A stretch of DNA of 64,000 bases. Source: a phage. The position numbers and the translations under genes are program-made. The stretch lies in sequence record PZ179882.1, one strand, 5' to 3'. Under the pieces are notes generated by a model that saw nothing but the letters and a program-made list of their open reading frames with translations, had not been told where the DNA came from and ran no database searches. Of this stretch, positions 1 to 64,000 are shown in pieces. Within the stretch, counting starts at the first letter, position 1, and every line of letters begins with the position of its first letter.

Positions 1-1185
1 TGATTCAAGAATAAATCCACCTGCTTTAGTAGGGTCTTTACGGTGAGGATAAATTCCTACAATTTTTAAATCAACATCAATTACTTCTTTAAATTTATAA
101 AGATTTTTTGAACGAGCATTTTCCCACAATCCATCGGTATTTTTGAGAATAATACCTTCAAGACCTTGGTCAATATATTTTTTATAAATTACCTTAGCTT
201 CATCTAGGTTATTTACTACTTGGTTTTCAATTAAAATTACTTTATCATATCCTGATGTCATTTGTTCTAGTTTAGAAAAACGTACATCATATTTTAAACG
301 AAACGCCGGAAGACCGTATATTTCTACCAACGGAACATAATCCCAGACCTGAAACTTCATGCATTTGGCTTCTTTTTCTGAAATAGTTCCCTTTAAAGAT
401 TTATTGGCGATTCCATTAGAAGCAGTACGAGATTCAGCTACTTCGGCAAACTCTTTAGCTTTACTATTTTCAGGAGCATCAAAAAGAAAATCTAGGCCTT
501 CTGGTTCCTTTTCAACTTGCTCATGGTATACCAATTCGCCATCGATTAACACGCCTTCTGGATGAATCTGGCGGGCTTCAGCAGTCATTTTGATTAACTC
601 TTCCTTAAGAAGATCTAATCCTAGGTATTCATTGCCAGCTCGCGATAAAAGACGAACATCATCTAATTCATCACCTCGGACTTCAGCAAAACACCGAGCT
701 CCATCTGCTTTTAACTGTGCAAAAGCTGGAAATTTTATATTCTTACTAATGCCTTTTTCATCATAAGAACTTGCCAGCATTTGAGGTTGTTCAGGAATTA
801 AACCTGGCCAAACTTTGTTTGCAATAGATACTGAAGCACCACATTCAAGGTCTCGCATCATAACTCGACGCAAAACTTCAACATCATCCTTTTTACCATC
901 GGTGATATAACCAGTTAATTCCTCAATTGCTGCATTGCCAGTTAATTTCCGAGTAGCTAACGTGAATTCAATGAAGTCAAGCATATCGGTAATAGTCAGC
1001 ATTCCAAAACTCTGGGTAGCAATACCAGGTTTAGGCCATTTCTTGATATAATACTGTAACCCACGAGAATAAGTCAGACGATATACTCGTTTAAGCAATT
1101 CATTATCTTTATTCTTTTCAAGAATTGCTTGCTTCTGTTTAGTTGATCCAATAGATGCTATTTCATTCAGAATTTTAAGAATCAT
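1..1185 (-). CDS. 30: ATP-dependent DNA ligase gp30, N-terminal ~395 codons (C-terminus lies beyond window start)
   Basis: Minus-strand ATG at 1185 reads MILKILNEIAS...; frame stays open to position 1 (…TKAGGFILES); matches T4 ligase from memory. Confidence 0.93.
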   Translation of the reverse strand, partial: MILKILNEIASIGSTKQKQAILEKNKDNELLKRVYRLTYSRGLQYYIKKWPKPGIATQSFGMLTITDMLDFIEFTLATRKLTGNAAIEELTGYITDGKKDDVEVLRRVMMRDLECGASVSIANKVWPGLIPEQPQMLASSYDEKGISKNIKFPAFAQLKADGARCFAEVRGDELDDVRLLSRAGNEYLGLDLLKEELIKMTAEARQIHPEGVLIDGELVYHEQVEKEPEGLDFLFDAPENSKAKEFAEVAESRTASNGIANKSLKGTISEKEAKCMKFQVWDYVPLVEIYGLPAFRLKYDVRFSKLEQMTSGYDKVILIENQVVNNLDEAKVIYKKYIDQGLEGIILKNTDGLWENARSKNLYKFKEVIDVDLKIVGIYPHRKDPTKAGGFILES

Positions 1186-1451
1186 TGCTCATCCTTCAAG
1201 GTTTGGTTTACAGCTCTATTATAAATCAATTCATCATTAAGCTCAGGCAAAGACCTATGATATGTAGTTCTAACTTTATTTCCTTGCATCCAGTGCTTGA
1301 CGTAAATGAAACCTTGCTCTACACATTTTTTAAAAATTCGTTCGTCTTTTTGAGCTCGGAATTCTGGATTGCATCTAAAAAATTGATTTACGTGACCGTA
1401 ATCACGTGTAGTATTACCTTCATTTTCATAAATAGTATGAACAACAAACAT
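1182..1451 (-). CDS. hypothetical protein, 89 aa (30.1 slot)
   Basis: Track ORF; stop overlaps ligase start; position matches T4 30.1. Confidence 0.55.
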   Translation of the reverse strand: MFVVHTIYENEGNTTRDYGHVNQFFRCNPEFRAQKDERIFKKCVEQGFIYVKHWMQGNKVRTTYHRSLPELNDELIYNRAVNQTLKDEQ

Positions 1452-2290
1452 TAGAATGCTCCTTGAAAAATATTATCACCACTAGTAGGTCTATTATACA
1501 AATACTCTATGCCACCAGGTTTAATATAGTTCCATGTCTGAAACGGATGTGTCTGATATGGATGATATGGATGATTATAAGGATTAAATCCAGGCGTTCT
1601 CCAGGTAGTATTCCAAGGAAAAGAATTGTTTTTAACCATTTTCTCAATTGCATCTTTTATAGCTTTTTCACTATCAAAACTTTCTTTATTTTCCTTTGAT
1701 GAAAAAAGCTTATTTTCTACATCATTCCATGTATAAACTCGCTGCGCAGTTTTTGGAATATTGTCACGCTCTCCTCGAGCCATCCAATAAACTGGAACAT
1801 TTAATATTTCACTCGCATGATCGCAGTGATGAGCGAGATCGTCAATATAACAAATTACGTTATATTTCTCTTTTGCCTTTTTGAACAGCTCTTCTTTTGA
1901 AGAATCATGACCACACATCATTACTTCTGAGAAGGCACCAGGAAAAAGAGCATTCAAATTAAATTGACGATTCAACAGAGCGTCAATAGAATCACCCAAT
2001 GCTGTAACAGCTACAAAATTATAATCTTCTTTTAATTTGTTAATTACACACAGGGCATCTTTATACGGAGACAAGTAACGAATAAAATCTGAACGATTGT
2101 ATTTTTCAATTAACTTGACGCCAAGTTCTTCGTCACAATTAAAGAGTTTACCAGGAGAAATAAATTTCTCATCTTGGATCATTTTTAAAATATGTTCTAA
2201 TGGAAGATTATATTTCTGAGCAAAATAAGGAAGGCCTGATTGCCAGCTTAAACATACTCCATCAATATCAGTTAAAATAGTAGGCTTCAT
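1451..2290 (-). CDS. HAD-superfamily phosphatase-like protein, 279 aa, with Pro/Tyr/His-rich C-terminal tail (30.2 slot)
   Basis: N-terminal ILTDIDGV motif (HAD motif I); C-terminal NPYNHPYHPYQTHPFQ low-complexity segment. Confidence 0.65.
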   Translation of the reverse strand: MKPTILTDIDGVCLSWQSGLPYFAQKYNLPLEHILKMIQDEKFISPGKLFNCDEELGVKLIEKYNRSDFIRYLSPYKDALCVINKLKEDYNFVAVTALGDSIDALLNRQFNLNALFPGAFSEVMMCGHDSSKEELFKKAKEKYNVICYIDDLAHHCDHASEILNVPVYWMARGERDNIPKTAQRVYTWNDVENKLFSSKENKESFDSEKAIKDAIEKMVKNNSFPWNTTWRTPGFNPYNHPYHPYQTHPFQTWNYIKPGGIEYLYNRPTSGDNIFQGAF

Positions 2291-2751
2291 AGAGAGTCTC
2301 TTAATAGGTTTAACACATCAATAAATTCAGCTTCAGTTAGTATTGTATCATCTTTTGTTAGACCACTAGCCATGCTGTGCTTCAAAACTTTTCCTTTCGA
2401 GGCTTGTAATGCATCGCGAAAGCCCCTGTTTTGGATCGCTGCTTCAAAATATGCATTTGTGTATAATTCTTTCCACGCTGGAGAGTATCTTGAAAACGGA
2501 ACTCCAAGCCAGAAGAGGGTCCCACGGTCCTGAGCTCTAGCATAAGACCTTCCAGCTTGTTGGGCGGCAAGCCCGGATAACCCAAATATACGACGTTGTT
2601 GTTCAGCATTTTTCACCTTACATCCTTGAAGGAATCCTTCGAGACCTCCAAATTGGATACCATCCATAACGAAAGGCCATTGGGCGAAATTGCTTAATGC
2701 ACATGATGGCCATCTAAAATTGCTTCTTATTTCTAGCTCAGACATTTTCAA
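2287..2751 (-). CDS. NADAR (YbiA-like) domain protein, 154 aa (30.3 slot)
   Basis: ALSNFAQWPF…DG…LEGFLQGCK resembles NADAR/DUF1768 N-terminal signature; ATGA overlap with downstream gene. Confidence 0.6.
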   Translation of the reverse strand: MKMSELEIRSNFRWPSCALSNFAQWPFVMDGIQFGGLEGFLQGCKVKNAEQQRRIFGLSGLAAQQAGRSYARAQDRGTLFWLGVPFSRYSPAWKELYTNAYFEAAIQNRGFRDALQASKGKVLKHSMASGLTKDDTILTEAEFIDVLNLLRDSL

Positions 2752-2944
2752 TACTTATAATTTCAACATCAGCCCAATGACCATAGCAAGGAAGACGAAA
2801 TTCAACTGGCCAGTTAGGGTCCTTTTCTAATATAATAGACTTAACTTGTGGTTCTTCATGTTCATCGGTATACGGACCTTTATACGTTACTTTATATGTG
2901 ACCTTAATGTACTGAATTCCAAAAATCTTATTAATTATATTCAT
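2738..2944 (-). CDS. hypothetical protein, 68 aa
   Basis: Track ORF in head-to-tail chain of minus-strand genes. Confidence 0.5.
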   Translation of the reverse strand: MNIINKIFGIQYIKVTYKVTYKGPYTDEHEEPQVKSIILEKDPNWPVEFRLPCYGHWADVEIISIENV

Positions 2945-3138
2945 ACTAATTCCTTTAATCCATAGATAGGAGATAATTCATCACCCATACGAAGGTCTTC
3001 ATTTCCATCTACCCAGGAAACAATATAAGCCTCTTTTATTTGAACGTCTCTCCATTTAAATGCAGGCAAAACCTTAGAAATTAATCCAGGTATACCGACT
3101 CCCTTTAATTCAACAGTTTGACCCAAAAAGAATTTCAT
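2941..3138 (-). CDS. hypothetical protein, 65 aa
   Basis: Track ORF; 4-nt overlap with neighbours. Confidence 0.5.
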   Translation of the reverse strand: MKFFLGQTVELKGVGIPGLISKVLPAFKWRDVQIKEAYIVSWVDGNEDLRMGDELSPIYGLKELV

Positions 3139-3476
3139 TAGAACCTCATCTGAAATCCGTGCGATTTAACATTACCACCACCAATGTCAGAAATATTAAT
3201 TTCACGCGCAATTGAAGGGTCAATGTCAATTTCACGATTGAGTTTAATGATTGCTAGAGTATCACGTCCACTTACAGTACGGAACTCTAAAGGACATACT
3301 ACATTAACGTAGTTTTTAATCGATTCACTGGTAGGTTGCAAATGAGCAGGAAGGCCTTTAGGCGCCTTTGAGAAAACCACTTCACAGAAATTTTTGCGGG
3401 TATCAAAATAAGTAGTCATAAACATAGTATTTTCCTCAGTAAGGGGCCGAAGCCCCTGTTTTATTTTAAATATCAA
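3138..3476 (-). CDS. hypothetical protein, up to 112 aa (start may be internal Met at 3425)
   Basis: Track ORF; GAGGAAAA Shine-Dalgarno precedes internal ATG at 3425. Confidence 0.5.
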   Translation of the reverse strand: MIFKIKQGLRPLTEENTMFMTTYFDTRKNFCEVVFSKAPKGLPAHLQPTSESIKNYVNVVCPLEFRTVSGRDTLAIIKLNREIDIDPSIAREINISDIGGGNVKSHGFQMRF

Positions 3477-3843
3477 ATTCGTTAAGAACTACATCAAAGA
3501 TTGCTTCAAGATGCTCAGGTTTAGCTCTGTTACTCAGAATATGACGAATCCAAGTTTTAACAAGAAGCTTACGATTAACGCCATTCCAGCAAGGATGAGT
3601 CCCTAAATCACGTTGACGGAAATCATCATCTAGTGCGATTTTAAAAGAAGAACCTTCTTTCGTGATTGAAACCGTAATGCCATTTTCAAATCGCATATAA
3701 ACGTAGTTAGGAGTCATATACTGCTCAATTTCGCATACTGATCCATTTTGATGTTTCCAAAGGCAAATAGTATCAATAGAACCTGCAATACCGTTAGAAA
3801 CATATTTACGTTCAAAGTTAATGTAGTTCATTTTATTCTCCAA
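3466..3843 (-). CDS. hypothetical protein, 125 aa
   Basis: Track ORF. Confidence 0.55.
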   Translation of the reverse strand: MENKMNYINFERKYVSNGIAGSIDTICLWKHQNGSVCEIEQYMTPNYVYMRFENGITVSITKEGSSFKIALDDDFRQRDLGTHPCWNGVNRKLLVKTWIRHILSNRAKPEHLEAIFDVVLNEFDI

Positions 3844-3898
3844 GATGTTTAATTGCGGTACAGGTATATAATATCATATCCTGTACCAAAGTAAACAA

Positions 3899-4231
3899 TT
3901 ATTTTACTAATTTCCAATGCTTCATGTCAAGTTTGCCAACTTTTTTCATCTTCTCAATTAAGCGTTCGGCACGTTGGCGAGCTGTAACATAATACCATTC
4001 ACCTAATTCATTTTGTTCAATTTTTCCAATGATTACTGTATTCAATTCATAAATCCAACCAGTAAAGAAATTATGAACTTGAATTGTAAAGGTGAAATCT
4101 GTTCCCATACCTTCTGTTGTTTCTACTTCAATAATATCACCTTCAACTGCCATTAAGAACCACATAGTTTCATCATATTTACCATTGAAGCATTTAGTTT
4201 TAACTGTAGCGTTCAGATTAATCGTTTTCAT
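3899..4231 (-). CDS. hypothetical protein, 110 aa
   Basis: Track ORF. Confidence 0.55.
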   Translation of the reverse strand: MKTINLNATVKTKCFNGKYDETMWFLMAVEGDIIEVETTEGMGTDFTFTIQVHNFFTGWIYELNTVIIGKIEQNELGEWYYVTARQRAERLIEKMKKVGKLDMKHWKLVK

Positions 4232-4312
4232 TTTATTCTCCTTTGTTTGTGTAAGATAATACTATCACAAAGGAACTATACTGTAAACAACTTTGTGCAA
4301 TCTTTGGAAAAT

Positions 4313-4340
4313 AAAAAAGGACTCCCGAAGGAGTCCTTAA
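4313..4340 (-). terminator. intrinsic terminator (GGACTCC-TTCG-GGAGTCC hairpin + T6 on minus strand)
   Basis: Perfect 7-bp GC-rich stem with UUCG loop followed by U-run, directly after stop of 4342..4518 ORF; identical copy at 57271..57298. Confidence 0.65.
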
Positions 4341-4341
4341 C

Positions 4342-4518
4342 TTATGCTTTCTGCTTACCAAAACGAGAAGCATCATCTCGAAGAACCGCACGTGCTCGGC
4401 GCATGATCTTCTCAACAGTTTGATTGATACGAGAGTTCGACCCACGCTTGTAACCAGCGCGTTTAGAATCACCAACTTTCTTTTCAACTGCTTTCTTTGC
4501 TTTAGCTTGTTTTGCCAT
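4342..4518 (-). CDS. small basic Lys/Arg-rich protein, 58 aa (30.9 slot)
   Basis: ORF from MAKQAKAKK…; Shine-Dalgarno upstream; track ORF extended to 4560 has weaker start. Confidence 0.5.
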   Translation of the reverse strand: MAKQAKAKKAVEKKVGDSKRAGYKRGSNSRINQTVEKIMRRARAVLRDDASRFGKQKA

Positions 4519-4638
4519 TATAAATTCTCTTTTAAATGAAAATGCAGGACTTATTGGCATTGCCTGCGAAAGCCCTCAAGGGGGTACTTAGGTTTTAAAT
4601 ATTTACCGACAGGATAACCATAAACCTCGTCAACATAA

Positions 4639-4887
4639 TTACTTCAGTGTTACCACAAAGTGACGAACTGCTTTTCGTGCGGCAGAAGCCAGAGGCTTAG
4701 CATACTTAAGTTCATCTTTTTCCTGAAGCTCAGCAGCTAGTGCAGTTTGAGCAGGATTCAGATGTTTGAAATAACGCAGGATTTCAAGAGCTTCGGCTTC
4801 AACATCAATAGATGCGCCATAGTTTTCGTGACCATTATTCCATGCGTTTCGTTGCAGTTCAAGAGCGTGTTGTAATTGTTTAATCAT
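4639..4887 (-). CDS. rIII: rIII lysis-inhibition accessory protein, 82 aa
   Basis: 82-aa ORF between the 30.x genes and gene 31, exactly as in T4; sequence matches remembered rIII. Confidence 0.8.
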   Translation of the reverse strand: MIKQLQHALELQRNAWNNGHENYGASIDVEAEALEILRYFKHLNPAQTALAAELQEKDELKYAKPLASAARKAVRHFVVTLK

Positions 4888-5034
4888 TTAAAAATTCTCG
4901 TTAGAGATTAAAACTCGGTAGTCACGTTCTTCTGAATTTCATCTTCTTTCGACAGATCTCTCAGTTGTAGACTACCACATAGAATTGTTCGGTTAACTTA
5001 TTATTCCGACACCCAATTCATATTATTATTTATA

Positions 5035-5370
5035 TCACTTATAAAGACACGGAATAGCTTTATAGTGACAGGTAACGAATTTTTGTTTAATTTCTTTTGG
5101 CTGCTTAAGACCCAGAGCTACAAAAGGGTGTGGAACGTTTCGAATTTGACCAACTGGAAGAGAAGTCAAATCACCAACTTCACAGAAACCTTCAGGAACA
5201 TCAGGACCGACAGAGTGAACTACACACAGTTCAGGAACTTCACCTTGAACACGTTTACCGATAATAAGTCCTGATTCTGTAACTTCTTCATCACCGGCTT
5301 GTGCAGGTTCAGAAACTAAAATAACATATTCACCGACAGCACGAATTGGTAGCTGTTGTACTTCAGACAT
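5035..5370 (-). CDS. 31: co-chaperonin gp31 (GroES analogue), 111 aa
   Basis: [22 protein letters not shown]… matches T4 gp31. Confidence 0.93.
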
Positions 5371-5426
5371 CGTTTTTCCTTTTTGTTAACAGATGAATTA
5401 ATAATAACAAATAATTCTTAAAGCAT

Positions 5427-5735
5427 TTATTTACCAATAAATTGGAGCAAATGTTCAACTTTCATACCATTAACGGAAATCAATTTGTCAATAGAAAAAC
5501 CTCGCCATGCACCAAGCTCAACATCAAATACTGGAATCATATCAGTAGATTCTTTCCGAGTAGATTCAGTCAATTTACCGGTTTGCATGGTTGGCATAAA
5601 GTCTGCATCACGAGTACCTTTCATAGTACGAATAGTACCATCAGACTTTTCAAAAACCACGTTTGAAATACCCATGGACAATTTAGTTTTCAAAATTTCA
5701 CGAATTGCTACTTTCTGTTCAGTTGTCAGTTTCAT
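5427..5735 (-). CDS. hypothetical protein, 102 aa (31.1 slot)
   Basis: Track ORF. Confidence 0.55.
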   Translation of the reverse strand: MKLTTEQKVAIREILKTKLSMGISNVVFEKSDGTIRTMKGTRDADFMPTMQTGKLTESTRKESTDMIPVFDVELGAWRGFSIDKLISVNGMKVEHLLQFIGK

Positions 5736-5972
5736 TTATTTACCTATCACAGTTTTAATATGAGTTGTTCCACGTTCTTTAAGAGTGGAAAGCAACTTTT
5801 GGCATTTTTCTAAATCAGATTTCCAACTATACGGCCTATCAATACAAACCCATTCTGACTTATAATACTGTTTCCATTTAGAGAAAAAATACTTCTTATA
5901 CTCTACAGCAAATGAAATGTTCTCGTTAGAATAAGAACTAATTGCTGTGAGCTGTACCAAACGAAATTTCAT
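5736..5972 (-). CDS. hypothetical protein, 78 aa (31.2 slot)
   Basis: Track ORF; start abuts cd stop. Confidence 0.5.
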   Translation of the reverse strand: MKFRLVQLTAISSYSNENISFAVEYKKYFFSKWKQYYKSEWVCIDRPYSWKSDLEKCQKLLSTLKERGTTHIKTVIGK

Positions 5973-6553
5973 TATTCACCACAGAATTCGTTGATATTTT
6001 CCCAGTTTAACTTATTCAAGTTTTTCTTAGGAACATTAAACACTTCAATACCCGCATTTCGCAGAATATCATCCCAGCCAGGTTTATTTTTATCGTATGT
6101 TTCGCAATAAACCAGCTTTTTAATTCCAGATTGAGCTATCGCTTTTGCACAATCTGGGCAAGGAGAAAGTGTTACATACATAGTAGCACCTTCAATTGAA
6201 GAACCATTTCGCGCAGCAAACAAAATCGCATTTAGTTCAGCATGAATTTCATTTTTAGACGACCACTCAGAGTGAGCACTACGATGTTCTTTCGCCAAGA
6301 CAAAACGATCAGTTGAACCAAACGATACACATTCGGGCTTATGACCTTGAATGATAGTGTGTTTAGGCTTATTCAGCAACCAACCTTGCTCGGCAGCATA
6401 ATCACAACAATTCACACCACCTGCCGGAGAACCGTTATATCCAGTAGAAATAATACGCCCATTCTTTTCAATTACTGCTCCTACCTTCCAGGAGCAACAT
6501 TTTGATTCTTGCGATACTAAATATGCAATTTGAAGTACTGTACTCGCTTTCAT
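5972..6553 (-). CDS. cd: dCMP deaminase, 193 aa
   Basis: Cytidine/dCMP deaminase zinc motifs (HAELNAI, PCPDC); matches T4 Cd. Confidence 0.93.
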   Translation of the reverse strand: MKASTVLQIAYLVSQESKCCSWKVGAVIEKNGRIISTGYNGSPAGGVNCCDYAAEQGWLLNKPKHTIIQGHKPECVSFGSTDRFVLAKEHRSAHSEWSSKNEIHAELNAILFAARNGSSIEGATMYVTLSPCPDCAKAIAQSGIKKLVYCETYDKNKPGWDDILRNAGIEVFNVPKKNLNKLNWENINEFCGE

Positions 6554-6888
6554 TTCATAATCACCAGATAAGCAGATTTAGCAGTTTCAACACGATAAAT
6601 TTCGTGACGAAGTTTAGTTATACTTTTAATAACAGAACTAATTATATTCTGCCCGTCTTTAAAGCGGTTTTTCTTATCAATAAAAATTGCACCAGCCATC
6701 TTTTTGTGAAGCTCAACTGGATACTTCGTCACAATAATAGCATCATACACAGAAGGATGAATACTGTTCACCAGAGTATCATTCATTAAAGTTATTCTAA
6801 TGAACTGTGCTGTTTCAGAGTCAAGCGCTCTATGATCGCCAGTATCATTTTCAAGACAATTATCAATTATATCAGTTAAATTCATCAT
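6550..6888 (-). CDS. hypothetical protein, 112 aa (cd.1 slot)
   Basis: Track ORF; overlapping stop/start. Confidence 0.55.
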   Translation of the reverse strand: MMNLTDIIDNCLENDTGDHRALDSETAQFIRITLMNDTLVNSIHPSVYDAIIVTKYPVELHKKMAGAIFIDKKNRFKDGQNIISSVIKSITKLRHEIYRVETAKSAYLVIMK

Positions 6889-7121
6889 AGTACGCCATAC
6901 ACCCTTTGTGCTTCAACTAATCCATCAAAATCCAGTTTAAGATGTGTTATTTGATCACCATCACCTGGATTCACAATTACTAATACTGAACGAGGAGTTT
7001 CGGTAATAACACGAACCGACGTTTCAGGAAATCGTTCAGAAACCTTATTTACTAATTCTTGAGCAAATAGTTTAACTTTTTCTTGGAATTCTTTAGTAGT
7101 AATTGGTTTTTCACTTAGCAT
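6885..7121 (-). CDS. hypothetical protein, 78 aa (cd.2 slot)
   Basis: Track ORF. Confidence 0.55.
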   Translation of the reverse strand: MLSEKPITTKEFQEKVKLFAQELVNKVSERFPETSVRVITETPRSVLVIVNPGDGDQITHLKLDFDGLVEAQRVYGVL

Positions 7122-7642
7122 GTTGATCCCAGCTCCTTACTTTCAACGTTTTTAACTAATTTGACAGAAACTAATTCGGCATCTTGGGTAATCATTACCG
7201 GGCCTTCTTCATACTCTTCAAGATATTCTAGAGCTTTCTTTTTAGCTTCTTCCTTCGTATCAGTTTGAGCATAGATATAGAACATACAACCAGTAATACC
7301 TACTACTTTCCACTTAATTTCTTTATCAGCTTTAATTTCAAATTTACTGACAGAATCATCTTTTTGAACTTCTTCGAAAAAAGAATATTCTAACATATAA
7401 GCAATTGAAAATAACGGACTAACTTTATAGGATTCGCCCATTACATCAACAGCTTTATACCAGCAGTCATCAATTTCACGTTTAATGCTAATAACATTTT
7501 TCGCAGGATCTATTTTTACTTTAAATGAATTTTCCCCAATAAACTGGGCAATTCGTTTATTAGCCCCGCAAGTTTCATTAAAAATATCTTTATATCCAGC
7601 TTTAAAGCGATAAACCTTATCTTCTTCAAACCATTCGCTCAT
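7115..7642 (-). CDS. hypothetical protein, 175 aa (cd.3 slot)
   Basis: Track ORF. Confidence 0.55.
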   Translation of the reverse strand: MSEWFEEDKVYRFKAGYKDIFNETCGANKRIAQFIGENSFKVKIDPAKNVISIKREIDDCWYKAVDVMGESYKVSPLFSIAYMLEYSFFEEVQKDDSVSKFEIKADKEIKWKVVGITGCMFYIYAQTDTKEEAKKKALEYLEEYEEGPVMITQDAELVSVKLVKNVESKELGSTC

Positions 7643-7704
7643 TTCAATTTCCTCATTTGTTTTGGTAGAGCTATAATATCACAACTCTACCGTAAAGTAA
7701 ACTA

Positions 7705-7980
7705 TTAAATTGCTTTGAATTCTGATGTCTGTGATTCAAAACGAATATCGCCTTTGATGACTAGCTCAGCATCAAGACCGAATACGACAATGATATGCGC
7801 AGAACCTGGATACAGTGTAATGGCGATAGAATCCACCTGGTCTGGAAGCAAAGTGTTCAATACATGAGTCACTTGAGCATGAATTCGAAGCTCAGCTGCG
7901 TTATCAAGCTTTTCAAACATATTATTAGCGATAATTTGGCTAAACACTACTTCTACGATTTTAGAATAAGTCGGAAACAT
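7705..7980 (-). CDS. hypothetical protein, 91 aa
   Basis: Track ORF; early-promoter-like element upstream at ~7660-7700. Confidence 0.5.
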   Translation of the reverse strand: MFPTYSKIVEVVFSQIIANNMFEKLDNAAELRIHAQVTHVLNTLLPDQVDSIAITLYPGSAHIIVVFGLDAELVIKGDIRFESQTSEFKAI

Positions 7981-7982
7981 AT

Positions 7983-8183
7983 TTACCTCACATAATTTTC
8001 TTCAAGCCAATCAATAACATCCAACGCATTATCAAAAGTTGAACCATCTACTTTGTCTTCTGTTTCATAATCAAGAACATCTAGGCCTACTCTTCCATCA
8101 ACAATAGGCCATAAACAAAATAGATATTTCCTTTCTTTTTCAATCTTATCGCAAAGACGATAAATCTTTTCTATATTATTCAT
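7983..8183 (-). CDS. hypothetical protein, 66 aa
   Basis: Track ORF. Confidence 0.5.
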   Translation of the reverse strand: MNNIEKIYRLCDKIEKERKYLFCLWPIVDGRVGLDVLDYETEDKVDGSTFDNALDVIDWLEENYVR

Positions 8184-8372
8184 AAGTTTTCCATGGTAAA
8201 GGCAGTTTAGTTTTCTTTACTGTTAGTTCAACATCAGGATTCTTTTCTCTTAATTTAAGGCATTCCTCCCAAGCTCTGATTTCACTAGTGAATATACAAA
8301 ATTGCCCATTACTAGTACCAACTAAACCACTATTTACAATAACAATAGCCCAAGTTTCATGATGCCAAGCCA

Positions 8373-8373
<1 letters not shown>
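8176..8373 (-). CDS. hypothetical protein, 65 aa
   Basis: Track ORF; stop overlaps pseT start region. Confidence 0.45.
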
Positions 8374-9594
<1,221 letters not shown>

Positions 9595-9598
<4 letters not shown>

Positions 9599-9825
9599 TT
9601 ATTTTTCTCAACTAATGATTGAATATAATCATGCAGGTCTTTAGATGCTTTACCCCACTTATTTTGATATTCATTTTTGAGATTAGCACGGGATTGAGCT
9701 AATAAAACATCATTAGTTGGAGGTAAAGATTCTAACCGCTGAATCTGGCGTCCATAAATCATTGCAGCCATCTCGGATTCATAAATCAATCCTTTGAGAT
9801 GTTCAAATTGATGCCATGAAATCAT
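9595..9825 (-). CDS. hypothetical protein, 76 aa
   Basis: Track ORF. Confidence 0.5.
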
Positions 9826-10121
9826 TTACATTTATCCTCTTTTAACTCTTGACGATAATAACATATCATAGTTTTTTGGTCATGTACATATCGTTTTACA
9901 TCATTAAGCCAAATACGAAATTCCTGGGAATCTTCAAATGGCATACCGACCCAAGCTTTACCATCAATAACTTTAACTTGCCAAGATAGTTTAGCTTCAT
10001 CATATGACTTTATCTGTACAGGCCAATTAGGATGAACTGTTTCTTTCTTTACTTCTAGAGGCTTTGTCGAACAACCAGCTAGAAGACCGATAGATAATAT
10101 TACTGCTGATAGTCTAATCAT
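9822..10121 (-). CDS. outer-membrane spanin lipoprotein (o-spanin), 99 aa
   Basis: Signal peptide with lipobox LLAGC; C-terminal Cys residues; 4-nt overlap with upstream i-spanin candidate; T4 pseT.2 equivalent. Confidence 0.75.
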   Translation of the reverse strand: MIRLSAVILSIGLLAGCSTKPLEVKKETVHPNWPVQIKSYDEAKLSWQVKVIDGKAWVGMPFEDSQEFRIWLNDVKRYVHDQKTMICYYRQELKEDKCK

Positions 10122-10471
10122 TTAGAAAGGTCCTGGATGTCTTCTGCGAACTTGTTGAAGGAGTTGTTGATTTGTTTTTCAACCAATCCTGGCTTACGAG
10201 CCACCACATCCGCCTTCTTTGCATCTTTGCGCAGTTTTTCATTTTCACGCTCAATAGCAGCAATCGCCTCACGATTTTTATTATTCATCGCATCAATATA
10301 ATTATACTGAATTCGCAAATTATTTAATGCTAAGGCGTTTTCATTGGCCGTTTTTGTAATTTCTACAACAGACGTTTCTAATCTTTCAATTTTATTTTTT
10401 AAAATTAAAGAAGTTCCGCCTAATGCAATTACAATTAATAGCAAACCTGCTGTCGTATTACTTAATTGCAT
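10118..10471 (-). CDS. inner-membrane spanin (i-spanin), 117 aa
   Basis: N-terminal TM helix then coiled-coil-like charged region; adjacent to lipoprotein partner; T4 pseT.3 equivalent. Confidence 0.75.
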   Translation of the reverse strand: MQLSNTTAGLLLIVIALGGTSLILKNKIERLETSVVEITKTANENALALNNLRIQYNYIDAMNNKNREAIAAIERENEKLRKDAKKADVVARKPGLVEKQINNSFNKFAEDIQDLSK

Positions 10472-10968
10472 AAAGTTTTAATAACCTCTATAATATCGTC
10501 TTTCTCAAGACCGTTAATTAAAATATGATGTTCAGCCGGAGATTTAGAAATTTTAAAGCATGCCTCAACATCTTCTGCCATATCCGATGCGCTACGATTT
10601 GGATTACTAATTCCAAGACGATGTTTTCCCGTTAAAGGATTAACGATGATATAGCATTTACAGTTGTTAATATGAACATTAGGTTGAGTCTGATTAATGA
10701 ACACATCGCAATCATATTTCGCAAGCTGATTTTCTAAAAAGACTTTCATCTCCTCAACCGCATCAGGAAGCATATCACGGGCTTGCTCAAGACGACGATT
10801 TCGATATTCTTTAATGGTCGTTTTCCGCTTGACTTGCTTAGCTAAATCTTTCTTAAGATCGGTGATATATCCAACTCGACGATTTCCTTTAAATACAGAA
10901 ATCCCATCTGTAGTATCACCATATGCTTCAACGACCATTTCAGTAGTAATAAGCTGCAAATCCATCAT
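10462..10968 (-). CDS. alc: Alc, inhibitor of host transcription on cytosine DNA, 168 aa
   Basis: Position between spanins and rnlA as in T4; size matches (~167 aa). Confidence 0.75.
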   Translation of the reverse strand: MMDLQLITTEMVVEAYGDTTDGISVFKGNRRVGYITDLKKDLAKQVKRKTTIKEYRNRRLEQARDMLPDAVEEMKVFLENQLAKYDCDVFINQTQPNVHINNCKCYIIVNPLTGKHRLGISNPNRSASDMAEDVEACFKISKSPAEHHILINGLEKDDIIEVIKTLCN

Positions 10969-11029
10969 AAAGTCCTCATGTTATGTCAGTAAGACTACTG
11001 TAACACAACACGAGGGACTTGTAAACAGC

Positions 11030-12617
<1,588 letters not shown>

Positions 12618-12624
12618 AATAAAA

Positions 12625-12640
12625 TGGGCCTTGCGGCCCA
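12625..12640 (-). other. GC hairpin (GGGCC-GCAA-GGCCC) between nrdB stop and denA start
   Basis: Perfect 5-6 bp stem with GNRA-type loop in the 27-nt intergenic gap. Confidence 0.4.
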
Positions 12641-12644
12641 CTCC

Positions 12645-13823
12645 TTAAAAATATTTTTTAAAACTCATCATAACTTTATCATCAACATCATTATCAATCT
12701 GTGCTACAAGGTAAGATGACAGTTCTACTTCTTGTGGCGCGGATTGAACATTATCAGAATTAAGGTATTCACGAATCCAAGGATATGGATGTTTAACCGG
12801 AGCATCGGTAATTGGGCATGGAAGACCGCACTGTTTCATACGAGATACAGTTAAGTAATCAATAAAGCTCCACATGCTATTTGTATTTAATCCAGGAACA
12901 TCGCCATCTTTAAATAAATGAACTGCCCAGTCTTTTTCTTGGCGGTTAACTTCCATGAAAATATCAACTGCTTCTTGTTCACACTCTTGAGCAATTTTAA
13001 CCCATTCATCACCGTCAGTGCCAAGTTGAAGTTGACGAATAATATATTGTGTACCTTTAAGATGAAGTTGTTCATCACGCGCAATGAACTTCATAATCTT
13101 GGCATTACCTTCCATGATTTCCATGTTCTTATGGAAGTTAAAGGTACATGCGAAAGATACATAAAAACGAATAGCTTCCAATGCATTGATTACATGGAGG
13201 CAAAGATAAAGAGATTTCATTAGTGCTCGTTTAGCTTCGGCTTCTTGTTTAATAGCTCGATTTAAACGAAAATCAGCATCAGGAGATTCTTTAGCTAGTT
13301 CTACAAATTCTTTAGCATTTTCCCATTCACGGGTCTTCTTAAGAACATCATCGTAATAGCGACCAATGGACTCAGCGCGTTTCATAATATCTTCATCTAA
13401 TACAATCTCATCAAATACCTTTGACGGATCAGTATAAAGATTTCGCATGATATGGGTATATGAACGGCTGTGAATAGTTTCACTAAAAGTCCATGTAGCA
13501 ACCCATGTATCAAGACTTGGATCTGAAATTAATGACATAAGTACTGCAGACGGTGCACGACCCTGAATGCTATCTAGAAGTGATTGATACTTCAGGTTAT
13601 TAGTAAAAATATCTTGCTGATATTGAGGAAGCTTGTTAAATTGTGCAGCATCCATCATTAAGTTTACTTCTTCAGGACGCCAGAAAAATGACAACTGCTT
13701 TTCGGTTAAATCTTCAAAAACTTTATGACGTTGAATATCGTAACGCGCAATACCAAGACCTGAACCGAAGAACATAGGTTCTTTTAAAACATCAACTGGA
13801 TTTGTATTAAAAACTGTGCTCAT
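12645..13823 (-). CDS. nrdB: ribonucleotide reductase class Ia beta subunit, 392 aa, uninterrupted
   Basis: Diiron/tyrosyl-radical R2 protein; matches T4 NrdB; single continuous ORF (no intron). Confidence 0.95.
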   Translation of the reverse strand: MSTVFNTNPVDVLKEPMFFGSGLGIARYDIQRHKVFEDLTEKQLSFFWRPEEVNLMMDAAQFNKLPQYQQDIFTNNLKYQSLLDSIQGRAPSAVLMSLISDPSLDTWVATWTFSETIHSRSYTHIMRNLYTDPSKVFDEIVLDEDIMKRAESIGRYYDDVLKKTREWENAKEFVELAKESPDADFRLNRAIKQEAEAKRALMKSLYLCLHVINALEAIRFYVSFACTFNFHKNMEIMEGNAKIMKFIARDEQLHLKGTQYIIRQLQLGTDGDEWVKIAQECEQEAVDIFMEVNRQEKDWAVHLFKDGDVPGLNTNSMWSFIDYLTVSRMKQCGLPCPITDAPVKHPYPWIREYLNSDNVQSAPQEVELSSYLVAQIDNDVDDKVMMSFKKYF

Positions 13824-13874
13824 AAATTTTCCGCTTAGTTAATAGATAGTGACTCGTCCGTGAGTCAAATTATA

Positions 13875-16139
13875 TCATAATTTACAGGATGAACAATCTT
13901 CAGCTTTTGGAGTTTCTATTTCATAATCATCAGTACCAGAACCATCGCGGGTATTATGATAATAGAAATTTTTTCCGCCAAAATACCAAAAATACAAAAG
14001 GTCATCAATCATTACAGACATTGGAACCTTTCCTTTTGGAAAAATCTGCGGGTCATAATATGTATTCGCTGAAGCTGATTGACATACCCATTTAAGCATA
14101 ATAGCTACCTGCGTAAGATAAGGTTTATTACCTTTCTTAGCTAATTTCCACGTATAATCATAGAGGTCTATGTTATGTTCAATATTGGGCACGACTTGAT
14201 TAAAGGAACCCTCTTTTGATTCTTTAACAGAGACTGGTCCACGTGGAGGCTCGATACCGTTTGTACTGTTAGAAACTTGGGAAGATGACTCACATGGCAT
14301 AAGTGCTGATAATGTGCTATTACGGATGCCAAAGAGCTTAAGGTCTTCCCGCAGCGCCGACCAGTCACAAACGTATTTTGGAGCTGCGATTTGGTCAATC
14401 TTTTTATTGTACCAGTCGATAGGTAATTCGCCTCGAGACCAACGAGTGTCTGAATAATATTCGCAAGGTCCTTTTTCTTTGGCGAGCTTAATGGATGCTT
14501 TAATGAGTCCATACTGTAATCTCTCAAATAGTTCATGTGTTAAATCGTTAGCATCTTCATAAGAAGCAAAGTTACTTGCTAGCCAAGCTGCATAGTTGGT
14601 AACACCTACGCCAAGATTACGACGCTTTTTAGCTTTTTCTGCTTCAGGAACTGGATATCCTTGGTAATCCAAAAGATTATCAAGAGCGCGAACTTGAACT
14701 TCTGCTAATTCATTAATTTTATCTTGGTCTTGCCAATCGAAGTTATCCAACACAAATGCAGATAACGTACACAATCCAATTTCAGCATCAGGACTATTCA
14801 CATCATTTGTTGGAATAGCAATTTCACAACACAAGTTACTCTGACGAATAGGTGCCTTTTCACGAATAAACGGAGTATAGTTATTCGTATTATCAATGAA
14901 CTGTACATAAATCCTTGCTGTTCCTGAGCGTTCAGTCATGAGCAATTCAAATAGTTCACGAGCTTTAATACGCTTTTTACGAATATTAGGGTCTTTTTCT
15001 GCGGCTTCGTATAATTCACGGAAACGGTCTTGGTCTTTAAAATAAGAATAATAAAGTTCGCCACCCATTTCATGCGGACTGAACAAAGTAATGTAGTCGT
15101 TCTTTCCAAAACGTTCCATCATTAGGTCATTCAGCTGGACGCCATAATCCATATGACGGATACGGTTTTCTTCTACACCTTTGTTATTTTTCAAAACGAG
15201 AAGATTTTCAACTTCCAAATGCCAAATAGGATAATAAGCAGTAGCAGCGCCGCCACGAATTCCGCCCTGTGAACATGATTTAACAGCAGTCTGAAAATGT
15301 TTCCAAAAAGGAATAACGCCAGTATGACGCACTTCACCTGTGCCAATCTTAGAACCTTCGGCACGAATCATACCAACGTTAATGCCGATTCCAGCTCGTT
15401 TAGAAATATACTCAACAATTGAAGCAGAAGCCTTATTGATAGACTTCAGCGAATCACCTGCCTCAATAACAACGCATGAACTAAATTGCCGAGTCGGAGT
15501 ACGACATCCAGCCATAATAGGAGTTGGCAATGAAATCTGTCGAGTAGATACTGCTTCATAAAAACGAATAACGTGTTTTAATCTATCAACAGTTTCATCT
15601 TGATGCAATGCCATTCCAATAGTCATAAATGCAAACTGTGGAGTTTCATAAATTTGACCAGTGGTTTTATCTTTAACGAGATATTTTTCTTTTAATTGCA
15701 TCGCCCCGGAATAAGTAAATTCCATATCCCGCTCGTGCTTAATTTTTGATTCTAAAAATGTAATTTCTTCTGCTGAATATTTTGACAACAATTCAGGGTC
15801 ATATTTACCTTCATTTACGCAGTAAGAAATATGGTCAATAAATGAACGTGGTTCATACTGCCCGTAAACATGCTTACGAAGAGCGAACATTAAACAGCGC
15901 GCAGCTACGTATTGATAATCAGGCTCTTCAACTGAAATAGAATTCGCAGCAGCCTTAATGACAATAGTCTGAATGTCATCAGTTGTCATTCCATCACGGA
16001 GATATGATTTAATATTTTCATATAATTCATAAGGATCTACAGATGTTCCTTCAGCTGCCCAAGATAAAACTTTAATAATTTTTTGCGGGTCAAAGCTCTG
16101 AGAAACACCACTACTTTTGATAACATTAATTAATTGCAT
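13875..16139 (-). CDS. nrdA: ribonucleotide reductase class Ia alpha subunit, 754 aa
   Basis: 754-aa ORF with RNR large-subunit sequence (…NLCCEIA…, C-terminal CSSCKL); matches T4 NrdA. Confidence 0.97.
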   Translation of the reverse strand: MQLINVIKSSGVSQSFDPQKIIKVLSWAAEGTSVDPYELYENIKSYLRDGMTTDDIQTIVIKAAANSISVEEPDYQYVAARCLMFALRKHVYGQYEPRSFIDHISYCVNEGKYDPELLSKYSAEEITFLESKIKHERDMEFTYSGAMQLKEKYLVKDKTTGQIYETPQFAFMTIGMALHQDETVDRLKHVIRFYEAVSTRQISLPTPIMAGCRTPTRQFSSCVVIEAGDSLKSINKASASIVEYISKRAGIGINVGMIRAEGSKIGTGEVRHTGVIPFWKHFQTAVKSCSQGGIRGGAATAYYPIWHLEVENLLVLKNNKGVEENRIRHMDYGVQLNDLMMERFGKNDYITLFSPHEMGGELYYSYFKDQDRFRELYEAAEKDPNIRKKRIKARELFELLMTERSGTARIYVQFIDNTNNYTPFIREKAPIRQSNLCCEIAIPTNDVNSPDAEIGLCTLSAFVLDNFDWQDQDKINELAEVQVRALDNLLDYQGYPVPEAEKAKKRRNLGVGVTNYAAWLASNFASYEDANDLTHELFERLQYGLIKASIKLAKEKGPCEYYSDTRWSRGELPIDWYNKKIDQIAAPKYVCDWSALREDLKLFGIRNSTLSALMPCESSSQVSNSTNGIEPPRGPVSVKESKEGSFNQVVPNIEHNIDLYDYTWKLAKKGNKPYLTQVAIMLKWVCQSASANTYYDPQIFPKGKVPMSVMIDDLLYFWYFGGKNFYYHNTRDGSGTDDYEIETPKAEDCSSCKL

Positions 16140-16456
16140 AAGTCCTCAACTTGAAAATCGTCTTTAAACAATCGGTTAACTATATGAGCTATTATATCAC
16201 CATGACACGGCTTTGGTTTACATGTGCATCCTAGCCTCATTCCACGTAAAGGCTCTAAATGTGCTTTAGTTATTTCTCCGGATTTAATTCGACGTATAAA
16301 ATCTTTTTTGAATAATTCAATGGCAGCCTCCCGGCTGCCAGCATCTTTACCGACGTAATTTCCCCAAAATGTACCACGGTGAATATTAACATCAAAGTCG
16401 GATTTATATTTATTCACTACCTGGCATAGACGGCCCGCGCGGTGATAATTCGTCAT
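16130..16456 (-). CDS. hypothetical protein, 108 aa (nrdA.1 slot)
   Basis: Track ORF; overlaps nrdA start. Confidence 0.55.
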
Positions 16457-16673
16457 ATTGTTTTTCCGTTAAAACAGTAATATCATAGTAACAATCTGAA
16501 GAAGTTTTAACTGTAGAAATTTTATTATCAAAATACTCACGAGTCATTTTATGAGTATAATATTTTTTGCCATAAATGATAATAGGCTGATTTGGTCCTG
16601 GAACTTCTAACTCACTTGGATTAGGAAGTGTAAAAAGAACTGCACCAGAAGTATCTTTAAATCGTAAAATCAT
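16410..16673 (-). CDS. hypothetical protein, 87 aa (nrdA.2 slot)
   Basis: Track ORF. Confidence 0.5.
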
Positions 16674-16696
16674 ATATCCTCACAATTAATAATTAA

Positions 16697-17008
16697 TTAC
16701 ACCGCCATTTTTCCTTTAATAGGAGGGTGTGATTCGTAACCTTTAAGAACGAAATCTTTAGGCCTGAGTTTAAGAACATATTCCAATTGTTCTTTAGTAG
16801 AAAGATAGCGGAATTTATAAGGCAATCCGCCTATTACCAGTTCACAAAGCTCTTTAGGTTCACGACGCAAAATTTCTTTACATTGTTCTACGTGATTCAT
16901 ATAGATATGAGTATTACCGCCAGAAAATATCAAATCTCCAGGAATAAGATTACACATCTTAGCTACGATATGAACTAACGCAGCATATGATGCAATATTA
17001 AATGGAAG
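16697..17008 (-). CDS. td: thymidylate synthase, exon 2 (C-terminal 103 aa)
   Basis: Reads LPFNIASYAALVHIV…KGKMAV*; continues exon 1 across the intron; upstream ATG at 17009-17011 belongs to intron 3' end. Confidence 0.93.
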   Translation of the reverse strand, partial: LPFNIASYAALVHIVAKMCNLIPGDLIFSGGNTHIYMNHVEQCKEILRREPKELCELVIGGLPYKFRYLSTKEQLEYVLKLRPKDFVLKGYESHPPIKGKMAV

Positions 17009-18024
17009 CATTATGTTCAGATAAGGTCGTTAATCTTATCCCGGAATTATATCCAGCTGCATGTCACCATGCAGAGCAGACTATATCTCCAACTTGTTAA
17101 AGCAAGTTGTCTATCGTTTCGAGTCACTTGACCCTACTCCCTAAAGGGATAGTCGTTAGGCATTTATGTAGAACCAATTCCACTTATCAGATTTTACACG
17201 GTAAGTAACTAATCCGGATGAAATTTCAAAATGTCTAGCTGCATCAGCTGCACATTCAAAAATAACCCCATCACATGAAATCTTTTTAATATTACTAGGC
17301 TTTTTACCTTTCATCTTTTCTGATATTTTAGATTTAGTTTTGTCTGAATGCTTATGATTAAAGAATGAATTATTTTCACCTGAACGATTTCTGCATTTAC
17401 TACAAGTATAAGCAGAAGTTTGTATACGAACACCACATTCACAAAACTTATGGGTTTCTGGATTCCAACGCCCATTTTTGCTTCCGGGTTTACCGTAAAG
17501 AGCTTTCCGACCATCAAGGCCAAGCTTAAGCATCTTAGCTTTAACAGTTTCAGAGCGTTTCTTAATAATTTCTTCTTTTAATGGATGTACAGAATATGTA
17601 TCACCAAACGTTGCATCAGCAATATTGTATCCATTAATTTTAGAATTAAGCTCTTTAATCCAAAAATTTTCTCGTTCAATAATCAAATCTTTCTCATATG
17701 GAATTTCTTCCAAAATAGAGCATTCAAACACATTACCATGTTTGTTAAAAGACCTTTGAAGTTTTATAGAAGAATGGCATCCTTTTTCTAAATCTTTAAA
17801 ATGCCTCTTCCATCTCTTTTCAAAATCTTTAGCACTTCCTACATATACTTTATCGTTTAAAGTATTTTTAATCTGATAAATTCCACTTTTCATAAATACC
17901 TCTTTAAATATAAAGGTATTTATTAAAGGGTAGTCCTACAATTTAGCACGGGATTGTCTACTAGAGAGGTTCCCCGTTTAGATAGATTACAAGTATAAGT
18001 CACCTTATACTCAGGCCTCAATTA
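17009..18024 (-). mobile_element. group I self-splicing intron in td (1016 nt) carrying homing-endonuclease gene
   Basis: Minus strand begins UAAUUGAGGCCUGAGUAUAAGGUGACUUAUACUUGUAAUCUAUCUAAACGGGGAACC… directly after exon-1 …GGU, as in T4 td intron; ends …UAAUG before exon 2. Confidence 0.93.
17156..17893 (-). CDS. I-TevI: intron-encoded GIY-YIG homing endonuclease I-TevI, 245 aa
   Basis: MKSGIYQIKNTLNDKVYVGSAKDFEKRWKRH… GIY-YIG N-terminal domain, zinc finger and C-terminal DNA-binding domain; matches I-TevI. Confidence 0.93.
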   Translation of the reverse strand: MKSGIYQIKNTLNDKVYVGSAKDFEKRWKRHFKDLEKGCHSSIKLQRSFNKHGNVFECSILEEIPYEKDLIIERENFWIKELNSKINGYNIADATFGDTYSVHPLKEEIIKKRSETVKAKMLKLGLDGRKALYGKPGSKNGRWNPETHKFCECGVRIQTSAYTCSKCRNRSGENNSFFNHKHSDKTKSKISEKMKGKKPSNIKKISCDGVIFECAADAARHFEISSGLVTYRVKSDKWNWFYINA

Positions 18025-18572
18025 ACCCAAGAAAACATCTACAGAACGTTGATACCACTGCAAATCCAAATAGCCATTACGCACATTAAACTGATAGAAC
18101 ATGTGACAAGGCGGTAATGCCATTTGCTTGAGTTCAGCTGGATTCCACGCCGACACAATTTGACGCCTATCGTTTGGAAATGTTTTAATACGATTAACAA
18201 CTTCTACAATTTGGTCTACACCGCCAAAATCACGCCATTGTTTTCCGTAAATTGGACCAAGTTCACCACTATGATAACCTAGGTCTTTGGCCTGATTTTC
18301 GTAGTTTTCATCCCAAATCGTTTTTCCAGCAATTAAAGATCCATGAGTACGTTTACGTAGATCATTTACGTTAGTACTTCCTGATAAGAACCACAATAAC
18401 TCAGAAATACACGCATTCCAGGCGAGCTTCTTAGTTGTTACTGCAGGAAAACCTTTAGTTAAATCCCAGCGTAATTTAGTACCGAACAAAGCAATTGTTC
18501 CTGTGCCTGTTCGGTCATCGGTTTCGTAGCCATTTTCTAGAATATCTTTAATTAAAAATTGGTATTGTTGCA

Positions 18573-18573
<1 letters not shown>
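18025..18573 (-). CDS. td: thymidylate synthase, exon 1 (N-terminal 183 aa)
   Basis: MQQYQFLIKDILENGYETDDRTGTGT…PPCHMFYQF…RSVDVFLG then in-frame stop at intron start; start taken at Met 5 of track ORF. Confidence 0.9.
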
Positions 18574-19366
<793 letters not shown>

Positions 19367-19609
19367 TCAAACAGACTTTTTCACAATTTTCCAATCAGCT
19401 TTAAACTGTTCAACGTCAGAATGGTAAATCCAGAATCCTGCGCTTTCTCCATCCTCATAAAGAGGGCATCCATCACATTCATCTTCCCATCCCATATCAC
19501 GTAAAAGATGTTCGGCTTTTTCAACGAGATCAGAATCTTTACCGATGATATTAAAATACCATTTACCTCTAACTTCTGAATCTTTAATGCTCTGGCGTTG
19601 TAATCTCAT
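19367..19609 (-). CDS. hypothetical protein, 80 aa
   Basis: AAGGAG SD 8 nt before ATG at 19609 (Met 20 of track ORF). Confidence 0.5.
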   Translation of the reverse strand: MRLQRQSIKDSEVRGKWYFNIIGKDSDLVEKAEHLLRDMGWEDECDGCPLYEDGESAGFWIYHSDVEQFKADWKIVKKSV

Positions 19610-19666
19610 TTTATTCTCCTTAGTTGATAAGGCTATAGTATCACTACCATAGCCCGTTGTAAACAA

Positions 19667-19969
19667 TTATTTTTGAATTTTATCGAGCCACTTACCAAGC
19701 TTAATCATTTCTTTAGTAGCCTTTTCCATACTTCTGAACTTAACCAATAGAGGATAGGTATCGACACCCATAACTAAACTGGTTACAAGACTGTGTTCAC
19801 CCACAAGCCATAACGAATACGTTTGAATATCGAGTCCGTAATTTCTGTCTTTATGGACCCGTACACCCATCACTTCAAATTTCTCACTAGCTTTTTCTAC
19901 CGCATCCAGGAAATCATCTTTAGTCATATTAGGCCTTAAAAGTTTTTCGCAAAAGTTCAATGATTTCAT
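19667..19969 (-). CDS. hypothetical protein, 100 aa
   Basis: Track ORF. Confidence 0.5.
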   Translation of the reverse strand: MKSLNFCEKLLRPNMTKDDFLDAVEKASEKFEVMGVRVHKDRNYGLDIQTYSLWLVGEHSLVTSLVMGVDTYPLLVKFRSMEKATKEMIKLGKWLDKIQK

Positions 19970-20315
19970 CTACATTGTTTTCGTCTACAATGCAGTGAAT
20001 TTTTGTTACGCCAGAAACCTTGTCTTCGACTTCATCTTCTTCAGAAGTCGGTTCTTTATACTCGCGGAAACAATAAAACTCTTCTTCACTAAGTTCAAAA
20101 TAATCATCACCTATGCCATCATCATTATAGATTTCGCCATTAGCACAAATGATTTCGGTTACATAATCAAAGCCATCTAAACTTGATATTGATTTAACTT
20201 CAAACCAACCGCCATTTTCTTGAATGATGCTGACCATATTAGCATTTGATGAACTAATATCAATGAAAGATTTAATACGGTGTGGATTTAACTCATATTT
20301 TTTGCCGATTTCCAT
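19929..20315 (-). CDS. hypothetical acidic protein, 128 aa
   Basis: Track ORF. Confidence 0.5.
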   Translation of the reverse strand: MEIGKKYELNPHRIKSFIDISSSNANMVSIIQENGGWFEVKSISSLDGFDYVTEIICANGEIYNDDGIGDDYFELSEEEFYCFREYKEPTSEEDEVEDKVSGVTKIHCIVDENNVDEIIELLRKTFKA

Positions 20316-20361
20316 TTTTGATTTTCCTCATTTTGATAGGGGCTTGACAGCCCCTTGATAA

Positions 20362-20589
20362 TTATTGTTCGATCAGTCCCATGTAAAATTCTGCGTCTTC
20401 AGCATCCATACCATCACAATATTCATTAGCCATAAAGCGGGTGAGGTCTTCAAGAGGACCTTCAATAACGATTTGAATGCTCCAAAACTTAGAATCTTGT
20501 ACGCTTGTGATACTAAGTTCAGGATAACGATTACGAATAATTTCTTCAATATATTCAAAATCAACGATGTCAATATCAACTTTAGCCAT
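20362..20589 (-). CDS. hypothetical acidic protein, 75 aa
   Basis: AAAGAGGAAA SD before ATG at 20589 ([16 protein letters not shown]…). Confidence 0.5.
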
Positions 20590-20632
20590 ATTATTTTCCT
20601 CTTTAATCATCAGCAGTATTGCCGATAGTTGT

Positions 20633-20662
20633 ATAGTACCATAGAAGAACAGAGATGTAAAC
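20633..20662 (-). promoter_or_regulatory. T4-type early promoter (-35 GTTTAC, 18-nt spacer, TGGTACTAT -10-like)
   Basis: Minus strand GTTTACatctctgttcttctaTGGTACTAT then conserved leader ACAACTATC; upstream of ORF starting 20589. Confidence 0.5.
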
Positions 20663-20683
20663 AGTTTTGTGAAAAATTTTTGA

Positions 20684-20712
20684 AATAAAAAAAGGGGACC
20701 TCTAGGGTCCCC
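20684..20712 (-). terminator. intrinsic terminator downstream of gene 32
   Basis: GGGGACC-loop-GGTCCCC hairpin followed by T8 on minus strand, 20 nt after gene 32 stop. Confidence 0.7.
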
Positions 20713-20734
20713 AATTAATTAGTAATATAATCTA

Positions 20735-21643
20735 TTAAAGGTCATTCAAAAGGTCATCCAGGTCCGTGTCATCAGCACTAGATGAACTGCCAGAGCTTGA
20801 GCTCATAAAATCATCTTCAGTTTTTGTTTTGAAGTCATCAACATTGAATGCATCCAAATCATCAGCAACTTTATCGGCTTTCTTAGCGGCAGTTGCTGCG
20901 GCACCACCCATAGCAGCAGTTCCCATAACTTGACTGAACTTAGTGCTCAGTTCTTCAAACGATTTGAATTTATCTTTAGAAGTCATTTCAGAAAGGTCAA
21001 CCATTTGTTCGAACAGTTCTTTCTGGAAAGATTCATCATCAATGTTTGGAATCGCAGATTGATTCAGGAATTTAGATTCGTCGTAGTTACTAAAACCAGA
21101 AACTTGTTTAACTTTCAGTACAAAGTTAGCACCTTCCCACGGACAAGTTACATCAACCGGAGTTTCACCCATTTCAACATCAACTGCAATCATTGCATTG
21201 ATTTTATCCCAGATTTTCTTACCGAAACGGTATTTAAATACTTTACCTTCATTTTCTGGAGCAGCTGGGTCTTTTACTACAAGAATGTTAGCCCAGTAAG
21301 AAGTTTTACGTTTAACAAGACCATACTCTTTATTGTCAGTGTTGTACAAATCATTTTTACTGATGTACTGACATACTGGACAAGAATCGTAATCACCGTA
21401 GGTAGATGAGCATGTTTCAATATACCATTTACCATTTTTCTTGAAACCGTGATTTACAAGAAGTGCGAATGGTGCTTGTTCATCATTTTTAGACGGAAGA
21501 AAACGAATTACTGCTTGACCGTTACCCGCATTATCGAGTTTCAGTTTCCACTCGCCTTTATCTTCAGAAGAAAAACCACCTTTATTTCCAGCCAGTTTAG
21601 CCATTTGTGCAGCGAGTTCAGCAGTAGATTTACGTTTAAACAT
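20735..21643 (-). CDS. 32: single-stranded DNA-binding protein gp32, 302 aa
   Basis: [19 protein letters not shown]…, zinc-binding Cys/His, acidic Ser/Asp C-tail; matches T4 gp32. Confidence 0.97.
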
Positions 21644-21717
21644 TTTTATTTCCTTTTTAATTTAATTAACAGTTGGTGCTATGACGATGTATGACCTCAT
21701 AGCTGGTCAGTGAGATA

Positions 21718-21741
21718 ATTATAATCTATTTATAATAAGCA
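21718..21741 (-). promoter_or_regulatory. gene 32 middle promoter (MotA box TGCTTA, 12 nt, TATAAT) overlapping late-promoter TATAAATA
   Basis: Minus strand …aatTGCTTAttataaatagatTATAATtat…; TATAAATA at 21734..21727. Confidence 0.5.
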
Positions 21742-21742
21742 A

Positions 21743-22396
21743 TTAATACTTGCATGATTTCACAGTTTCAATGAAAACACTTTTAGCTTTCTGTGAATCA
21801 ATATTTAAAATTTTTCTATAAGCTTTTAACTTTATAGAATAATTATTCCAGACTAAATTATCAGTCTGTTCATCATGTTTATCAATTATATTTAAAAACG
21901 AATCAAGCAAGATAAACGTCTCAAACGAAATTATATTCGATTGAAGTAGTTTAAAAATATAACTTGATTGAACTTTTGGATTATACTCAAAGATTTCTTT
22001 AAAAGCAGAAACTTCAACTTTTTTACTAAAATAATAAATGTTGCGAATATCTTCTTCAAACTTAAATTTAATTTGCTTTAAGCGTCCGATATATTCACGA
22101 TAAAACACAAGTGCATCAGCATCAGAGATGTCACCAATCCAAGCATCCTGGTTAGCAACAAGATTGCTTATAAAGATTAAAGCAAGTTCCTTTAATTTAT
22201 ATTTTTCTGATAACTTCTGGAAAAAATACTTATCCCTTCGCTTTTGATAAGCGGCATCAGACACCCGCATGCACCAATTATACTTAATTACATCATACTT
22301 TCCATTCATATGTTGTTTTATCATTAAGTATAATTTATAAACTGATTTACCATCAATGTATCTTTCACCACCAGCAGGCATGCGGAGTTTAATCAT
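21743..22396 (-). CDS. 59: helicase loader gp59, 217 aa
   Basis: MIKLRMPAGGERYIDGKSVYKLYLMIKQH… matches T4 gp59. Confidence 0.95.
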   Translation of the reverse strand: MIKLRMPAGGERYIDGKSVYKLYLMIKQHMNGKYDVIKYNWCMRVSDAAYQKRRDKYFFQKLSEKYKLKELALIFISNLVANQDAWIGDISDADALVFYREYIGRLKQIKFKFEEDIRNIYYFSKKVEVSAFKEIFEYNPKVQSSYIFKLLQSNIISFETFILLDSFLNIIDKHDEQTDNLVWNNYSIKLKAYRKILNIDSQKAKSVFIETVKSCKY

Positions 22397-22731
22397 AGTA
22401 GAAAATCTAATGTATTAGTTTTTTCGCAACGAACAACAGAAGGACGTAAAAGATTTTCGTCAATAGCTTCTGACTGAATTTTTTCAATTATACCAGAAGG
22501 AATAAATTTAGCAAATTGAGTTTCAGGAATAGAATTTTCTTCTAAGAATGCTGTTGTAGCTTCAAGATAACTCATTCCAAACTCTTCTACCATTTTTTCA
22601 ATAATAAATCCATTTTCTTGGCGGTCAAGAAGTTTTGCTATTTCATCCTTTTCTTTCTTAATTGAAAGTTCTTTTTCTGAAAGACCGGTCTCATCGACCG
22701 GACGAATATCATTTAGAGAAAACTGTGTCAT
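22393..22731 (-). CDS. 33: late transcription co-activator gp33, 112 aa
   Basis: MTQFSLNDIRPVDETGLSEKELS… ; start taken at Met 4 of track ORF. Confidence 0.85.
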   Translation of the reverse strand: MTQFSLNDIRPVDETGLSEKELSIKKEKDEIAKLLDRQENGFIIEKMVEEFGMSYLEATTAFLEENSIPETQFAKFIPSGIIEKIQSEAIDENLLRPSVVRCEKTNTLDFLL

Positions 22732-22978
22732 AAAGTTCAACTACCTCTTCAGTTTCAGCTTCAAACACATCACGGTTATCTTTATGATACAAAGCTAATA
22801 GACGATTAAACATCTTACCATCAACACCAAGTTCATCTTTGGCACGAATTCGAATGTCTTTAATCAATTCATTATAACCAGAAATTTTCAGTTTATGATC
22901 AGATGCTTCTTTGATAAATTTGGCCAAGTCTTCGCCATGAATAGCTTCGTCAAATTCAACCATTTCTTTTTTAGCCAT
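22709..22978 (-). CDS. dsbA: double-stranded DNA-binding protein DsbA, 89 aa
   Basis: 89-aa ORF between rnh and 33 as in T4. Confidence 0.85.
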   Translation of the reverse strand: MAKKEMVEFDEAIHGEDLAKFIKEASDHKLKISGYNELIKDIRIRAKDELGVDGKMFNRLLALYHKDNRDVFEAETEEVVELYDTVFSK

Positions 22979-22986
22979 TATTCACC

Positions 22987-23904
22987 TCAAAATTCATTAA
23001 TGCTATTAGTTAATTTAGAAAGACCCGCTTTTACAAAATATGAATAAATTTTGCCACGCGGTGGTAATTTATATGAATTATAGTAATTCACAATGTTTGA
23101 AGCAATATTATCAGGAATATAATCAAAGTCAATTAGAACTAAATTTTCTTTATATCGATTATATTCAGATTCAGTGAGAAGCACCTTAGCTTGCTCACGG
23201 TCATTAGCAATAGCTTCAACAATAGATGTTTTCATTGAAGGAGTTCGTTCACCTTCAACTCTGGTAAACCAAAAGTCAGATCGTACTTTAACTGAAGCAA
23301 CGTTATCCTTTTTGTCGCCTTTAAGGATTTTAGTCATGCAATCAATTTCAGCAGAACCGCTTTTAATTTTAACCCATTTCTTATGCATCGGTGACCATTG
23401 CTTAACATTTGGATACTTGTGAAGTTGAGTAAAGTCACCATCCGATGAAATGATTAAAATTTTATGTCCTTCTAAAGAGAACTTTTTAACAAGCACAGCA
23501 ATGTGGTCATCTGCTTCATACTTATCAATATCCATAACAATGTATGGCATATAAGCTTTCAATTCATCTATAACTTTATGACTGGATTCAAAATAACCTT
23601 CCCAGTCCCAAGTAGATTCTTCTCGTGCTTTTCCACGGTTTTTCTTATAATAATAAGCAAAATCACGACGCCAGTATCCGGATTTTGCGTTATCGATACA
23701 CAATACAATTTTAGTGTATCCAAGAGTTTTTGCTTTTTTGACATTAAACTTAATTGAGTTCAATATCAAATGACGAACCATTGATAAGTTAATTTTTTCT
23801 TTATCTGGAAAGTTTACTAAAGCAGTTGAAAGCGCAATTTGACTAAAGTCAATTAAGCAAATTCCTTCTTTGTAATCTTCATCCAGCATCATTTCTAAAT
23901 CCAT
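22987..23904 (-). CDS. rnh: RNase H / FEN-type 5'-3' exonuclease, 305 aa
   Basis: MDLEMMLDEDYKEGICLIDFSQIALS… matches T4 RNase H; start at Met 6 of track ORF. Confidence 0.93.
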   Translation of the reverse strand: MDLEMMLDEDYKEGICLIDFSQIALSTALVNFPDKEKINLSMVRHLILNSIKFNVKKAKTLGYTKIVLCIDNAKSGYWRRDFAYYYKKNRGKAREESTWDWEGYFESSHKVIDELKAYMPYIVMDIDKYEADDHIAVLVKKFSLEGHKILIISSDGDFTQLHKYPNVKQWSPMHKKWVKIKSGSAEIDCMTKILKGDKKDNVASVKVRSDFWFTRVEGERTPSMKTSIVEAIANDREQAKVLLTESEYNRYKENLVLIDFDYIPDNIASNIVNYYNSYKLPPRGKIYSYFVKAGLSKLTNSINEF

Positions 23905-23966
23905 ATGAACCTCGTTCAATTAGTGAGATTTCTATTATATACTATCCAAATCTTAAAGTAAACAAG

Positions 23967-23974
23967 TATAAATA
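23967..23974 (+). promoter_or_regulatory. late promoter TATAAATA upstream of gene 34
   Basis: Exact TATAAATA 35 nt upstream of gene 34 ATG. Confidence 0.55.
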
Positions 23975-24008
23975 CTTATTATTGAAAACACAATAGGAGC
24001 CCGGGAGA

Positions 24009-27000
24009 ATGGCCGAGATTAAAAGAAAGTTCAGAGCAGAAGATGGTCTGGACGCAGGTGGCGATAAAATAATCAACGTAGCTTTAGCTGATCGTACCGT
24101 AGGAACTGACGGTGTCAACGTTGATTACTTAATTCAAGAAAACACAGTTCAACAATATGATCCAACTCGTGGATATTTAAAAGATTTTGTAATCATTTAT
24201 AATAATCGTTTTTGGGCAGCAACGGATAATATTCCAAAACCTGCTGGAAGTTTTAATAGAATTCGTTGGAAAGCATTACGTACTGATGCCGTATATACAA
24301 CCGTATCATCTGGACCATATCAATTAAAATCCGGAGAAGCAATTTCAGTAGATACATCAGTTGGTAATGACATTGAGTTTAATTTACCACCTTCTCCGCT
24401 TGATGGAGAGACCGTAATAATTCAAGATATTGGTGGAAAACCTGGTATAAATCAGGTTAAAATAAATTCTTCAAATCAGAGTATTGTTAATTTTAGAGGT
24501 GAACAGGTACGTTCAGTTCTAATGACTCATCCAAAGTCACAAATGATATTCATTTTTAATAATCGTTTGTGGCAAATGTATGTTGCTGATTATAGCAGAG
24601 AAGCTGCGATTGTTACTCCATCGACTGCATATCAAGCACAATCTAATGATTTTATTGTGCGTAGATTTACTTCCGCTGCGCCGATTAATATTAAACTTCC
24701 GAGATTTGCTAATCATGGCGATATTATTAATTTCGTTGATTTAGATAAATTAAATCCACTTTATCATACAATTGTCACGACATATGATGAAACAACTTCA
24801 GTACAAGAAGTTGGAACTCATTCTATTGAAGGCCGTACATCGATTGACGGTTTCTTGATGTTTGATGATAATGAAAAATTATGGAGATTGTTTGACGGGG
24901 ATAGTAAAGCACGTTTACGCATTATAACAACTAATTCTAATATTCGTCCAAATGAAGAAGTTATGGTATTTGGTGCGAATAACGGAACAGCCCAAACAAT
25001 TGAACTTCAACTTCCAACCGATATTTCCATTGGTGATACTGTTAAAATTTCCATGAATTACATGAGAAAAGGACAAACAGTTAAAATCAAAGCTGCCGGT
25101 GAAGATAAAATTGCTTCTTCAGTTCAATTGCTGCAATTCCCAAAACGTTCAGAATATCCACCTGAAGCTGAATGGGTGACTGTTCAAGAATTAGTTTTTA
25201 ACGGCGAAACCAATTATGTTCCAGTTTTACAACTTGCTTATATAGAAGATTCTGACGGAAAATACTGGGTTGTACAACAAAACGTTCCAACGGTTGAAAG
25301 AGTCGATTCTTTAAATAATTCTACTAGAGCAAGATTAGGCGTAATTGCTTTAGCTACACAAGCTCAAGCTAACGTCGATTTAGAAAATTCTCCACAAAAA
25401 GAATTAGCAATTACACCAGAAACATTAGCTAACCGTACTGCTACAGAAACTCGTAGAGGTATCGCAAGAATAGCAACTACTGCTCAAGTGAATCAGAACA
25501 CCACATTCTCTTTTGCTGATGACCTTATCATCACTCCTAAAAAGCTGAATGAAAGAACTGCTACAGAAACTCGTAGAGGTGTCGCTGAAATTGCTACGCA
25601 GCAAGAAACTAATACAGGTACTGATGATACTACAATCATCACTCCTAAAAAGCTTCAAGCTCGTCAAGGTTCTGAATCATTATCTGGTATTGTAACCTTT
25701 GTATCTACTGCAGGAGCTACTCCAGCTTCTAGTCGTGAATTAAATGGTACAAATGTTTATAATAAAAACACTAATAATTTAGTTGTTTCGCCTAAAGCTT
25801 TGGATCAGTATAAAGCTACTCCAACGCAACAAGGTGCAGTAATTTTAGCAGTTGAAAGTGAAGTAATTGCTGGACAAAGCCAAGAAGGATGGGCAAATGC
25901 GGTTGTAACGCCAGAAACGTTACATAAAAAGACATCAACTGATGCAAGAATTGGTTTAATTGAAATTGCTACACAAAGTGAAGTTAATACAGGAACTGAT
26001 TATACTCGTGCAGTCACTCCGAAAACTTTAAATGACCGTAGAGCAACTGAAAGTTTAAGTGGTATAGCTGAAATTGCTACGCAAGTTGAATTCGACGCAG
26101 GCGTCGACGATACTCGTATCTCTACACCATTAAAAATTAAAACCAGATTTAATAGTACTGATCGTACTTCTGTTGTTGCTCTATCTGGATTAGTTGAATC
26201 AGGAACTCTCTGGGACCATTATACCCTTAATATTCTTGAAGCAAATGAGACACAGCGTGGTACACTTCGTGTAGCTACACAAGTTGAAGCTGCTGCAGGA
26301 ACATTGGATAATGTTCTAATAACTCCTAAAAAGCTTTTAGGTACTAAATCTACTGAAGCACAGGAAGGCGTTATTAAAGTTGCAACTCGGTCTGAAACTG
26401 TAGCTGGAACGTCAGCAAATACTGCTGTATCCCCAAAAAATTTAAAATGGATTGTGCAGAGTGAACCAACTTGGGCAGCTACTACCCTGGTAAGAGGTTT
26501 TGTTAAAACTTCATCTGGTTCAATTACATTCGTTGGTAATGATACAGTTGGTTCTACGCAGGACTTAGAACTATATGAGAAAAATAACTATGCAGTATCA
26601 CCATATGAATTAAACCGCGTATTAGCAAATTATTTGCCGTTAAAAGCAAAAGCTGTAGATAGTAATTTATTAGATGGTTTAGATTCACTCCAGTTCATTC
26701 GTAGGGATATTGCGCAGACGGTTAATGGTTCACTAACCTTAACACAGCAAACGAATCTGAGTGCCCCTCTTGTATCATCTAGTACTGCTACATTTGGTGG
26801 ATCAGTTTCAGCAAATAGTACATTAACTATTTCTAATACTGGAACGGCAACTCGTCTGATTTTTGAGAAAGGACCTCAAACTGGAACAAACCCGGCTCAA
26901 ACGATGACAGTCAGAGTGTGGGGAAATCAATTTAGTGGGGAGTCAGACACAACACGTTCTACTGTATTTGAAGTTAGTGATGAAACTTCTAGTCATTTTT

Positions 27001-27878
27001 ATTCTCAGCGTAATAAAGCTGGTAATATAACATTTAATATCAACGGTACAGTAACACCGATAAATGTGAATGCTTCAGGAACATTGAATGCGAATGGCGT
27101 TGCAACATTTGGTAATTCAGTCACTGCAACTGGTGAAATTATTTCTCGAAGCGCAAATGCTTTCCGTGCTATTAATGGAAATTACGGTTTCATTATTCGT
27201 AATGACGGGTCAGTAACGAATTTTATGCTTACTGCATCAGGCAATCAAACTGGTGGATTTAATGGATTGCGTCCATTGTCCATTAATAATCAATCTGGGC
27301 AGGTCACAATTGGTGAAAGCTTGATCATTGCTAAAGGTGCTACTATAAATTCAGGTGGTTTAACTGTTAACTCGAGAATTCGTTCTCAAGGTGTTAAAAC
27401 ATCTGATTTATATACCCGTGCGCCGACATCTGATACTGTAGGATTCTGGTCAATCGATATTAATGATTCAGCCACTTATAACCAGTTCCCGGGTTATTTT
27501 AAAATGGTTGAAAAAACTAATGAAGTTACTGGACTTCCATACTTAGAACGTGGCGAAGAAGTTAAATCTCCTGGTACATTGACTCAGTTTGGTAACACAC
27601 TTGATTCACTTTACCAAGATTGGATTACTTATCCAACGACTCCAGAAGCACGTACCACTCGCTGGACACGTACATGGCAAAAAACTAAAAACTCTTGGTC
27701 AAGTTTTGTTCAGGTATTTGACGGAGGTAACCCTCCTCAACCTTCAGATATAGGAGCGATCCCATCTGATAATGGAATAATAGGTAATCTTACTATTCGT
27801 GATTTCTTACGAATTGGTAATGTTCGCATTATTCCTGACCCAGTGAATAAAACTGTTAAATTTGAATGGGTTGAATAA
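24009..27878 (+). CDS. 34: long tail fiber proximal subunit gp34, 1289 aa
   Basis: 1289-aa plus-strand ORF; internal repeats (…TETRRGxAxIATxxExNxGTDxTxxITPKKL…); matches T4 gp34 length and sequence. Confidence 0.95.
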   Translation: MAEIKRKFRAEDGLDAGGDKIINVALADRTVGTDGVNVDYLIQENTVQQYDPTRGYLKDFVIIYNNRFWAATDNIPKPAGSFNRIRWKALRTDAVYTTVSSGPYQLKSGEAISVDTSVGNDIEFNLPPSPLDGETVIIQDIGGKPGINQVKINSSNQSIVNFRGEQVRSVLMTHPKSQMIFIFNNRLWQMYVADYSREAAIVTPSTAYQAQSNDFIVRRFTSAAPINIKLPRFANHGDIINFVDLDKLNPLYHTIVTTYDETTSVQEVGTHSIEGRTSIDGFLMFDDNEKLWRLFDGDSKARLRIITTNSNIRPNEEVMVFGANNGTAQTIELQLPTDISIGDTVKISMNYMRKGQTVKIKAAGEDKIASSVQLLQFPKRSEYPPEAEWVTVQELVFNGETNYVPVLQLAYIEDSDGKYWVVQQNVPTVERVDSLNNSTRARLGVIALATQAQANVDLENSPQKELAITPETLANRTATETRRGIARIATTAQVNQNTTFSFADDLIITPKKLNERTATETRRGVAEIATQQETNTGTDDTTIITPKKLQARQGSESLSGIVTFVSTAGATPASSRELNGTNVYNKNTNNLVVSPKALDQYKATPTQQGAVILAVESEVIAGQSQEGWANAVVTPETLHKKTSTDARIGLIEIATQSEVNTGTDYTRAVTPKTLNDRRATESLSGIAEIATQVEFDAGVDDTRISTPLKIKTRFNSTDRTSVVALSGLVESGTLWDHYTLNILEANETQRGTLRVATQVEAAAGTLDNVLITPKKLLGTKSTEAQEGVIKVATRSETVAGTSANTAVSPKNLKWIVQSEPTWAATTLVRGFVKTSSGSITFVGNDTVGSTQDLELYEKNNYAVSPYELNRVLANYLPLKAKAVDSNLLDGLDSLQFIRRDIAQTVNGSLTLTQQTNLSAPLVSSSTATFGGSVSANSTLTISNTGTATRLIFEKGPQTGTNPAQTMTVRVWGNQFSGESDTTRSTVFEVSDETSSHFYSQRNKAGNITFNINGTVTPINVNASGTLNANGVATFGNSVTATGEIISRSANAFRAINGNYGFIIRNDGSVTNFMLTASGNQTGGFNGLRPLSINNQSGQVTIGESLIIAKGATINSGGLTVNSRIRSQGVKTSDLYTRAPTSDTVGFWSIDINDSATYNQFPGYFKMVEKTNEVTGLPYLERGEEVKSPGTLTQFGNTLDSLYQDWITYPTTPEARTTRWTRTWQKTKNSWSSFVQVFDGGNPPQPSDIGAIPSDNGIIGNLTIRDFLRIGNVRIIPDPVNKTVKFEWVE

Positions 27879-27886
27879 GAGGTATT

Positions 27887-29002
27887 ATGGAAAAATTTAT
27901 GGCAGAGTTTGGACAAGGATATGTCCAAACGCCATTTTTATCGGAAAGCAATTCAGTAAGATATAAAATAAGCATAGCGGGCTCTTGCCCGCTTTCTACT
28001 GCAGGGCCATATGTTAAATTTCAGGATAATCCCGTTGGAAATCAAACATTTAGTGCAGGTCTTCATTTAAGAGTTTTTGACCCTTCTACGGGAGCATTAG
28101 TTGATAGTAAGTCATATGCTTTTTCTGCTTCAAACAATACAACATCTGCCGCTTTTGTCAGTTTTATGAATTCTTTGTCAAACAATAGACTTGTTGCTAT
28201 ATTAACTAGCGGAAAGGTTAATTTTCCTCCTGAAGTGGTATCTTGGTTAAGGGGAGCAGGAACTTCAGTTTTTCCATCAGATTCAGTATTGTCAAGATTT
28301 GACGTATCATATGCTGCTTTTTATACTTCTTCTAAAAGAGCTATTGCATTAGAGCATGTTAAACTAAGTAATAGAAAAAGCACAGATGATTATCAAACTA
28401 TTTTAGATGTTGTATTTGATAGTTTAGAAGACGTCGGAGCTACGGGATTTCCTAAAAGAACATATGAAAGTGTCGAGCAATTTATGTCAGCGGTTGGTGG
28501 AACTAACAACGAAATTGCGCGATTGCCAACTTCAGCTGCTATAAGTAAACTATCTGATTATAATTTAATTCCTGGTGATGTTCTTTATCTTAAAGCACAG
28601 TTATATGCTGATGCTGATTTACTTGATCTTGGAACTACAAATATATCTATCCGTTTTTATAATGCATCAAATGGATATATTTCTTCAACACAGGCTGAGT
28701 TTACTGGGCAAGCTGGATCTTGGGAATTAAAGGAAGATTATGTAGTTGTTCCTGAAAATGCAGTCGGATTTACTATATATGCGCAGAGAACTGCTCAAGC
28801 TGGTCAAGGCGGAATGAGGAATTTAAGCTTTTCTGAAGTATCAAGAAATGGCGGCATTTCAAAACCTGCCGAATTTGGCGTCAACGGTATTCGTGTTAAT
28901 TATGTCTGTGAATCGGCTTCACCTCCAGATATAATGGTACTTCCTACACAAGCCTCTTCTAAAACTGGCAAAGTGTTTGGGCAAGAATTTAGAGAAGTTT
29001 AA
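27887..29002 (+). CDS. 35: long tail fiber hinge connector gp35, 371 aa
   Basis: Follows gene 34 by 8 nt; size matches T4 gp35. Confidence 0.9.
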   Translation: MEKFMAEFGQGYVQTPFLSESNSVRYKISIAGSCPLSTAGPYVKFQDNPVGNQTFSAGLHLRVFDPSTGALVDSKSYAFSASNNTTSAAFVSFMNSLSNNRLVAILTSGKVNFPPEVVSWLRGAGTSVFPSDSVLSRFDVSYAAFYTSSKRAIALEHVKLSNRKSTDDYQTILDVVFDSLEDVGATGFPKRTYESVEQFMSAVGGTNNEIARLPTSAAISKLSDYNLIPGDVLYLKAQLYADADLLDLGTTNISIRFYNASNGYISSTQAEFTGQAGSWELKEDYVVVPENAVGFTIYAQRTAQAGQGGMRNLSFSEVSRNGGISKPAEFGVNGIRVNYVCESASPPDIMVLPTQASSKTGKVFGQEFREV

Positions 29003-29007
29003 ACTGA

Positions 29008-29030
29008 GGGAGCCTTCGGGTTCCCTTTTT
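29008..29030 (+). terminator. intrinsic terminator after gene 35
   Basis: GGGAGCC-TTCG-GGTTCCC hairpin followed by TTTTT on plus strand. Confidence 0.6.
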
Positions 29031-29033
29031 CTT

Positions 29034-29041
29034 TATAAATA
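29034..29041 (+). promoter_or_regulatory. late promoter TATAAATA upstream of gene 36
   Basis: Exact TATAAATA 24 nt upstream of gene 36 ATG. Confidence 0.55.
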
Positions 29042-29064
29042 ATATTAAAATAAAGGGGCATATA

Positions 29065-29715
29065 ATGGCTGATTTAAAAGTAGGTTCAACTGTGGGTGGA
29101 TCTGTCATTTGGCATCAAGGAAATTTTCCATTGAATTCAGCCGGTGACGATGTACTCTACAAATCATTTAAAATATATTCAGAATATAATAAACCACAGG
29201 CAGCTGATAACGATTTCGTTTCTAAAGCTAATGGTGGTACTTACACCGGTCCAATTACTATTAATTACGGGGTAAATAGTTATCTTCAATTAAGTAATAA
29301 TGAAACCCCCATTCGAATTCGTTCTGGTGGCGGTACCGGCAATACTCTTGTAGTTGGCGGCTCTTCTGGCGGTATTAGTTTTAGACCTGCAGGTAGTGAA
29401 ATCACTACTGGACAAATTACTATTACGCCAGAAGGTTTGACAACATTTACCAGGGCTGTAACGGCTCCATCTGTAACTGTTACATCTACTCCTTCAGCAG
29501 CATCTGATGTTACTCGTAAAGATTATGTCGATGGAGCAATAAATACTGTTACGGCAAATGCGAATTCTAGAGTTTTGCGTAAAGGTGACACCATGACAGG
29601 TAATTTAACAGCGCCAAACTTTTTCTCGCAGAATCCTGCATCTCAACCCTCGCATGTTCCACGATTTGACCAAATCGTAATTAAGGATTCTGTTCAAGAT
29701 TTCGGCTATTATTAA
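29065..29715 (+). CDS. 36: long tail fiber distal connector gp36, 216 aa
   Basis: Position and size match T4 gp36. Confidence 0.9.
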
Positions 29716-29723
29716 GAGGACTT

Positions 29724-32700
29724 ATGGCTACTTTAAAACAAATACAATTTAAAAGAAGCAAAACCGCAGGTCAACTTCCTGCTGCTTCAGTATTAGCCGA
29801 AGGTGAATTGGCTATTAATTTAAAAGATAAAACAATTTTCACAAAAGATGACTCAGGCAATGTTATAGAATTAGGTTTAAAATATGGAGGAACAATTGAT
29901 GGTTCTTTAACTGTTAATGGAAATATAATTGGAAATTTAACAGGTAACGCTGCAACTGCAACGAAATTAAAAACAGCACGAAAAATTAATGGTATATCAT
30001 TTGATGGGTCAAAAGATATCACGCTAACTCCATCTGACATAAATGTCAATAGCACAACGTTTATAAAAAATAACGGCGAATTACCGGTTGATGCTAATTT
30101 AGATGAGTATGGGCCTGTTGAAGAATATCTTGGGGTTTGGTCGAAATCTACTTCAACAAATGCGCAACCGGCAAATAAATTCCCAGAAGAAAATGCCGTA
30201 GGTGTACTAGAAGTATTTGTGGCCGGTCAATTTGCTGGTACTCAGAGATATACTGTAAGATCTGGTAACGTATATGTTCGATCTTTGTCTGCTAAATGGA
30301 ACGGTGTTAACGGTCCGTGGGGAGTTTGGCGTAATGTTCAAGCGTCAACTCGTCCACTTTCACAAACGATTGACCTTGATAGTTTGGGAGAATTAGAACA
30401 TTGCGGCTTATGGCGAAATAGTTCAAGTGCTATTGCATCGTTTGATCGCCATTATCCAGAAGAAGGATCAGCCGCACAAGGATTTTTAGAAATATTTGAA
30501 GGTGGTTTATACGCGAGAACTCAGCGTTATACAACTAGATCTGGTGTTGTTTATACTCGCTGTCTTGCTGCTGCATGGGATGCATCTGCGCCTAAATGGG
30601 GACCGTGGCAACAAGTCGGTAATGTCACACCAGCGACTTTCTATGACGGAAACCTGAATGATTTTAAAACTCCTGGGTTATATAATATTTTAGGCACTGA
30701 TGCCGTTATTAATTGTCCTACAGGCGAAGGTTTACCAGCCGTTATTGTTGGTTTGCTGGAAGTTAAACAGCGTGCTTCTGGTGGTGCTATTTTCCAAAAA
30801 TTTACTACTGCCGGAACGGGAACTACTACCCGTGGTCGTATTTTTGAGCGTGCATATACTGGTGGTGCGTGGGGTACATGGAACGAAGTATATACATCTT
30901 ACTCTCTGCCAATTACTTTGGGTATGGGCGAGCGTGCAATTGAACTTACTTCTATGGATTGGCAACAACAAGAATTTCTTTCTGGTGGGATCTATAGCGT
31001 CGGTGCTAAGGATATGACAAACACGCCAAGTGGGATGACCTTTGCTGATGTTGCTGTTTATATCTCCGTTATTGGTCGTTCTGGTAGTGCTTTAGAATTA
31101 AGCGTAATACCACGCACGTCAAATGATAAAAACTATCATTGTTATAATGTTAGGAGTACTGGTGCTAAAGGATCTCGAACGTTTTATGTAAGGAAGTTTG
31201 CAACCACGTCTACCCAACACACATGGACAGCACAGCAAGATTTTAATGGCGCAGTTAACTTCGGTGCTCCTACCAATTTTAACTCTACTGTTAACCTTAA
31301 TAACACTACCACTTTTAAAACAGAAGTTAAATTTCGCTCATCTAATGCATTCCGTATGTATGGCAGAAAATTTGGTACAATTTTCCGTAATGATGGAGAG
31401 AGTCTTTATATTCTTTCTACCGACGAAGATGACCAAGATGGAAACTTTAATACAAATAGACCTTTCCGTTATGAATTAAGAACTGGCGATGTTACTTTAG
31501 GTGGTGCTAGTGGTGCTAACGTTTTAAAATTAGAACGTAGTTCGCTTGCTGCCACCTTTGGTGGTGATGTTAACTTAAATAAAGGTACACTGACGTTTGA
31601 AGCTGGTCGCTTAAACTCCCGCGATTATTTTAAATTTAACCATTGGGGTGATAGTAATAATGCTCGTGATAACATCATCCAGTTAGAAGATAGTCAAGGC
31701 GCCCATTTTTCCACTGAACGTACTTTAGCGACAGGTGCAATTAAAACTCGTTTCTTTGGCGAAACATTCACTGATGGTACATTATACCTAAATCAGATGA
31801 ATAATAGCTCTGAACGATTCTCTATTAATAATTGGGGAAATTCAGAAGTTGGTCGCGCGGCAGTGATGGAAGTCAGTGATTCCAAAGGTTATCACTTCCA
31901 TACGGAACGCAGGACAGATAACAGTTTGAATTTTGATGTTGCTGGCAATTTTACTGCGCATGGACCTTCCGGAATAACCATCAAAAACTCAACTGGTGCA
32001 CGACATATCTGGTTTAGAGATGATAGCGATGCAGAAAAGGCTGTTATCTGGGCTACAGATGAGGGTATTTTACATATTCGCAATAATCATGGGGGTTCAT
32101 TTAGTCATCACTTCCAGGGTGCAATGATTAAAGCGGGAGAGCGTGTTCCATATAATGGTGAATACGCTCTTATCCGTGGTGATATTTCAGGTGGTGCATG
32201 GGTAGACTGGCGAGAGCGTCCGGCTGGATTGTTGGTAGACTGTCAGGACTCACGAAATCAAGCATATAACATTTGGAAAGCTACTCATTGGGGCGAACAG
32301 CACCTTGCGGCGATGGGTGTTCATGCTGACGGTGGTAATCCTCGTGTTGTATTGCATGTGGGTGGGAATGATTATGCATTTGCATTTAACGGTGATTTTA
32401 CTGCTGGTGCTGCTGTATATTGTAACGACGTTTATATTCGTTCTGACCGTCGTCTGAAAATTAATGTTGAAGACTACGAAGAGAATGCGGTGGATAAGGT
32501 AAATAAACTCAAAGTTAAAACCTATGATAAAGTTAAATCTCTTTCTGACCGCGAAGTTATCGGCCATGAGATTGGTATTATCGCACAGGATTTGCAAGAA
32601 GTATTACCGGAAGCTGTTAGCACTTCTAGTGTCGGATCTCAGGATAACCCAGAAGAAATTTTAACAATTTCAAACTCTGCTGTGAACGCGCTTTTAATTA

Positions 32701-32795
32701 AGGCCATTCAGGAAATGAGCGAAGAAATTAAAGAATTGAAAACGCCTCTCTTTACTAAAATTGCTCGCAAAATTAGTAAATATTTTAAATTCTAA
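29724..32795 (+). CDS. 37: long tail fiber distal subunit gp37, 1023 aa, with C-terminal self-cleaving intramolecular chaperone domain
   Basis: Large fibre protein; C-terminal 117 aa from [13 protein letters not shown]…[16 protein letters not shown] resemble Peptidase_S74 chaperone domain. Confidence 0.93.
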
Positions 32796-32801
32796 CAACA
32801 A

Positions 32802-32819
32802 GGGGGAAATGCCCCCTTT
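32802..32819 (+). other. GGGGG-loop-CCCCC hairpin between genes 37 and 38
   Basis: 5-bp G/C stem with weak U-tract; possible attenuator. Confidence 0.35.
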
Positions 32820-32831
32820 GGAGTATAAATT

Positions 32832-33614
32832 ATGGCAGTAGTTGGAGTTCCTGGCTGGATTGGAAGTTCAGCCGTAAATGAAACGGGCCAGCGCTGGATG
32901 AGTCAAGCGGCTGGTCAATTAAGATTAGGTGTTCCTTGCTGGATGAGTCAATTTGCAGGTCGCTCAAGAGAAATTATTCATACACTTGGAGCAGATCATA
33001 ACTTCAATGGTCAATGGTTCCGAGATAGGTGTTTTGAGGCAGGTAGTACACCTATAGTGTTTAATATCACTGGAGATTTAGTATCATATTCTAAAGATGT
33101 TCCTTTATTCTTCATGTACGGAGATACACCGAATGAATATGTTCAACTGAATATACATGGTGTAACGATGTATGGCCGTGGCGGGAATGGCGGTAGCAAT
33201 AGTCCTGGCTCAGCTGGGGGTCATTGTATTCAAAATGATATTGGTGGGAGACTAAGAATTAATAATGGCGGAGCTATTGCTGGCGGTGGCGGTGGCGGTG
33301 GCGGCGGATATTATTCTCCTTTTTCACAAATGAGATTGACCTTTGGCGGTGGCGGCGGTCGTCCGTTTGGCGCTCCGGGCGGATCTATTGATATGCAATC
33401 AGGAGCAACTGCTGGTACTATTTCTGCGCCTGGCGCAGGGTCTGTGAACGGTATCTACAACGGCGGGTCTGGTGGTGAAGTTGGCTCCGCAGGAGGTAGA
33501 TGTAATATTCGTGGTCAAGGATATGAATACGATGGCGGAGCTGCTGGTTATGCCGTCATAGGGTCTACACCGACATGGCAAAACGTTGGAGCAATATATG
33601 GTCCAAGAGTATAA
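32832..33614 (+). CDS. 38: gp38 receptor-recognising adhesin of the T2 type (glycine-rich motifs), 260 aa
   Basis: Multiple poly-Gly motifs ([24 protein letters not shown]) separating short variable segments; unlike the 183-aa T4 gp38 chaperone. Confidence 0.88.
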
Positions 33615-33644
33615 TGTGAATAAATATCCTTAAAAGGAGGGTCT

Positions 33645-34301
33645 ATGGCAGCACCTAGAATATCATTTTCGCCCTCTGATATTCTGTTTGGTGTTCTAGA
33701 TCGCTTGTTCAAAGATAATGCTACCGGGGAAGTTCTTGCTTCCAGGGTAGCTGTCGTAATTCTTTTGTTTATAATGGCGATTGTTTGGTATAGGGGAGAT
33801 AGTTTCTTTGAGTACTATAAGCAATCAAAGTATGAAACATACAGTGAAATTATTGAAAAGGAAAGAAATGCACGCTTTGAATCTGTCGCCCTGGAACAAC
33901 TCCAGATAGTTCATATATCATCTGAGGCAGACTTTAGTGCGGTGTATTCTTTCCGCCCTAAAAACTTAAACTATTTTGTTGATATTATAGCATATGAAGG
34001 AAAATTACCTTCAACAATAAGTGAAAAAACACTTGGAGGATATCCTGTTGATAAAACTATGGATGAATATGCAGTTCATTTAAATGGACGTCATTATTAT
34101 TCCAACTCAAAATTTGCTTTTTTACCAACTAAAAAGCCTACTCCCGAAATAAACTACATGTACAGTTGTCCATATTTCAATTTGGATAATATCTATGCTG
34201 GAACAATAACCATGTACTGGTATAGAAATGATCATATAAGTAATGACCGCCTTGAATCAATATGTTCTCAGGCGGCCAGAATATTAGGAAGGGCTAAATA
34301 A
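33645..34301 (+). CDS. t: holin t, 218 aa
   Basis: MAAPRISFSPSDILFGVLDRLF…, single TM segment then large periplasmic domain; matches T4 holin. Confidence 0.93.
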   Translation: MAAPRISFSPSDILFGVLDRLFKDNATGEVLASRVAVVILLFIMAIVWYRGDSFFEYYKQSKYETYSEIIEKERNARFESVALEQLQIVHISSEADFSAVYSFRPKNLNYFVDIIAYEGKLPSTISEKTLGGYPVDKTMDEYAVHLNGRHYYSNSKFAFLPTKKPTPEINYMYSCPYFNLDNIYAGTITMYWYRNDHISNDRLESICSQAARILGRAK

Positions 34302-34574
34302 TTATTTGTTTGTATACATCTCTAGATATCGATATACACCCTCAAAACCCTCGTTGAATTCGTCGATGAGGGTTTTCTTATCTTCTTGGGTTAATTCAGA
34401 AACAATTTTACGGAATGAATTCTGATTTAACTTTCTACCTTCATGCGTTACTCCAATCTCATTCAGAAATGCAATAAAATTAGCACGATTCTCAACAATA
34501 TCTTCTCTGGAAAATTTAATCAAAATAGACGCAACAGTAATAATTTCACGAACTGTATCAATGTTTTTATTCAT
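34302..34574 (-). CDS. asiA: anti-sigma70 factor AsiA, 90 aa
   Basis: MNKNIDTVREIITVASILIKFSREDIVENRANF… matches T4 AsiA. Confidence 0.95.
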   Translation of the reverse strand: MNKNIDTVREIITVASILIKFSREDIVENRANFIAFLNEIGVTHEGRKLNQNSFRKIVSELTQEDKKTLIDEFNEGFEGVYRYLEMYTNK

Positions 34575-34586
34575 TAACTATACCAC

Positions 34587-34739
34587 TCAATTAGTTGACT
34601 TTATTATAATATCATCAGACGTTTGATTTGTAAACTGGTCTGTATTATTTTCTTCAAAAATTTTTTCTACGAATTCCTTGAACGACTCGCGTTCCTGAGC
34701 TACATTATGCTCGATTACCTTTTCAAGATTATGACTCAT
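34587..34739 (-). CDS. small acidic protein, 50 aa
   Basis: ATG overlaps arn stop (ATGA); below track threshold; contains early-promoter-like GTTTAC…TATAAT for asiA. Confidence 0.4.
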   Translation of the reverse strand: MSHNLEKVIEHNVAQERESFKEFVEKIFEENNTDQFTNQTSDDIIIKSTN

Positions 34740-35014
34740 TCGAAATAATCTTCAATTTCGTAATCATGGACGTAAAACATTATAGTTTTTAATACATCAT
34801 CAATACTTTTTCCTGGAGCTGGAATTACATAAAAATATCCCGCCTTTGAGTTATCTTTATAAGTTCCAACCAAGAAATCATTATTCTCGAGATGTAGTTC
34901 TTCAACTAATTCATTAACAATTGAGTGGTATAAATTTGGTAGAAGCTTATATAGCTTTTCTAGAATATCAATTTTGATTGTATATTGAACCACAGATTGA
35001 GAATCAATAATCAT
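34736..35014 (-). CDS. arn: Arn, anti-restriction inhibitor of McrBC, 92 aa
   Basis: 92-aa acidic protein adjacent to asiA as in T4. Confidence 0.88.
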   Translation of the reverse strand: MIIDSQSVVQYTIKIDILEKLYKLLPNLYHSIVNELVEELHLENNDFLVGTYKDNSKAGYFYVIPAPGKSIDDVLKTIMFYVHDYEIEDYFE

Positions 35015-35119
35015 AGACCTTCCCCTTATGTTTCTGTTTGCGATTAGATTCTTTAAACGCTTTCTTCTTATCCTTATGGACAGAAGCTTTATTAAAATTA
35101 TGTTTTGCGACTAAATTGT

Positions 35120-35317
35120 TCATAGTGCTGAATTACCCTCTCTCAAACATTTGCATGTGAATGAAAACTTTTTAGCTACACCACATTCAAATATATGTTC
35201 TCTTAAATCACGTGTGTCAGTATATCCCATCTCAACAATAAAATGCCGTATTAGATTTTTATCTTTATCATTGAGAGAGTTAAAATAATCAGATTTTGAA
35301 TTAATTTCCCTGGCCAA
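35120..35317 (-). CDS. hypothetical protein, 65 aa (arn.1 slot)
   Basis: Track ORF. Confidence 0.5.
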   Translation of the reverse strand: MAREINSKSDYFNSLNDKDKNLIRHFIVEMGYTDTRDLREHIFECGVAKKFSFTCKCLREGNSAL

Positions 35318-35597
35318 ATTGAATCACCTTCAGTTGACGTTTTAGTTCTTTTATCATTTCTTCGTTCATCGCAATATAAAGATCGCGTAAAGCGGGTTTT
35401 AACATTCCATTTACTGGAGAACTAAATGGACATACATAATCTTTTCCTACGAGCTTTTTAGTTAATTCCATGTCACAAAACTGAAATGCTGGTTCATTGG
35501 CATAAATTCCCCAATTAGTTGACATCATTTTATTGGCATATTCCAATGCTTGGATTTGATTAGTAATTCCATCAATTTGAAACTTTTTAATATTCAT
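35301..35597 (-). CDS. hypothetical protein, 98 aa (arn.2 slot)
   Basis: Track ORF. Confidence 0.5.
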   Translation of the reverse strand: MNIKKFQIDGITNQIQALEYANKMMSTNWGIYANEPAFQFCDMELTKKLVGKDYVCPFSSPVNGMLKPALRDLYIAMNEEMIKELKRQLKVIQFGQGN

Positions 35598-36058
35598 TAG
35601 TAAAGGTCCTCAGAGTAAAGTTCTTTTTCACTACCACCGCGTTCAATACGTACTTGTCCAGCGTAAGTTGCAATAATCATTGCTTCTTCACGTGTCCAAT
35701 AATTACTATATTGGTCAATAAACCCTTGATCATCATCACAAACTTGCTGAGTAACTAATTGAGGTTTAACTACATCTAAAACTTCTGCCATATCTTTAGA
35801 ATAATGACGAGCACCCGGAATAATAAGAGTTCGTCCATCTTTTAATCTAAAACGGTTGGCTGCGCAAACAATCCGTCGTTGGTACTTTTGGTTTTCATCC
35901 CAGTATGCAGACTGCCAACAGATTTCCGGAACTTCTTTTAAAATATCTTCTTCTGTGCATTTATAACCATGTGCTTTAAATTTTTGAACAAGACTTTCTG
36001 GAGTTTCACGAGATAAAGGAACATTCAGCATTTTTAAACGATTAATAAATGGGTTCAT
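35597..36058 (-). CDS. hypothetical protein, 153 aa (arn.3 slot)
   Basis: Track ORF. Confidence 0.55.
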
Positions 36059-36384
36059 TTAAACCATCCTTTAATACGCTGCCACAAAGTTTTCTGTTGA
36101 GCTTTGTTAACACCAATTGAGCGAATAACTGGTTGAGATTCCTGGAATTCTTTATAATCAGCAAGGTAAATTTCGTAAGCTGAATCCGTAAAGGAACTTA
36201 TCGCTGCCATGAAATTATTGCGAATACCTACTGGAGCATCTTTACTTTCACGAATAATCATGTATTTGCCAGTCTTAATCTTTACAATAGTTCCAAGATA
36301 AGCCCCATGGTACCAGATGTCCCATCCCTCTTGAGTAGGTTCTGCGCAACGACGAAGTTCATTGACAATTTCTAACTTGTTCAT
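36055..36384 (-). CDS. hypothetical protein, 109 aa (arn.4 slot)
   Basis: Track ORF. Confidence 0.55.
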
Positions 36385-36394
36385 TATTTATTCC

Positions 36395-37030
36395 TCACAG
36401 TTCAGATGCTACGGTGATTACAGCTTCAATGTTTTCTGCTGAACGTTTAATGTCAAGATACACATTACCGTTTTTAGCGATTTTACATGACATTCCGATA
36501 TCAGTAAATTTCTGAATATGATGTTCCATCATTTTGTATCCAAAAATTCGCATATTTCCATTATTGTTAATTTCAAAATTACGAATTCCGTGAGTGCGTT
36601 TTTCTAAAATAGCAAGATAGTTACTGCGGTAAGTTTCAACCTTTTTGAGAACAAATCCATTTTCATCTAAAAGTTTTAGCATGTGGTCTTTATCTTCTTC
36701 CATATCGGAAGTAATCTCACGAGCTTTACGAGTTGCTCGTTTTTTCAGCAGTTCAGGAGCGTTTTCCTGTGCGTATAAAGTTGCTGCATTTGAAATAATA
36801 TCCTGAGCTTCACCAGTAATGATTAATCCATCACCAGATTTCTCCACCAGGCCTTTTTTAATCAATACCCCAATATTACTATTAACTACTGCATTACCTA
36901 AATCTGGATGCACCTCACGAACTTCTGCAGCTGTAATGAAATCTTTCTTAGCAATGGTAATTAAAATCGCAGCAGTTTTTTCATTCAGAACATCGTTAGA
37001 AGCTTTGATGATGTAAGTTACTTTAGACAT
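36395..37030 (-). CDS. motA: middle-transcription activator MotA, 211 aa
   Basis: MSKVTYIIKASNDVLNEKTAAILITIAKKDF… matches T4 MotA. Confidence 0.95.
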   Translation of the reverse strand: MSKVTYIIKASNDVLNEKTAAILITIAKKDFITAAEVREVHPDLGNAVVNSNIGVLIKKGLVEKSGDGLIITGEAQDIISNAATLYAQENAPELLKKRATRKAREITSDMEEDKDHMLKLLDENGFVLKKVETYRSNYLAILEKRTHGIRNFEINNNGNMRIFGYKMMEHHIQKFTDIGMSCKIAKNGNVYLDIKRSAENIEAVITVASEL

Positions 37031-37135
37031 TTTAATCTCCGTTTCAGTTCATTTATTTGATAGGTCTATAGTATCATGTTTAAAGCAGAAGTAAACACTT
37101 TTTTGCACTCTTTTTCAAGAGCTCTAATAAAGTAC

Positions 37136-37363
37136 TTACTTAATGTTCAGATTACGAACTTCGATTTCGTCTTCATGGGCAAAATCAAACTGTTTGAATT
37201 CTGTGTCACCTTTAAATTTAAAAATCATTGTGAAGAAAGTCAGAACACCAGGTTTTTCTTCACGAACTCCACAGATATCATATTCAATACCATCTACAAC
37301 CAGTTTGTTAGCAGTCAGAGCATTTTTAGCTTTAACGATTTCGTTTTCGATTTTAAATTTCAT
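37136..37363 (-). CDS. hypothetical protein, 75 aa (motA.1 slot)
   Basis: Track ORF with GGAGAT SD; preceded by early promoter cassette. Confidence 0.55.
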   Translation of the reverse strand: MKFKIENEIVKAKNALTANKLVVDGIEYDICGVREEKPGVLTFFTMIFKFKGDTEFKQFDFAHEDEIEVRNLNIK

Positions 37364-37412
37364 TTTTTGTATCTCCGGGTTGTTTGTTTCAGTTCATTTA
37401 TTTGATAGTTGT

Positions 37413-37442
37413 ATAGTACCACAGTATGCTTTGGTTGTAAAC
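37413..37442 (-). promoter_or_regulatory. T4-type early promoter (-35 GTTTAC, 18 nt, TGGTACTAT)
   Basis: Minus strand GTTTACaaccaaagcatactgTGGTACTAT + conserved leader ACAACTATC. Confidence 0.5.
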
Positions 37443-37463
37443 CGTTTTGTGAAAAAATTTTTG

Positions 37464-37493
37464 AAATAAAAAAGGGAGAGCCGAGGCTCTCCC
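37464..37493 (-). terminator. intrinsic terminator
   Basis: GGGAGAG-loop-CTCTCCC hairpin followed by T6 on minus strand. Confidence 0.65.
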
Positions 37494-37498
37494 TAAAA

Positions 37499-37648
37499 TT
37501 ACTGCATGACTGTGATAACTGTCATGATAACACGTTGAATTCCGAACGCAAGAAGACCTCCTGCTACGGCAGGAACAACACCTAAACCCGCCAGTAAAAT
37601 TCCACCAGATACTAATGCAGCGCTTGTGATACCAATGAATGGACTCAT
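37499..37648 (-). CDS. small Gly/Ala-rich hydrophobic peptide, 49 aa
   Basis: MSPFIGITSAALVSGGILLAGLGVVPAVAGGLLAFG…; ATG overlaps gene 52 stop (ATGA). Confidence 0.45.
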   Translation of the reverse strand: MSPFIGITSAALVSGGILLAGLGVVPAVAGGLLAFGIQRVIMTVITVMQ

Positions 37649-38973
37649 TTGATTTCCTCTAAATCTTTGGTGTATTCTGTAACTACATCAGTAGTTTTCC
37701 AATATTCGTTTTCTTCTTTTTTGGCTTTAGCTTCTTCAGCAAGTTTCTTTGCTTCGTCGGAAGTCATATGAAAAATGTTCATTCCAACTAGTTTATCAAC
37801 ATAAGAAGAATACATATCAATTTTAGAAAGTTCTTCGGTCAGTTCTTTGCGAGTTTTACCTTGTACAACAATTTCACCTGAAATTACTTTCTTAATGAAA
37901 TGTGCCTTGGCAAAAGCTAAACGAAATGCTGATTCAGTTTCTTTGATTTTGTTATCAATTCGTTTTTGGACATAAGTTTTACGAACTTCAACGAAGTCTT
38001 TGATTAAATCAACTACATTATCGTAAACTTGCAGCTTTCCTTTCTCATTAATGACGGTAATATTCTGGGAACGACGCTCAATCAACCCGAAGTCTTTCAT
38101 AATTTTTGCATGGCGTTCTTCTTCATTATCGCTCAAAGAGTATTCTTTTCGGAATTTAACTTTGAAGCCAAAGCCATGCTCACCACAAGCATCATCCCAT
38201 GTAATGAAGCCTTTATCTTCAAGCGGGTCTAAGATTTTACTCACATAAGTTTCACGATCATACTTATATGGAATCTCAGTGATATGCATTTGAGTTCGTG
38301 AAGTAAACTTATATGTTCCACGAATTTCATATTGCCCATCAATTTCAACGACTTCACCACGAAATTCTGGGAATTCTACCTTCGGTTTAGTTACTTTCTT
38401 TCCTTGAAGAGCTTGCAGTACAGCTTTCTTGACAGAAGAAACACTATGAGGAAGAATGTAAGTTGCATAACCAGTTGCAATACCGGAAACGCCATTAAGA
38501 AGAACAGTAGGAATAATAGGCAAATAGAAAGCAGGCGGAATGTGTTCTTTATCTTGATGTACTGGAGCATATTCAGTATCTTTATATACGTTATAGAAAT
38601 TTTTACTTACACGAGCAAAAATATAACGACTTGCTGCTGCCTTTTGGACAGTACGAGAACCAAAGTTTCCTTGACCGTCTAACAGAGGAAAGTTATTATT
38701 CCAAGTGTTAGCCATCAAAGCACCTGCGTCTTGCGCAGAGTTTTCACCGTGATGATATCCAAGGTCCGCTACACCGCCTGCGATAGAAGCGAGTTTGTGA
38801 AACTTATCTTTATTTCCTCGTGCCAAATCAAGAGCTCGAGCAATAACAAATCGTTGAACTGGCTTAAATCCGTCAATCATATTTGGAATGGCACGATTTT
38901 CAACCGTGTACATAGCATAAGCCAATGCTTCATTATCAATGATACTTTTTAAATCACGATTATTCAGTTGCAT
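37645..38973 (-). CDS. 52: DNA topoisomerase II medium subunit gp52 (GyrA-like), 442 aa
   Basis: MQLNNRDLKSIIDNEALAYAMYTVENRAIPNMIDGFKPVQR… matches T4 gp52. Confidence 0.95.
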   Translation of the reverse strand: MQLNNRDLKSIIDNEALAYAMYTVENRAIPNMIDGFKPVQRFVIARALDLARGNKDKFHKLASIAGGVADLGYHHGENSAQDAGALMANTWNNNFPLLDGQGNFGSRTVQKAAASRYIFARVSKNFYNVYKDTEYAPVHQDKEHIPPAFYLPIIPTVLLNGVSGIATGYATYILPHSVSSVKKAVLQALQGKKVTKPKVEFPEFRGEVVEIDGQYEIRGTYKFTSRTQMHITEIPYKYDRETYVSKILDPLEDKGFITWDDACGEHGFGFKVKFRKEYSLSDNEEERHAKIMKDFGLIERRSQNITVINEKGKLQVYDNVVDLIKDFVEVRKTYVQKRIDNKIKETESAFRLAFAKAHFIKKVISGEIVVQGKTRKELTEELSKIDMYSSYVDKLVGMNIFHMTSDEAKKLAEEAKAKKEENEYWKTTDVVTEYTKDLEEIK

Positions 38974-38977
38974 AAAT

Positions 38978-39118
38978 TTACCATACTAGTGAATGTAGTG
39001 CCATAATAACATCAGAAATGAAAAGCACGACTTGAATTAATCCGAACATTACTCCATAATATAGCGCTACCAATAAAGTAGCAAGGGCTAATGAATAGCC
39101 CAAGATTTTCTTAATCAT
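38978..39118 (-). CDS. small membrane peptide, 46 aa (52.1 slot)
   Basis: MIKKILGYSLALATLLVALYYGVMFGLIQVVLF…; single TM helix. Confidence 0.45.
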   Translation of the reverse strand: MIKKILGYSLALATLLVALYYGVMFGLIQVVLFISDVIMALHSLVW

Positions 39119-39269
39119 TGGTAGATAACAACACAAATGTTAAATATGCACACATACCCTGGGCTAAAGCTTGTGAAAACACACTGCTAGCATCAATACA
39201 GATAGTTAAAACACATGCTACTATCCAACAAATAAATGAAATAACTCCTAATAGTTTCGCAATATTCAT
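39111..39269 (-). CDS. small membrane peptide, 52 aa (ac-like, acridine-resistance slot)
   Basis: GAGGAAAA SD then MNIAKLLGVISFICWIVACVLTIC…; adjacent to stp as ac is in T4. Confidence 0.5.
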   Translation of the reverse strand: MNIAKLLGVISFICWIVACVLTICIDASSVFSQALAQGMCAYLTFVLLSTND

Positions 39270-39276
39270 ATTTTCC

Positions 39277-39357
39277 TCACTGGCGTCCGAAGACGCCTTT
39301 AGTTTTAAGATTGTTACGATAGAACTGCATTACATGTTCGTTATGGAAATTACTCAT
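39277..39357 (-). CDS. stp: Stp peptide (suppressor of three-prime phosphatase; PrrC-EcoprrI effector), 26 aa
   Basis: Translates [26 protein letters not shown]; ATG overlaps ndd stop. Confidence 0.8.
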
Positions 39358-39812
39358 TAATATGCCTGCAAAACAAATTTAAAGTTATCAGCCAACATAC
39401 GATTCATTTCTTCAAGCGTTTGATACTCAGAATGATGATTACGAGTAAACGCTAAAGCTAACTGACCTTTTCCAAATCCCGTCGTCAGAGGTTTCATCTT
39501 AGAAGCAGGTAGATAAAATACCGTGTATGGAACATTGTTATTTGCAATAGTACGCGCAAGCTGAGATCGACGCTGGCGAATATGACTTAGAACTGCACTG
39601 AATCCTTGCTTAGAACGCTGATTACCTACATAAAATCGTGCAGATACACACGGACTATCAAATGGACCACCAAATTTGCTCACTAAAAAGTAAAATCCAG
39701 GTTTAGATAAAATATCTTTATGCGGAGTTCCCAAAAACCACTCACCGCCCTTGATTGTACCAATAACAGTAGCGCCTGCGTTGTTCAGATCAGTAACAGT
39801 CATGTATTTCAT
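39357..39812 (-). CDS. ndd: nucleoid disruption protein Ndd, 151 aa
   Basis: [33 protein letters not shown]… matches T4 Ndd; start at Met 19 of track ORF. Confidence 0.9.
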
Positions 39813-39870
39813 ATTAATTTCCTCTAAATTATTTTCTACTCCATGGCCGCATGAATACGCGGCCATTAAA

Positions 39871-40086
39871 TTAATCGTCGCAGTCGACGCTCAATTCCCA
39901 AAACTCTTCTACAGTATAAGTTTCAGTATCATTTTCAATACAGAAACGTTCATTACTGTTATTTGCTAAAGTAGCATTAACTGTCGGTTTCTCGTTAGTG
40001 CTCTTAAGAGGTGAAATACGAATTAACTGATCACCGTTATCTAAACAAAAAATTTCACCAACTTTTACATCTTTAAAACTTTTCAT
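39871..40086 (-). CDS. hypothetical protein, 71 aa (ndd.1 slot)
   Basis: Track ORF. Confidence 0.5.
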
Positions 40087-40094
40087 AATTCACC

Positions 40095-40202
40095 TCAAGG
40101 AGTATAAAATCCAAACGCAGTTGTTGACCATCCCATCCAATATGGGAAATTTGCACCAATGTAAAACATAAGAATATAAAACCAAATGCTTAGTAAATTC
40201 AT
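40095..40202 (-). CDS. tiny hydrophobic peptide, 35 aa
   Basis: MNLLSIWFYILMFYIGANFPYWMGW…; start overlaps upstream stop; no clear SD. Confidence 0.35.
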   Translation of the reverse strand: MNLLSIWFYILMFYIGANFPYWMGWSTTAFGFYTP

Positions 40203-40420
40203 CATTTTACACCATTCCAAATTGTTTCAACCACAGATTTTAAACCATTTTGATGAATATCAATTCCGACTACTGTCATCAAATAGATTCCAACTACAAC
40301 TGAACCTAAGGCAAAAATCAGCATGAAAATGAATAAAGCCGGAAAAATATTATCGAAAAACCACTCAATAAATGTAAAAGCACTGCGTTTACGCTTCATA
40401 TTTTCCTCACATAAATCCAA
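40202..40420 (-). CDS. small membrane protein, 72 aa
   Basis: Track ORF; two hydrophobic segments. Confidence 0.55.
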   Translation of the reverse strand: MDLCEENMKRKRSAFTFIEWFFDNIFPALFIFMLIFALGSVVVGIYLMTVVGIDIHQNGLKSVVETIWNGVK

Positions 40421-40520
40421 AGTAAACGTTTAATACATCAATCATTAAAACGATTGGGAATATACTCAAAACTATTAGTATTATAACTACATTCCATATA
40501 GCTTTAACAATCTTTTTCAT
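40407..40520 (-). CDS. tiny membrane peptide, 37 aa
   Basis: MKKIVKAIWNVVIILIVLSIFPIVLMIDVL…; lies just downstream of early promoter cassette; track ORF N-terminal extension judged spurious. Confidence 0.45.
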   Translation of the reverse strand: MKKIVKAIWNVVIILIVLSIFPIVLMIDVLNVYFGFM

Positions 40521-40534
40521 TTTCTGTTCTTCCG

Positions 40535-40578
40535 TAGTTGATAGTTGTATAGTACCACGGAAGAACAGTCTTGTAAAC
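40535..40578 (-). promoter_or_regulatory. T4-type early promoter with conserved leader (PeSL-like cassette copy)
   Basis: Minus strand GTTTACaagactgttcttccgTGGTACTATACAACTATCAACTAC. Confidence 0.5.
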
Positions 40579-40585
40579 AACTTTT

Positions 40586-40684
40586 TTAAAAATATTCGTA
40601 ATAAATGTGAATACCAACTACTACCGCTGAAACCTGTGCAACCCACCACGCACAAGCAATAAGTACAGAATTCAAAATTTTCAT
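40586..40684 (-). CDS. tiny membrane peptide, 32 aa
   Basis: GAGG SD then MKILNSVLIACAWWVAQVSAVVVGIHIYYEYF. Confidence 0.4.
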   Translation of the reverse strand: MKILNSVLIACAWWVAQVSAVVVGIHIYYEYF

Positions 40685-40767
40685 AATAACCTCATCACAA
40701 AAGTAAATGTTAAACAAATTACTGGAATACTAATTAACCAAACAAAACACCACCATAATGAACTCAT
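40681..40767 (-). CDS. tiny membrane peptide, 28 aa
   Basis: MSSLWWCFVWLISIPVICLTFTFVMRLL; ATGA overlaps on both sides. Confidence 0.4.
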   Translation of the reverse strand: MSSLWWCFVWLISIPVICLTFTFVMRLL

Positions 40768-41027
40768 AGTTCAATCTCAATGATTTCAAGATTATTTTCT
40801 TTAATAGCTTTCTTTAAATCATCGTAAATAAGAACTTCCCAAGAATTGTTTAAATCACCATTCAACAAACGCTCTTGTTGCAATTTATCAGTAAGATATG
40901 GTTGGTCTGATTCATATTTAGACAATCCCAATGAAATAAATGATGTTGCATCGTCAATTTCAGAATATTGTACATGAACAAATTCACCTGTGATTTTATG
41001 TTTAACATAAAAGAATTTAAATTTCAT
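40764..41027 (-). CDS. hypothetical protein, 87 aa
   Basis: Track ORF preceded by early promoter cassette. Confidence 0.55.
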   Translation of the reverse strand: MKFKFFYVKHKITGEFVHVQYSEIDDATSFISLGLSKYESDQPYLTDKLQQERLLNGDLNNSWEVLIYDDLKKAIKENNLEIIEIEL

Positions 41028-41039
41028 TTTTGTTCCTCT

Positions 41040-41084
41040 GTAGTTGATAGTTGTATAGTACCACGGTCCTTGTAGTATGTAAAC
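41040..41084 (-). promoter_or_regulatory. T4-type early promoter with conserved leader (PeSL-like cassette copy)
   Basis: Minus strand GTTTACatactacaaggaccgTGGTACTATACAACTATCAACTAC then SD and ATG at 41027. Confidence 0.5.
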
Positions 41085-41100
41085 TAGTTTATGAAATTTT

Positions 41101-41658
41101 TTAGATGGAAAGATACCATCCGTTGTAGTTGCTTTTTCGCACTACCTTACGAAGGTCTTCTCTATCACCAATGAACTTCGGAGTGTACTGGATGACACCT
41201 GGATGAATTTCTTTAGTGTTGAATATAATTATACAGTCCGCGACTTGATGATTCAGAATGGGCCCTAGATTTATTCCAGAACCATATGGATACTCTCCGC
41301 TGCATCCTGTTGTTACCGAAATCCAACGTGAGTCAGTTTGATGGGTTTTGACTTCTACGCGAAGTCCGCAGTATCTTGGGTGCGCCAATACATCCCATGC
41401 ATATGTATACGGGTCATTAACATCCTCTTGGCCTTTGTTAACATACCCGCTCAGCCAATCTGCTACAAAAAACTCTGCATACACAGCGATACGGCATCTT
41501 TCGATGACTTCTGCTTTATCCTGATTAGGATTTTGTTTTAAAGAGTATCTTGCTGTATCAGCAATTTTGACCTTCATTTCACTAGTCAAATCATTGTTCG
41601 ATAGGGTAAATGTCGGAATCTGAAATAGTCTCTGTAAACCTGGATTCGTTTTCTGCAT
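41101..41658 (-). CDS. denB: endonuclease IV, 185 aa
   Basis: 185-aa ORF directly after rIIB/denB.1 as in T4. Confidence 0.8.
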   Translation of the reverse strand: MQKTNPGLQRLFQIPTFTLSNNDLTSEMKVKIADTARYSLKQNPNQDKAEVIERCRIAVYAEFFVADWLSGYVNKGQEDVNDPYTYAWDVLAHPRYCGLRVEVKTHQTDSRWISVTTGCSGEYPYGSGINLGPILNHQVADCIIIFNTKEIHPGVIQYTPKFIGDREDLRKVVRKSNYNGWYLSI

Positions 41659-41723
41659 TAAACTTTCCTTTTACGTCGGAATCACTGATATTCATATAAT
41701 AAATCATAGTTTCTCTTAAAACA

Positions 41724-41741
41724 AAAGGGCCGAAGCCCTTT
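41724..41741 (-). terminator. GC hairpin (AGGGC-TTCG-GCCCT) + U-run after 64-aa ORF
   Basis: Hairpin followed by TTTTGTTTT on minus strand; near-identical hairpin at 41954..41970. Confidence 0.5.
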
Positions 41742-41744
41742 ACT

Positions 41745-41939
41745 TTATTTGAATTGTGCAATTCTTTTTTCTAAACAATCTGCATAAGATTTCATTGAGA
41801 TGAACTGTGAAAGCAGTAATTCTTGCTCAACTGCATTAACCGTTGAAAACTTTTCACTTTCTAAAAATTTGCTCAATGCATTAATTTTGAGCATTAATTG
41901 ATCGTATTCTTCTTTTACTCGTGCTTGATAACCTAACAT
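41745..41939 (-). CDS. hypothetical protein, 64 aa (denB.1 slot)
   Basis: Track ORF; AAGGAAA SD. Confidence 0.55.
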   Translation of the reverse strand: MLGYQARVKEEYDQLMLKINALSKFLESEKFSTVNAVEQELLLSQFISMKSYADCLEKRIAQFK

Positions 41940-41967
41940 AATTTTCCTTAGTTAAGGGCCGAAGCCC

Positions 41968-42906
41968 TTATTTGAATTGTTCAGTAACGTCTTCAACTAC
42001 TTCGTATTGACAGGTACGCATTTTAGCATCGTTGTAATCAATCGGAATTGATACTACATCGCGAGGATGAACTTTAACTTTTACAACTCGGCTGGTTGAA
42101 CTGCCAAAGTGACGAATATAAGATTTAGAACACACATGCAGACCACGAGAACAAGTTTGTGTATCATCGTCATTCACACGAGTGCGTGGCATTTTAACTA
42201 CTTTACCAGGACTGTTATCAAAAGTATTTGAATGACAGTCAAAGTAATTACTGCGAACTACTTTCCAAGCATAGAAGTAACCATCTTCTGTAATTTCAAT
42301 ATCGTTTGCTACCAAGAAATCAAAGAGTCGAGATACCGCTTTTTGGCTCGGGTTTTCCAACAGATTTTCCAAGAACGGAAAATAAAATTCAAAGTTTTCG
42401 CCTTTTTCCATCGAATCGAGAATACGATCAACTAAACCAGACCGCAATTCAATGTTTTGATAGAACAAGCTTCCACCTTCAATTCGAACATCACCCGAAA
42501 TATATTTTTCAACAGCGCGACGAACGTTAATTTTTTGTGCCGCTTCTTCCAATTTATCTGCAACAAGCAGGTTAAGAATTTCCTGGAAGTTTGAATGAGT
42601 ATTAGGAGTTGCGTTATAAGTTACGCCGTCAACAGTAATTGAAATGAATTTTTTAGATGCATTCCAAATAATGTCAGATTTAGCAACTGGAGCAATAACT
42701 ACATCGCTATTAACTTTAACTGTAATATCACCGCTAATAGTAACTTTAGAGCGTTTAGCTTCTTCAGCATTTTTCAAAACACGACGGATTGTGTCAACCG
42801 ATACACCTTGCCAATCAGCCAATTCCTGTTGGGTGTAATTACCACTTGAATACAGCTTAACAATTTCAGCTTGTTCGTTTTTGGTCAGGCATTTAATATT
42901 GTACAT
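41968..42906 (-). CDS. rIIB: rIIB membrane-associated protein, 312 aa
   Basis: MYNIKCLTKNEQAEIVKLYSSGNYTQQELADWQG… matches T4 rIIB. Confidence 0.95.
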   Translation of the reverse strand: MYNIKCLTKNEQAEIVKLYSSGNYTQQELADWQGVSVDTIRRVLKNAEEAKRSKVTISGDITVKVNSDVVIAPVAKSDIIWNASKKFISITVDGVTYNATPNTHSNFQEILNLLVADKLEEAAQKINVRRAVEKYISGDVRIEGGSLFYQNIELRSGLVDRILDSMEKGENFEFYFPFLENLLENPSQKAVSRLFDFLVANDIEITEDGYFYAWKVVRSNYFDCHSNTFDNSPGKVVKMPRTRVNDDDTQTCSRGLHVCSKSYIRHFGSSTSRVVKVKVHPRDVVSIPIDYNDAKMRTCQYEVVEDVTEQFK

Positions 42907-42917
42907 AATTTTCCTTA

Positions 42918-45095
42918 TTAGGCCGCAAGGGCCTTCATAGTTTTAGCGATTTGAGAAACTTCATCATCACTTAAAGAGTTGCGATAACCGATGAAGTCGG
43001 AAACAATACGGAATTTCTTGGTAAACTCAGCAACCATTTTATCACTGTTTTTTGAAGCATTATTTGATAATACATCAAAAAGATTAGTTACTGTCCAGAT
43101 GTCATGACCGATGGTATCTTTTCCACCATTAAAATATACACCGCGCAATGAACTAACTATATTAGCGAGTCGTGTATATTCTTCAGAAACTTCATCTGTA
43201 CTGAAGTACTTCATCATAAAATCTAGTTCAGGATACTTGATAATTTTATCAATATATCGTTGAGCTGAACTTGAATAACCTACGTACTTATCATAATCTA
43301 CATCATCAAAAGCATCTACATATAAATCACGCAGAGTTTCAAAAATACATTGGCACTGACCGAGTTCTTTTACCTTTTTCTGCAAAAGCGGACGAATAAC
43401 ATAAAATTCATTAATGCCAATAATATTAGCCATACGAGTCAAAATATTCGTAGATGGATGACAAAGCGATGTAGTACCATCCATAGAGAAAATATCAGAA
43501 CGATGCATGTATGCTACATAACCAGTAATTTCATCTGCTTCTGACGTAAGTGTAAACAGTTCCTCTTTTTCCCAACGCCCGTCTTTAATTTCAAACTTAA
43601 ATGCAGTAGCAGTTTTAGGACGAGGAGCTGTACTTTTTACTGCCTTTGGAATATAACTTTTAACTAAAGCTTCAATTTCTGACAAATAATGAATGTTAAC
43701 TTCATCACTTTCAAACATTGCCATAATATCAGGGAGTAAATCAATTTGTGATTCTACTTCCGGATTAATAAACAGAAGGCGTTCGTTGTGATGAATATTC
43801 AAAGTGTTATTAAATTCATTATCATCTAACGCACGTGCTAATCCACGGACAATATTAACACGATTTTTAATATTATCAATAACGATATTAATTTTTGTTG
43901 TATTAATACCAAACAGACGATAACTTGATGCAACGGCTGAAGTTTCATGGCTTTGCTTAATGCGCTTCAGTCGAGGGTCAAGATTTACTTCATACACAAC
44001 TCCTGCATTGCATAACTTACTATCAGGTTCAAACATACTCTGCATCTTCTTATATGACAGATTTTTAGTCGTGAATTTGACTGAATTGCTAATCATATAA
44101 TCTCGAGCAGAATATCCCATCTTCATCAATTCACGGTATGTATGACGAGGAGATGTAGATTCTTTAAATCGTTTTACATCTTCATTAAATGCCTTCTCAC
44201 TGAGCTCTTTAACACGCTCAATAATATTTTTACGAGTACGATCATCTAGTGAAAGAGCCTCGCGAGATGGAGCAATATCAAGTGAACCCATTGGAAACTT
44301 AATGTAATTCACTTCATTGCGAATGCTTAGCCAGTTACGGTCTCTAATAACACCATCGATAGGATAAACAATACCGCCATAGATAGCATATAATCCACCA
44401 CGATCAGGCCAGTATCTTTCTGGATTTACACCGTAATAGTCATCAAAATCCGGAAAATAATCAATTTCGCGGTCAAGACCATTAACGATAGCCAAATCTT
44501 TGAATGGTCGCATGATATAAGAAACTTCATAAGCAAAGTTTCTAAAATCTTTTTCTTCAACTGGAACTACGATTTCAATGCCAGTTTTATCGTCTGGACC
44601 CATTTCTTTTACGAATGTAGGTTTAATCTGTGGACCATCACCATCCATGTAAGCTACATAACCACGAATTTCACCTTTATGATATGAAGTAATACTAAAT
44701 GTATCAGTATAACTAAACGGAGATTTAGAACCTAAACCAAATCCGCCAATGAAATCGTTGGATTCAGCCTTAGATGAACTGAAGTATGAATTATACAACC
44801 CAGGAGAATTATCATCACCCTGAATATCAAAATCACTCATACCTGGACCAAAATCTCGGCAAACAAATCGCGGATCTAAACGCCCAGGAACTTGTATGAT
44901 AAATTTTTCAGGATTTCCATTAAGAGCATGGGCATCAATCATGTTGGTAATCAATTCACGAACCACTGCGCGAATCTTGTTTGTATACAAATCAGATGAC
45001 AGAATTTTAAATACTTTAGGAGACGCTGTGATGCTAAATGCTTTTGATTTAGAACCATTGCCAAGAATTGTTTCTTTTTCAGTGGTGATAATCAT
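42918..45095 (-). CDS. rIIA: rIIA protein, 725 aa
   Basis: [40 protein letters not shown]… matches T4 rIIA. Confidence 0.95.
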
Positions 45096-45105
45096 AATTT
45101 CCTCA

Positions 45106-45309
45106 TTAATTCATATTACGCTTAATAACTTCAGCAACTTCTAGTAATTCATCTTTAGTTGCAGTGTCGGATTGAATTTTATCTCTAATATCTTTAAAGC
45201 GGTTTTTAAATTCTTCGGCTTCTCCCATATCGAAAAAGCGTTGAATGATTCTATATTCTCGATGAACTGCTTTATCAAAAAGTTCTAAATTTACTTTATA
45301 TGATTTCAT
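45106..45309 (-). CDS. hypothetical protein, 67 aa (rIIA.1 slot)
   Basis: Track ORF. Confidence 0.55.
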
Positions 45310-45334
45310 TTCAATATCCTCATTTGCCCAATTA

Positions 45335-45364
45335 ATTATACCACATCCTTGTGGTAAAGTAAAC
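45335..45364 (-). promoter_or_regulatory. T4-type early promoter (-35 GTTTAC, 18 nt, TGGTATAAT)
   Basis: Minus strand GTTTACtttaccacaaggatgTGGTATAAT upstream of rIIA.1/rIIA; -35 overlaps gene 39 stop. Confidence 0.55.
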
Positions 45365-47181
45365 TACTGGCTCATCCATTCTTTACGAAGGTCAGCATTA
45401 TCTCCCATGAGCATTTCAAAAAGCTCTTTCCAGTTCTCAGGAAGTTTAACAACATCATATACTGGATTTTGAATCATCTCACGATATTCAGATTTTTCCA
45501 AAGAGCCAAGTCCTTTAATATAACGGATGCTATGTTTAGGTAGAGCATCTTTAGCACTCTCATATTCAGCGACTGTATAAAACCATTCTTGTTTTTTACC
45601 AATCTGTGCGATGATTACAGGAGTTTTGACAAAGCGAATTCGTCCTTGCTCAAACAGTTCTGGCCAATTACTAAAAAATCCAAGCAGAGAAGGATAAATG
45701 CTTCCTAGACCATCATGGTCAGCATCAGTCATAATAGCAATATTATGATAATTCAAGTTTTCAGCTTTTTCACCGAGAACTAATCCAGTGATTGCGCAAA
45801 TATCAAACAGTTCTTTGTTTTTAAGCATGTCAGCATATGACATACCCCAACTGTTGAGAACTTTACCACGTAATGGATAACCACCGTGAAGTTCTTTATC
45901 ACGAACATCAATAAGATATCCGATAGCCGAATCACCCTCAGTCAAGAAAAGAGTAGTATCAGCATCTTTACCACAAAGATTCGCTTTAATATGTTTATGA
46001 ACCTTAGCTTTAGAAGCCTTTTTAGCTGCTTTAGTTTCTGCTGCTTTTTCTGCCGCTAATTTACGAGCCAAAGCAGCTTCAATAATCGGCATTAGAATTG
46101 CTTCATTATTTAGAATAGCACGTGAAATCTTTTTAGCATCAAGTTGAATATGACTACGGATTTCACCAAATGGAGAAGTCAAACGCTCTTTAGTTTGAGA
46201 ATCAAATCGCATGTTTTTCATATCACGGACAAACATAACGATAGTCAAACATTCTTTAACGCGTGCTTTAGTCACATCAATTTTGAACTTACGTTTGATT
46301 TGTGGAATAAGGTCTTCACAAATATCATCCATAACACAGTCAATGTGATGGCCACCATTCTTAGTGTGAATGTTATTCACATAAGTTAATTGACGAAAAC
46401 CATCCGGTGAACGACCAACCGCAATAGAGCAATTTTCTTGTTCTTGAACGATAGCATGCTCATCATATTGGCGTGCATATTTCTTAAAATTGCCCTGAAC
46501 CTTTTTACCATTAAAGGTAAATTGAATATCAGGATAAACTACTGCAAGTGTCTGGAGACGATCTAGTGTAATGTCAAGATAAACTTGGGACAGCTCATTA
46601 GTTTCAAATGACATAAAATCAGGAATGAAAGTAACACGAGTTCCTTTCCATTTTCCTGGAATAGTTTCCCATGATTTATTTTCCATGCCATTTGAACAAC
46701 GAACTACAATATTATTTTGACCATCACCAGTTTCACCGACAAACATCACAGAAAAAATGTTTGTCAAACTAGAACCAACACCATTCATACCGCCAGTGAC
46801 GCGTTCTTTATCATCACCAAAGTTACCACCTGCTTTTGGAATAGTCCATGCAGCAACAGGACCAGGAATTTCTTCACCAGTAGGTGTTTTAACCATCGCC
46901 TGTGGAATACCGCGACCGTTATCTTCAACTGTTACTTGATTGTTTTTAATAGTAACATTAATTTTATTTGCGAATTTAAACTTAGTACGAATACCTTCAT
47001 CTACTGAGTTATCGATAATTTCATCAATAAGCTTAACAAGACCAGGTACATACTGAACACTTTCCCATTTACCAAACAGAAAGCGCTCATGCATTTCATT
47101 AGCGGAAGAGCCAATGTACATGCCGCTACGCTTTTTGATATGTTCAATATCGCTCAGAATTTTAATTTCATTCTTAATCAT
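45364..47181 (-). CDS. 39: DNA topoisomerase II large subunit (GyrB-like), unsplit 605 aa
   Basis: GHKL ATPase then TOPRIM (…TEGDSA…DADHDG…) in one continuous ORF; no separate gene 60. Confidence 0.93.
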   Translation of the reverse strand: MIKNEIKILSDIEHIKKRSGMYIGSSANEMHERFLFGKWESVQYVPGLVKLIDEIIDNSVDEGIRTKFKFANKINVTIKNNQVTVEDNGRGIPQAMVKTPTGEEIPGPVAAWTIPKAGGNFGDDKERVTGGMNGVGSSLTNIFSVMFVGETGDGQNNIVVRCSNGMENKSWETIPGKWKGTRVTFIPDFMSFETNELSQVYLDITLDRLQTLAVVYPDIQFTFNGKKVQGNFKKYARQYDEHAIVQEQENCSIAVGRSPDGFRQLTYVNNIHTKNGGHHIDCVMDDICEDLIPQIKRKFKIDVTKARVKECLTIVMFVRDMKNMRFDSQTKERLTSPFGEIRSHIQLDAKKISRAILNNEAILMPIIEAALARKLAAEKAAETKAAKKASKAKVHKHIKANLCGKDADTTLFLTEGDSAIGYLIDVRDKELHGGYPLRGKVLNSWGMSYADMLKNKELFDICAITGLVLGEKAENLNYHNIAIMTDADHDGLGSIYPSLLGFFSNWPELFEQGRIRFVKTPVIIAQIGKKQEWFYTVAEYESAKDALPKHSIRYIKGLGSLEKSEYREMIQNPVYDVVKLPENWKELFEMLMGDNADLRKEWMSQ

Positions 47182-47208
47182 CACTTATCCTCGTTTGGTT
47201 TCGGGAAT

Positions 47209-47232
47209 ATTATACTCCGGTAATCATAAAGC
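47209..47232 (-). promoter_or_regulatory. middle promoter (MotA box aGCTTTA, 12 nt, TATAAT) upstream of gene 39
   Basis: Minus strand AGCTTTAtgattaccggagTATAAT ~25 nt before gene 39 ATG. Confidence 0.5.
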
Positions 47233-47250
47233 TAAAGGCCCGAAGGCCTT

Positions 47251-47511
47251 TTATTTAAAACGAATAGTTGAATCCTTAAAGAACAGCCCAGAACATACTG
47301 TTCCTTCTACTTTCTGCCCAGTAGGTCCAATAGCACGAAATCCAGTATGTTGGAAATCATTTTCAGAACAACCGAACCAATTATATCCAGTGATTTCAAT
47401 ATTAGTAAAACCACTTGAAGACAAAACTTTGGTTGCATTATCAGCATCAGTACATCCTACTAAAGACACTGCTAATACTAATGCTGCAATAGAACGATTA
47501 ATATATTTCAT
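47251..47511 (-). CDS. putative lipoprotein, 86 aa (39.1 slot)
   Basis: Signal peptide with lipobox LVGC. Confidence 0.6.
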   Translation of the reverse strand: MKYINRSIAALVLAVSLVGCTDADNATKVLSSSGFTNIEITGYNWFGCSENDFQHTGFRAIGPTGQKVEGTVCSGLFFKDSTIRFK

Positions 47512-47513
47512 AA

Positions 47514-47690
47514 TTACCCTTTAAGCAAGTCGTAAAATCCACCATTCACATGCTTAGGGGCAGAGACTAACCGAATAGCAATCCGATGACAATCAGGACA
47601 TACATCAGTATCTCTTTCAGAAATTTTCTTGATTTTTTCGTATTCTTTTGCGCAGTCTTTGGATTGACATTTATAATCATAAAGCGGCAT
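47514..47690 (-). CDS. FmdB-like zinc-ribbon protein, 58 aa (39.2 slot)
   Basis: MPLYDYKCQSKDC…CPDCH zinc-ribbon signature; below track threshold. Confidence 0.5.
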   Translation of the reverse strand: MPLYDYKCQSKDCAKEYEKIKKISERDTDVCPDCHRIAIRLVSAPKHVNGGFYDLLKG

Positions 47691-47692
47691 AA

Positions 47693-48118
47693 TTATTCCT
47701 TAAAGTGAGCTTTCAACATCTGATACAAGGACCATGCTTGTTCATTATTTTCAATAGTAACTTTCATTACCGGGAATTCTGTGAAATCTTCTATTTGTTC
47801 TTGCTCTTTCTCTTCCTGCTCTTGCTCTTCAGCTGCCTGGTATGGATTTTCAACTTCATCAAAGAATTCAGCTTCGCTAGTAGAAAGCCAAATAAAATCT
47901 TCATCCAAAATATCTTTACCGGAGGATAATGCCAATCTTCCAGTAGATGTCACAATTTTAGTAGGACGACCAAGATAGTCAATATCTATAACTTTAAAAG
48001 GTTCCATACCTAAACGTCGTGCATAAATTCCGTTTTCAGTATGATATTTAATAAATTTTTCTTGAGCTTGTTTATTTTTAAATTGATACCATTTATTAAC
48101 TTCAAATTTAATAGCCAT
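47693..48118 (-). CDS. goF: GoF-like (comC-alpha) protein, 141 aa
   Basis: 141-aa ORF in the goF slot; acidic [12 protein letters not shown] stretch. Confidence 0.55.
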
Positions 48119-48333
48119 TAATAAATTTCCTTCCAGTAAGTTGTGCCGTCTTCAGTAATTTCACGAAATACACCGTAAATTGGCTGTTTATCACCGACTT
48201 TCTCATACACATAAACAGAAGTCAAGTGAGTAAACTTGCTAGTATGTTCCTTTTGAACTACTACCAAATTTGGATCAAATAATACATCTTCAAATTCATC
48301 ATTAGTGCAATTCTGAACAATTTTACGTTTCAT
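48118..48333 (-). CDS. cef: Cef-like protein, 71 aa
   Basis: 71-aa ORF in the cef slot. Confidence 0.5.
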
Positions 48334-48425
48334 TACAATTTCCTCATTAATTGAACATTGGAGCGATGCGTTTCAGAAGAGTATCAGCACCTTTAACGAA
48401 TTATCCATTTTATTCTCCAAGTTGT

Positions 48426-48464
48426 TTTCTGTATCAGTAGTTGATATTGATATAGTACCATAAT
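48426..48464. repeat. perfect 11-bp inverted repeat (CAGTAGTTGAT / ATCAACTACTG) with 17-nt loop containing -10-like TATAGTACCA
   Basis: Read directly in intergenic region upstream of the cef-like gene. Confidence 0.6.
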
Positions 48465-48504
48465 CAACTACTGATGTATATAGTTTTATGAAAAATTTTA
48501 AACT

Positions 48505-49002
48505 TTATGCACAGCGAGCTTTGCTATAGTGTTTAATCCAACTTTCAGGAATGACTTTGTATGTTCCTAAAAATACCGCGTTGTACAACTTAACGCCATC
48601 TTCTACCCACTGATCGGTAATGTATGCGCACATAGCACGAGTACGGTGTTTTTGAACAACCCCTTCCTCATCTTCAGTAAATTCGAATTCATAAGGAGCA
48701 ATGAACTTAATAGCTTGACCGAGTTTCCACTTAAAGTCTACACCTACATGCGAAGTATCAATCGTTTCAATTCCTTTAGCAGGAACAGCTTTCAAAAACG
48801 CAGGCTCAAGAAATTTCCATCGAACATAACCAAACTGAGGTTTAGACTTTCCATCTTTAGGAATGATACGCACTTTTACTTCAGAATCTTCATCTTTAAC
48901 GCCGTGTTTAAGCTGAATGCTTACAATTTCGACCAATTTTCCTGCTGCTTTAGAACGGGATTTATCAGATACACGAGCAATTTCACCAATATTAATAATC
49001 AT
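48505..49002 (-). CDS. motB: MotB-like protein, 165 aa
   Basis: Size/position match T4 MotB; C-terminal motif shared with next gene. Confidence 0.55.
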   Translation of the reverse strand: MIINIGEIARVSDKSRSKAAGKLVEIVSIQLKHGVKDEDSEVKVRIIPKDGKSKPQFGYVRWKFLEPAFLKAVPAKGIETIDTSHVGVDFKWKLGQAIKFIAPYEFEFTEDEEGVVQKHRTRAMCAYITDQWVEDGVKLYNAVFLGTYKVIPESWIKHYSKARCA

Positions 49003-49078
49003 AGTTATCTCTCACTTGTTAAAAAGATTTTATACTCCACGGAACCATTATACTCTGGTCCCAAGAGTTTGTAAACTA

Positions 49079-49624
49079 TTAATTTAAAATAGCTACCACC
49101 GCACTACGAGGTACTACACTAAAATCTCCTGCATGGACAACGTTCAGAAGCTCAACACCATCTTCAATCCACTGGTCTGTTACCCAACCACAGATAGGAT
49201 TATCAAAAGGACGACGGATAGACACAGCAGCACACAACAGGTCTGTAGGGTCTTGTTCTTCAACTTCTTGGAACAGGATGAACTCATCTTCATAAACCAG
49301 GTTTTTCTTTATTTTGTTATTATCTAACCGGCGACCGTGGATGACGTAAGATTTGTCAAACCACTCACTTTTGGCAAATTCTTCAACAATAAATTCGCCT
49401 TCGCCAAAAACATCAGTCAGAGTTTTATGACCAGAAATCAAGGCATTAGTTTTAATTTTAGGTTCAACCAGTTTGTAGGTTTTGCCGATTTCAATAGCGG
49501 TAGTCATAGTAGGTTCCTTAATTTCCAGTGGTTTAACAGGGCATACATAAGTGCTTACAACATCAAAATCAATCAGTTTAGCTACCGGATTTGGTGTGTA
49601 TTCAGGATTATAATTAAATTTCAT
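49079..49624 (-). CDS. paralog of MotB-like protein, 181 aa
   Basis: Shares C-terminal TDQW[VI]EDGV[KE]L[YL]N[AV]V…V[IV]P motif with 48505..49002. Confidence 0.55.
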   Translation of the reverse strand: MKFNYNPEYTPNPVAKLIDFDVVSTYVCPVKPLEIKEPTMTTAIEIGKTYKLVEPKIKTNALISGHKTLTDVFGEGEFIVEEFAKSEWFDKSYVIHGRRLDNNKIKKNLVYEDEFILFQEVEEQDPTDLLCAAVSIRRPFDNPICGWVTDQWIEDGVELLNVVHAGDFSVVPRSAVVAILN

Positions 49625-49626
49625 AA

Positions 49627-50166
49627 TTATCTCATTTCAATAAAATCTACGAGTTCAGCATGCGATTTGCGGAACATTACTTGGTGCCTGCCAATGATAA
49701 CTTGATCATCTGGAACTTCGTATACAGCGAGATAAAATCCTTTAGAAGATAATTCTTCCCGCTCTTCTCGTGTGAACCATCTCATCATATCATATTCACT
49801 AGCGAAAGCAAAATGATAAAGAGCTATAAACCATCCTGGAATATGATATTCTACTCCAACATAATCTTTCTTGAACTTAGTATTAATTACTATATTAGCG
49901 TTTTTAACTAATAGTTTATCTTCGTGTGGTAAAGGAATTCTTTTATTATTATCGCTATGATGCATAAAATTAGGTCTGTCATAACCTACGTGTAATAGCC
50001 ACTCTTCGCTCCATGAATCTATTATACTCCTGTACGGCGTTATTTGAACACAAAGATTTCGACGTATTGTTATAGCATCTTCACAATCAAGAATACTAAA
50101 CGATGATTCAACACGATAAATTTTCATTTTATTATCCTCAGTAGCTATGGTGTTATAATACCACAA
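49627..50166 (-). CDS. hypothetical protein, 179 aa
   Basis: Track ORF. Confidence 0.55.
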   Translation of the reverse strand: MWYYNTIATEDNKMKIYRVESSFSILDCEDAITIRRNLCVQITPYRSIIDSWSEEWLLHVGYDRPNFMHHSDNNKRIPLPHEDKLLVKNANIVINTKFKKDYVGVEYHIPGWFIALYHFAFASEYDMMRWFTREEREELSSKGFYLAVYEVPDDQVIIGRHQVMFRKSHAELVDFIEMR

Positions 50167-50190
50167 CTAACCGAGGAAGTAAATAACTTT

Positions 50191-50874
50191 TTATCGTTTT
50201 GTTGGAAGAGATAGAGGATCGCACTCTTCCTCTGACGGAGCGTCTTCAAGACCCATAGCATATCGCAAAGCATACTTCATCATCAGGATGTCTTTCGCAC
50301 AGTCATGAATAGAATCATGTGCAACGAATCCATCTAAAGTTCCCTTTGGAAGAGGACACGTGGTCATATCACGAACAAGAAGAAGTGCTTCAATTCTGGT
50401 ACGAATATCACGCTGATTCCAGAATTTACATGGTTCTAACTTAAATGTGTCAAGCTCATTCTCAGAAACACCATTAAGACGTTGAATATCGCGAATGAGA
50501 TCGACTAAAATGGGAAAATCAAACGACATTCCACGGCACCAGCCTTGAGATTTCCAAGGATCGATATTATGTGCATTGATGTAATCATTAAATTTTGCAA
50601 TACCATCGATGGTGCTTACATCTTCATCTGATGGTGCAATATTTTTTCGAGCTTCAGGAGACTGATTTTTCCACCATTCGATAGTGCTTTTAGTAAAAAG
50701 ACGATGTCCTTTTTGACTTTTTAAATCAAATTTGATTTTAATGCCGCGTGAAACTAATTCATCAAATGATTCAACTACTTCTGGGTTAGGGTCAAAAGCA
50801 ATTACAGCTAAATCAATAACAGCTGCTTTTTCACCACTTCCCATTGTTTCAAAATCTATAATAAAATCAAACAT
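50191..50874 (-). CDS. dexA: exonuclease A (DnaQ-like 3'-5' exonuclease), 227 aa
   Basis: MFDFIIDFETMGSGEKAAVIDLAVIAF… DEDD exonuclease motif I; matches T4 DexA. Confidence 0.9.
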   Translation of the reverse strand: MFDFIIDFETMGSGEKAAVIDLAVIAFDPNPEVVESFDELVSRGIKIKFDLKSQKGHRLFTKSTIEWWKNQSPEARKNIAPSDEDVSTIDGIAKFNDYINAHNIDPWKSQGWCRGMSFDFPILVDLIRDIQRLNGVSENELDTFKLEPCKFWNQRDIRTRIEALLLVRDMTTCPLPKGTLDGFVAHDSIHDCAKDILMMKYALRYAMGLEDAPSEEECDPLSLPTKR

Positions 50875-51149
50875 TAAATTTTCCTTGCTAAATCGCGAAT
50901 TTGACCTACAGTATAATCTTGGATATAAACTTTATTAATAGGCTCATCAATAAATTTTGCCATAGATTCAATATCTTTTTGTATCTCTTCAAGACTGTAT
51001 ACTATCTTTGAAGCTTTTTCGCGAATAGTAACATTATCAGGTCCTGAATTTTCTTGAATGACAGCTTTAACATTTGCCATAAGAGATTTAAACTGATGCA
51101 AACTTAATTCAATCATTAATAACCGCCTTATAAAGATGGCTAATTTCAC
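50874..51149 (-). CDS. hypothetical protein, 91 aa (dexA.1 slot)
   Basis: Track ORF; paralogous to next ORF. Confidence 0.5.
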   Translation of the reverse strand: MKLAIFIRRLLMIELSLHQFKSLMANVKAVIQENSGPDNVTIREKASKIVYSLEEIQKDIESMAKFIDEPINKVYIQDYTVGQIRDLARKI

Positions 51150-51369
51150 CTAAAATATAATCACTAATTGTAACAGTTTTCACTTCACCGCAAAAGAATT
51201 CTAACGCAATCAAATCTCGTTCAATTTCTTCCAATTGAAGCATTAACTTGCCTGATTCAATTTTTACATTTCTGCGATTTTTACTATAAGCTATTTCATA
51301 TATTTCGCTCACTTTATCTTGGAGCAGATAAAACTGGTCTTTAGTTATTTCCACGAATAGCTTCCTCAA
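51109..51369 (-). CDS. hypothetical protein, 86 aa (dexA.2 slot)
   Basis: Track ORF; shares LEEI[EQ][KR]D…[VI]SDY[IT][LV]G[EQ]I motif with 50874..51149. Confidence 0.5.
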   Translation of the reverse strand: MRKLFVEITKDQFYLLQDKVSEIYEIAYSKNRRNVKIESGKLMLQLEEIERDLIALEFFCGEVKTVTISDYILGEISHLYKAVIND

Positions 51370-51375
51370 ATTTAA

Positions 51376-52695
51376 TCATACATAAAACACATCATAACGA
51401 CCACGTGTTACACCAACATAAAGAAGCTGCTGAGCTAGTTCAACATCTGCATAATGAATACAAGGAGTATAAATGAATGCACGGTCTACAGACATACCCT
51501 GAGCTTTGTGGAATGTTGATGCAGGAAGTGCTTTCACTTTACTGAACTGTGATTTAGCATCCCAAAAATCACTCCATGGAGCTTTTCCACCTTTATTCCA
51601 ATTTTTGTACGTTTCTGCCGTTTTACCTAAAAATAGGTTAAACTTATACAGCTCTTCATCAGATGAAATTATTTTAATCTTTTCACGATAATATTCATCA
51701 TCGCCGTAAGTTTCTACTGTTAAATCCCAATGACGAATTAGATATTCTCCAGGAACACCACGAGCTTTAACAAATGTTGATGTATATTCTGCTTCTATAA
51801 TACGAACTAACTGTCCGTTATTAAAAATAATTTCTGACACAGGCTTTCCATCAATTTTATATGTTTTAATTAATGGTTCCTGCATTACAATAATTTCACC
51901 GACAATAAAATCTTTATCAGTTTCAAAAATCTTTTTACGAATAATGCTATTTAACTTATCAACAGATTTATTCGTAAATGCCATTACACGATTTTCAAAC
52001 AAATCATCTAGTGATTTTACGATTGAAAAATAATTTACCATAAAATCGCGTAAAGCGGTATCACCAGTAAATCCACGTACTCCATGTCCGTCAACAATTT
52101 TATCATAAATCCACTTACCGTTGCGAACATCAGTAGCTACATCAATAATAGGAGCATTACTGCGTTTAACTTCAGTGAGTTCACATTGATAAAAATCTTT
52201 GTGCGTAAAGAATGGACTGATATAAGCAGTGTTTTCTCCTGGGTCAACAGGTCTAATTTGCTTATTATCGCCTATTCCAATTATAGTACACCAAGGTGGA
52301 ATAGTTGAAAGCAGAATTTTAAATAGCTTTCTATCATACATTGATACTTCGTCGCAGATTAATACTCTGCATTTAGCTAAATCCGGTACTTCTTTTTGTT
52401 CAAAAAGAACGTTTTCTTCGTATGTTACTGGGTTAATTTTAAGAATACTGTGAATAGTACTCGCTTCTTTCCCTGATAGTTTTGAAAGAATCTTTTTAGC
52501 TGCATGTGTAGGAGCTGCTAAAATAATTCCAGTTTCGCCCGTAGATATTAAAGCTTCAATGATGAACTTAGTAAGAGTAGTCTTACCAGTACCAGCAGGT
52601 CCATTAATAGTTACATGGTGTTTCTTTTCTTTGATAGCCCTCATAACGATGTTAAAGGCATTTTTCTGGCCTTCGGTCAAATCATCAAATGTCAT
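51376..52695 (-). CDS. dda: Dda SF1B DNA helicase, 439 aa
   Basis: Walker A GPAGTGKTT; matches T4 Dda. Confidence 0.95.
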   Translation of the reverse strand: MTFDDLTEGQKNAFNIVMRAIKEKKHHVTINGPAGTGKTTLTKFIIEALISTGETGIILAAPTHAAKKILSKLSGKEASTIHSILKINPVTYEENVLFEQKEVPDLAKCRVLICDEVSMYDRKLFKILLSTIPPWCTIIGIGDNKQIRPVDPGENTAYISPFFTHKDFYQCELTEVKRSNAPIIDVATDVRNGKWIYDKIVDGHGVRGFTGDTALRDFMVNYFSIVKSLDDLFENRVMAFTNKSVDKLNSIIRKKIFETDKDFIVGEIIVMQEPLIKTYKIDGKPVSEIIFNNGQLVRIIEAEYTSTFVKARGVPGEYLIRHWDLTVETYGDDEYYREKIKIISSDEELYKFNLFLGKTAETYKNWNKGGKAPWSDFWDAKSQFSKVKALPASTFHKAQGMSVDRAFIYTPCIHYADVELAQQLLYVGVTRGRYDVFYV

Positions 52696-53003
52696 CGTAA
52701 ATTCCCTGCAATTGGTATACTAACAATACGCCCAGTATCTAAAATTCGCCGATATAATCTTTGTGTGTCTACATCAGGCTTAACGCGTTTAACTTCTATT
52801 TTATTAAACCAAAACTTGCGTGGAGTCTCAACTAATCTCGGAATTCCCATACCTAAAGCTAGTTGATACTGCTCTTTAAGAGTTGTAAATACTTTATCAG
52901 CAATCTCCCTTTCAAAAAATACAGCAGGACGATGTTCATCAAGAGGAACAGGCACCGCAAATCCATCTTTATCTCTATATACTATCGCATATACATAAAA
53001 CAT
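52692..53003 (-). CDS. hypothetical protein, 103 aa (dda.1 slot)
   Basis: Track ORF. Confidence 0.55.
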   Translation of the reverse strand: MFYVYAIVYRDKDGFAVPVPLDEHRPAVFFEREIADKVFTTLKEQYQLALGMGIPRLVETPRKFWFNKIEVKRVKPDVDTQRLYRRILDTGRIVSIPIAGNLR

Positions 53004-53004
53004 A

Positions 53005-53751
53005 TTATCCTCGGATAAGTTTAAAAATTGAACAATTTAGCGGGTATCCTCTTTTCAGTTTAAGTTTATCAATAAAAGACAAGTTTTGATACCGCTCTAC
53101 ACCTTGAATAATTTTATCACACATATCATATTGCATTTCTGCTTCTGACAACTTTTTCACGGTTTTCCAATCTGAGCCTTTAAGAAGAACGTTCAATTTA
53201 ACAACTTCAGCGCCTTCTGCTATACGAGAACCATCAATACGAGCTTTAAGTGCTATAATCGTTAGCTTAACGTCAGAAGTTTGTTTTGATTTAGAAAGCT
53301 GAGAAATATGCTCAATTCGGTTTTCACGTTTTTTCTGTATAGCTTTAATTTGATTAAAAGTCTTTTTGATTTTAGCCCATTTCTTTTCATCTAAATTTAG
53401 TTTATGAACTTTTTTCGCAGATGAACGACCAATTCGCAAAGCAAATAAATCACGCTTTTCAATCAACTCTTCTAAAGTATAATCAGAACGAAATGTATTA
53501 TACTTTTTCTTTACTGCAATAACATTCCCTTTAATGTATCCAACGTTATTGTCAAAACGTTCTAATGATAATTTCTCTCCTTCAATACGATTATCAAAAG
53601 GTTCTCCTGAGTAAGCGCAAACTTTCTGATCTAAAATGTTCTTAATGTAATTGAAGTCTAAGTTAAAATCTTTAGAACGTCTTTTAGCTGATGCCTGAGT
53701 GTGCTCTAAACGACGTGTAATTTTACGAATTTGATTTTTAGACAGTTTCAT
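53005..53751 (-). CDS. srd: Srd-like basic protein, 248 aa
   Basis: Lys/Arg-rich 248-aa ORF in the srd slot between dda.1 and modA. Confidence 0.55.
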   Translation of the reverse strand: MKLSKNQIRKITRRLEHTQASAKRRSKDFNLDFNYIKNILDQKVCAYSGEPFDNRIEGEKLSLERFDNNVGYIKGNVIAVKKKYNTFRSDYTLEELIEKRDLFALRIGRSSAKKVHKLNLDEKKWAKIKKTFNQIKAIQKKRENRIEHISQLSKSKQTSDVKLTIIALKARIDGSRIAEGAEVVKLNVLLKGSDWKTVKKLSEAEMQYDMCDKIIQGVERYQNLSFIDKLKLKRGYPLNCSIFKLIRG

Positions 53752-53867
53752 ATTTTTCTCACGGACGGGTTAACTACTTATACTATAACATTTTTACTTC
53801 AGCTTGTAAACAACTTTATGAAAAATGCTTTAAAACTTTCATGGTATAATGAATCTAAGTCCTTCCA

Positions 53868-54470
53868 TTATAGATTAAATCCTTCAAAATCAAGAGTATA
53901 GATAGTGTATGTTGAATACTTTTTATACTCGTATCTATCCGCAATTCTAAATACACTTCCAGCTGGTATCATTACTTCTTGTTCATCTGAAACTAATTCC
54001 ATATTACGATAACGATGGCTATCTGGAAACTTAAAACTCGGACTATATTCTTTACAACGTAGAGCTTTTATAGCATACTCCTGGAAATTAAATACCATAG
54101 GAGCTTTGAATTCAAAAATAACTTGTGTGTTGTATTCTAATCCAGAAGCAAAATGTAGAGCTATATTTTTATCATATGAAGCTGATACTACTTTATCAAA
54201 TGTAATAATATCAATTCCTTGATTTAACACTTGCTTAGTCTCAACTGGAACACCTCTCCAAAGAGGTTTATCGTTTGGAACCAAACGAGATTTGATTATT
54301 TCATTTAACCAAGAGTGGTCGTCTGGCTTATTAGTAATACAATGAATTAAAAGTTCAATTTCGGATAAATTAAATCCTTCAGAAAGTAATTCTTCACGAA
54401 TAGAAGCACGCACCGATGCATCCATTGATTTGATTTTAAAATCTTTTAATTGCATTGCTGAATATTTCAT
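53868..54470 (-). CDS. modA: ADP-ribosyltransferase ModA, 200 aa
   Basis: R…S…E ART signature (WRG, SAS, EQEVMIP); 200 aa. Confidence 0.85.
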   Translation of the reverse strand: MKYSAMQLKDFKIKSMDASVRASIREELLSEGFNLSEIELLIHCITNKPDDHSWLNEIIKSRLVPNDKPLWRGVPVETKQVLNQGIDIITFDKVVSASYDKNIALHFASGLEYNTQVIFEFKAPMVFNFQEYAIKALRCKEYSPSFKFPDSHRYRNMELVSDEQEVMIPAGSVFRIADRYEYKKYSTYTIYTLDFEGFNL

Positions 54471-55090
54471 TCAACTACCTCAATATCATACACTTTAAAT
54501 GTTCCAAATGAATCGTGTAATTTTTCTTTTGAAATAGAAGTTATTTTATACTTTCCAATTGGAATCATCCATTCTTGTTCACGCACAATCATCATTAAGT
54601 TATCAGTACGTTCTGAATCTAATCCATCAGTATCTTCATATGTATACTTAAACTCAGTGTTAGGAGAAGAAAGTATAATATCGCTAATATGGTCAGAATA
54701 ATTAAAAGCTTTATCAGTTTTTAAGCGAAATATTATTTCAGTGAAATACTCAACATAAGAAAAACCGCATGCTGTGTGCAAACTAGTAGTAAATGAATCT
54801 ACTCTGTTCGTTGAAAACACTTCTCCGACTTGTAAATCTTTAATGAGCTCTTTTGTCGATTTTGATATACCACGATATAACTGATAAGGTGATTCAGTTA
54901 AATGCTTTTTAATGATTTTATTCAACTGCCGATGAAGAGCTTCATTCTTTTTGGCTTCCATACATTGCCAAAGAATTGACTGTTCAAAGTCAGTAAATTT
55001 TTCACAGACCTTTTTATACATATCATATTGAAAATCAACGCTTTCAGCTTTTATAGATAACTGTTCAACATCTGCAAGATTAATAATCAT
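54467..55090 (-). CDS. modB: ADP-ribosyltransferase ModB, 207 aa
   Basis: Paralog of ModA (YRG, EQEWMIP); 207 aa. Confidence 0.85.
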   Translation of the reverse strand: MIINLADVEQLSIKAESVDFQYDMYKKVCEKFTDFEQSILWQCMEAKKNEALHRQLNKIIKKHLTESPYQLYRGISKSTKELIKDLQVGEVFSTNRVDSFTTSLHTACGFSYVEYFTEIIFRLKTDKAFNYSDHISDIILSSPNTEFKYTYEDTDGLDSERTDNLMMIVREQEWMIPIGKYKITSISKEKLHDSFGTFKVYDIEVVE

Positions 55091-55157
55091 GATAGCCTCC
55101 GTATACTTCAGAAGCTATCATATCATCGTTAGAAAGGAAAGTAAACAACTTTTTGAA

Positions 55158-55340
55158 TTATTTTGCCCAGGGAGCCCAAGGCGGAGGGTCAAGATGGTAT
55201 GAAGCTAGTTCTTCTAGAAGAGCATCTGGGGCTTCAATTCCATAATTCTGTAATACTATACGGTACTCTTTCTTATAATCACTAGAATCATTCTGGTTAT
55301 TCGTAGAATGATTATCTTCTAACATCTCAAATAAATCCAT
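55158..55340 (-). CDS. hypothetical protein, 60 aa
   Basis: Track ORF. Confidence 0.45.
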   Translation of the reverse strand: MDLFEMLEDNHSTNNQNDSSDYKKEYRIVLQNYGIEAPDALLEELASYHLDPPPWAPWAK

Positions 55341-55348
55341 ATTAATTC

Positions 55349-55831
55349 CTAGCGATAAAAACCAAAATAACGATTAGCTTCAATAATTTTTCTTTCTTCT
55401 TCGGACATTCTCCAGCGTAGTCCAACATCAAAATGAGCCCAGACCATCTTAACAAATGCATTTATATCTTTAATATCTTCAATAATGAATGTTTTACTTT
55501 TAGAAGGTTGACCTGCTAAATTAAGTGCTAATTTAACGTTATCATCTTCAAACAGGCTAAAAAGACCATATTCATGAGCTCTTTTATAGCCTTTGATAGT
55601 TAAAGCTTCAGAAGAAGAAAATGGTGAATCAGTATTCTGCAAAATATCTTCAGTATGCTTTATAATTAGAATAACATTTTCTGGATATTTTCTTTCTTTT
55701 ATATCTTTAATTAAAATATCCGGATTTTCTGCTAAAGGAATAATTAATGAGCACTTTTTATCAAGTGTATTTACTGATTTACCTTCTTTAGACATAAATT
55801 CTATTGAATAATGTTTTGCTACTTCAATCAT
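55349..55831 (-). CDS. hypothetical protein, 160 aa
   Basis: Track ORF. Confidence 0.55.
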
Positions 55832-55984
55832 ATGATTTCCTCTTGCCTACTAATGGACCGTCAGGAATTTTGTTTTCCTGGATATATTTCTCATTTTCTT
55901 CCATCATTTTACTGCCAATTTTAAGAAGCAAATCCAATGCTTCATTTGCTTTAGCCTTAGCCTCTTCTAGCATCATATCTTTGT

Positions 55985-56188
55985 TCATGATTTATCCCCA
56001 TAGATGTCTCTCATCAATTTAAGCGCTGAGCGTTCTAATTTCTTTTCTTTCTCAACGCTAATCATTGATTTCATCCATTCTTCTGATTCGTTCTGCATTT
56101 CTTTATTTGCTTGTTCAACCCAACCATCATCAATGTACATTGAGTTTGGTCTACTGAACCATTCAAACATTTTCTTCAGAACTTTCAT
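55985..56188 (-). CDS. hypothetical protein, 67 aa
   Basis: Track ORF. Confidence 0.45.
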
Positions 56189-56660
56189 TTATTTTACCTA
56201 AAACAACAGTAGGAGCATCATCAAATTTATGAATTTTTAGCAAATTTGGATTTAAATTATTCCATAAAGAGGTAATAAAATATGATAGCGCATTTTTTTC
56301 CGTAATTATAAATTTATTTCCCTTATCTATTTTCCAGTCATATATTGAATCATATGAATATAATGGCAACGGTTTATTGTTATAATATGCTTCAGCAACA
56401 TCAATATAGTTAGATTTAGTAAATGCCTGAATTGACATAAATGGAGAATTTCGTACAGTTTCAATAATTCCGATCTTTTTAAGTTTTATTTCAACATCTT
56501 CTGGAACTGGCATTGAAATAAAATCTTCTACTAGATACATGTTATTATCATATCTTTTATCAATCATTACTGCTACTGTAATTGGAACGTCTTTAGCAAA
56601 CGACATACTATTACTGCTAATATACATTTCAAACAAAATCGCTTCCATAATTTTCCTCAA
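56163..56660 (-). CDS. hypothetical protein, 165 aa
   Basis: Track ORF. Confidence 0.55.
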
Positions 56661-56998
56661 TCACAAGATGTAGATGAACAACTAGAATCACAAGAACTTC
56701 CACATGAATCTCCCGCCCATACATGAACAGGAACATTAGTATCATATGAATCAGAACTAGACTGTGTATTCTGTGTGTTAGATGATGTAGTAGGTGTTGA
56801 CCAGCGCCAAGGATTTTTATAATATTCTTGGGCTTCTTCATAAGTCATAGTAACTGCTTCTACTGTTCCATCTCCCATATAAACATATTCAACTACAGTT
56901 AAAGGGAGGTAGTCATTTGAAATAGGAACTACACCTTCTCCGGGAGTTGTAGAGAAAAAATCCGTAAAGAAACTTTTAAACCAATTAAAGATAAACAT
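56657..56998 (-). CDS. hypothetical protein with Cys/Ser-rich C-terminal tail, 113 aa
   Basis: Ends …[18 protein letters not shown] encoded by imperfect TCTTGTGAT repeats. Confidence 0.5.
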
Positions 56999-57204
56999 TA
57001 CAAAAAGCCTCTTTTGAATTCAACTTGCTTCTCGCCATAATCATAACGAATCTCTGCATTAAATTCGACAGAACCATCTGCGTACATCATAAATGAATGC
57101 ACAACAACTTCTGTAGACCATGGCTGTAGTTCATATTTCTTCATTACATACCGTGAAATGATAATATCTAAATCTTCATTTGGTTTAATCCAGCGATTTA
57201 ACAT
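56998..57204 (-). CDS. hypothetical protein, 68 aa
   Basis: Track ORF. Confidence 0.5.
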   Translation of the reverse strand: MLNRWIKPNEDLDIIISRYVMKKYELQPWSTEVVVHSFMMYADGSVEFNAEIRYDYGEKQVEFKRGFL

Positions 57205-57270
57205 AGTGCTCTCCTCTATAAGATAATTCTATTATACCATACTCATTGTGGAAAGTAAACCGGTAAAATG

Positions 57271-57298
57271 AAAAAAGGACTCCCGAAGGAGTCCTTTA
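57271..57298 (-). terminator. intrinsic terminator after soc (GGACTCC-TTCG-GGAGTCC + T6)
   Basis: Identical 26-nt sequence to the terminator at 4313..4340. Confidence 0.65.
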
Positions 57299-57302
57299 AT
57301 TA

Positions 57303-57539
57303 TTAACCATCTATTGCTGTAGGTGTGAACATTGCAGCATTCTTAGTTTTCCAATCAGCTGCATCAGAAACTACAGTAGAATATGCTGCCTTTTCTGACG
57401 GAAAGATTTGATAATGAGAATCTGCGATACGATGCTCGTTAGAATAAATTTCAAACGGAACAGAAACTTCCATACCTTTAACTTCTTTGCCTTCACCCGC
57501 TGGATGAGTAAAGGTCTTGATATTAACGAAACCACCCAT
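57303..57539 (-). CDS. soc: small outer capsid protein Soc homolog, 78 aa
   Basis: …VNIKTF…FPSEKAAYSTV… shared with T4 Soc; otherwise diverged. Confidence 0.8.
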   Translation of the reverse strand: MGGFVNIKTFTHPAGEGKEVKGMEVSVPFEIYSNEHRIADSHYQIFPSEKAAYSTVVSDAADWKTKNAAMFTPTAIDG

Positions 57540-57570
57540 AATAAACTCCTTTATTGTTTAATTACAGGTG

Positions 57571-57578
57571 TATTTATA
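57571..57578 (-). promoter_or_regulatory. late promoter TATAAATA upstream of soc
   Basis: Minus-strand TATAAATA ~30 nt before soc ATG, followed by AGGAG SD. Confidence 0.5.
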
Positions 57579-57747
57579 TCAATCTTCAATGAAAACTTGT
57601 GCTAGGAATTCGTGTTCATCATGATTTGTTTATATAAAGCCATTATAGCATTTATATTAGAGCTATCTACTTTAAGTTGATAAGCATACCACTCGTGTAA
57701 ATTAATTAAAGCTTTTTGACGTCTAATAAGTTCTTCTTTGGATATTT

Positions 57748-57951
57748 TCATTTTGAATGCTCTATAATTAATTTTAAGGCTTCTTCACTGACAAAAATTT
57801 CATCAGGACCTTCTTCTACAACCCAATCAACCACACGAAGCTGATTAGATAAGAGCTCACATACGAGCTCTTTGTCATAATTTTTAAATAGCTGGTCAAT
57901 ACGTTTCTTACGGGCTTTCTTAAGCTGGCGTTTATTTAAACGAGTCATCAA
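57748..57951 (-). CDS. hypothetical basic protein, 67 aa
   Basis: Track ORF; ATGA overlap with gene 56 stop. Confidence 0.5.
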   Translation of the reverse strand: MMTRLNKRQLKKARKKRIDQLFKNYDKELVCELLSNQLRVVDWVVEEGPDEIFVSEEALKLIIEHSK

Positions 57952-58466
57952 TAACCTCGGTCTTGACGAGCGAAGTTTTCAGCATTTTTCAGATAATAAA
58001 GTTTAAAGATTTCTTCAGCCGTAAGACCGAGACCTTGGAACATATTAAGAACGAAATGAAGAATATCAATCATTTCAAATTTAATTTCCAACTGGTCTTG
58101 TGGAGACAAATCAGTAATTAGAGTTTCACGGCGTTCACCGTGTTGAGCTTTCCAAGGCTTCCATACAGCAGATGCATCTTTTTCACCATTGCTCATACCG
58201 CCAAGAGATGTCAGAAGTTCACGGAATTCATCGTCAATATAATCTTTCTGATTACGTAGCCAATCAACAACTTCACCTGCAGTAGCCAAATCATCAGGAT
58301 GACGGTTATATTCAGGTTTATCTTTAGCTAAACGAACCTGTAAAGATTTCTGCATATCAAGCATAACCTGCAGCGGGTCTTTTTCATCACCGAGAATATC
58401 CCAGTATTCGTTTTGAGCTTTATCAGCGCCTTCAATCAGTTGTGAACATTCATTAAAGTAAGCCAT
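57948..58466 (-). CDS. 56: dCTP pyrophosphatase (dCTPase-dUTPase) gp56, 172 aa
   Basis: MAYFNECSQLIEGADKAQNEYWDILGDEKDPL… MazG-like; start at Met 32 of track ORF. Confidence 0.85.
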   Translation of the reverse strand: MAYFNECSQLIEGADKAQNEYWDILGDEKDPLQVMLDMQKSLQVRLAKDKPEYNRHPDDLATAGEVVDWLRNQKDYIDDEFRELLTSLGGMSNGEKDASAVWKPWKAQHGERRETLITDLSPQDQLEIKFEMIDILHFVLNMFQGLGLTAEEIFKLYYLKNAENFARQDRGY

Positions 58467-58537
58467 TATTTTTCCTTTCAATTCATGGATTAGTAGATTA
58501 ATTATACAATAAATATATAAAGCAATAAGGAGGACAT

Positions 58538-58738
58538 ATGGTACAAAAATTAATGGCACTTGTTAATGCCATCAAAGGTAATAAGAAACGTATAGCTTTT
58601 ACTATTTCTGCTATGGTAGGAATTTTACTCTGGAACTTTATTTTATCACCAATTGCAATTGCGCATGGTGTTAATATTCCAGTAGTTACTCTTGATACAT
58701 TCGTAGATCTAGCATTTGCTTTAGTTGGGTTAATTTAA
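58538..58738 (+). CDS. small membrane protein, 66 aa, on the opposite strand to its neighbours
   Basis: Strong SD AAGGAGG 4 nt before ATG; hydrophobic TM segment; stop overlaps gene 61 stop convergently. Confidence 0.5.
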   Translation: MVQKLMALVNAIKGNKKRIAFTISAMVGILLWNFILSPIAIAHGVNIPVVTLDTFVDLAFALVGLI

Positions 58739-59763
58739 ATCTTGGCATATTTAGATAACCGCATTTTAGCCATTAACCCCTGGGCAATATTATTTTTCAT
58801 ATATTCCATAATTTGTTCAGGGGTTGCACCTTCCTTTCTAATCATATCATTAACATCTTTTGATTTCCAGGGAGATTTATCCCAAAACATAACCCTTTCT
58901 CCTGCATCAACTAATTTAGTCATTCGCTTGATAGTGTCAGGGTGACGAGGTTCATTATCTAAAACCCACACTCGTCTATCTTTAAATGGAACAACTTCTA
59001 GGTCTAATTGACCACCCGTAATAGCTATACCATTTTCAATAAAAAGTGAATCTATAGGTCCTTCTAGAACATATACATCGCCATCTTTAACTCGTTCGAC
59101 TCCATATATTTTTGTTGCCTCAGGATAAGCTTTGATGGTGATATATTTTTGAGGAGCATCTTTCTTTAATGCGCGTCCTTGAAAAGACTCAGCTTTTCCA
59201 TTAGCATTATAAATTGGAATAACAAGACGAGGCTCAGGTATTTCCTTTTTATATGTTCCTGGTGCTATGCTATTAACTAATTTAGGCCATTCAGTTGTAA
59301 ACCAAAGATATTTCCATTTATCCTTTGGAATGCAGCGAGCTTTTACGTATTTTATAATTGGATGGTCTTCCGCCAGTTTATCTAATCTAATGCATGACGG
59401 AAGAGATTTAATTATTTTCTTCTCAGGTTGTTTAGGAAGTTCTTTAGGTTTTTCTACTGGACGACTTTTACCTTTTTCTTTTCTTATTTCAAAGATATAC
59501 TCACGATATAAATCAGGTTCAAACTCCTTTAAATATATTCCTATTGGTGCATGATAGTTACAGTTATAACAGTGAATATTTCCTTCATTATTATCACCAT
59601 AATACCATCCACGGGCTTTATTTTGGTCGGTTTTTGAATCTCCACAAACAGGACATCTAAACCGTAATTTAAAAGTTGAACTATTATTTACTTGTGCGAA
59701 TTTAGGTAAATGAGCTAGCGCACGATATGCAAACTCATTATCAATCCAAGGTATTGATGACAT
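58735..59763 (-). CDS. 61: DNA primase gp61, 342 aa
   Basis: Zinc ribbon CPVCGDSK…HCYNCNYH and TOPRIM region; matches T4 gp61. Confidence 0.95.
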   Translation of the reverse strand: MSSIPWIDNEFAYRALAHLPKFAQVNNSSTFKLRFRCPVCGDSKTDQNKARGWYYGDNNEGNIHCYNCNYHAPIGIYLKEFEPDLYREYIFEIRKEKGKSRPVEKPKELPKQPEKKIIKSLPSCIRLDKLAEDHPIIKYVKARCIPKDKWKYLWFTTEWPKLVNSIAPGTYKKEIPEPRLVIPIYNANGKAESFQGRALKKDAPQKYITIKAYPEATKIYGVERVKDGDVYVLEGPIDSLFIENGIAITGGQLDLEVVPFKDRRVWVLDNEPRHPDTIKRMTKLVDAGERVMFWDKSPWKSKDVNDMIRKEGATPEQIMEYMKNNIAQGLMAKMRLSKYAKI

Positions 59764-59765
59764 TT

Positions 59766-59930
59766 TTACTCTTCTTTTTCTTTAGATTCCTCTTTTTTCT
59801 TTTTAGGAATCTGTTCAGGACCTTTATTTACTACAGCGCCTGACGTTGTTCCAGTGGAGATATTTTCAGGATTACCACCTGAATCTCCAGCTACCATATC
59901 TTCTTTAATAAATTCTTTATATGTTTTCAT
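59766..59930 (-). CDS. small hydrophilic Lys/Glu-rich protein, 54 aa
   Basis: AGAGG SD 5 nt before ATG; start abuts upstream stop, stop 2 nt before gene 61 ATG. Confidence 0.4.
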   Translation of the reverse strand: MKTYKEFIKEDMVAGDSGGNPENISTGTTSGAVVNKGPEQIPKKKKEESKEKEE

Positions 59931-59931
59931 A

Positions 59932-60288
59932 TTAACCTCTATTCATAAAAGCATTAAAAATTTGGTCATCAATCGATGGAATAGCAACCTTTTCGGCATC
60001 ATTTAGCAAATCATTAATTTCATCAGATAGCATAACGCATGTACCTTTATTTCCTGTAATTGTTACTGCGCAATTACGAACGTTTTCTTTATCAAATTTT
60101 AGGTTAATATTTTCGTAGTGAAAATCCTTTAATGCCGAATATATCTTTAAAATGAAATTGTCTTTTACTACAATAAAACCGACTTCACTGTTAAAACGCG
60201 GCTCATGAAAACTGTAATAAACCTTTTCATCTATAAAATCGTATGAAATTTTTTCCATTTTTAAATATGGAAATTCAGAACTATACAT
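59932..60288 (-). CDS. hypothetical protein, 118 aa
   Basis: Track ORF. Confidence 0.55.
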   Translation of the reverse strand: MYSSEFPYLKMEKISYDFIDEKVYYSFHEPRFNSEVGFIVVKDNFILKIYSALKDFHYENINLKFDKENVRNCAVTITGNKGTCVMLSDEINDLLNDAEKVAIPSIDDQIFNAFMNRG

Positions 60289-60300
60289 ATTAACCTCTAA

Positions 60301-60594
60301 TTATTCACCTACCACTTCAGCGATGATATTTTTATTATTGAAGTTTTTATCACAATACAGAACGTAATTATACTGCATTACACCACCAGACTTAAGCTGT
60401 TTTTGTACTTCAGCTTTCATTTCAGGGCGATCACGCTCAACGATATTCATAATATCTGCTTCAATCTGAGTTTCAACCTCAGTCTGATCTGCGGTCATAG
60501 ACCATTCACACAAATCTTTATCATAACCTGCCATAGCAGGCTGAGCAGCACAAGAAGCCAAAGCAAAAATTGCAGCAAAAACAAATTTTTTCAT
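60301..60594 (-). CDS. sp: Spackle periplasmic protein (superinfection exclusion / lysozyme inhibitor), 97 aa
   Basis: Cleavable signal peptide MKKFVFAAIFALASCAAQPAMA; 97 aa as T4 Sp; position between 61 and dmd. Confidence 0.75.
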   Translation of the reverse strand: MKKFVFAAIFALASCAAQPAMAGYDKDLCEWSMTADQTEVETQIEADIMNIVERDRPEMKAEVQKQLKSGGVMQYNYVLYCDKNFNNKNIIAEVVGE

Positions 60595-60651
60595 GATAAT
60601 CTCCTCAGTAGTTTATGTTTATATAATATCTCAATTTCCAACAAAAGTAAA

Positions 60652-60906
60652 CTATTTTATTTCCTCAAGTTCGTTAATCAATAAAAGTTCTCTGACGCTA
60701 AAAACAAAGAAAAATGTGTTCCCATCAACCAGAGCATGACCGCTAATAGAACACCCTCTGCGGAATTTAGAAACTTCACAATCTAGAACTGTAAAGGGTT
60801 TTAATCCTATGACTTTAGCTGTGCGTCTATTCAGTTCACAACCACTTGCGAATTTTTCCAAATCTTCTTCTGATTTAAACTGATATTCTCTATTAACTAG
60901 CATCAT
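60652..60906 (-). CDS. hypothetical protein, 84 aa
   Basis: Track ORF. Confidence 0.5.
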   Translation of the reverse strand: MMLVNREYQFKSEEDLEKFASGCELNRRTAKVIGLKPFTVLDCEVSKFRRGCSISGHALVDGNTFFFVFSVRELLLINELEEIK

Positions 60907-60969
60907 TTTCTTTTCTCCGCGATTAGCTGATAGAATTACTATAACACAACTCTATCAGCTTGTAAACTA

Positions 60970-61254
60970 CTATTTTACTAGCATCAATAACTGTTTCTCT
61001 AACTTGACGATTTTACGAAAGTATCTTTTGCATTGGCGAATCTGTCGCTTCGTAGGGCGCACAGCAAACTTAATAAATTCCACTCGACCAAATGGAGGAC
61101 TTTCTTCTGCTGGAATATCTAACACCAATTCCCACGTATCTGCAACAAGTGCTTTGAATTGAGTATTTTTCCTGACATTATACGGAGTAGGTTTAAATAA
61201 AACAATATGCATATTATCCTCGGCAATCCACTTCACATACTTTCTTGTCATCAA
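60970..61254 (-). CDS. hypothetical basic protein, up to 94 aa (start possibly Met 15 at 61212)
   Basis: Track ORF; 5' end overlaps dmd unless internal start used. Confidence 0.45.
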   Translation of the reverse strand: MMTRKYVKWIAEDNMHIVLFKPTPYNVRKNTQFKALVADTWELVLDIPAEESPPFGRVEFIKFAVRPTKRQIRQCKRYFRKIVKLEKQLLMLVK

Positions 61255-61396
61255 TGAAAGCTTTAACTAATGCTTTATTAACTTCAGCATATTGAGTAGT
61301 AGCCCATTGAACGTCATCTTTCATCATTGTGATTTCTTTAGTAAACATGCTTTCATTCTTAAACCACCCCATAAAAACTACCTTTACCAATTCCAT
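61214..61396 (-). CDS. dmd: Dmd antitoxin (inhibitor of host RnlA/LsoA RNases), 60 aa
   Basis: MELVKVVFMGWFKNESMFTKEITMMKDDVQW… 60 aa immediately downstream of gene 41 as in T4. Confidence 0.85.
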   Translation of the reverse strand: MELVKVVFMGWFKNESMFTKEITMMKDDVQWATTQYAEVNKALVKAFIDDKKVCEVDCRG

Positions 61397-61454
61397 AACA
61401 ATCTCCTCATTTAACCGACAAGACTACTATACCATAGTCTTGTCAGCTTGTAAA

Positions 61455-62882
61455 CTAAAATTTTAATTCATTCGCTAAAGCATCTAACTGGGCTCGGGCT
61501 GATTCGTTTCTTTGATAGCGATTCTGCTCAGCCTGAATCTGCTGTGAACCTGCTACTTCGTTCACTTCAGTTGGAGTAGAATCTTGTTCAATTTCTACCC
61601 ATTTCTGATTTCCTTTTTGAACACCCATCAAAAACTTATTCCATTTATTCTTATCACCATATCGTGATTTGATTTGCTTAATTAGTTGTTGTTCAGCAGT
61701 TGCTAACTCCTCGGTTTCAATGACCGCAAGCATAAAATCGGCTGTTGCTGGAAGACCGGCAGATTCTGCAATATCGCTCATGTTAACATCAGAAGAATCC
61801 CAAGCTTGTTTACCAACCTGTGCTGCGGTCCAAAGAACAGTTTCAGTTTCAACAGCCAGAGCACGCAATTCCTCTGCGATGGCTTTAACAGTTGTGTAAC
61901 TATTTTCTGAATACACTCTGATACGGCAAGATTTACAAATACCAAGATAGTCGACAATAATGATTGTTGGAACAAAATTCTTCTTGAGCTTTAATTCGTT
62001 TAAAAGAGATCGAAATGTATTAGCGTCTGCTCCACCAGTAGGATATTGCTTAACGATTAAACGACCGAGAGTAGATTTCTCACGCCATTTTTCCATTTTT
62101 CCTTTATACTCAGCATAAGAAATATGCCCATCATCAATGTCATCAAGAGAAACATCAAGCATATTAGCGTCAATACGTTTAGCACAGACTTCTTCTGCCA
62201 TTTCCATGGAAATGTAAAGAACATTATGTCCGAGCTGCAAATAATCTGCTGCCAATGAACAAAGTCCTAATGATTTACCAACGTTAACACCAGCCATTAA
62301 AACGTTCAGTGTTCCTGTCTCAGCTCCGCCTTTAGTAATTTTATTTAGAATTTTGAGTTTAAATGGAACCTTACGAGCTTTATTCATATAAGATAGCCAG
62401 CGTGCTTCGTAGTCATCCATCCAATCATGACCAACGTAGTTATCAAATGAAATTGATAATGCTTGGCGCATGATGTCAGGAATAGCACCTACATCTGGCA
62501 TTTTCTTATTTCGTTTTTCCGGAGGAAGCTCAGCATTAGTTTGAATTTCGATTATTTTAGACGTAGCATTAAACATCGCCCTTTGTTGAACATATTTTTC
62601 TGTTTCTTTTACTAACCAACTGTGGTCTTCTGGAGAATCGGCTAGTTTTGAAATAAGTGTTTTTACACCAGAATATTCTGTTTCAGTAAATGAACTATTT
62701 TCTAATGCAACATTTAACGCATTAATAGATGGAACGCTATGGTACTCATTAACATGAGATTTAATTAATTTGAACGTATTTTTAGCTGGACCACTTTCAA
62801 AATATTCTGAATCCATATATGGCCAAACTTTTGAAAAATAAGCTTGATCAAATATGAGATGAGAAAGAATAATTTCTACCAC
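61455..62882 (-). CDS. 41: replicative DnaB-like helicase gp41, 475 aa
   Basis: Walker A GVNVGKS; matches T4 gp41. Confidence 0.97.
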   Translation of the reverse strand: MVEIILSHLIFDQAYFSKVWPYMDSEYFESGPAKNTFKLIKSHVNEYHSVPSINALNVALENSSFTETEYSGVKTLISKLADSPEDHSWLVKETEKYVQQRAMFNATSKIIEIQTNAELPPEKRNKKMPDVGAIPDIMRQALSISFDNYVGHDWMDDYEARWLSYMNKARKVPFKLKILNKITKGGAETGTLNVLMAGVNVGKSLGLCSLAADYLQLGHNVLYISMEMAEEVCAKRIDANMLDVSLDDIDDGHISYAEYKGKMEKWREKSTLGRLIVKQYPTGGADANTFRSLLNELKLKKNFVPTIIIVDYLGICKSCRIRVYSENSYTTVKAIAEELRALAVETETVLWTAAQVGKQAWDSSDVNMSDIAESAGLPATADFMLAVIETEELATAEQQLIKQIKSRYGDKNKWNKFLMGVQKGNQKWVEIEQDSTPTEVNEVAGSQQIQAEQNRYQRNESARAQLDALANELKF

Positions 62883-62891
62883 ACTTACTCC

Positions 62892-63254
62892 TTAAAAGAA
62901 TTTAAATTTTTTCTTTGACCTTTTATTAAATGCATCTTGTAGTTGCATTGTAATACATTTTTCTACATGAGGAGCTAACTCAGCTTTTCTTTCTTGGTCA
63001 AGAACAGCAAAGTCCATTACAACCTTTCCATCAACCCAATCTAATTTTGTCACATACACAATGTGTGTAGAACCATCTTCTAGTTTAATGACAATCTCCT
63101 GGATAACATTTTCCATGGCAGATTTAATTATCTTAAGAGACTCATTAAAAAGACGTTCTTTTCTTTCTTCTTCCCCCTCCGAAGAGGGGGATTCGTCGAT
63201 AATTTCTAGATCTAAATCTAAATCATCTTTATTCATTAAATTCTTCCATATCAC
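62892..63254 (-). CDS. 40: head vertex assembly chaperone gp40, 120 aa
   Basis: 120-aa ORF between 41 and uvsX as in T4. Confidence 0.7.
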   Translation of the reverse strand: MIWKNLMNKDDLDLDLEIIDESPSSEGEEERKERLFNESLKIIKSAMENVIQEIVIKLEDGSTHIVYVTKLDWVDGKVVMDFAVLDQERKAELAPHVEKCITMQLQDAFNKRSKKKFKFF

Positions 63255-64000
63255 TTAACTGTTCGAGGTCAGTTTCTAAATCAGCAGCTGATTTACTTTT
63301 ACTTTCTGGAGATTTAAATTTTTCAACCTTTGAGTTAATCAATTCATCAACTTCAGCTTCAACAATTTCATTACTATCAATAGCACCTAACTGATAAGCA
63401 CGTTTAATAGCATCTCGGAATGGTTGATGCTTAAATAAAGGACCCCAGAATGTAGTGCAGTTGGTATCTTTTGCACGCCAAGATTTTTCTTCGCGAATCA
63501 TCTCACCGGTTTCTTCATCAAGAAATTCACGGGCATACCAGCCATTTTTAGGTTTTACTACAAATCCTAATTCTAGAGCCATATCTAACAATCCAGAATA
63601 AGGATCGATACCACCGTCAAATTTAACATCAATAAAGAATTTACTTTTTTCTTTAACGGTACGAGATTTTTCTACATTTAGAACAAATTGATACCCTTGA
63701 AGATCAGAACCATCTTTAATCTGACGTTTACCGATAATGAATACAGTATCAGCCGAATACATTACGCCTGTACCACCTGTCATCACGGTTTTACTAAACA
63801 TTTCAATTGTTTCAATTGTATGGTTAACCGCAACACACGGAATATTTTTAATGCTAAAATAAGGAGTAACGATACGGAATAATGACTTCAGTGATTTAGC
63901 ACGAGTCATATCTGCAACAGATTTTTCATTCAAGGCATCTTCCGTTTCTTTCTTAGAAGCCATATTACCGATTGAGTCGATGAATACAATAACCTTTTCG
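63229..64000 (-). CDS. uvsX: UvsX RecA-like recombinase, C-terminal ~257 codons (N-terminus beyond window end)
   Basis: Frame open to window end; …MASKKETEDALNEK…LETDLEQLSDMEEFNE matches C-terminal part of T4 UvsX. Confidence 0.93.
   Translation of the reverse strand, partial: EKVIVFIDSIGNMASKKETEDALNEKSVADMTRAKSLKSLFRIVTPYFSIKNIPCVAVNHTIETIEMFSKTVMTGGTGVMYSADTVFIIGKRQIKDGSDLQGYQFVLNVEKSRTVKEKSKFFIDVKFDGGIDPYSGLLDMALELGFVVKPKNGWYAREFLDEETGEMIREEKSWRAKDTNCTTFWGPLFKHQPFRDAIKRAYQLGAIDSNEIVEAEVDELINSKVEKFKSPESKSKSAADLETDLEQLSDMEEFNE

Follow-up and report, generated by a model that had tools for sequence, protein, structure and literature searches.

The minus strand of the window (the whole 64,000-nucleotide stretch of phage DNA that was analysed, record PZ179882.1) carries three tiny ORFs which sequence comparison identifies as the orthologues of the phage T4 genes ndd.6 (40681..40767), ndd.5 (40586..40684) and ndd.4 (40407..40520). 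The source of the window is a T4-like phage (Tequatrovirus), and the three genes were already known, having long been annotated in T4 as early genes. They are immediate-early and non-essential, each encoding one hydrophobic alpha-helix, and are probably real early membrane micro-genes arranged in two expression units. In addition, the comparison with relatives supports the view that all three are truly protein-coding and conserved, with a single hydrophobic helix per product.

Identity and neighbourhood of the three genes

About 500 Tequatrovirus genomes match the region at 92–99.6% identity, and the encoded peptides share 96–100% of their amino acids with those of T4 (Ndd.6 100%, Ndd.5 100% and Ndd.4 ~97%). 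The initial annotation had reported ORFs of 28, 32 and 37 aa within the ndd-denB region of a T4-like phage; all three are present at exactly those coordinates, on the minus strand and with ATG starts, and the location is correct, as the T4 genome (NC_000866) annotates ndd.6, ndd.5 and ndd.4 at homologous positions (T4p275, T4p274 and T4p273), between denB and ndd, with identical strand and order. The products have UniProt accessions (P39248 for Ndd.6, P39247 for Ndd.5 and P39249 for Ndd.4), which were already given for the T4 genes in a published table (supplement of PMC9697503). Moreover, the profile matches covered the full families: phrog_8851 for Ndd.6 (E = 1.6e-17, positions 1–28 of 28), phrog_5011 for Ndd.5 (E = 3.6e-26, 1–32 of 32) and phrog_3098 for Ndd.4 (E = 2.9e-21, 1–37 of 37), the last being a family that forms just 6 clusters (50% identity) in a set of 1.84 billion representatives. 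With entries in NC_000866, in the UniProt table and in PHROGs, the proposal that these micro-proteins had been overlooked was wrong.

The setting of each gene agrees with its family. In fact, ndd.6 lies between denB and ndd, just downstream of a gene which it overlaps, ndd.5 overlaps ndd.6 through an ATGA, and ndd.4 is located 3' of a promoter and hairpin and upstream of ndd.3/2a. The ndd.6/ndd.5 overlap and the promoter-hairpin before ndd.4 are found in both this phage and T4, the difference being that a complete 87-aa gene (orf87) precedes ndd.6 here, while T4 lacks it apart from the final 8 codons. This remnant ORF is kept by both T4 and T2.

Layout of the probable expression units

The first unit runs from a T4-type early promoter (TTTACA-17-TACTAT with TG; minus strand, 41083..41055) through orf87 and ndd.6 to ndd.5, the genes being linked by ATGA stop/start overlaps. 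The promoter (41055..41083), which was located by a consensus scan and precedes the 87-aa gene, has a homologous site in phage SA21RB, where the annotation is that of a T4 early promoter, and no hairpin was found at its position (folding z = 0.2). The orf87 gene (40764..41027, minus strand; phrog_2390 by profile match) encodes a soluble acidic protein, and its stop overlaps the start of ndd.6 in an ATGA at 40764..40767. The 28-aa single-helix peptide MSSLWWCFVWLISIPVICLTFTFVMRLL encoded by ndd.6 is followed by the 32-aa single-helix peptide of ndd.5, whose ATG overlaps the ndd.6 stop in a second ATGA (40681..40684), with the ndd.5 Shine-Dalgarno GAGG lying within ndd.6. The Shine-Dalgarno of ndd.6 itself is weak and, in all lineages examined, the gene overlaps the stop of an upstream translated ORF or sits no more than 9 nt from it; its translation would take place mainly through termination-reinitiation. 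The stop/start overlaps of orf87/ndd.6 and ndd.6/ndd.5 are kept in RB69, Bp7 and L012. RB69 shows the identical orf87/ndd.6 ATGA, as well as the same GAGG-N5-ATGA junction as here, leading into a hydrophobic ORF downstream, and in Bp7 and L012 the ndd.6 homologue has a TTG start with the upstream stop overlap retained.

No such overlap exists between ndd.5 and ndd.4; between them lies a non-coding spacer of 65 nt (40521..40585) containing an early promoter and a hairpin. The initial annotation had described a translationally coupled triplet, and ATGA junctions are indeed present at orf87/ndd.6 and ndd.6/ndd.5, but not at ndd.5/ndd.4; because the promoter-bearing spacer splits the latter two, the arrangement is that of a putatively coupled pair plus a separate gene. 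The second T4-type early promoter (TTTACA-17-TACTAT with TG; 40549..40577, minus strand), also found by scanning, precedes ndd.4, and its equivalent in SA21RB is again annotated as an early promoter. The spacer also takes part in a 40-nt direct repeat that links 40521..40560 to 41027..41066, its copy located 506 nt further upstream; the 26-nt core of the repeat occurs a third time, with 3 mismatches, at 37398..37423.

The hairpin (40524..40568, minus strand; inverted repeat I3) has a 15-bp stem and a 15-nt loop, with a minimum free energy of -23.2 kcal/mol (z = -4.8). Among 14 phages, 98.6% of the cells were paired and all the internal substitutions preserved pairing (U-A, U·G, C-G), the terminal closing pair alone being broken, in 3 of the 14. 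Covariation was not significant in these 14 closely related sequences, since shuffles equalled the observed value in 153–186 of 500, so that the pattern is consistent with a stem rather than proof of one. The 5' arm (40554..40568) and the loop contain the -10 of the promoter, and the 3' arm holds the ndd.4 Shine-Dalgarno, which is GGAAG in this phage and GGAGG elsewhere. In RNA reading through from the first unit, the hairpin would hide the ndd.4 ribosome-binding site; transcripts from the internal promoter, with a predicted start near 40541–40543, would be devoid of the 5' arm and would therefore be those from which ndd.4 is expressed.

In the second unit, the promoter embedded in the hairpin (40568..40524) is followed by ndd.4, the fused ndd.3/2a, ndd.2, ndd.1 and ndd, all on the minus strand. 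The first of these genes encodes the 37-aa single-helix peptide MKKIVKAIWNVVIILIVLSIFPIVLMIDVLNVYFGFM. Ndd.4 is annotated in T4 as 42 aa, from an ATG (T4 position 166764) made by a T4-specific C→T change, whereas the conserved protein has 37 aa and would start in T4 at the second ATG (166749–166751). The fused gene (40202..40399) encodes an intact 65-aa membrane protein (Pfam DUF7248), which in T4 is separated into ndd.3 and ndd.2a by a 1-nt deletion. The fourth hydrophobic ORF of the initial annotation, 40095..40202, turned out to be ndd.2 (phrog_4135), a 35/36-aa hydrophobic peptide whose T4 version is one codon longer (40095..40205 here) and whose start codon overlaps the stop codon of the gene before it. 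Finally, ndd.1 (39871..40086; phrog_2183), the last small gene before ndd, encodes a 71-aa soluble protein which has been seen early in T4 proteomics (supplement of PMC9697503).

It could be argued that the true gene is instead an 82-aa ORF starting at a TTG (40407..40655; '5.0 kDa protein', phrog_28140), of a type which some relatives annotate over ndd.5 and ndd.4, with ndd.4 as its C-terminus. Such an ORF is present in the ORF list of the window, a CDS of 80 aa is annotated at this place in phage Lv5cm, one of the cluster representatives is 80 aa long, and phrog_28140 (80 positions) matches ndd.4 at positions 44–80. Nevertheless, its N-terminal half crosses the promoter and the hairpin and overlaps ndd.5 out of frame, and the distant Ndd.4 homologues are only 36–40 aa long, with their own Shine-Dalgarno. 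Furthermore, +1/-1 indels occur in the spacer of 5 of 18 phages (four in an A-run and one just upstream of the ATG), leaving both ndd.5 and ndd.4 intact. Since these indels break its frame, the 82-aa ORF was rejected, and the chance of its being the true gene is minimal.

The combination of TTTACA-17-TACTAT, a stable hairpin (z = -4.8) and a repeated element is that of the promoter-early stem-loop (PeSL) cassettes of T4-like phages (Arbiol et al. 2010, PMC2839356; Comeau et al. 2014, PMC4122927), for which the early promoter consensus is given as TTTACW-N17-TAYWAT (PMC4122927). As in those cassettes, an early promoter is joined to a stem-loop, and the element recurs in the region, bordering variable gene cassettes in a hyperplastic region. 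Two differences were found, namely that the upstream repeat copy has no stem and that the 3' arm of the stem also holds the ndd.4 ribosome-binding site; the latter suggests a translational role beyond the PeSL description in the parts of the two papers drawn on here. Comeau et al. take this very locus (T4 versus PST) as an example (PMC4122927). However, PST DNA encodes intact ndd.6, ndd.5 and ndd.4, and the published 'exchange of ndd.4/.5 for ORF268/269' appears to stem from genes left unannotated.

Hydrophobicity and conservation as evidence for coding

Each peptide had been credited with one transmembrane helix, and Kyte-Doolittle analysis bears this out, with a single transmembrane-like segment per peptide (best 19-residue means of 2.33 for Ndd.6, 2.17 for Ndd.5 and 3.06 for Ndd.4, which contain 3, 2 and 1 Trp, respectively). 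Hydrophobicity alone proves nothing, however, because, of the 197 ATG-ORFs in the window that are 25–45 aa long, 17 pass the same cut-off, nine of them on the opposite strand; shuffled sequence yields 5.6 ± 2.8 such micro-ORFs. The signal that stands above chance is conservation rather than hydrophobicity.

This background noise is one reason to consider that the three ORFs are chance hydrophobic frames in AT-rich DNA, or ribosome relays or leaders whose amino-acid sequence is irrelevant. The data on expression in T4 could be read in the same direction: the ndd.4, ndd.5 and ndd.6 RNAs are classed as 'early', while the proteins carry no class in the same source (supplement of PMC9697503), which we read as undetected by mass spectrometry, and the individual CRISPRi-ART knock-down of each gene in T4 was scored 'Not Fit' (supplement of PMC11879866), without fitness effect. 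Non-detection is to be expected, since the peptides are tiny, hydrophobic and without tryptic sites. Moreover, no Ndd.5 homologue was detectable outside Tequatrovirus, and BLASTP of the ORF occupying the ndd.5 slot in Mosigvirus (RB69) against Ndd.5 gave no alignment, a restriction to the genus which fits a model where only the slot matters.

Conservation across genera argues against such an interpretation. The Ndd.4 homologues of Dhakavirus, Mosugukvirus and a lineage with a DenB only 45% identical are themselves 59–61% identical and, across genera, ndd.4 shows pS = 0.67–0.82 versus pN = 0.19–0.25, with synonymous sites saturated. For Ndd.6, Mosigvirus, Dhakavirus and two other T4-like lineages have homologues of 28–29 aa in which W6, W10, I14, P15 and I17 are invariant, and the motif W..(x3)W..(x3)IP.I is common to RB69, Bp7 and two metagenomic T4-like lineages. 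Both Ndd.6 and Ndd.4 retain length and motifs in other genera, and conservation of the predicted peptide despite saturated synonymous sites is thus clear for ndd.4 and, to a lesser degree, indicated for ndd.6. IMG/VR yielded 8 DenB loci, and scanning with the exact pattern of the ndd.5 3' end recovered only 5 of these contigs.

Within the genus, selection was assessed on 18 Tequatrovirus sequences together with summary statistics of the BLAST tables. Synonymous and non-synonymous changes numbered 5 and 4 in ndd.6 and 7 and 6 in ndd.5 (per-site non-synonymous/synonymous ratios of 0.18 and 0.24, i.e. about 0.2), and none of the three genes contained stop codons in the 18 genomes. In the case of ndd.4 there were 2 synonymous versus 5 non-synonymous changes, so that the case for its being a coding gene depends on the comparison between genera. 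Ndd.5 was matched in 491 Tequatrovirus records (at least 90% amino-acid identity over at least 80% of the length), with mean differences, computed from evenly spaced samples of ~490 records, of ~2.8 nt per 96 nt versus ~0.6 aa per 32 aa, a divergence which indicates purifying selection. Rare natural disruptions do occur: one metagenomic genome has GG inserted at the 3' end of ndd.6, and phage Pu-Krd-SF7 has lost 2 nt from ndd.5. The initial annotation had made its claim depend on relatives keeping the reading frames, and they are kept: the ORFs stay in frame next to a spacer tolerating ±1 indels, which are not multiples of three. Overall, an origin as chance frames or mere relays is quite improbable.

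Membrane location and candidate functions

Ndd.6, Ndd.5 and Ndd.4 are most likely single-pass inner-membrane accessory peptides. Each consists of one 19–25-residue hydrophobic stretch, and the assignment to the inner membrane follows from their being too short to hold a beta-barrel or a signal peptide that is cleaved off. Insertion into the host inner membrane would take place within the first minutes of infection, without a signal peptidase step, and the charge distribution suggests an N-in topology for Ndd.4 and Ndd.5. The 'outer membrane protein' label which RefSeq and PHROGs attach to ndd.5 and ndd.6 is implausible for a single helix of 32 or 28 aa with nothing after it; the nearest Cys context, P-V-I-C, is not the lipobox L-[AS]-[GA]-C, and this Cys is missing from the L012 homologue. 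A further label in circulation, 'naphthalene 1,2-dioxygenase', is wrong.

As to function, we tentatively favour, at somewhat less than even chances, a role as small accessory factors which modulate membrane proteins or lipids of the host, with a benefit restricted to certain hosts or conditions; the peptides would be neither enzymes nor outer-membrane proteins. AcrZ and MgrB are bacterial small membrane-protein modulators, and the likeness to them is one of kind only, all being very short single-pass hydrophobic proteins. Closer to hand, T4 Ac (51 aa) and gp52.1 (46 aa), early membrane proteins of the same cluster whose genes sit 1.2 kb downstream within the window, are likewise very short, single-pass, hydrophobic and dispensable in the laboratory. 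No sequence similarity of Ndd.4–Ndd.6 to Ac, gp52.1, AcrZ or MgrB was detected.

Small hydrophobic toxins such as TisB, IbsC and ShoB are of similar size and composition, which raises the possibility that the peptides are membrane-damaging, type-I-toxin- or holin-like products which depolarise or permeabilise the inner membrane, thereby contributing to host shut-off or exclusion. According to a review, cloning is also lethal to the host for many of the small immediate-early genes of T4 (PMC6071114). Nevertheless, the searches of Pfam, NCBIfam, PADLOC and PDB sequences gave zero matches for the three peptides, their promoters are of the early type and their RNAs early, holins being late, and T4 requires an energised membrane through early infection. 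Neither an endolysin neighbour nor an antisense RNA was found, the Rfam scan of 39300..41800 on both strands gave no RNA, and the C-termini carry only 0–1 charged residues. Added to this, gene loss had no measurable cost under CRISPRi-ART, and a toxin role is thus unlikely.

The toxin idea resembles the membrane-active effectors put forward in the initial annotation. The roles named there (exclusion, ion leakage and envelope targeting) find no direct support: the knock-downs were 'Not Fit', and a phage that has lost all of ndd.1–ndd.6 through saΔ9 is still viable, with a yield of ~50% of wild type (PMC6071114). In the literature searched on small membrane proteins and superinfection exclusion nothing was found on ndd.4, ndd.5 or ndd.6, the main text of the HIDEN-SEQ preprint does not mention the ndd genes, and the search returned no T4 ribosome-profiling study.

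A more specific proposal is that at least one of Ndd.4, Ndd.5 and Ndd.6 is the T4 early factor which sustains host phospholipid synthesis and stimulates phosphatidylglycerol (PG) synthesis, in which case a micro-protein would bind an inner-membrane lipid-synthesis enzyme or its regulator. After infection, PE synthesis falls and PG synthesis is stimulated, an effect which prior work assigned to a protein made no later than 5 min after infection (PMC6071114). The stimulation is abolished in saΔ9, which extends from 52.1 through denB and includes ndd.1–ndd.6, and its PG-specific part is lost in the partially overlapping rIIΔDD2, where denB is also gone; in the same review, several products of the region are predicted to be membrane-located (PMC6071114). 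Early, membrane-directed and adjoining denB, ndd.4–ndd.6 would suit this description. However, the mapped interval covers ~3.4 kb and more than 12 genes, the strains tested bore several other mutations, DenB, Ndd, Ac, gp52.1 or Ndd.2/2a/3 are equally possible, and no resemblance to a known regulator of lipid metabolism was detected, so that only a slim probability can be given to this role.

As a discovery the ORFs are of small value, since the T4 map has shown them for decades and relatives are simply annotated in an inconsistent way. The cross-genus evidence nevertheless points to Ndd.6 and Ndd.4, at least, being real, selected peptides; the start of Ndd.4 has been corrected (37 aa rather than 42), and unannotated ndd copies have been revealed in RB69 and PST. 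Moreover, a testable expression logic emerges, in which an upstream ORF always feeds ndd.6 and a promoter-bearing hairpin putatively masks the ndd.4 ribosome-binding site. The genes fall within the single interval that is known to govern the effect of T4 on host phospholipid synthesis, which makes the peptides cheap and specific candidates; if that role were true, one or more of Ndd.4, Ndd.5 and Ndd.6 would be the long-sought T4 factor of the saΔ9/rIIΔDD2 interval.

Three micro-genes between denB and ndd

The three ORFs at 40681..40767, 40586..40684 and 40407..40520 (28, 32 and 37 aa, all with ATG starts) were confirmed exactly where the initial annotation had placed them, yet they are not the unrecognised micro-proteins it had assumed, since they are already known as the T4 genes ndd.6, ndd.5 and ndd.4, respectively. 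In fact, the products are 97–100% identical to the T4 proteins and give full-length matches to PHROG families 8851 (ndd.6), 5011 (ndd.5) and 3098 (ndd.4) at E-values from 1e-17 to 1e-26. The minus strand carries every gene of this stretch, the order of transcription being denB (41101..41658), an 87-aa gene termed orf87 (40764..41027), ndd.6, ndd.5, ndd.4, a 65-aa gene for a DUF7248 membrane protein (40202..40399), a 35/36-aa ORF (40095..40205), ndd.1 (39871..40086) and ndd; the T4 reference annotation reads denB, ndd.6, ndd.5, ndd.4, ndd.3, ndd.2a, ndd.2, ndd.1, ndd. The surrounding 1.4 kb matched 521 phage records, nearly all Tequatrovirus, at 92–99.6% identity, phage sutha being the closest. 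At the distal end, the ORF listing gives ndd 169 aa from an upstream ATG, the T4 start (MKYMTV…) lying at 39812, and a GGCCGC–8 nt–GCGGCC hairpin (39845..39864, minus strand) separates ndd.1 from ndd; phage SA21RB has a rho-independent terminator annotated at the corresponding position, and here no U-tract follows.

Each product contains the single, strongly hydrophobic stretch proposed for it (19-residue hydropathy peaking at 2.33, 2.17 and 3.06 for ndd.6, ndd.5 and ndd.4). Hydrophobicity alone is weak evidence, since the window has 17 ATG-ORFs of 25–45 aa that reach this threshold, nine on the opposite strand (shuffled sequences, 5.6 ± 2.8). The reading frames were found to be conserved in T4-like relatives: all three within Tequatrovirus, and ndd.6 and ndd.4 in other genera too. 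Ndd.6 homologues of 28–29 aa occur in RB69 (Mosigvirus), Bp7 (Dhakavirus) and three metagenomic lineages, two with a DenB about 61% and one with a DenB 45% identical to that of this phage, and residues M1, S3, W6, W10, I14, P15 and I17 are invariant among the homologues compared; tblastn retrieved 648 records (154 below 60% identity), and cross-genus pS was 0.51–0.65 and pN 0.28–0.37. Ndd.4 is 59–61% identical in Bp7, Pectobacterium phage PM2 and the lineage with the 45% DenB, and is therefore better conserved than DenB. Its coding case rests on the cross-genus comparison, where synonymous sites are saturated (pS 0.67–0.82 vs pN 0.19–0.25), because the little variation within Tequatrovirus amounts to 2 synonymous vs 5 non-synonymous changes, the latter conservative. 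Ndd.4 belongs to a very small family, which accounts for only six of the 50%-identity clusters in a set of 1.84 billion representatives.

Ndd.5 is confined to Tequatrovirus, where 491 records carry it at an identity of 90% or more. Several observations speak for a coding function. Eight of its 13 variable sites fall at third codon positions, with 7 synonymous vs 6 non-synonymous changes over 20.7 vs 75.3 sites, and mean differences, calculated from evenly spaced samples of about 490 records, were about 2.8 nucleotides per 96 nt and about 0.6 amino acids per 32 aa. A GAGG Shine-Dalgarno lies 5 nt ahead of its ATG, and the same slot in RB69 holds a 36-aa hydrophobic ORF with an identical GAGG-N5-ATGA junction; this ORF occurs full-length in 153 records, which to judge from the names shown are all RB69-type, and has no detectable similarity to Ndd.5. 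Rare natural disruptions were found in ndd.6 (a GG insertion at the 3' end, one metagenomic genome) and ndd.5 (a 2-nt deletion, phage Pu-Krd-SF7). Pfam, NCBIfam, PADLOC, PDB and Rfam searches gave no match. An 82-aa ORF (40407..40655) annotated in some relatives was rejected as spurious, as it crosses a promoter and its frame is broken by ±1 spacer indels in relatives.

Two expression units and the probable coupling of ndd.6

The three genes had been described as a translationally coupled triplet; ndd.6 and ndd.5 do share a stop/start overlap, but ndd.5 and ndd.4 are not coupled and are set apart by a 65-nt gap that contains a promoter. The first unit starts from a promoter at 41083..41055 (minus strand) and runs through orf87, ndd.6 and ndd.5, each stop overlapping the next start as ATGA. 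The ribosome-binding site of ndd.6 is weak (GAG), and in every lineage examined its start overlaps, or lies at most 9 nt from, the stop codon of a translated ORF upstream. This ORF is the 87-aa gene in the present phage and RB69 (ATGA overlap), an orf87 homologue in Bp7 (TTGA overlap, TTG start) and unrelated genes of 64 and 69 aa in two metagenomic lineages. T4 has no orf87; its denB–ndd.6 "intergenic" DNA (4990..5110 of the T4 locus) is an in-frame deletion of this gene between the repeat AAATGAAA at the gene start and its second copy at Met80, leaving an 8-codon ORF (MKIAEIEL) which keeps the original Shine-Dalgarno and its overlap with the start of ndd.6. In T2-type phages a different gene, of 68 aa, occupies this position and ends in the same eight codons (960..1012 of the T2 locus). 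Translation of ndd.6 would thus depend on termination-reinitiation from the upstream ORF.

The orf87 protein (phrog_2390) reaches only about 52% identity between phages that are 93–100% identical in the neighbouring ndd.6, and at least three allele types share only an N-terminal MKFKF(F/Y)Y.KHKIT and a C-terminal EIEL, a pattern suggestive of allelic replacement or diversifying selection.

The second unit, comprising ndd.4 and the genes to ndd, begins in the 65-nt spacer, which holds an early promoter of the T4 type (TTTACA-17-TACTAT, preceded by TG; 40577..40549, minus strand) and a stable hairpin (40568..40524; 15-bp inverted repeat, -23.2 kcal/mol, z = -4.8). Its pairing is 98.6% across 14 phages: substitutions at three variable internal pairs still pair, through U·G or a C-G/U-A switch, and the sole broken pair is the terminal closing one, in 3 of the 14, a sample too shallow for significant covariation. 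The ndd.4 Shine-Dalgarno lies within the 3' arm and the promoter -10 within the 5' arm and loop, and RNA initiated at this promoter is therefore expected to start near 40541–40543 and to lack the 5' arm. RNA from the internal promoter would then allow ndd.4 translation, and read-through RNA would mask it. By the definition of Arbiol et al. and Comeau et al. the element is a PeSL (promoter-early stem-loop) cassette; the 2014 study by the latter authors (PMC4122927) takes the present locus as an example. A 40-nt copy without the stem lies upstream of orf87.

The 26-nt promoter core CGTGGTACTATACAACTATCAACTAC has a third copy with 3 mismatches about 3 kb downstream (37398..37423, minus strand), presumably a further early promoter or PeSL. 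Since 40534..40559 and 41040..41065 carry identical copies here, yet T4 differs in the loop (TTACC vs ACAAC), gene conversion between cassettes is hinted at. As for the ndd.4 start (T4 166749–166764; window 40520..40535), the ATG of the annotated 42-aa T4 protein arises from a C→T change peculiar to T4; ACG stands at this position in each of the 13 other phages compared, and the conserved protein therefore begins at the second ATG and has 37 aa.

Annotation in relatives

Two relatives carry such genes without annotation: RB69 (NC_004928) has an Ndd.6 homologue (1501..1587 of its locus) with the ATGA-coupled 36-aa ORF at 1584..1694, and PST (NC_027404) has intact ndd.6 and ndd.5 (1055..1141 and 1138..1236). 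Because of the latter, the 'exchange of ndd.4/.5 for ORF268/269' between T4 and PST, in the wording of the Fig. 6A legend of PMC4122927, looks rather like an indel of ORF269 and ORF268 upstream of ndd.6. The label 'naphthalene 1,2-dioxygenase', given to ndd.4 in PST and to features under ndd.4, ndd.5 or ndd.6 matches in OP870145, OK272484 and MW749000, evidently stems from a mix-up over the acronym 'Ndd', and 'outer membrane protein' on ndd.5 and ndd.6 has been spread by PHROGs and RefSeq. The DUF7248 gene, intact here and in most relatives, is split in T4 by a 1-nt deletion into 'ndd.3' and 'ndd.2a' and interrupted by a stop codon in T2; in one database protein the Ndd.4 N-terminus is naturally fused to the C-terminal half of the DUF7248 protein.

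Possible roles at the host membrane

ndd.6, ndd.5 and ndd.4 are real immediate-early micro-genes for predicted single-pass hydrophobic helices. Peptides of 28–37 aa that consist of one helix cannot be outer-membrane proteins, so that the inner membrane is expected; charge distribution suggests an N-in topology for Ndd.4 (MKKIVK…) and Ndd.5. In T4 the three RNAs were classed as early and the proteins went undetected, while Ndd and Ndd.1 were detected (supplement of PMC9697503), and separate CRISPRi-ART knock-down of each gene was scored "Not Fit" (supplement of PMC11879866).

The membrane-active effector role first proposed is unproven. As the genes are dispensable in laboratory hosts, taxonomically narrow and sited among host-interaction genes (rII, denB, ndd, stp, ac), the leading, if tentative, candidate for their mode of action is conditionally useful modulation of host membrane components. 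Toxin-like permeabilisation of the membrane by these hydrophobic peptides is testable and seems unlikely beside such modulation. A role in phospholipid synthesis, equally testable, recalls the saΔ9 deletion, which spans 52.1 through denB with ndd.1–ndd.6 included, still gives about 50% phage yield and leaves T4 unable to stimulate the synthesis of phospholipids, notably phosphatidylglycerol (PG); rIIΔDD2, an overlapping deletion, lacks the PG-specific stimulation, and the gene responsible was never mapped (PMC6071114). For the peptides themselves this role is quite improbable, more so than permeabilisation. What makes the locus interesting is mainly that the probable coupling of ndd.6 is conserved, that a hairpin covers the ribosome-binding site of ndd.4 and that there is a link to this old unmapped phenotype.

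Follow-up and report, generated by a model that had tools for sequence, protein, structure and literature searches.

How two adjacent genes of one phage came to end on the same codons, and to be followed by the same hairpin, is the question raised by this locus. The genes are rIIB and a 64-aa ORF, and the window in which they lie, that is, the whole stretch of DNA that was analysed, is 64 kb long. A sequence-only reading had proposed that the coding 3′ end and the hairpin were copied together from one gene to the other, and that recombination at such hairpins builds small-gene cassettes.

The two gene ends

DNA searches identified the window as a Tequatrovirus, the 2-kb region around the two genes being 93-98% identical to Tequatrovirus (T4-like) genomes. 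All genes of the region are on the minus strand. rIIA (42918-45095) is directly upstream of rIIB (41968..42906), which was taken from the ORF list and annotated relatives and encodes a 312-aa protein ending ...VVEDVTEQFK-stop; its identity is given by a full-length profile match (PF26926 / phrog_609 RIIB, E=7e-111), by synteny with rIIA and by 99% identity to annotated RIIB proteins. The next gene downstream of the 64-aa ORF is denB, encoding endonuclease IV (41101..41658, minus strand; phrog_1360, E=2e-97, and the annotation of relatives), the start of which is overlapped by a 38-codon in-frame remnant of a DUF7418 gene (41591..41707, minus strand). The full-length DUF7418 gene (99-109 aa, PF24193) is found in Sf24, RB14 and PaulHMueller as well as in outgroups, and its place is after the 64-aa ORF.

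The ORF itself (41745..41939, minus strand; end ...EKRIAQFK-stop) matches Pfam family PF21825, Sequestin, over residues 4-61 of 64, with E=7e-20 and 71.1 bits against a curated cut-off of 24.8. Its length of 64 aa likewise agrees with the family, the proteins of which have about 60-80 aa. The ORF carries R7, E11, Q45 and R59, the positions mutated in SequestinB, and R59, Y52 and L56 are invariant across 131 aligned DenB.1/Sequestin homologues. Together with the annotation of relatives, these sequence comparisons identify it as denB.1 (T4 Y16O), an anti-Thoeris sponge of the Sequestin family. Sequestin and T4 Y16O, the latter the same 64-aa protein, have been characterized as sponges for 3′cADPR (bioRxiv 10.1101/2025.07.12.664507). 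The idea that the 64-aa ORF is an ORFan cassette was rejected, the gene being conserved, syntenic and functionally characterized.

Both genes end in Gln-Phe-Lys-stop encoded by CAATTCAAATAA, at 41968-41979 in rIIB and 41745-41756 in denB.1, and the rIIB and denB.1 ends are the only two occurrences of this 12-mer in the window. These ends form the upstream halves of what we call module A (rIIB) and module B (denB.1). The downstream halves are hairpins sharing AAGGGC-UUCG-GCCCUU on the minus strand: hairpin A, UAAGGGC-UUCG-GCCCUUA, at 41953..41970, and hairpin B, AAAGGGC-UUCG-GCCCUUU, at 41724..41741, each with a 7-bp stem and a UUCG cap. In the window, GGGCTTCGGCCC occurs three times against 0.05 expected, at 41956-41967, at 41727-41738 and, with unrelated flanks, at 3444-3455. 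A repeat search aligned the 16-nt hairpin with 100% identity and the block upstream of it at 15 of 16 positions, TG[A/C]ACAATTCAAATAA, the two modules together forming a 26-nt near-repeat with its copies 223-229 nt apart. The UUCG hairpins of the window make 28 pairs, and among these the A-B pair is an outlier for shared upstream sequence, with 13 nt against at most 8. The earlier description of the two ends was thus accurate, and the similarity reaches beyond the hairpin rather than being limited to it with unrelated flanks.

The likeness is nevertheless imperfect. Spacing between stop codon and hairpin is unequal: the UAA of rIIB lies inside the stem, of which it forms the first 3 nt, and the stop of denB.1 is 3 nt from its stem (spacer AGU, 41742..41744, minus strand) and 6 nt from the common GGGC core. 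In both T4 and the closest relative (98.4% identical), the rIIB codon is TTT, not TTC, so that the exact identity of the 12-mers in the window rests on one synonymous C/T site. T4 denB.1 has, in addition, AAG instead of AAA, its two gene ends reading CAATTTAAATAA at rIIB and CAATTCAAGTAA at denB.1 and differing at two synonymous sites.

At both sites GGGC-UUCG-GCCC is found with a C-G closing pair on the minus (RNA-sense) strand, and folding predicts the stable, isolated stem-loop expected of a C(UUCG)G hairpin. For hairpin A, the minimum-energy and centroid structures coincide and consist of the hairpin alone (-10.9 kcal/mol, z = -2.5). The centroid for hairpin B contains the hairpin and a small upstream helix (-11.7 kcal/mol), the minimum-energy fold having -13.1 kcal/mol (z = -2.1). 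The locus is also plastic: in Sf24, a perfect tandem duplication of ~290 bp runs from the 3′ end of denB.1 through hairpin B into the 5′ part of the following gene.

Origins and probable roles of the shared parts

The protein ends can largely be traced to the respective families. A C-terminus of the form ...DVTEQF(K) is common to the rIIB proteins of many genera at 50-75% identity, and this end is therefore native to rIIB. DenB.1 orthologues of other T4-like genera end in RIARF, RIQRF, RISYFGE, RISNFDF, RIQRFK, RIERF or RISYF, the Phe being invariant, and the C-terminal pattern of the Sequestin/DenB.1 family is ...RIxxF(K). F63 is present in 95 of the 131 aligned members, position 64 is most often Lys, and eight proteins end exactly in FK. 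These Sequestin C-termini come from an exhaustive HMMER search; a word-indexed protein search with DenB.1 retrieved close relatives only (18 matches). In the nearest outgroup found, the rIIB of which is 74% identical, DenB.1 ends RIQRFK-stop, coded 'ttc aaa TGA'. The ends of the family and of this outgroup indicate that Phe-Lys-stop is native to DenB.1 too. The complete QFK end occurs in none of 149 members of the wider Sequestin/DenB.1 family. On these alignments, the truly convergent part would be confined to Gln62, which is Arg in most relatives, and to the use of TAA as the stop.

Nor is the hairpin particular to these two genes. The closest complete genome (ECO07P5, 167.6 kb) contains 21 UUCG hairpins; a GGGC...GCCC core is present in nine, and the full AAGGGCTTCGGCCCTT 16-mer in five. 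The hairpin sequence is thus generic, being the commonest UUCG hairpin of the genome. The Gln-Phe-Lys-stop 12-mer behaves differently: it was looked for at other gene ends, as the sequence-only reading had suggested, and in ECO07P5 it is found at rIIB and denB.1 and at no other site. With two copies only in the closest complete genome, a genome-wide module of QFK-stop plus hairpin was rejected.

The likeness continues into the translation signals. The initiation region of denB.1, ACUAAGGAAAAUUAUG (41937..41952, minus strand), includes most of a 15-mer, TAAGGAAAATTATGT (41936-41950, at the denB.1 start), that is identical to the rIIB initiation region at 42903-42917. The ribosome-binding stretch TAAGGAAAATTATG follows both hairpins in many relatives and also stands ahead of rIIB itself; it is similar to the RegA-type sites, rich in A/U, that have been quoted for rIIB and gene 44.

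The position of hairpin A has a long history. A strong hairpin within 50 nt past the rIIB stop is present at 66 of 79 T4-like loci, as compared with 19 of 395 control windows taken inside rIIB, and a UUCG loop at 45 of 79 loci against none of the 395 controls, with 17 distinct UUCG stem sequences. The rIIB 3′ hairpin is therefore ancient, conserved in position and structure while its sequence has been turned over. A U-run past the rIIB hairpin is usual where no denB.1 follows: the 9 nt past the hairpin contain on average 3.9 T with denB.1 and 5.4 without it (p=0.012, uncorrected for phylogeny and thus to be read as a trend only), and several denB.1-containing lineages have kept the U-run after hairpin A.

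The two hairpins of the window probably differ in function. Hairpin A is followed by the tail AACUAAGGAAAA, in which there is no U-run, terminator prediction flagging only the antisense (+) strand, and the start codon of denB.1 is 14 nt away. These features suggest that transcription reads through hairpin A, which most likely serves as an RNA-stability or insulator hairpin at the rIIB 3′ end. Hairpin B has the shape of an intrinsic terminator, with a stem ending in TTT, the tail TGTTTTAAGA and a U-run, UUUUGUUUU (41718..41726, minus strand), directly after the stem. It is predicted as a minus-strand terminator, and the annotations of phages fPS-65 and NBG2 also list a terminator at this site. 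Hairpin B and its U-run would accordingly form a Tequatrovirus-specific intrinsic terminator closing a rIIA-rIIB-denB.1 unit. An Rfam scan of 41400-42300 at permissive thresholds returned no family; hairpins A and B are not mentioned in a review of T4 post-transcriptional control, and the hairpin at the rIIB stop is not among the conserved terminators that Nolan et al. 2006 (PMC1524935) list in their text.

Possible copying between the two ends

Indications of an actual exchange between the two modules come from a minority haplotype. In PaulHMueller and loci L103 and L104, module B reads GAACAATTTAAATAAGGGCTTCGGCCCTT and matches the module A of its own genome at all of 29 nt; the codon for Ala61 is replaced by one for Glu and TTC by TTT, and the spacer is missing. 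Among the loci compared, L093, L103 and L104 show the 29-nt identity, and L100 and L101 show near-identity. A query with this haplotype gave full-length matches of 96-100% in about 10 listed phage records, among them Sf23, Sa45lw, ESh29, KMB42, ECML-363, JoYop and SHFML-11/26; since 29-nt matches to module A confound the identity bands of such a short megablast query, only the listed full-length rows were used. The population is clearly mosaic, with the haplotype present on two denB.1 backgrounds at least, and TTT was never found together with a spacer in module B. Intermediates that combine GAA with TTC and a spacer (L099, L102) are compatible with change in either direction. Across Tequatroviruses, the distance from the denB.1 stop to the GGGC core ranges from 0 to 6 nt, the sequence being variable and consisting mostly of short A-rich slippage repeats. 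A metagenome pattern scan for module B yielded 16 loci, five of them Tequatroviruses and the remainder chance matches, which is too few for a test of concerted evolution.

The minority haplotype suggests that a short patch was copied from A to B at least once, the alternative of three independent changes converging on the A state being less likely. Small homology patches (<50 bp) suffice for T4 recombination according to Singer et al. 1982, as cited in PMC2839356. The proposal that coding end and hairpin were copied together thus appears sound for the minority haplotype; elsewhere, most of the likeness has independent explanations.

On balance, and with moderate confidence, we favour the following explanation. 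The locus would consist of two adjacent early-gene 3′ ends, those of rIIB and denB.1, each followed by the commonest C(UUCG)G hairpin of the genome, A being read through and B acting as terminator. Gln-Phe-Lys-stop would have been inherited mostly separately within each gene family, only the change from Arg to Gln at DenB.1 position 62 and the TAA stop being convergent. The resulting 26-nt near-repeat may occasionally have been homogenized by short-patch recombination, as in the minority haplotype in which B equals A over 29 nt. It would then be a by-product and an occasional recombination substrate, not the footprint of a cassette insertion. Against this explanation, hairpin B has the exact sequence of hairpin A and shares its lineage of origin, which a single founding copy would also fit; it does not account for the Arg-to-Gln coincidence; and an original copy, of which the 29-nt haplotype would be the relic, could take the place of a later conversion.

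This leads to an alternative that seems rather unlikely to us, though it deserves careful weighing, namely a founding duplication at the base of the Tequatroviruses. The whole end module of rIIB (GAA CAA TTY AAA TAA and the hairpin), possibly together with the ribosome-binding region, would have been copied onto the end of denB.1 by ectopic recombination, or by tandem duplication followed by deletion; the common haplotype would be the diverged copy and the 29-nt haplotype a relic. Such an event would fit the restriction of hairpin B to the lineage in which B equals A, the nearest outgroups having no hairpin B, and the extent of the likeness, which spans codons, stop, hairpin and the TAAGGAAAA(A)TTATG initiation region. 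The spacers of B resemble slippage insertions into a module once without spacer, Sf24 carries its tandem duplication at the very same locus, and a pre-existing TTCAAAT microhomology, as in the denB.1 end 'ttc aaa tga' of L125, could have provided a crossover point. However, with Phe-Lys-stop native to DenB.1, 10 of the 12 coding nucleotides need no copying, and both the hairpin and the consensus of the initiation region are generic in the genome. Moreover, the spacer-less haplotype is rare (about 10 of the listed rows), and in most genomes A and B differ at synonymous sites. Either reading, founding duplication or the separate ancestry with later homogenization that we prefer, would imply at least one transfer of codons, stop and hairpin from the rIIB end to the denB.1 end.

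It is also conceivable that no exchange ever took place. Native C-termini, selection for an optimal GGGC-UUCG hairpin and a consensus ribosome-binding site would then have produced the repeat, and the 29-nt haplotype would stem from independent point mutation and slippage. Each component does have an independent explanation: GAA is found without the other A-like states in L099 and L102, TTT differs from TTC by a synonymous transition, and slippage easily removes a 5-nt tandem unit. In an AT-rich stretch of 2 kb, an exact 12-mer repeat is, by our own estimate, about what chance would give, and other repeats of 13-15 nt are present. We nevertheless regard pure convergence as improbable, given that in five loci three separate differences (the Glu codon, TTT and zero spacing) all point towards module A of the same genome. 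The lack of any combination of TTT with a spacer and the outlying position of the A-B pair among the hairpin pairs of the window also argue against it, and the over-representation of the GGGC core (9/21) suggests spread or strong constraint.

The distribution of denB.1 bears on the wider claim that recombination at hairpins builds small-gene cassettes. rIIB, a hairpin and denB.1 follow one another in this order in Tequatro-, Dhaka-, Gapriver-, Kanagawa-, Marfa- and Winklervirus, as well as in Pectobacterium phage PM2 and several further lineages. No hairpin follows denB.1 in Dhaka-, Gapriver-, Kanagawa- and Marfavirus or at loci L125, L126 and L128, and in the lineages without hairpin B the DUF7418 gene downstream begins right at the end of denB.1 or overlaps it. 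The DenB.1 orthologues, at 46-58% identity, belong to a single syntenic group, always adjoining rIIB; a scan of IMG/VR with DenB.1 contributed five loci only. Mosigvirus, locus L127 and others have no denB.1, and their order is rIIB, hairpin, U-run and then the DUF7418 gene or denB. This absence at deeper levels is compatible with loss or gain by recombination in short intergenic modules. At the level of Tequatrovirus, the region DNA search and the DenB.1 protein search gave similar numbers of records (about 500 and 497, respectively). A synthetic query for an A/B deletion junction matched 498 phage records, and among the 30 best-ranked of these there was no single-piece junction, all having the normal two-piece arrangement with a span of about 320 nt. 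No promoter-like site was found on the minus strand in module A or B, the gap from hairpin to ATG being 14 nt (A) and 17 nt (B). With no promoter in either, the two modules fall outside the PeSL definition of Arbiol et al. 2010 and Comeau et al. 2014.

With denB.1 adjoining rIIB in at least eight lineages, most of them without hairpin B, the cassette claim finds no support. Its specific form, in which denB.1 would be a PeSL-type unit, excisable and insertable between two repeated modules that served as its sites of entry, as for the ORFans of RB49 and phi1, is very improbable: PeSL-mediated shuffling and mini-circles are documented in T4-type phages, with GGGC/GCCC motifs at T4 deletion endpoints (PMC2839356, PMC4122927), and denB.1 is present or absent between rIIB and the DUF7418 gene at deeper levels with the rIIB-side hairpin always kept, but promoters are lacking, denB.1 is not polymorphic among the Tequatrovirus records examined, most denB.1-bearing lineages possess hairpin A only, and the orthologues never leave the side of rIIB.

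Returning to the preferred explanation, a broader idea may be put forward tentatively. In T4-like genomes, short-patch gene conversion may have its hot spots at UUCG-hairpin modules, with tracts reaching a few codons into the upstream gene, such that the spread or homogenization of terminator hairpins would occasionally rewrite protein C-termini. If so, conversion at the present locus would have changed Ala61 to Glu in the Sequestin sponge of the haplotype with 29-nt identity, and the nine near-identical GGGC hairpins of the genome would represent one family kept up by copying.

Relation to known phage systems

C(UUCG)G tetraloop hairpins were reportedly first described in T4 mRNAs in an original paper by Tuerk et al. 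in 1988. The hairpins studied here have the same UUCG loop, C-G closing pair and short GC stem, lie between cistrons on the transcribed strand and show no structural difference from those of T4. The eight UUCG hairpins of the window without exception occupy the minus (transcribed) strand, and in the closest genome 19 of 21 are likewise on the transcribed strand. The year of first description is also given as 1988 in a summary (PMC4371310). What is added here is the existence of two adjacent UUCG copies with common upstream codons, and the conservation of position of the post-rIIB copy across T4-like phages. A UUCG-type hairpin directly past the rIIB stop is among the most position-conserved non-coding features of these phages.

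As regards intrinsic terminators, hairpin B is similar in having a GC stem followed by UUUUGUUUU. Hairpin A differs in having no U-run and a ribosome-binding site at once after the stem, and would probably terminate inefficiently. The likeness to Sequestin, in contrast, concerns the gene and not the repeat: denB.1 exceeds the PF21825 cut-off and has the R7/E11/Q45/R59 set, with Gln62 being unusual within the family. Since denB.1 is this recently characterized anti-Thoeris sponge, the hairpins define the transcriptional context of an anti-defence gene.

Repeated stem-loop modules have been known as recombination sites of T4-type phages since 2010 (Arbiol et al. 2010, PMC2839356; Comeau et al. 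2014, PMC4122927). Modules A and B resemble PeSLs in being repeated intergenic stem-loops in a plastic early region and possible patches of short homology, and the GGGC...GCCC motif is noted in the PeSL papers. They differ from them in having no sigma-70-like promoter, in flanking a conserved gene instead of a variable ORFan, and in that no indel at the A/B repeats was seen in close relatives among the 30 best-ranked of the 498 junction matches. The locus shows that three ordinary ingredients, namely native protein ends, a favoured tetraloop hairpin and a consensus ribosome-binding site, can be enough to produce a conspicuous local repeat in a phage genome, and that the very active recombination system of the phage can then use such near-repeats as substrates. 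Overall, the rIIB–denB.1 junction is T4 intergenic architecture of the ordinary kind, with a minor signature of recombination.

Hairpins at the ends of rIIB and denB.1

Hairpins following the rIIB stop codon were surveyed in 80 rIIB loci (L013–L092). In 66 of the 79 T4-like loci the stop codon is directly followed by a GC-rich hairpin, mostly UUCG-capped, and the UUCG stems found at this position are of 17 different kinds. Nolan et al. (2006) name conserved terminator positions in their text, and the post-rIIB position is not one of them. Three loci (L047, L049 and L050) are arranged differently: the start of denB.1, the Sequestin-family gene, overlaps the rIIB stop with no intervening hairpin, and a UUCG hairpin, AAAGCCC-UUCG-GGGCUUU, is located 3′ of denB.1, as if the end-of-unit hairpin had shifted one gene downstream in this lineage.

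The hairpin that follows denB.1 (hairpin B) lacks one C in L100 and L101 (GGGCTTCGGCC-TTTT), which weakens its stem. Both loci carry the minority form of the denB.1 end that resembles the rIIB end and has no spacer between stop and stem.

The DUF7418 gene and a tandem duplication

A full-length DUF7418 (PF24193) gene of 99–109 aa lies 3′ of denB.1 in Sf24, RB14, PaulHMueller and the outgroups. Comparison with this gene shows that the minus-strand ORF that comes after hairpin B, at 41591–41707 (MIYYMNISDSDVKGKFNAENESRFTETISDSDIYPIEQ), is a DUF7418 gene shortened by an in-frame internal deletion, with the N- and C-terminal parts retained; the remnant overlaps the denB start. A similar remnant is also present in T4.

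In Shigella phage Sf24 (L002, approximately 1092–1920) a perfect tandem duplication of approximately 290 bp spans hairpin B, with the 3′ part of denB.1 on one side and the 5′ part of the DUF7418 gene on the other, and produced the two paralogous ORFs gp121 and gp122. The duplication junction does not coincide with a hairpin.

Hairpin blocks shared elsewhere

Two minus-strand hairpins of the window, at 57274–57297 and 4317–4338 and thus 53 kb apart, share an identical 22 nt (AAGGACTCC-UUCG-GGAGTCCTT). Judged by sequence, they are PeSL-like (promoter-early stem-loop), because both have a T-run and a GTTTAC-containing, early-promoter-like stretch on their downstream side. In the closest genome, ECO07P5, a 22-nt block is common to the downstream side of two hairpins with different stems.

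Translation starts and possible RegA sites

The last rIIA codons (...KALAA-stop) form a 5-bp GC hairpin, AGGCC-CUUGC-GGCCU (42920–42934, minus strand), immediately 5′ of the rIIB start region. An identical 15-mer, TAAGGAAAATTATGT, occurs on the minus strand at the translation starts of denB.1 (41936–41950) and rIIB (42903–42917). This 15-mer is similar to the A/U-rich sequence AAAAUUAUGUAC, which is quoted as the RegA target in T4 rIIB. In relatives, the DUF7418 remnant has a start region, AAAUUAUGAUU, that matches the RegA site given for gene 44 in PMC3014915. In view of these likenesses, denB.1 may be regulated by RegA.

Follow-up and report, generated by a model that had tools for sequence, protein, structure and literature searches.

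What lies between genes 56 and 61 of a T4-like phage that has no dam gene there, and is the small open reading frame (ORF) found in that space a gene? The question is raised by a 64,000-nucleotide stretch of phage DNA (sequence record PZ179882.1), referred to here as the window. The window is a T4-like (Tequatrovirus) segment, and a 24-kb piece of it is 94-97% identical to many Tequatrovirus genomes. An earlier note on this DNA had drawn attention to the short 56-61 junction. It proposed that the plus-strand ORF in the junction could encode a late-expressed membrane peptide or be a replacement cassette.

The best joint explanation of the evidence, with a probability of roughly 75%, is that the ORF is a genuine conserved gene, that it is probably expressed late and encodes an inner-membrane protein, and that the compact junction is the dam-less state of this region. 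The junction is the ordinary arrangement of most Tequatroviruses rather than a novel cassette, and the record is corrected here in that respect. The new elements are modest: a gap in the T4 annotation, a late-promoter core conserved across genera, and an adjacent hotspot for cargo genes.

Organization of the 56-61 junction

Gene 56, which encodes dCTPase/dUTPase, occupies positions 57948..58466 on the minus strand, with its ATG at 58464-58466. It was identified from the ORF list, matches Pfam dUTPase_2 and phrog_173, and corresponds to the annotated gene 56 of RB51 and T4. Gene 61, the DNA primase gene, is located at 58735..59763, also on the minus strand, and is supported by the ORF list, Pfam, PHROG, and the RB51 annotation. 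The two genes are spaced by 268 bp (58467..58734), in agreement with the earlier note.

A plus-strand ORF of 66 aa (MVQKLMALVNAIKGNKKRIAFTISAMVGILLWNFILSPIAIAHGVNIPVVTLDTFVDLAFALVGLI), a putative small membrane-protein gene, spans 58538..58738 and is convergent with gene 61. Its TAA stop codon (58736-58738) overlaps the gene 61 stop codon (58735-58737), giving a 4-nt convergent overlap. A strong Shine-Dalgarno (SD) sequence, AAGGAGG, is found at 58527-58533, 4 nt 5' of the ATG. The start codons of gene 56 and the ORF are 71 bp apart in the window. Strand, length, hydrophobic product, SD, and stop overlap had all been described correctly in the note.

The dam cassette is the variable part of the junction

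The note had stated that T4 carries dam between genes 56 and 61 and that the window does not, and both statements hold. The gene order is 56, dam, ORF, 61 in T4 and 56, ORF, 61 in the window. A tblastn search of the 64-kb window with T4 Dam found no homolog (best E 1.4). The note had also suggested a search of the whole genome. RB51 shares the compact junction and encodes an identical ORF protein; its whole genome (168,394 bp) yielded no Dam homolog (tblastn best E 0.78) and has no annotated methyltransferase.

Synteny with T4, a comparison that the note had proposed as a check, goes against the replacement cassette. T4 (NC_000866) contains the same ORF at 17738..17938 (locus positions 4739..4939), with 64 of the 66 residues identical. 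It occupies part of the 309 bp left "empty" between dam and gene 61, and it likewise overlaps gene 61 by 4 nt. No CDS is annotated for it in NC_000866 or AF158101, and no NCBI or UniProt record matches the exact T4 protein sequence. Since T4 carries the ORF side by side with dam, the ORF is no substitute for dam.

Over the T4 56-dam-61 region (NC_000866 16270..18963), genes 56 and 61, the MotA middle promoter/oriA, and the small plus-strand ORF are all shared with the window and are 92-98% alike. Of the two, only T4 has a dam cassette of ~0.87 kb, which is flanked precisely by the MotA box of P_M(56), the gene 56 promoter, on one side and the late-promoter box of the ORF on the other; these boundaries were read by eye from the T4 and window sequences. 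In the window, by contrast with T4, the late box falls inside the spacer of the middle promoter. As judged from this comparison, dam is the variable part of the junction, and its cassette is the only difference from T4.

The compact arrangement is widespread. The 601 bp spanning the junction match 702 phage records, and in at least 327 of these the match runs through the compact junction without a break. Dam of the T4 type (at least 90% identity) occurs in 182 records, versus 503 records with Tequatrovirus-level matches to the ORF. By these counts, lack of dam with a compact 56-61 junction is common and is the state of the majority of Tequatroviruses.

Cargo genes vary from phage to phage in the slot separating the ORF from gene 56, a hotspot for such genes. 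In phages fPS-65, PD112, and vb_GEC_SH_GT, dam and the ORF occur together, and in fPS-65 the slot holds dam plus a 186-aa ORF. In Shinka, a feature adjoining dam is annotated as a "putative restriction endonuclease". The slot of Kanagawavirus and Marfavirus contains a small gene that we read as MazG-like, and PEi20 annotates its own copy of this gene as a nucleoside triphosphate pyrophosphohydrolase. The Marfavirus slot also holds a 248-aa protein with a signal-peptide-like N-terminus; it was considered as a candidate Dam and rejected (blastp E 0.035). In other T4-like genera (RB16/leN and Phi1), the dam gene may be situated away from the 56-61 junction, as suggested by dam coordinates far from the primase gene in the same or related genomes. 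The slot is useful for comparing T-even genomes and for reasoning on GATC methylation of phage DNA.

Gene 69 and oriA

The note had also placed gene 69 between genes 56 and 61 in T4 and had listed oriA among the missing elements. Neither point survives. "Gene 69" originates from the 1984 record X01416, where it spans 1548..2726 and is made up of what are today gene 56 and segF, downstream of dam. It lies on the other side of the gene 56 promoter and was never between 56 and 61.

The T4 record puts oriA at position 16763, within the 5'-terminal part of gene 56, and the window has the corresponding part of that gene. According to the T4 annotation, the oriA primer is a transcript from a MotA-dependent middle promoter. 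A MotA-type middle promoter of gene 56 is found on the minus strand of the window at 58501..58526. It is composed of a MotA box (ATTGCTTTA) at 58518-58526, an 11-nt spacer, and TATAAT at 58501-58506. In T4 its counterpart is P_M 16.53, from which the oriA primer is transcribed. SA20RB and fPS-65 both carry the element annotated as a middle promoter, and X01416 lists it as the mot-box and -10 of P(M) 16.53. The gene 56 5' end and this promoter sequence are both retained in the window, where the element would be expected to function as it does in T4.

The small ORF is a conserved gene of the Tevenvirinae

The ORF is an already catalogued hypothetical gene. It matches phrog_2024 (function "unknown") with an E of 1.5e-31, residues 2-66 aligning to profile positions 1-65 of 65. 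The RB51 annotation names it RB32ORF030w, hypothetical protein, "similar to RB69ORF029w". The window protein is identical to RB51 ACP30950.1 and is present on 154 contigs. RB69ORF029w and RB32ORF030w are the same gene as the window ORF, with agreement in position, orientation, length, and predicted transmembrane (TM) segment. The Mosigvirus versions of the family are 49-55% identical to the window protein.

A tblastn search with the window ORF matched 693 phage records, of which 503 were at 90% identity or above (Tequatrovirus level) and 190 at ~44-56% (Mosigvirus, Gaprivervirus). Searches with divergent types of the ORF added 169 and 140 records, although the three sets overlap in part (e.g., ZQ3 and CF1 ERZ-2017). 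An ORF convergent on gene 61, usually with the 4-nt stop overlap, is found in at least nine Tevenvirinae genera, including Tequatro-, Mosig-, Gapriver-, Dhaka-, Marfa-, Kanagawa-, and Gelderlandvirus, and in the JD18-like Klebsiella phage Roth76. In the window, RB51, RB69, ZQ3, UP19, pzk-kv8, CIP9, and STML-198, it is both convergent on gene 61 and upstream of gene 56. In Roth76, the ORF and gene 61 are separated by an 18-nt gap with no overlap. In DK-13, a homing endonuclease gene lies between them and the ORF is still kept. The overlap with gene 61 is therefore not obligatory.

No copy of the ORF was found in Karamvirus AS6, Krischvirus Brandy, Slopekvirus phiKp_20, or Tulanevirus AhMtk13a, so it is dispensable in those relatives. 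The 64-kb window contains no paralog. A profile search of 1.84 billion representative proteins returned seven matches: six small family proteins or fragments and one likely spurious 1822-aa protein. From these searches, the family appears narrow and restricted to phages, and the distribution indicates that the ORF is ancestral to the 56-61 junction in at least nine genera. Relative to the RB69ORF029w record, the additions made here are the T4 copy, the reach of the family to Dhaka-, Marfa-, Kanagawa-, and Gelderlandvirus and the JD18-like Klebsiella phages, and the conserved late-promoter core.

The length of the ORF is not significant in itself, because chance ORFs of this size are abundant in 35% GC DNA and the window ORF list contains many spurious ones of 60-95 aa. 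Its conservation, SD, and promoter motif make it more than a chance ORF. The frame is open, at 63-69 aa, in every lineage examined: Tequatrovirus, Mosigvirus (including RB69), Gaprivervirus, Dhakavirus UP19, Marfavirus pzk-kv8, Roth76, Kanagawavirus CIP9 and PEi20, and Gelderlandvirus STML-198. Comparison of the window with Mosigvirus ZQ3 and Gaprivervirus DK-13/TH40 gives a saturated pS of 0.57-0.75 and a pN of 0.31-0.35. Where it could be computed, dN/dS between the window and Mosigvirus or Gaprivervirus is 0.12-0.42. These values indicate purifying selection at the protein level.

Residues W32, N33, P38, G44, P48, and G64 (window numbering) are invariant across genera, and an acidic residue, D or E, is conserved at position 53. 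GGAGG is conserved upstream of every homolog examined. On these comparisons, the ORF can be regarded with high confidence as a genuine conserved gene of the Tevenvirinae. Its reality as a gene, its conservation, and its synteny are taken as established, as is the absence of dam.

In T4, the best-studied phage, a conserved and apparently late gene under purifying selection is thus missing from the reference annotation. Because of this omission, the ORF may always have escaped omics studies and knock-down screens that start from the annotation. Literature searches, which also covered unannotated small proteins of T4 and reports on T4 transcription start sites, found no characterization of it.

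A putative late promoter facing a middle promoter

A late-promoter-like box, AATAAATA, is located on the plus strand at 58508..58515, 22 nt upstream of the ATG of the ORF. It is an A(-13) variant of TATAAATA, and it fits, as a match of sequence only, the late-gene pattern of a TATAAATA-type box at -13..-6 with no required -35 element. The A(-13) form is given as the commonest natural variant among T4 late promoters, accounting for 9 of the 50 listed (PMC2988020). The predicted transcription start is at ~58521, which would leave a 17-nt leader.

WATAAATA is rarer than expected in the window, with 11 sites versus 22 expected. Between 38 and 64 kb of the window, the 66-aa ORF is the only plus-strand ORF of at least 50 aa with this motif no more than 45 nt upstream. 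In the first 50 kb of RB51, the plus strand holds only this ORF and one homing-endonuclease gene. The early and middle transcripts of T4 are all of the polarity opposite to the ORF (PMC2988020).

An xxTAAATA core is found 12-23 nt upstream of the start codon in 11 of the 11 lineages examined, with differing flanks, and is always followed by GGAGG. The box is GATAAATA in T4 and fPS-65, AATAAATA in Mosigvirus and Dhakavirus, and CATAAATA in Gaprivervirus, Roth76, and PEi20. Marfavirus and CIP9 have the perfect TATAAATA, and STML-198 has ATTAAATA. Position -13 is poorly conserved in T4 relatives (Nolan et al.). The promoter may be weak, since most lineages have A, G, or C at -13 and the STML-198 box is ATTAAATA. 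The HMM-based list of RB69 late promoters of Nolan et al. (2006) contains no site upstream of RB69ORF029w.

Taken together, the strand, the AATAAATA box, the SD, the predicted TM segment, and the positive-inside charges lend indirect support to the late-expressed membrane peptide of the earlier note, and late expression of the ORF is probable. Timing is something that we infer, as are the topology and function discussed below. Because the late box falls within the spacer of the gene 56 promoter on the opposite strand, the same ~30 bp would act as a middle promoter one way and as a late promoter the other way.

The minus strand carries a further signal within the ORF. A terminator-like hairpin (TTGATGGCATTAACAAGTGCCATTAA) with an 11-bp stem followed by TTTTTGT was detected by scanning and folding at 58540..58575. 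Its fold is -14 kcal/mol (z -2.7), and it lies within codons 5-13 of the plus-strand ORF. Terminators are annotated at the same place in fPS-65 and SA20RB, and the gene 61 transcript probably ends at this hairpin. Within Tequatrovirus, some of the conservation at the nucleotide level could therefore serve gene 61. The hairpin does not appear to be conserved in Mosigvirus, judging from the ZQ3 sequence read by eye, and so would not explain conservation at the protein level. On the plus strand, no terminator was found 3' of the ORF (scan; fold z -0.1), and a late transcript would thus run antisense into gene 61.

Predicted structure of the protein

The AlphaFold2 (AF2) model of the ORF protein has a mean pLDDT of 79 and contains helices at residues 2-12 and 16-42, a loop, and a 12-residue C-terminal helix at 52-63. 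One TM helix is predicted from the AF2 helix 16-42 and the Kyte-Doolittle hydrophobicity profile. For RB69ORF029w, a TM segment at 21-41 and no signal peptide were predicted (Nolan et al.). Across homologs, the N-terminal segment carries a net charge of +1 to +6 and the C-terminal segment one of 0 to -2, a distribution that under the positive-inside rule points to an N-in/C-out orientation. The predicted layout consists of a basic amphipathic N-terminus in the cytoplasm, a TM helix at ~16-42, and a short periplasmic C-terminal segment that contains a hydrophobic helix (residues 52-63). Conservation is highest in the outer half of the TM helix and the loop that follows, W-N-[FLY]-x3-P-x5-G-x3-P-x-[VIM]-x-[LMIF]-[DE]. 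The product is most likely a late, single-pass, N-in/C-out inner-membrane protein.

Scans of three family members with Pfam, NCBIfam, and PADLOC gave no matches. A sequence profile search of the PDB returned only a chance match (E 1.2). Foldseek found no matches in the PDB and only family members and noise in BFVD. The profile search of 1.84 billion representative proteins contained no homolog of known function, and the functional proposals below are therefore drawn from architecture only. The label "putative head morphogenesis protein" attached to the BW-1 copy is an unsupported automatic name.

Alternative explanations

One reading holds that dam, gene 69, and oriA were displaced by insertion of the ORF, which substitutes for them. 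Its basis is that dam occupies the T4 interval and is missing from the window. The T4 reference refutes it by holding both dam and the ORF, as do fPS-65, PD112, and vb_GEC_SH_GT. The ORF is also present at this position in at least nine genera, most of them without dam, and gene 69 is an obsolete reading of 56 + segF while the 5' end of gene 56 is kept with its middle promoter. The chance that this reading is correct is close to nil. It is very unlikely, too, that the ORF is spurious and the space is only the gene 61 3' UTR and terminator plus the gene 56 promoter, with the frame accidental or kept for RNA or DNA signals. Such a view can draw on the minus-strand hairpin inside the ORF, on the missing annotation in the T4 reference and several other genomes, and on how common chance ORFs of this size are in AT-rich phage DNA. 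It does not account for a 63-69-aa frame that stays open despite saturated synonymous sites, a pN about half of pS, the invariant W-N/P/G/P/G residues, or an SD and start codon conserved everywhere. Nor does it fit the apparent loss of the hairpin in Mosigvirus ZQ3 or the retention of the ORF in DK-13, where it is parted from gene 61. A third reading moves the function to RNA. A late plus-strand transcript antisense to gene 61 would shut off primase mRNA, and the gene 61 3' UTR would silence the ORF early, much as in type I toxin-antitoxin systems, with the peptide secondary. The gene 61 transcript up to its terminator (58575..58540) would be complementary to nearly the whole ORF, the convergent overlap is kept in most genera, and no plus-strand terminator follows the ORF. 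No dedicated antisense RNA for such an arrangement is evident at the locus, and the Roth76 gap and the DK-13 insertion break the overlap. An RNA-level role cannot account for the constraint on the protein and is improbable as the primary explanation. A convergent late transcript may still act on gene 61 mRNA alongside the protein, and the two functions could coexist.

The remaining alternative accepts a membrane protein and makes it a lysis protein proper, i.e., a small holin, pinholin, or antiholin that late in infection opens or controls lesions in the membrane. Holins are characterized by at least two TM domains or a SAR domain, a C-terminal tail that is charged, and a gene located within a lysis cassette. 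Class II holins and pinholins, e.g., S68 of phage 21, resemble the ORF product in being ~65-70 aa, late, and inner-membrane. The predicted small size, late timing, and membrane location would suit such a protein, and the Mosigvirus TM segment is fairly rich in Ala, Gly, and Ser. UniRef names the OE5505 homolog A0A482MZV5 "Holin", but this is an unsupported automatic label on 1 of ~1000 homologs, the rest being "hypothetical protein". The ORF protein differs from holins in having only one clear predicted TM helix, a basic N-terminus, and a hydrophobic, uncharged C-terminus (net charge 0 to -2) in place of a charged hydrophilic tail. Its gene is beside the primase gene and not the endolysin gene, and in RB51 the genes e, t, rI, rIII, and pseT.2/.3 are 40-145 kb away. 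Holin T, the antiholins RI and RIII, and the spanins PseT.3/PseT.2 are already encoded elsewhere, and no holin family in Pfam or PHROGs matches the ORF. A true holin is unlikely on account of the single TM helix, the lack of a charged tail and a lysis cassette, and the presence of T, RI, RIII, and the spanins elsewhere. The broader lysis-protein reading is likewise doubtful.

Possible role in late infection

If the ORF is a late membrane-protein gene, as preferred here, its expression and action can be proposed as follows. RNA polymerase carrying gp55 would start a plus-strand transcript late in infection at AATAAATA, from a box that would share ~30 bp back to back with the MotA-dependent gene 56 (oriA) promoter, and translation would begin from the strong SD. 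The resulting 63-69-aa single-pass protein would insert in the inner membrane with its basic amphipathic N-terminus in the cytoplasm. Its TM helix would carry the invariant W-N...P motif. The C-terminal segment, containing G...P...[D/E] and then the hydrophobic helix, would face the periplasm or the outer leaflet.

Small single-pass membrane regulators that bind larger membrane proteins are known in bacteria, e.g., MgrB, SafA, and AcrZ. The ORF protein appears similar to this type in size, in its N-in/C-out single TM helix, and in its short conserved motif. There is no sequence relationship, and the likeness is one of architecture only. By this analogy, the protein could act late by binding a larger envelope or inner-membrane partner through its TM/periplasmic motif, tuning an envelope process, for example lysis timing or membrane integrity, while forming no hole of its own. 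This is a tentative proposal, which we would not put above a minority chance.

A fuller version is more speculative still. T4 and ~1000 relatives may encode an overlooked late inner-membrane protein whose W-N...P...G...P...[D/E] motif binds an envelope component and which has a role in a late phenotype of the T-even phages, such as lysis timing, lysis inhibition, membrane integrity, or late superinfection. Its expression would depend on a time-switched bidirectional promoter sharing ~30 bp with the oriA middle promoter.

The T-even phages encode other small envelope proteins, and T4 Imm, Sp, RI, and Ac are of this kind. Their genes differ from the ORF in lying on the early/middle strand, and they are unrelated to it in sequence. 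As a separate observation on gene position, sp and imm of RB69 are located a few genes from RB69ORF029w.

Variation around the small membrane ORF

The 66-aa ORF on the plus strand between genes 56 and 61 is missing from the annotation of several deposited genomes. It is present in the T4 reference NC_000866 at 17738..17938 (+), where it is unannotated, and it also lacks annotation in the genomes of IME08, VR7, SP18, PEi20, and AnYang. A gap in annotation was scored when the feature underlying the tblastn match to the small ORF was 'none'. In the Gaprivervirus DK-13, a homing endonuclease gene (2872..3621 of the retrieved piece L008) separates the small ORF from gene 61. This insertion breaks the overlap of the small ORF and gene 61 stop codons, which is conserved elsewhere.

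The slot between the small ORF and gene 56 holds dam in T4 and is empty in the window and in RB51, a relative with a compact junction. In Karamvirus, Marfavirus, and Kanagawavirus, this slot beside gene 56 carries a gene of 93-97 aa whose sequence reads as MazG-like. Copies are found in four retrieved pieces (L010 3023..3307, L014 3240..3521, L022 1170..1457, and L024 1150..1443), and the PEi20 copy is annotated as a nucleoside triphosphate pyrophosphohydrolase. The neighboring gene 56 product is likewise a pyrophosphohydrolase. Karamvirus AS6 possesses the MazG-like gene and lacks the small membrane ORF.

A second gene separates dam from the small ORF in many dam-carrying Tequatroviruses. The second gene of fPS-65 is a 186-aa ORF (L005 841..1401) that shares 1 nt with dam. 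Adjoining dam, the Shinka genome has a feature annotated 'putative restriction endonuclease'. If the two are the same gene, dam and its neighbor could form a phage-borne methylase-nuclease pair.

Flanking intervals

The soc gene (57303..57539) is separated from gene 56 by two small minus-strand ORFs (57602..57951). One, of 49 aa, corresponds to phrog_9053, and the other, of 66-67 aa, to phrog_5782, 'virion structural protein'. A similar pair is found in SA20RB, whereas T4 carries the homing endonuclease gene segF at this site and RB51 has a mere 68-bp gap.

From gene 61 to gene 41 (59766..61396, minus strand), the gene content of the window is unlike that of both T4 and RB51. An RB32ORF033c-like ORF of 118 aa (59932..60288, -) follows 61.1 and is immediately followed by sp (60301..60594, -). 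With nothing between these two, 61.2 appears to be missing from the interval. In addition, 61.4 and dmd are separated by an extra ORF of ~90 aa (60970..61254, -).

Short sequence words

In the two sequences counted, the window and the dam-less RB51 genome (L018-L021), GATC is ~2.7-fold rarer than expected from base composition (77 observed vs. 208 expected in the window, 195 vs. 546 in RB51). Counting both strands, the window has 11 copies of the late-promoter word WATAAATA, vs. an expectation of 22.4 based on shuffles; of 100 shuffled windows, 99 had a count at least as high as that observed. This scarcity suggests selection against stray late promoters.
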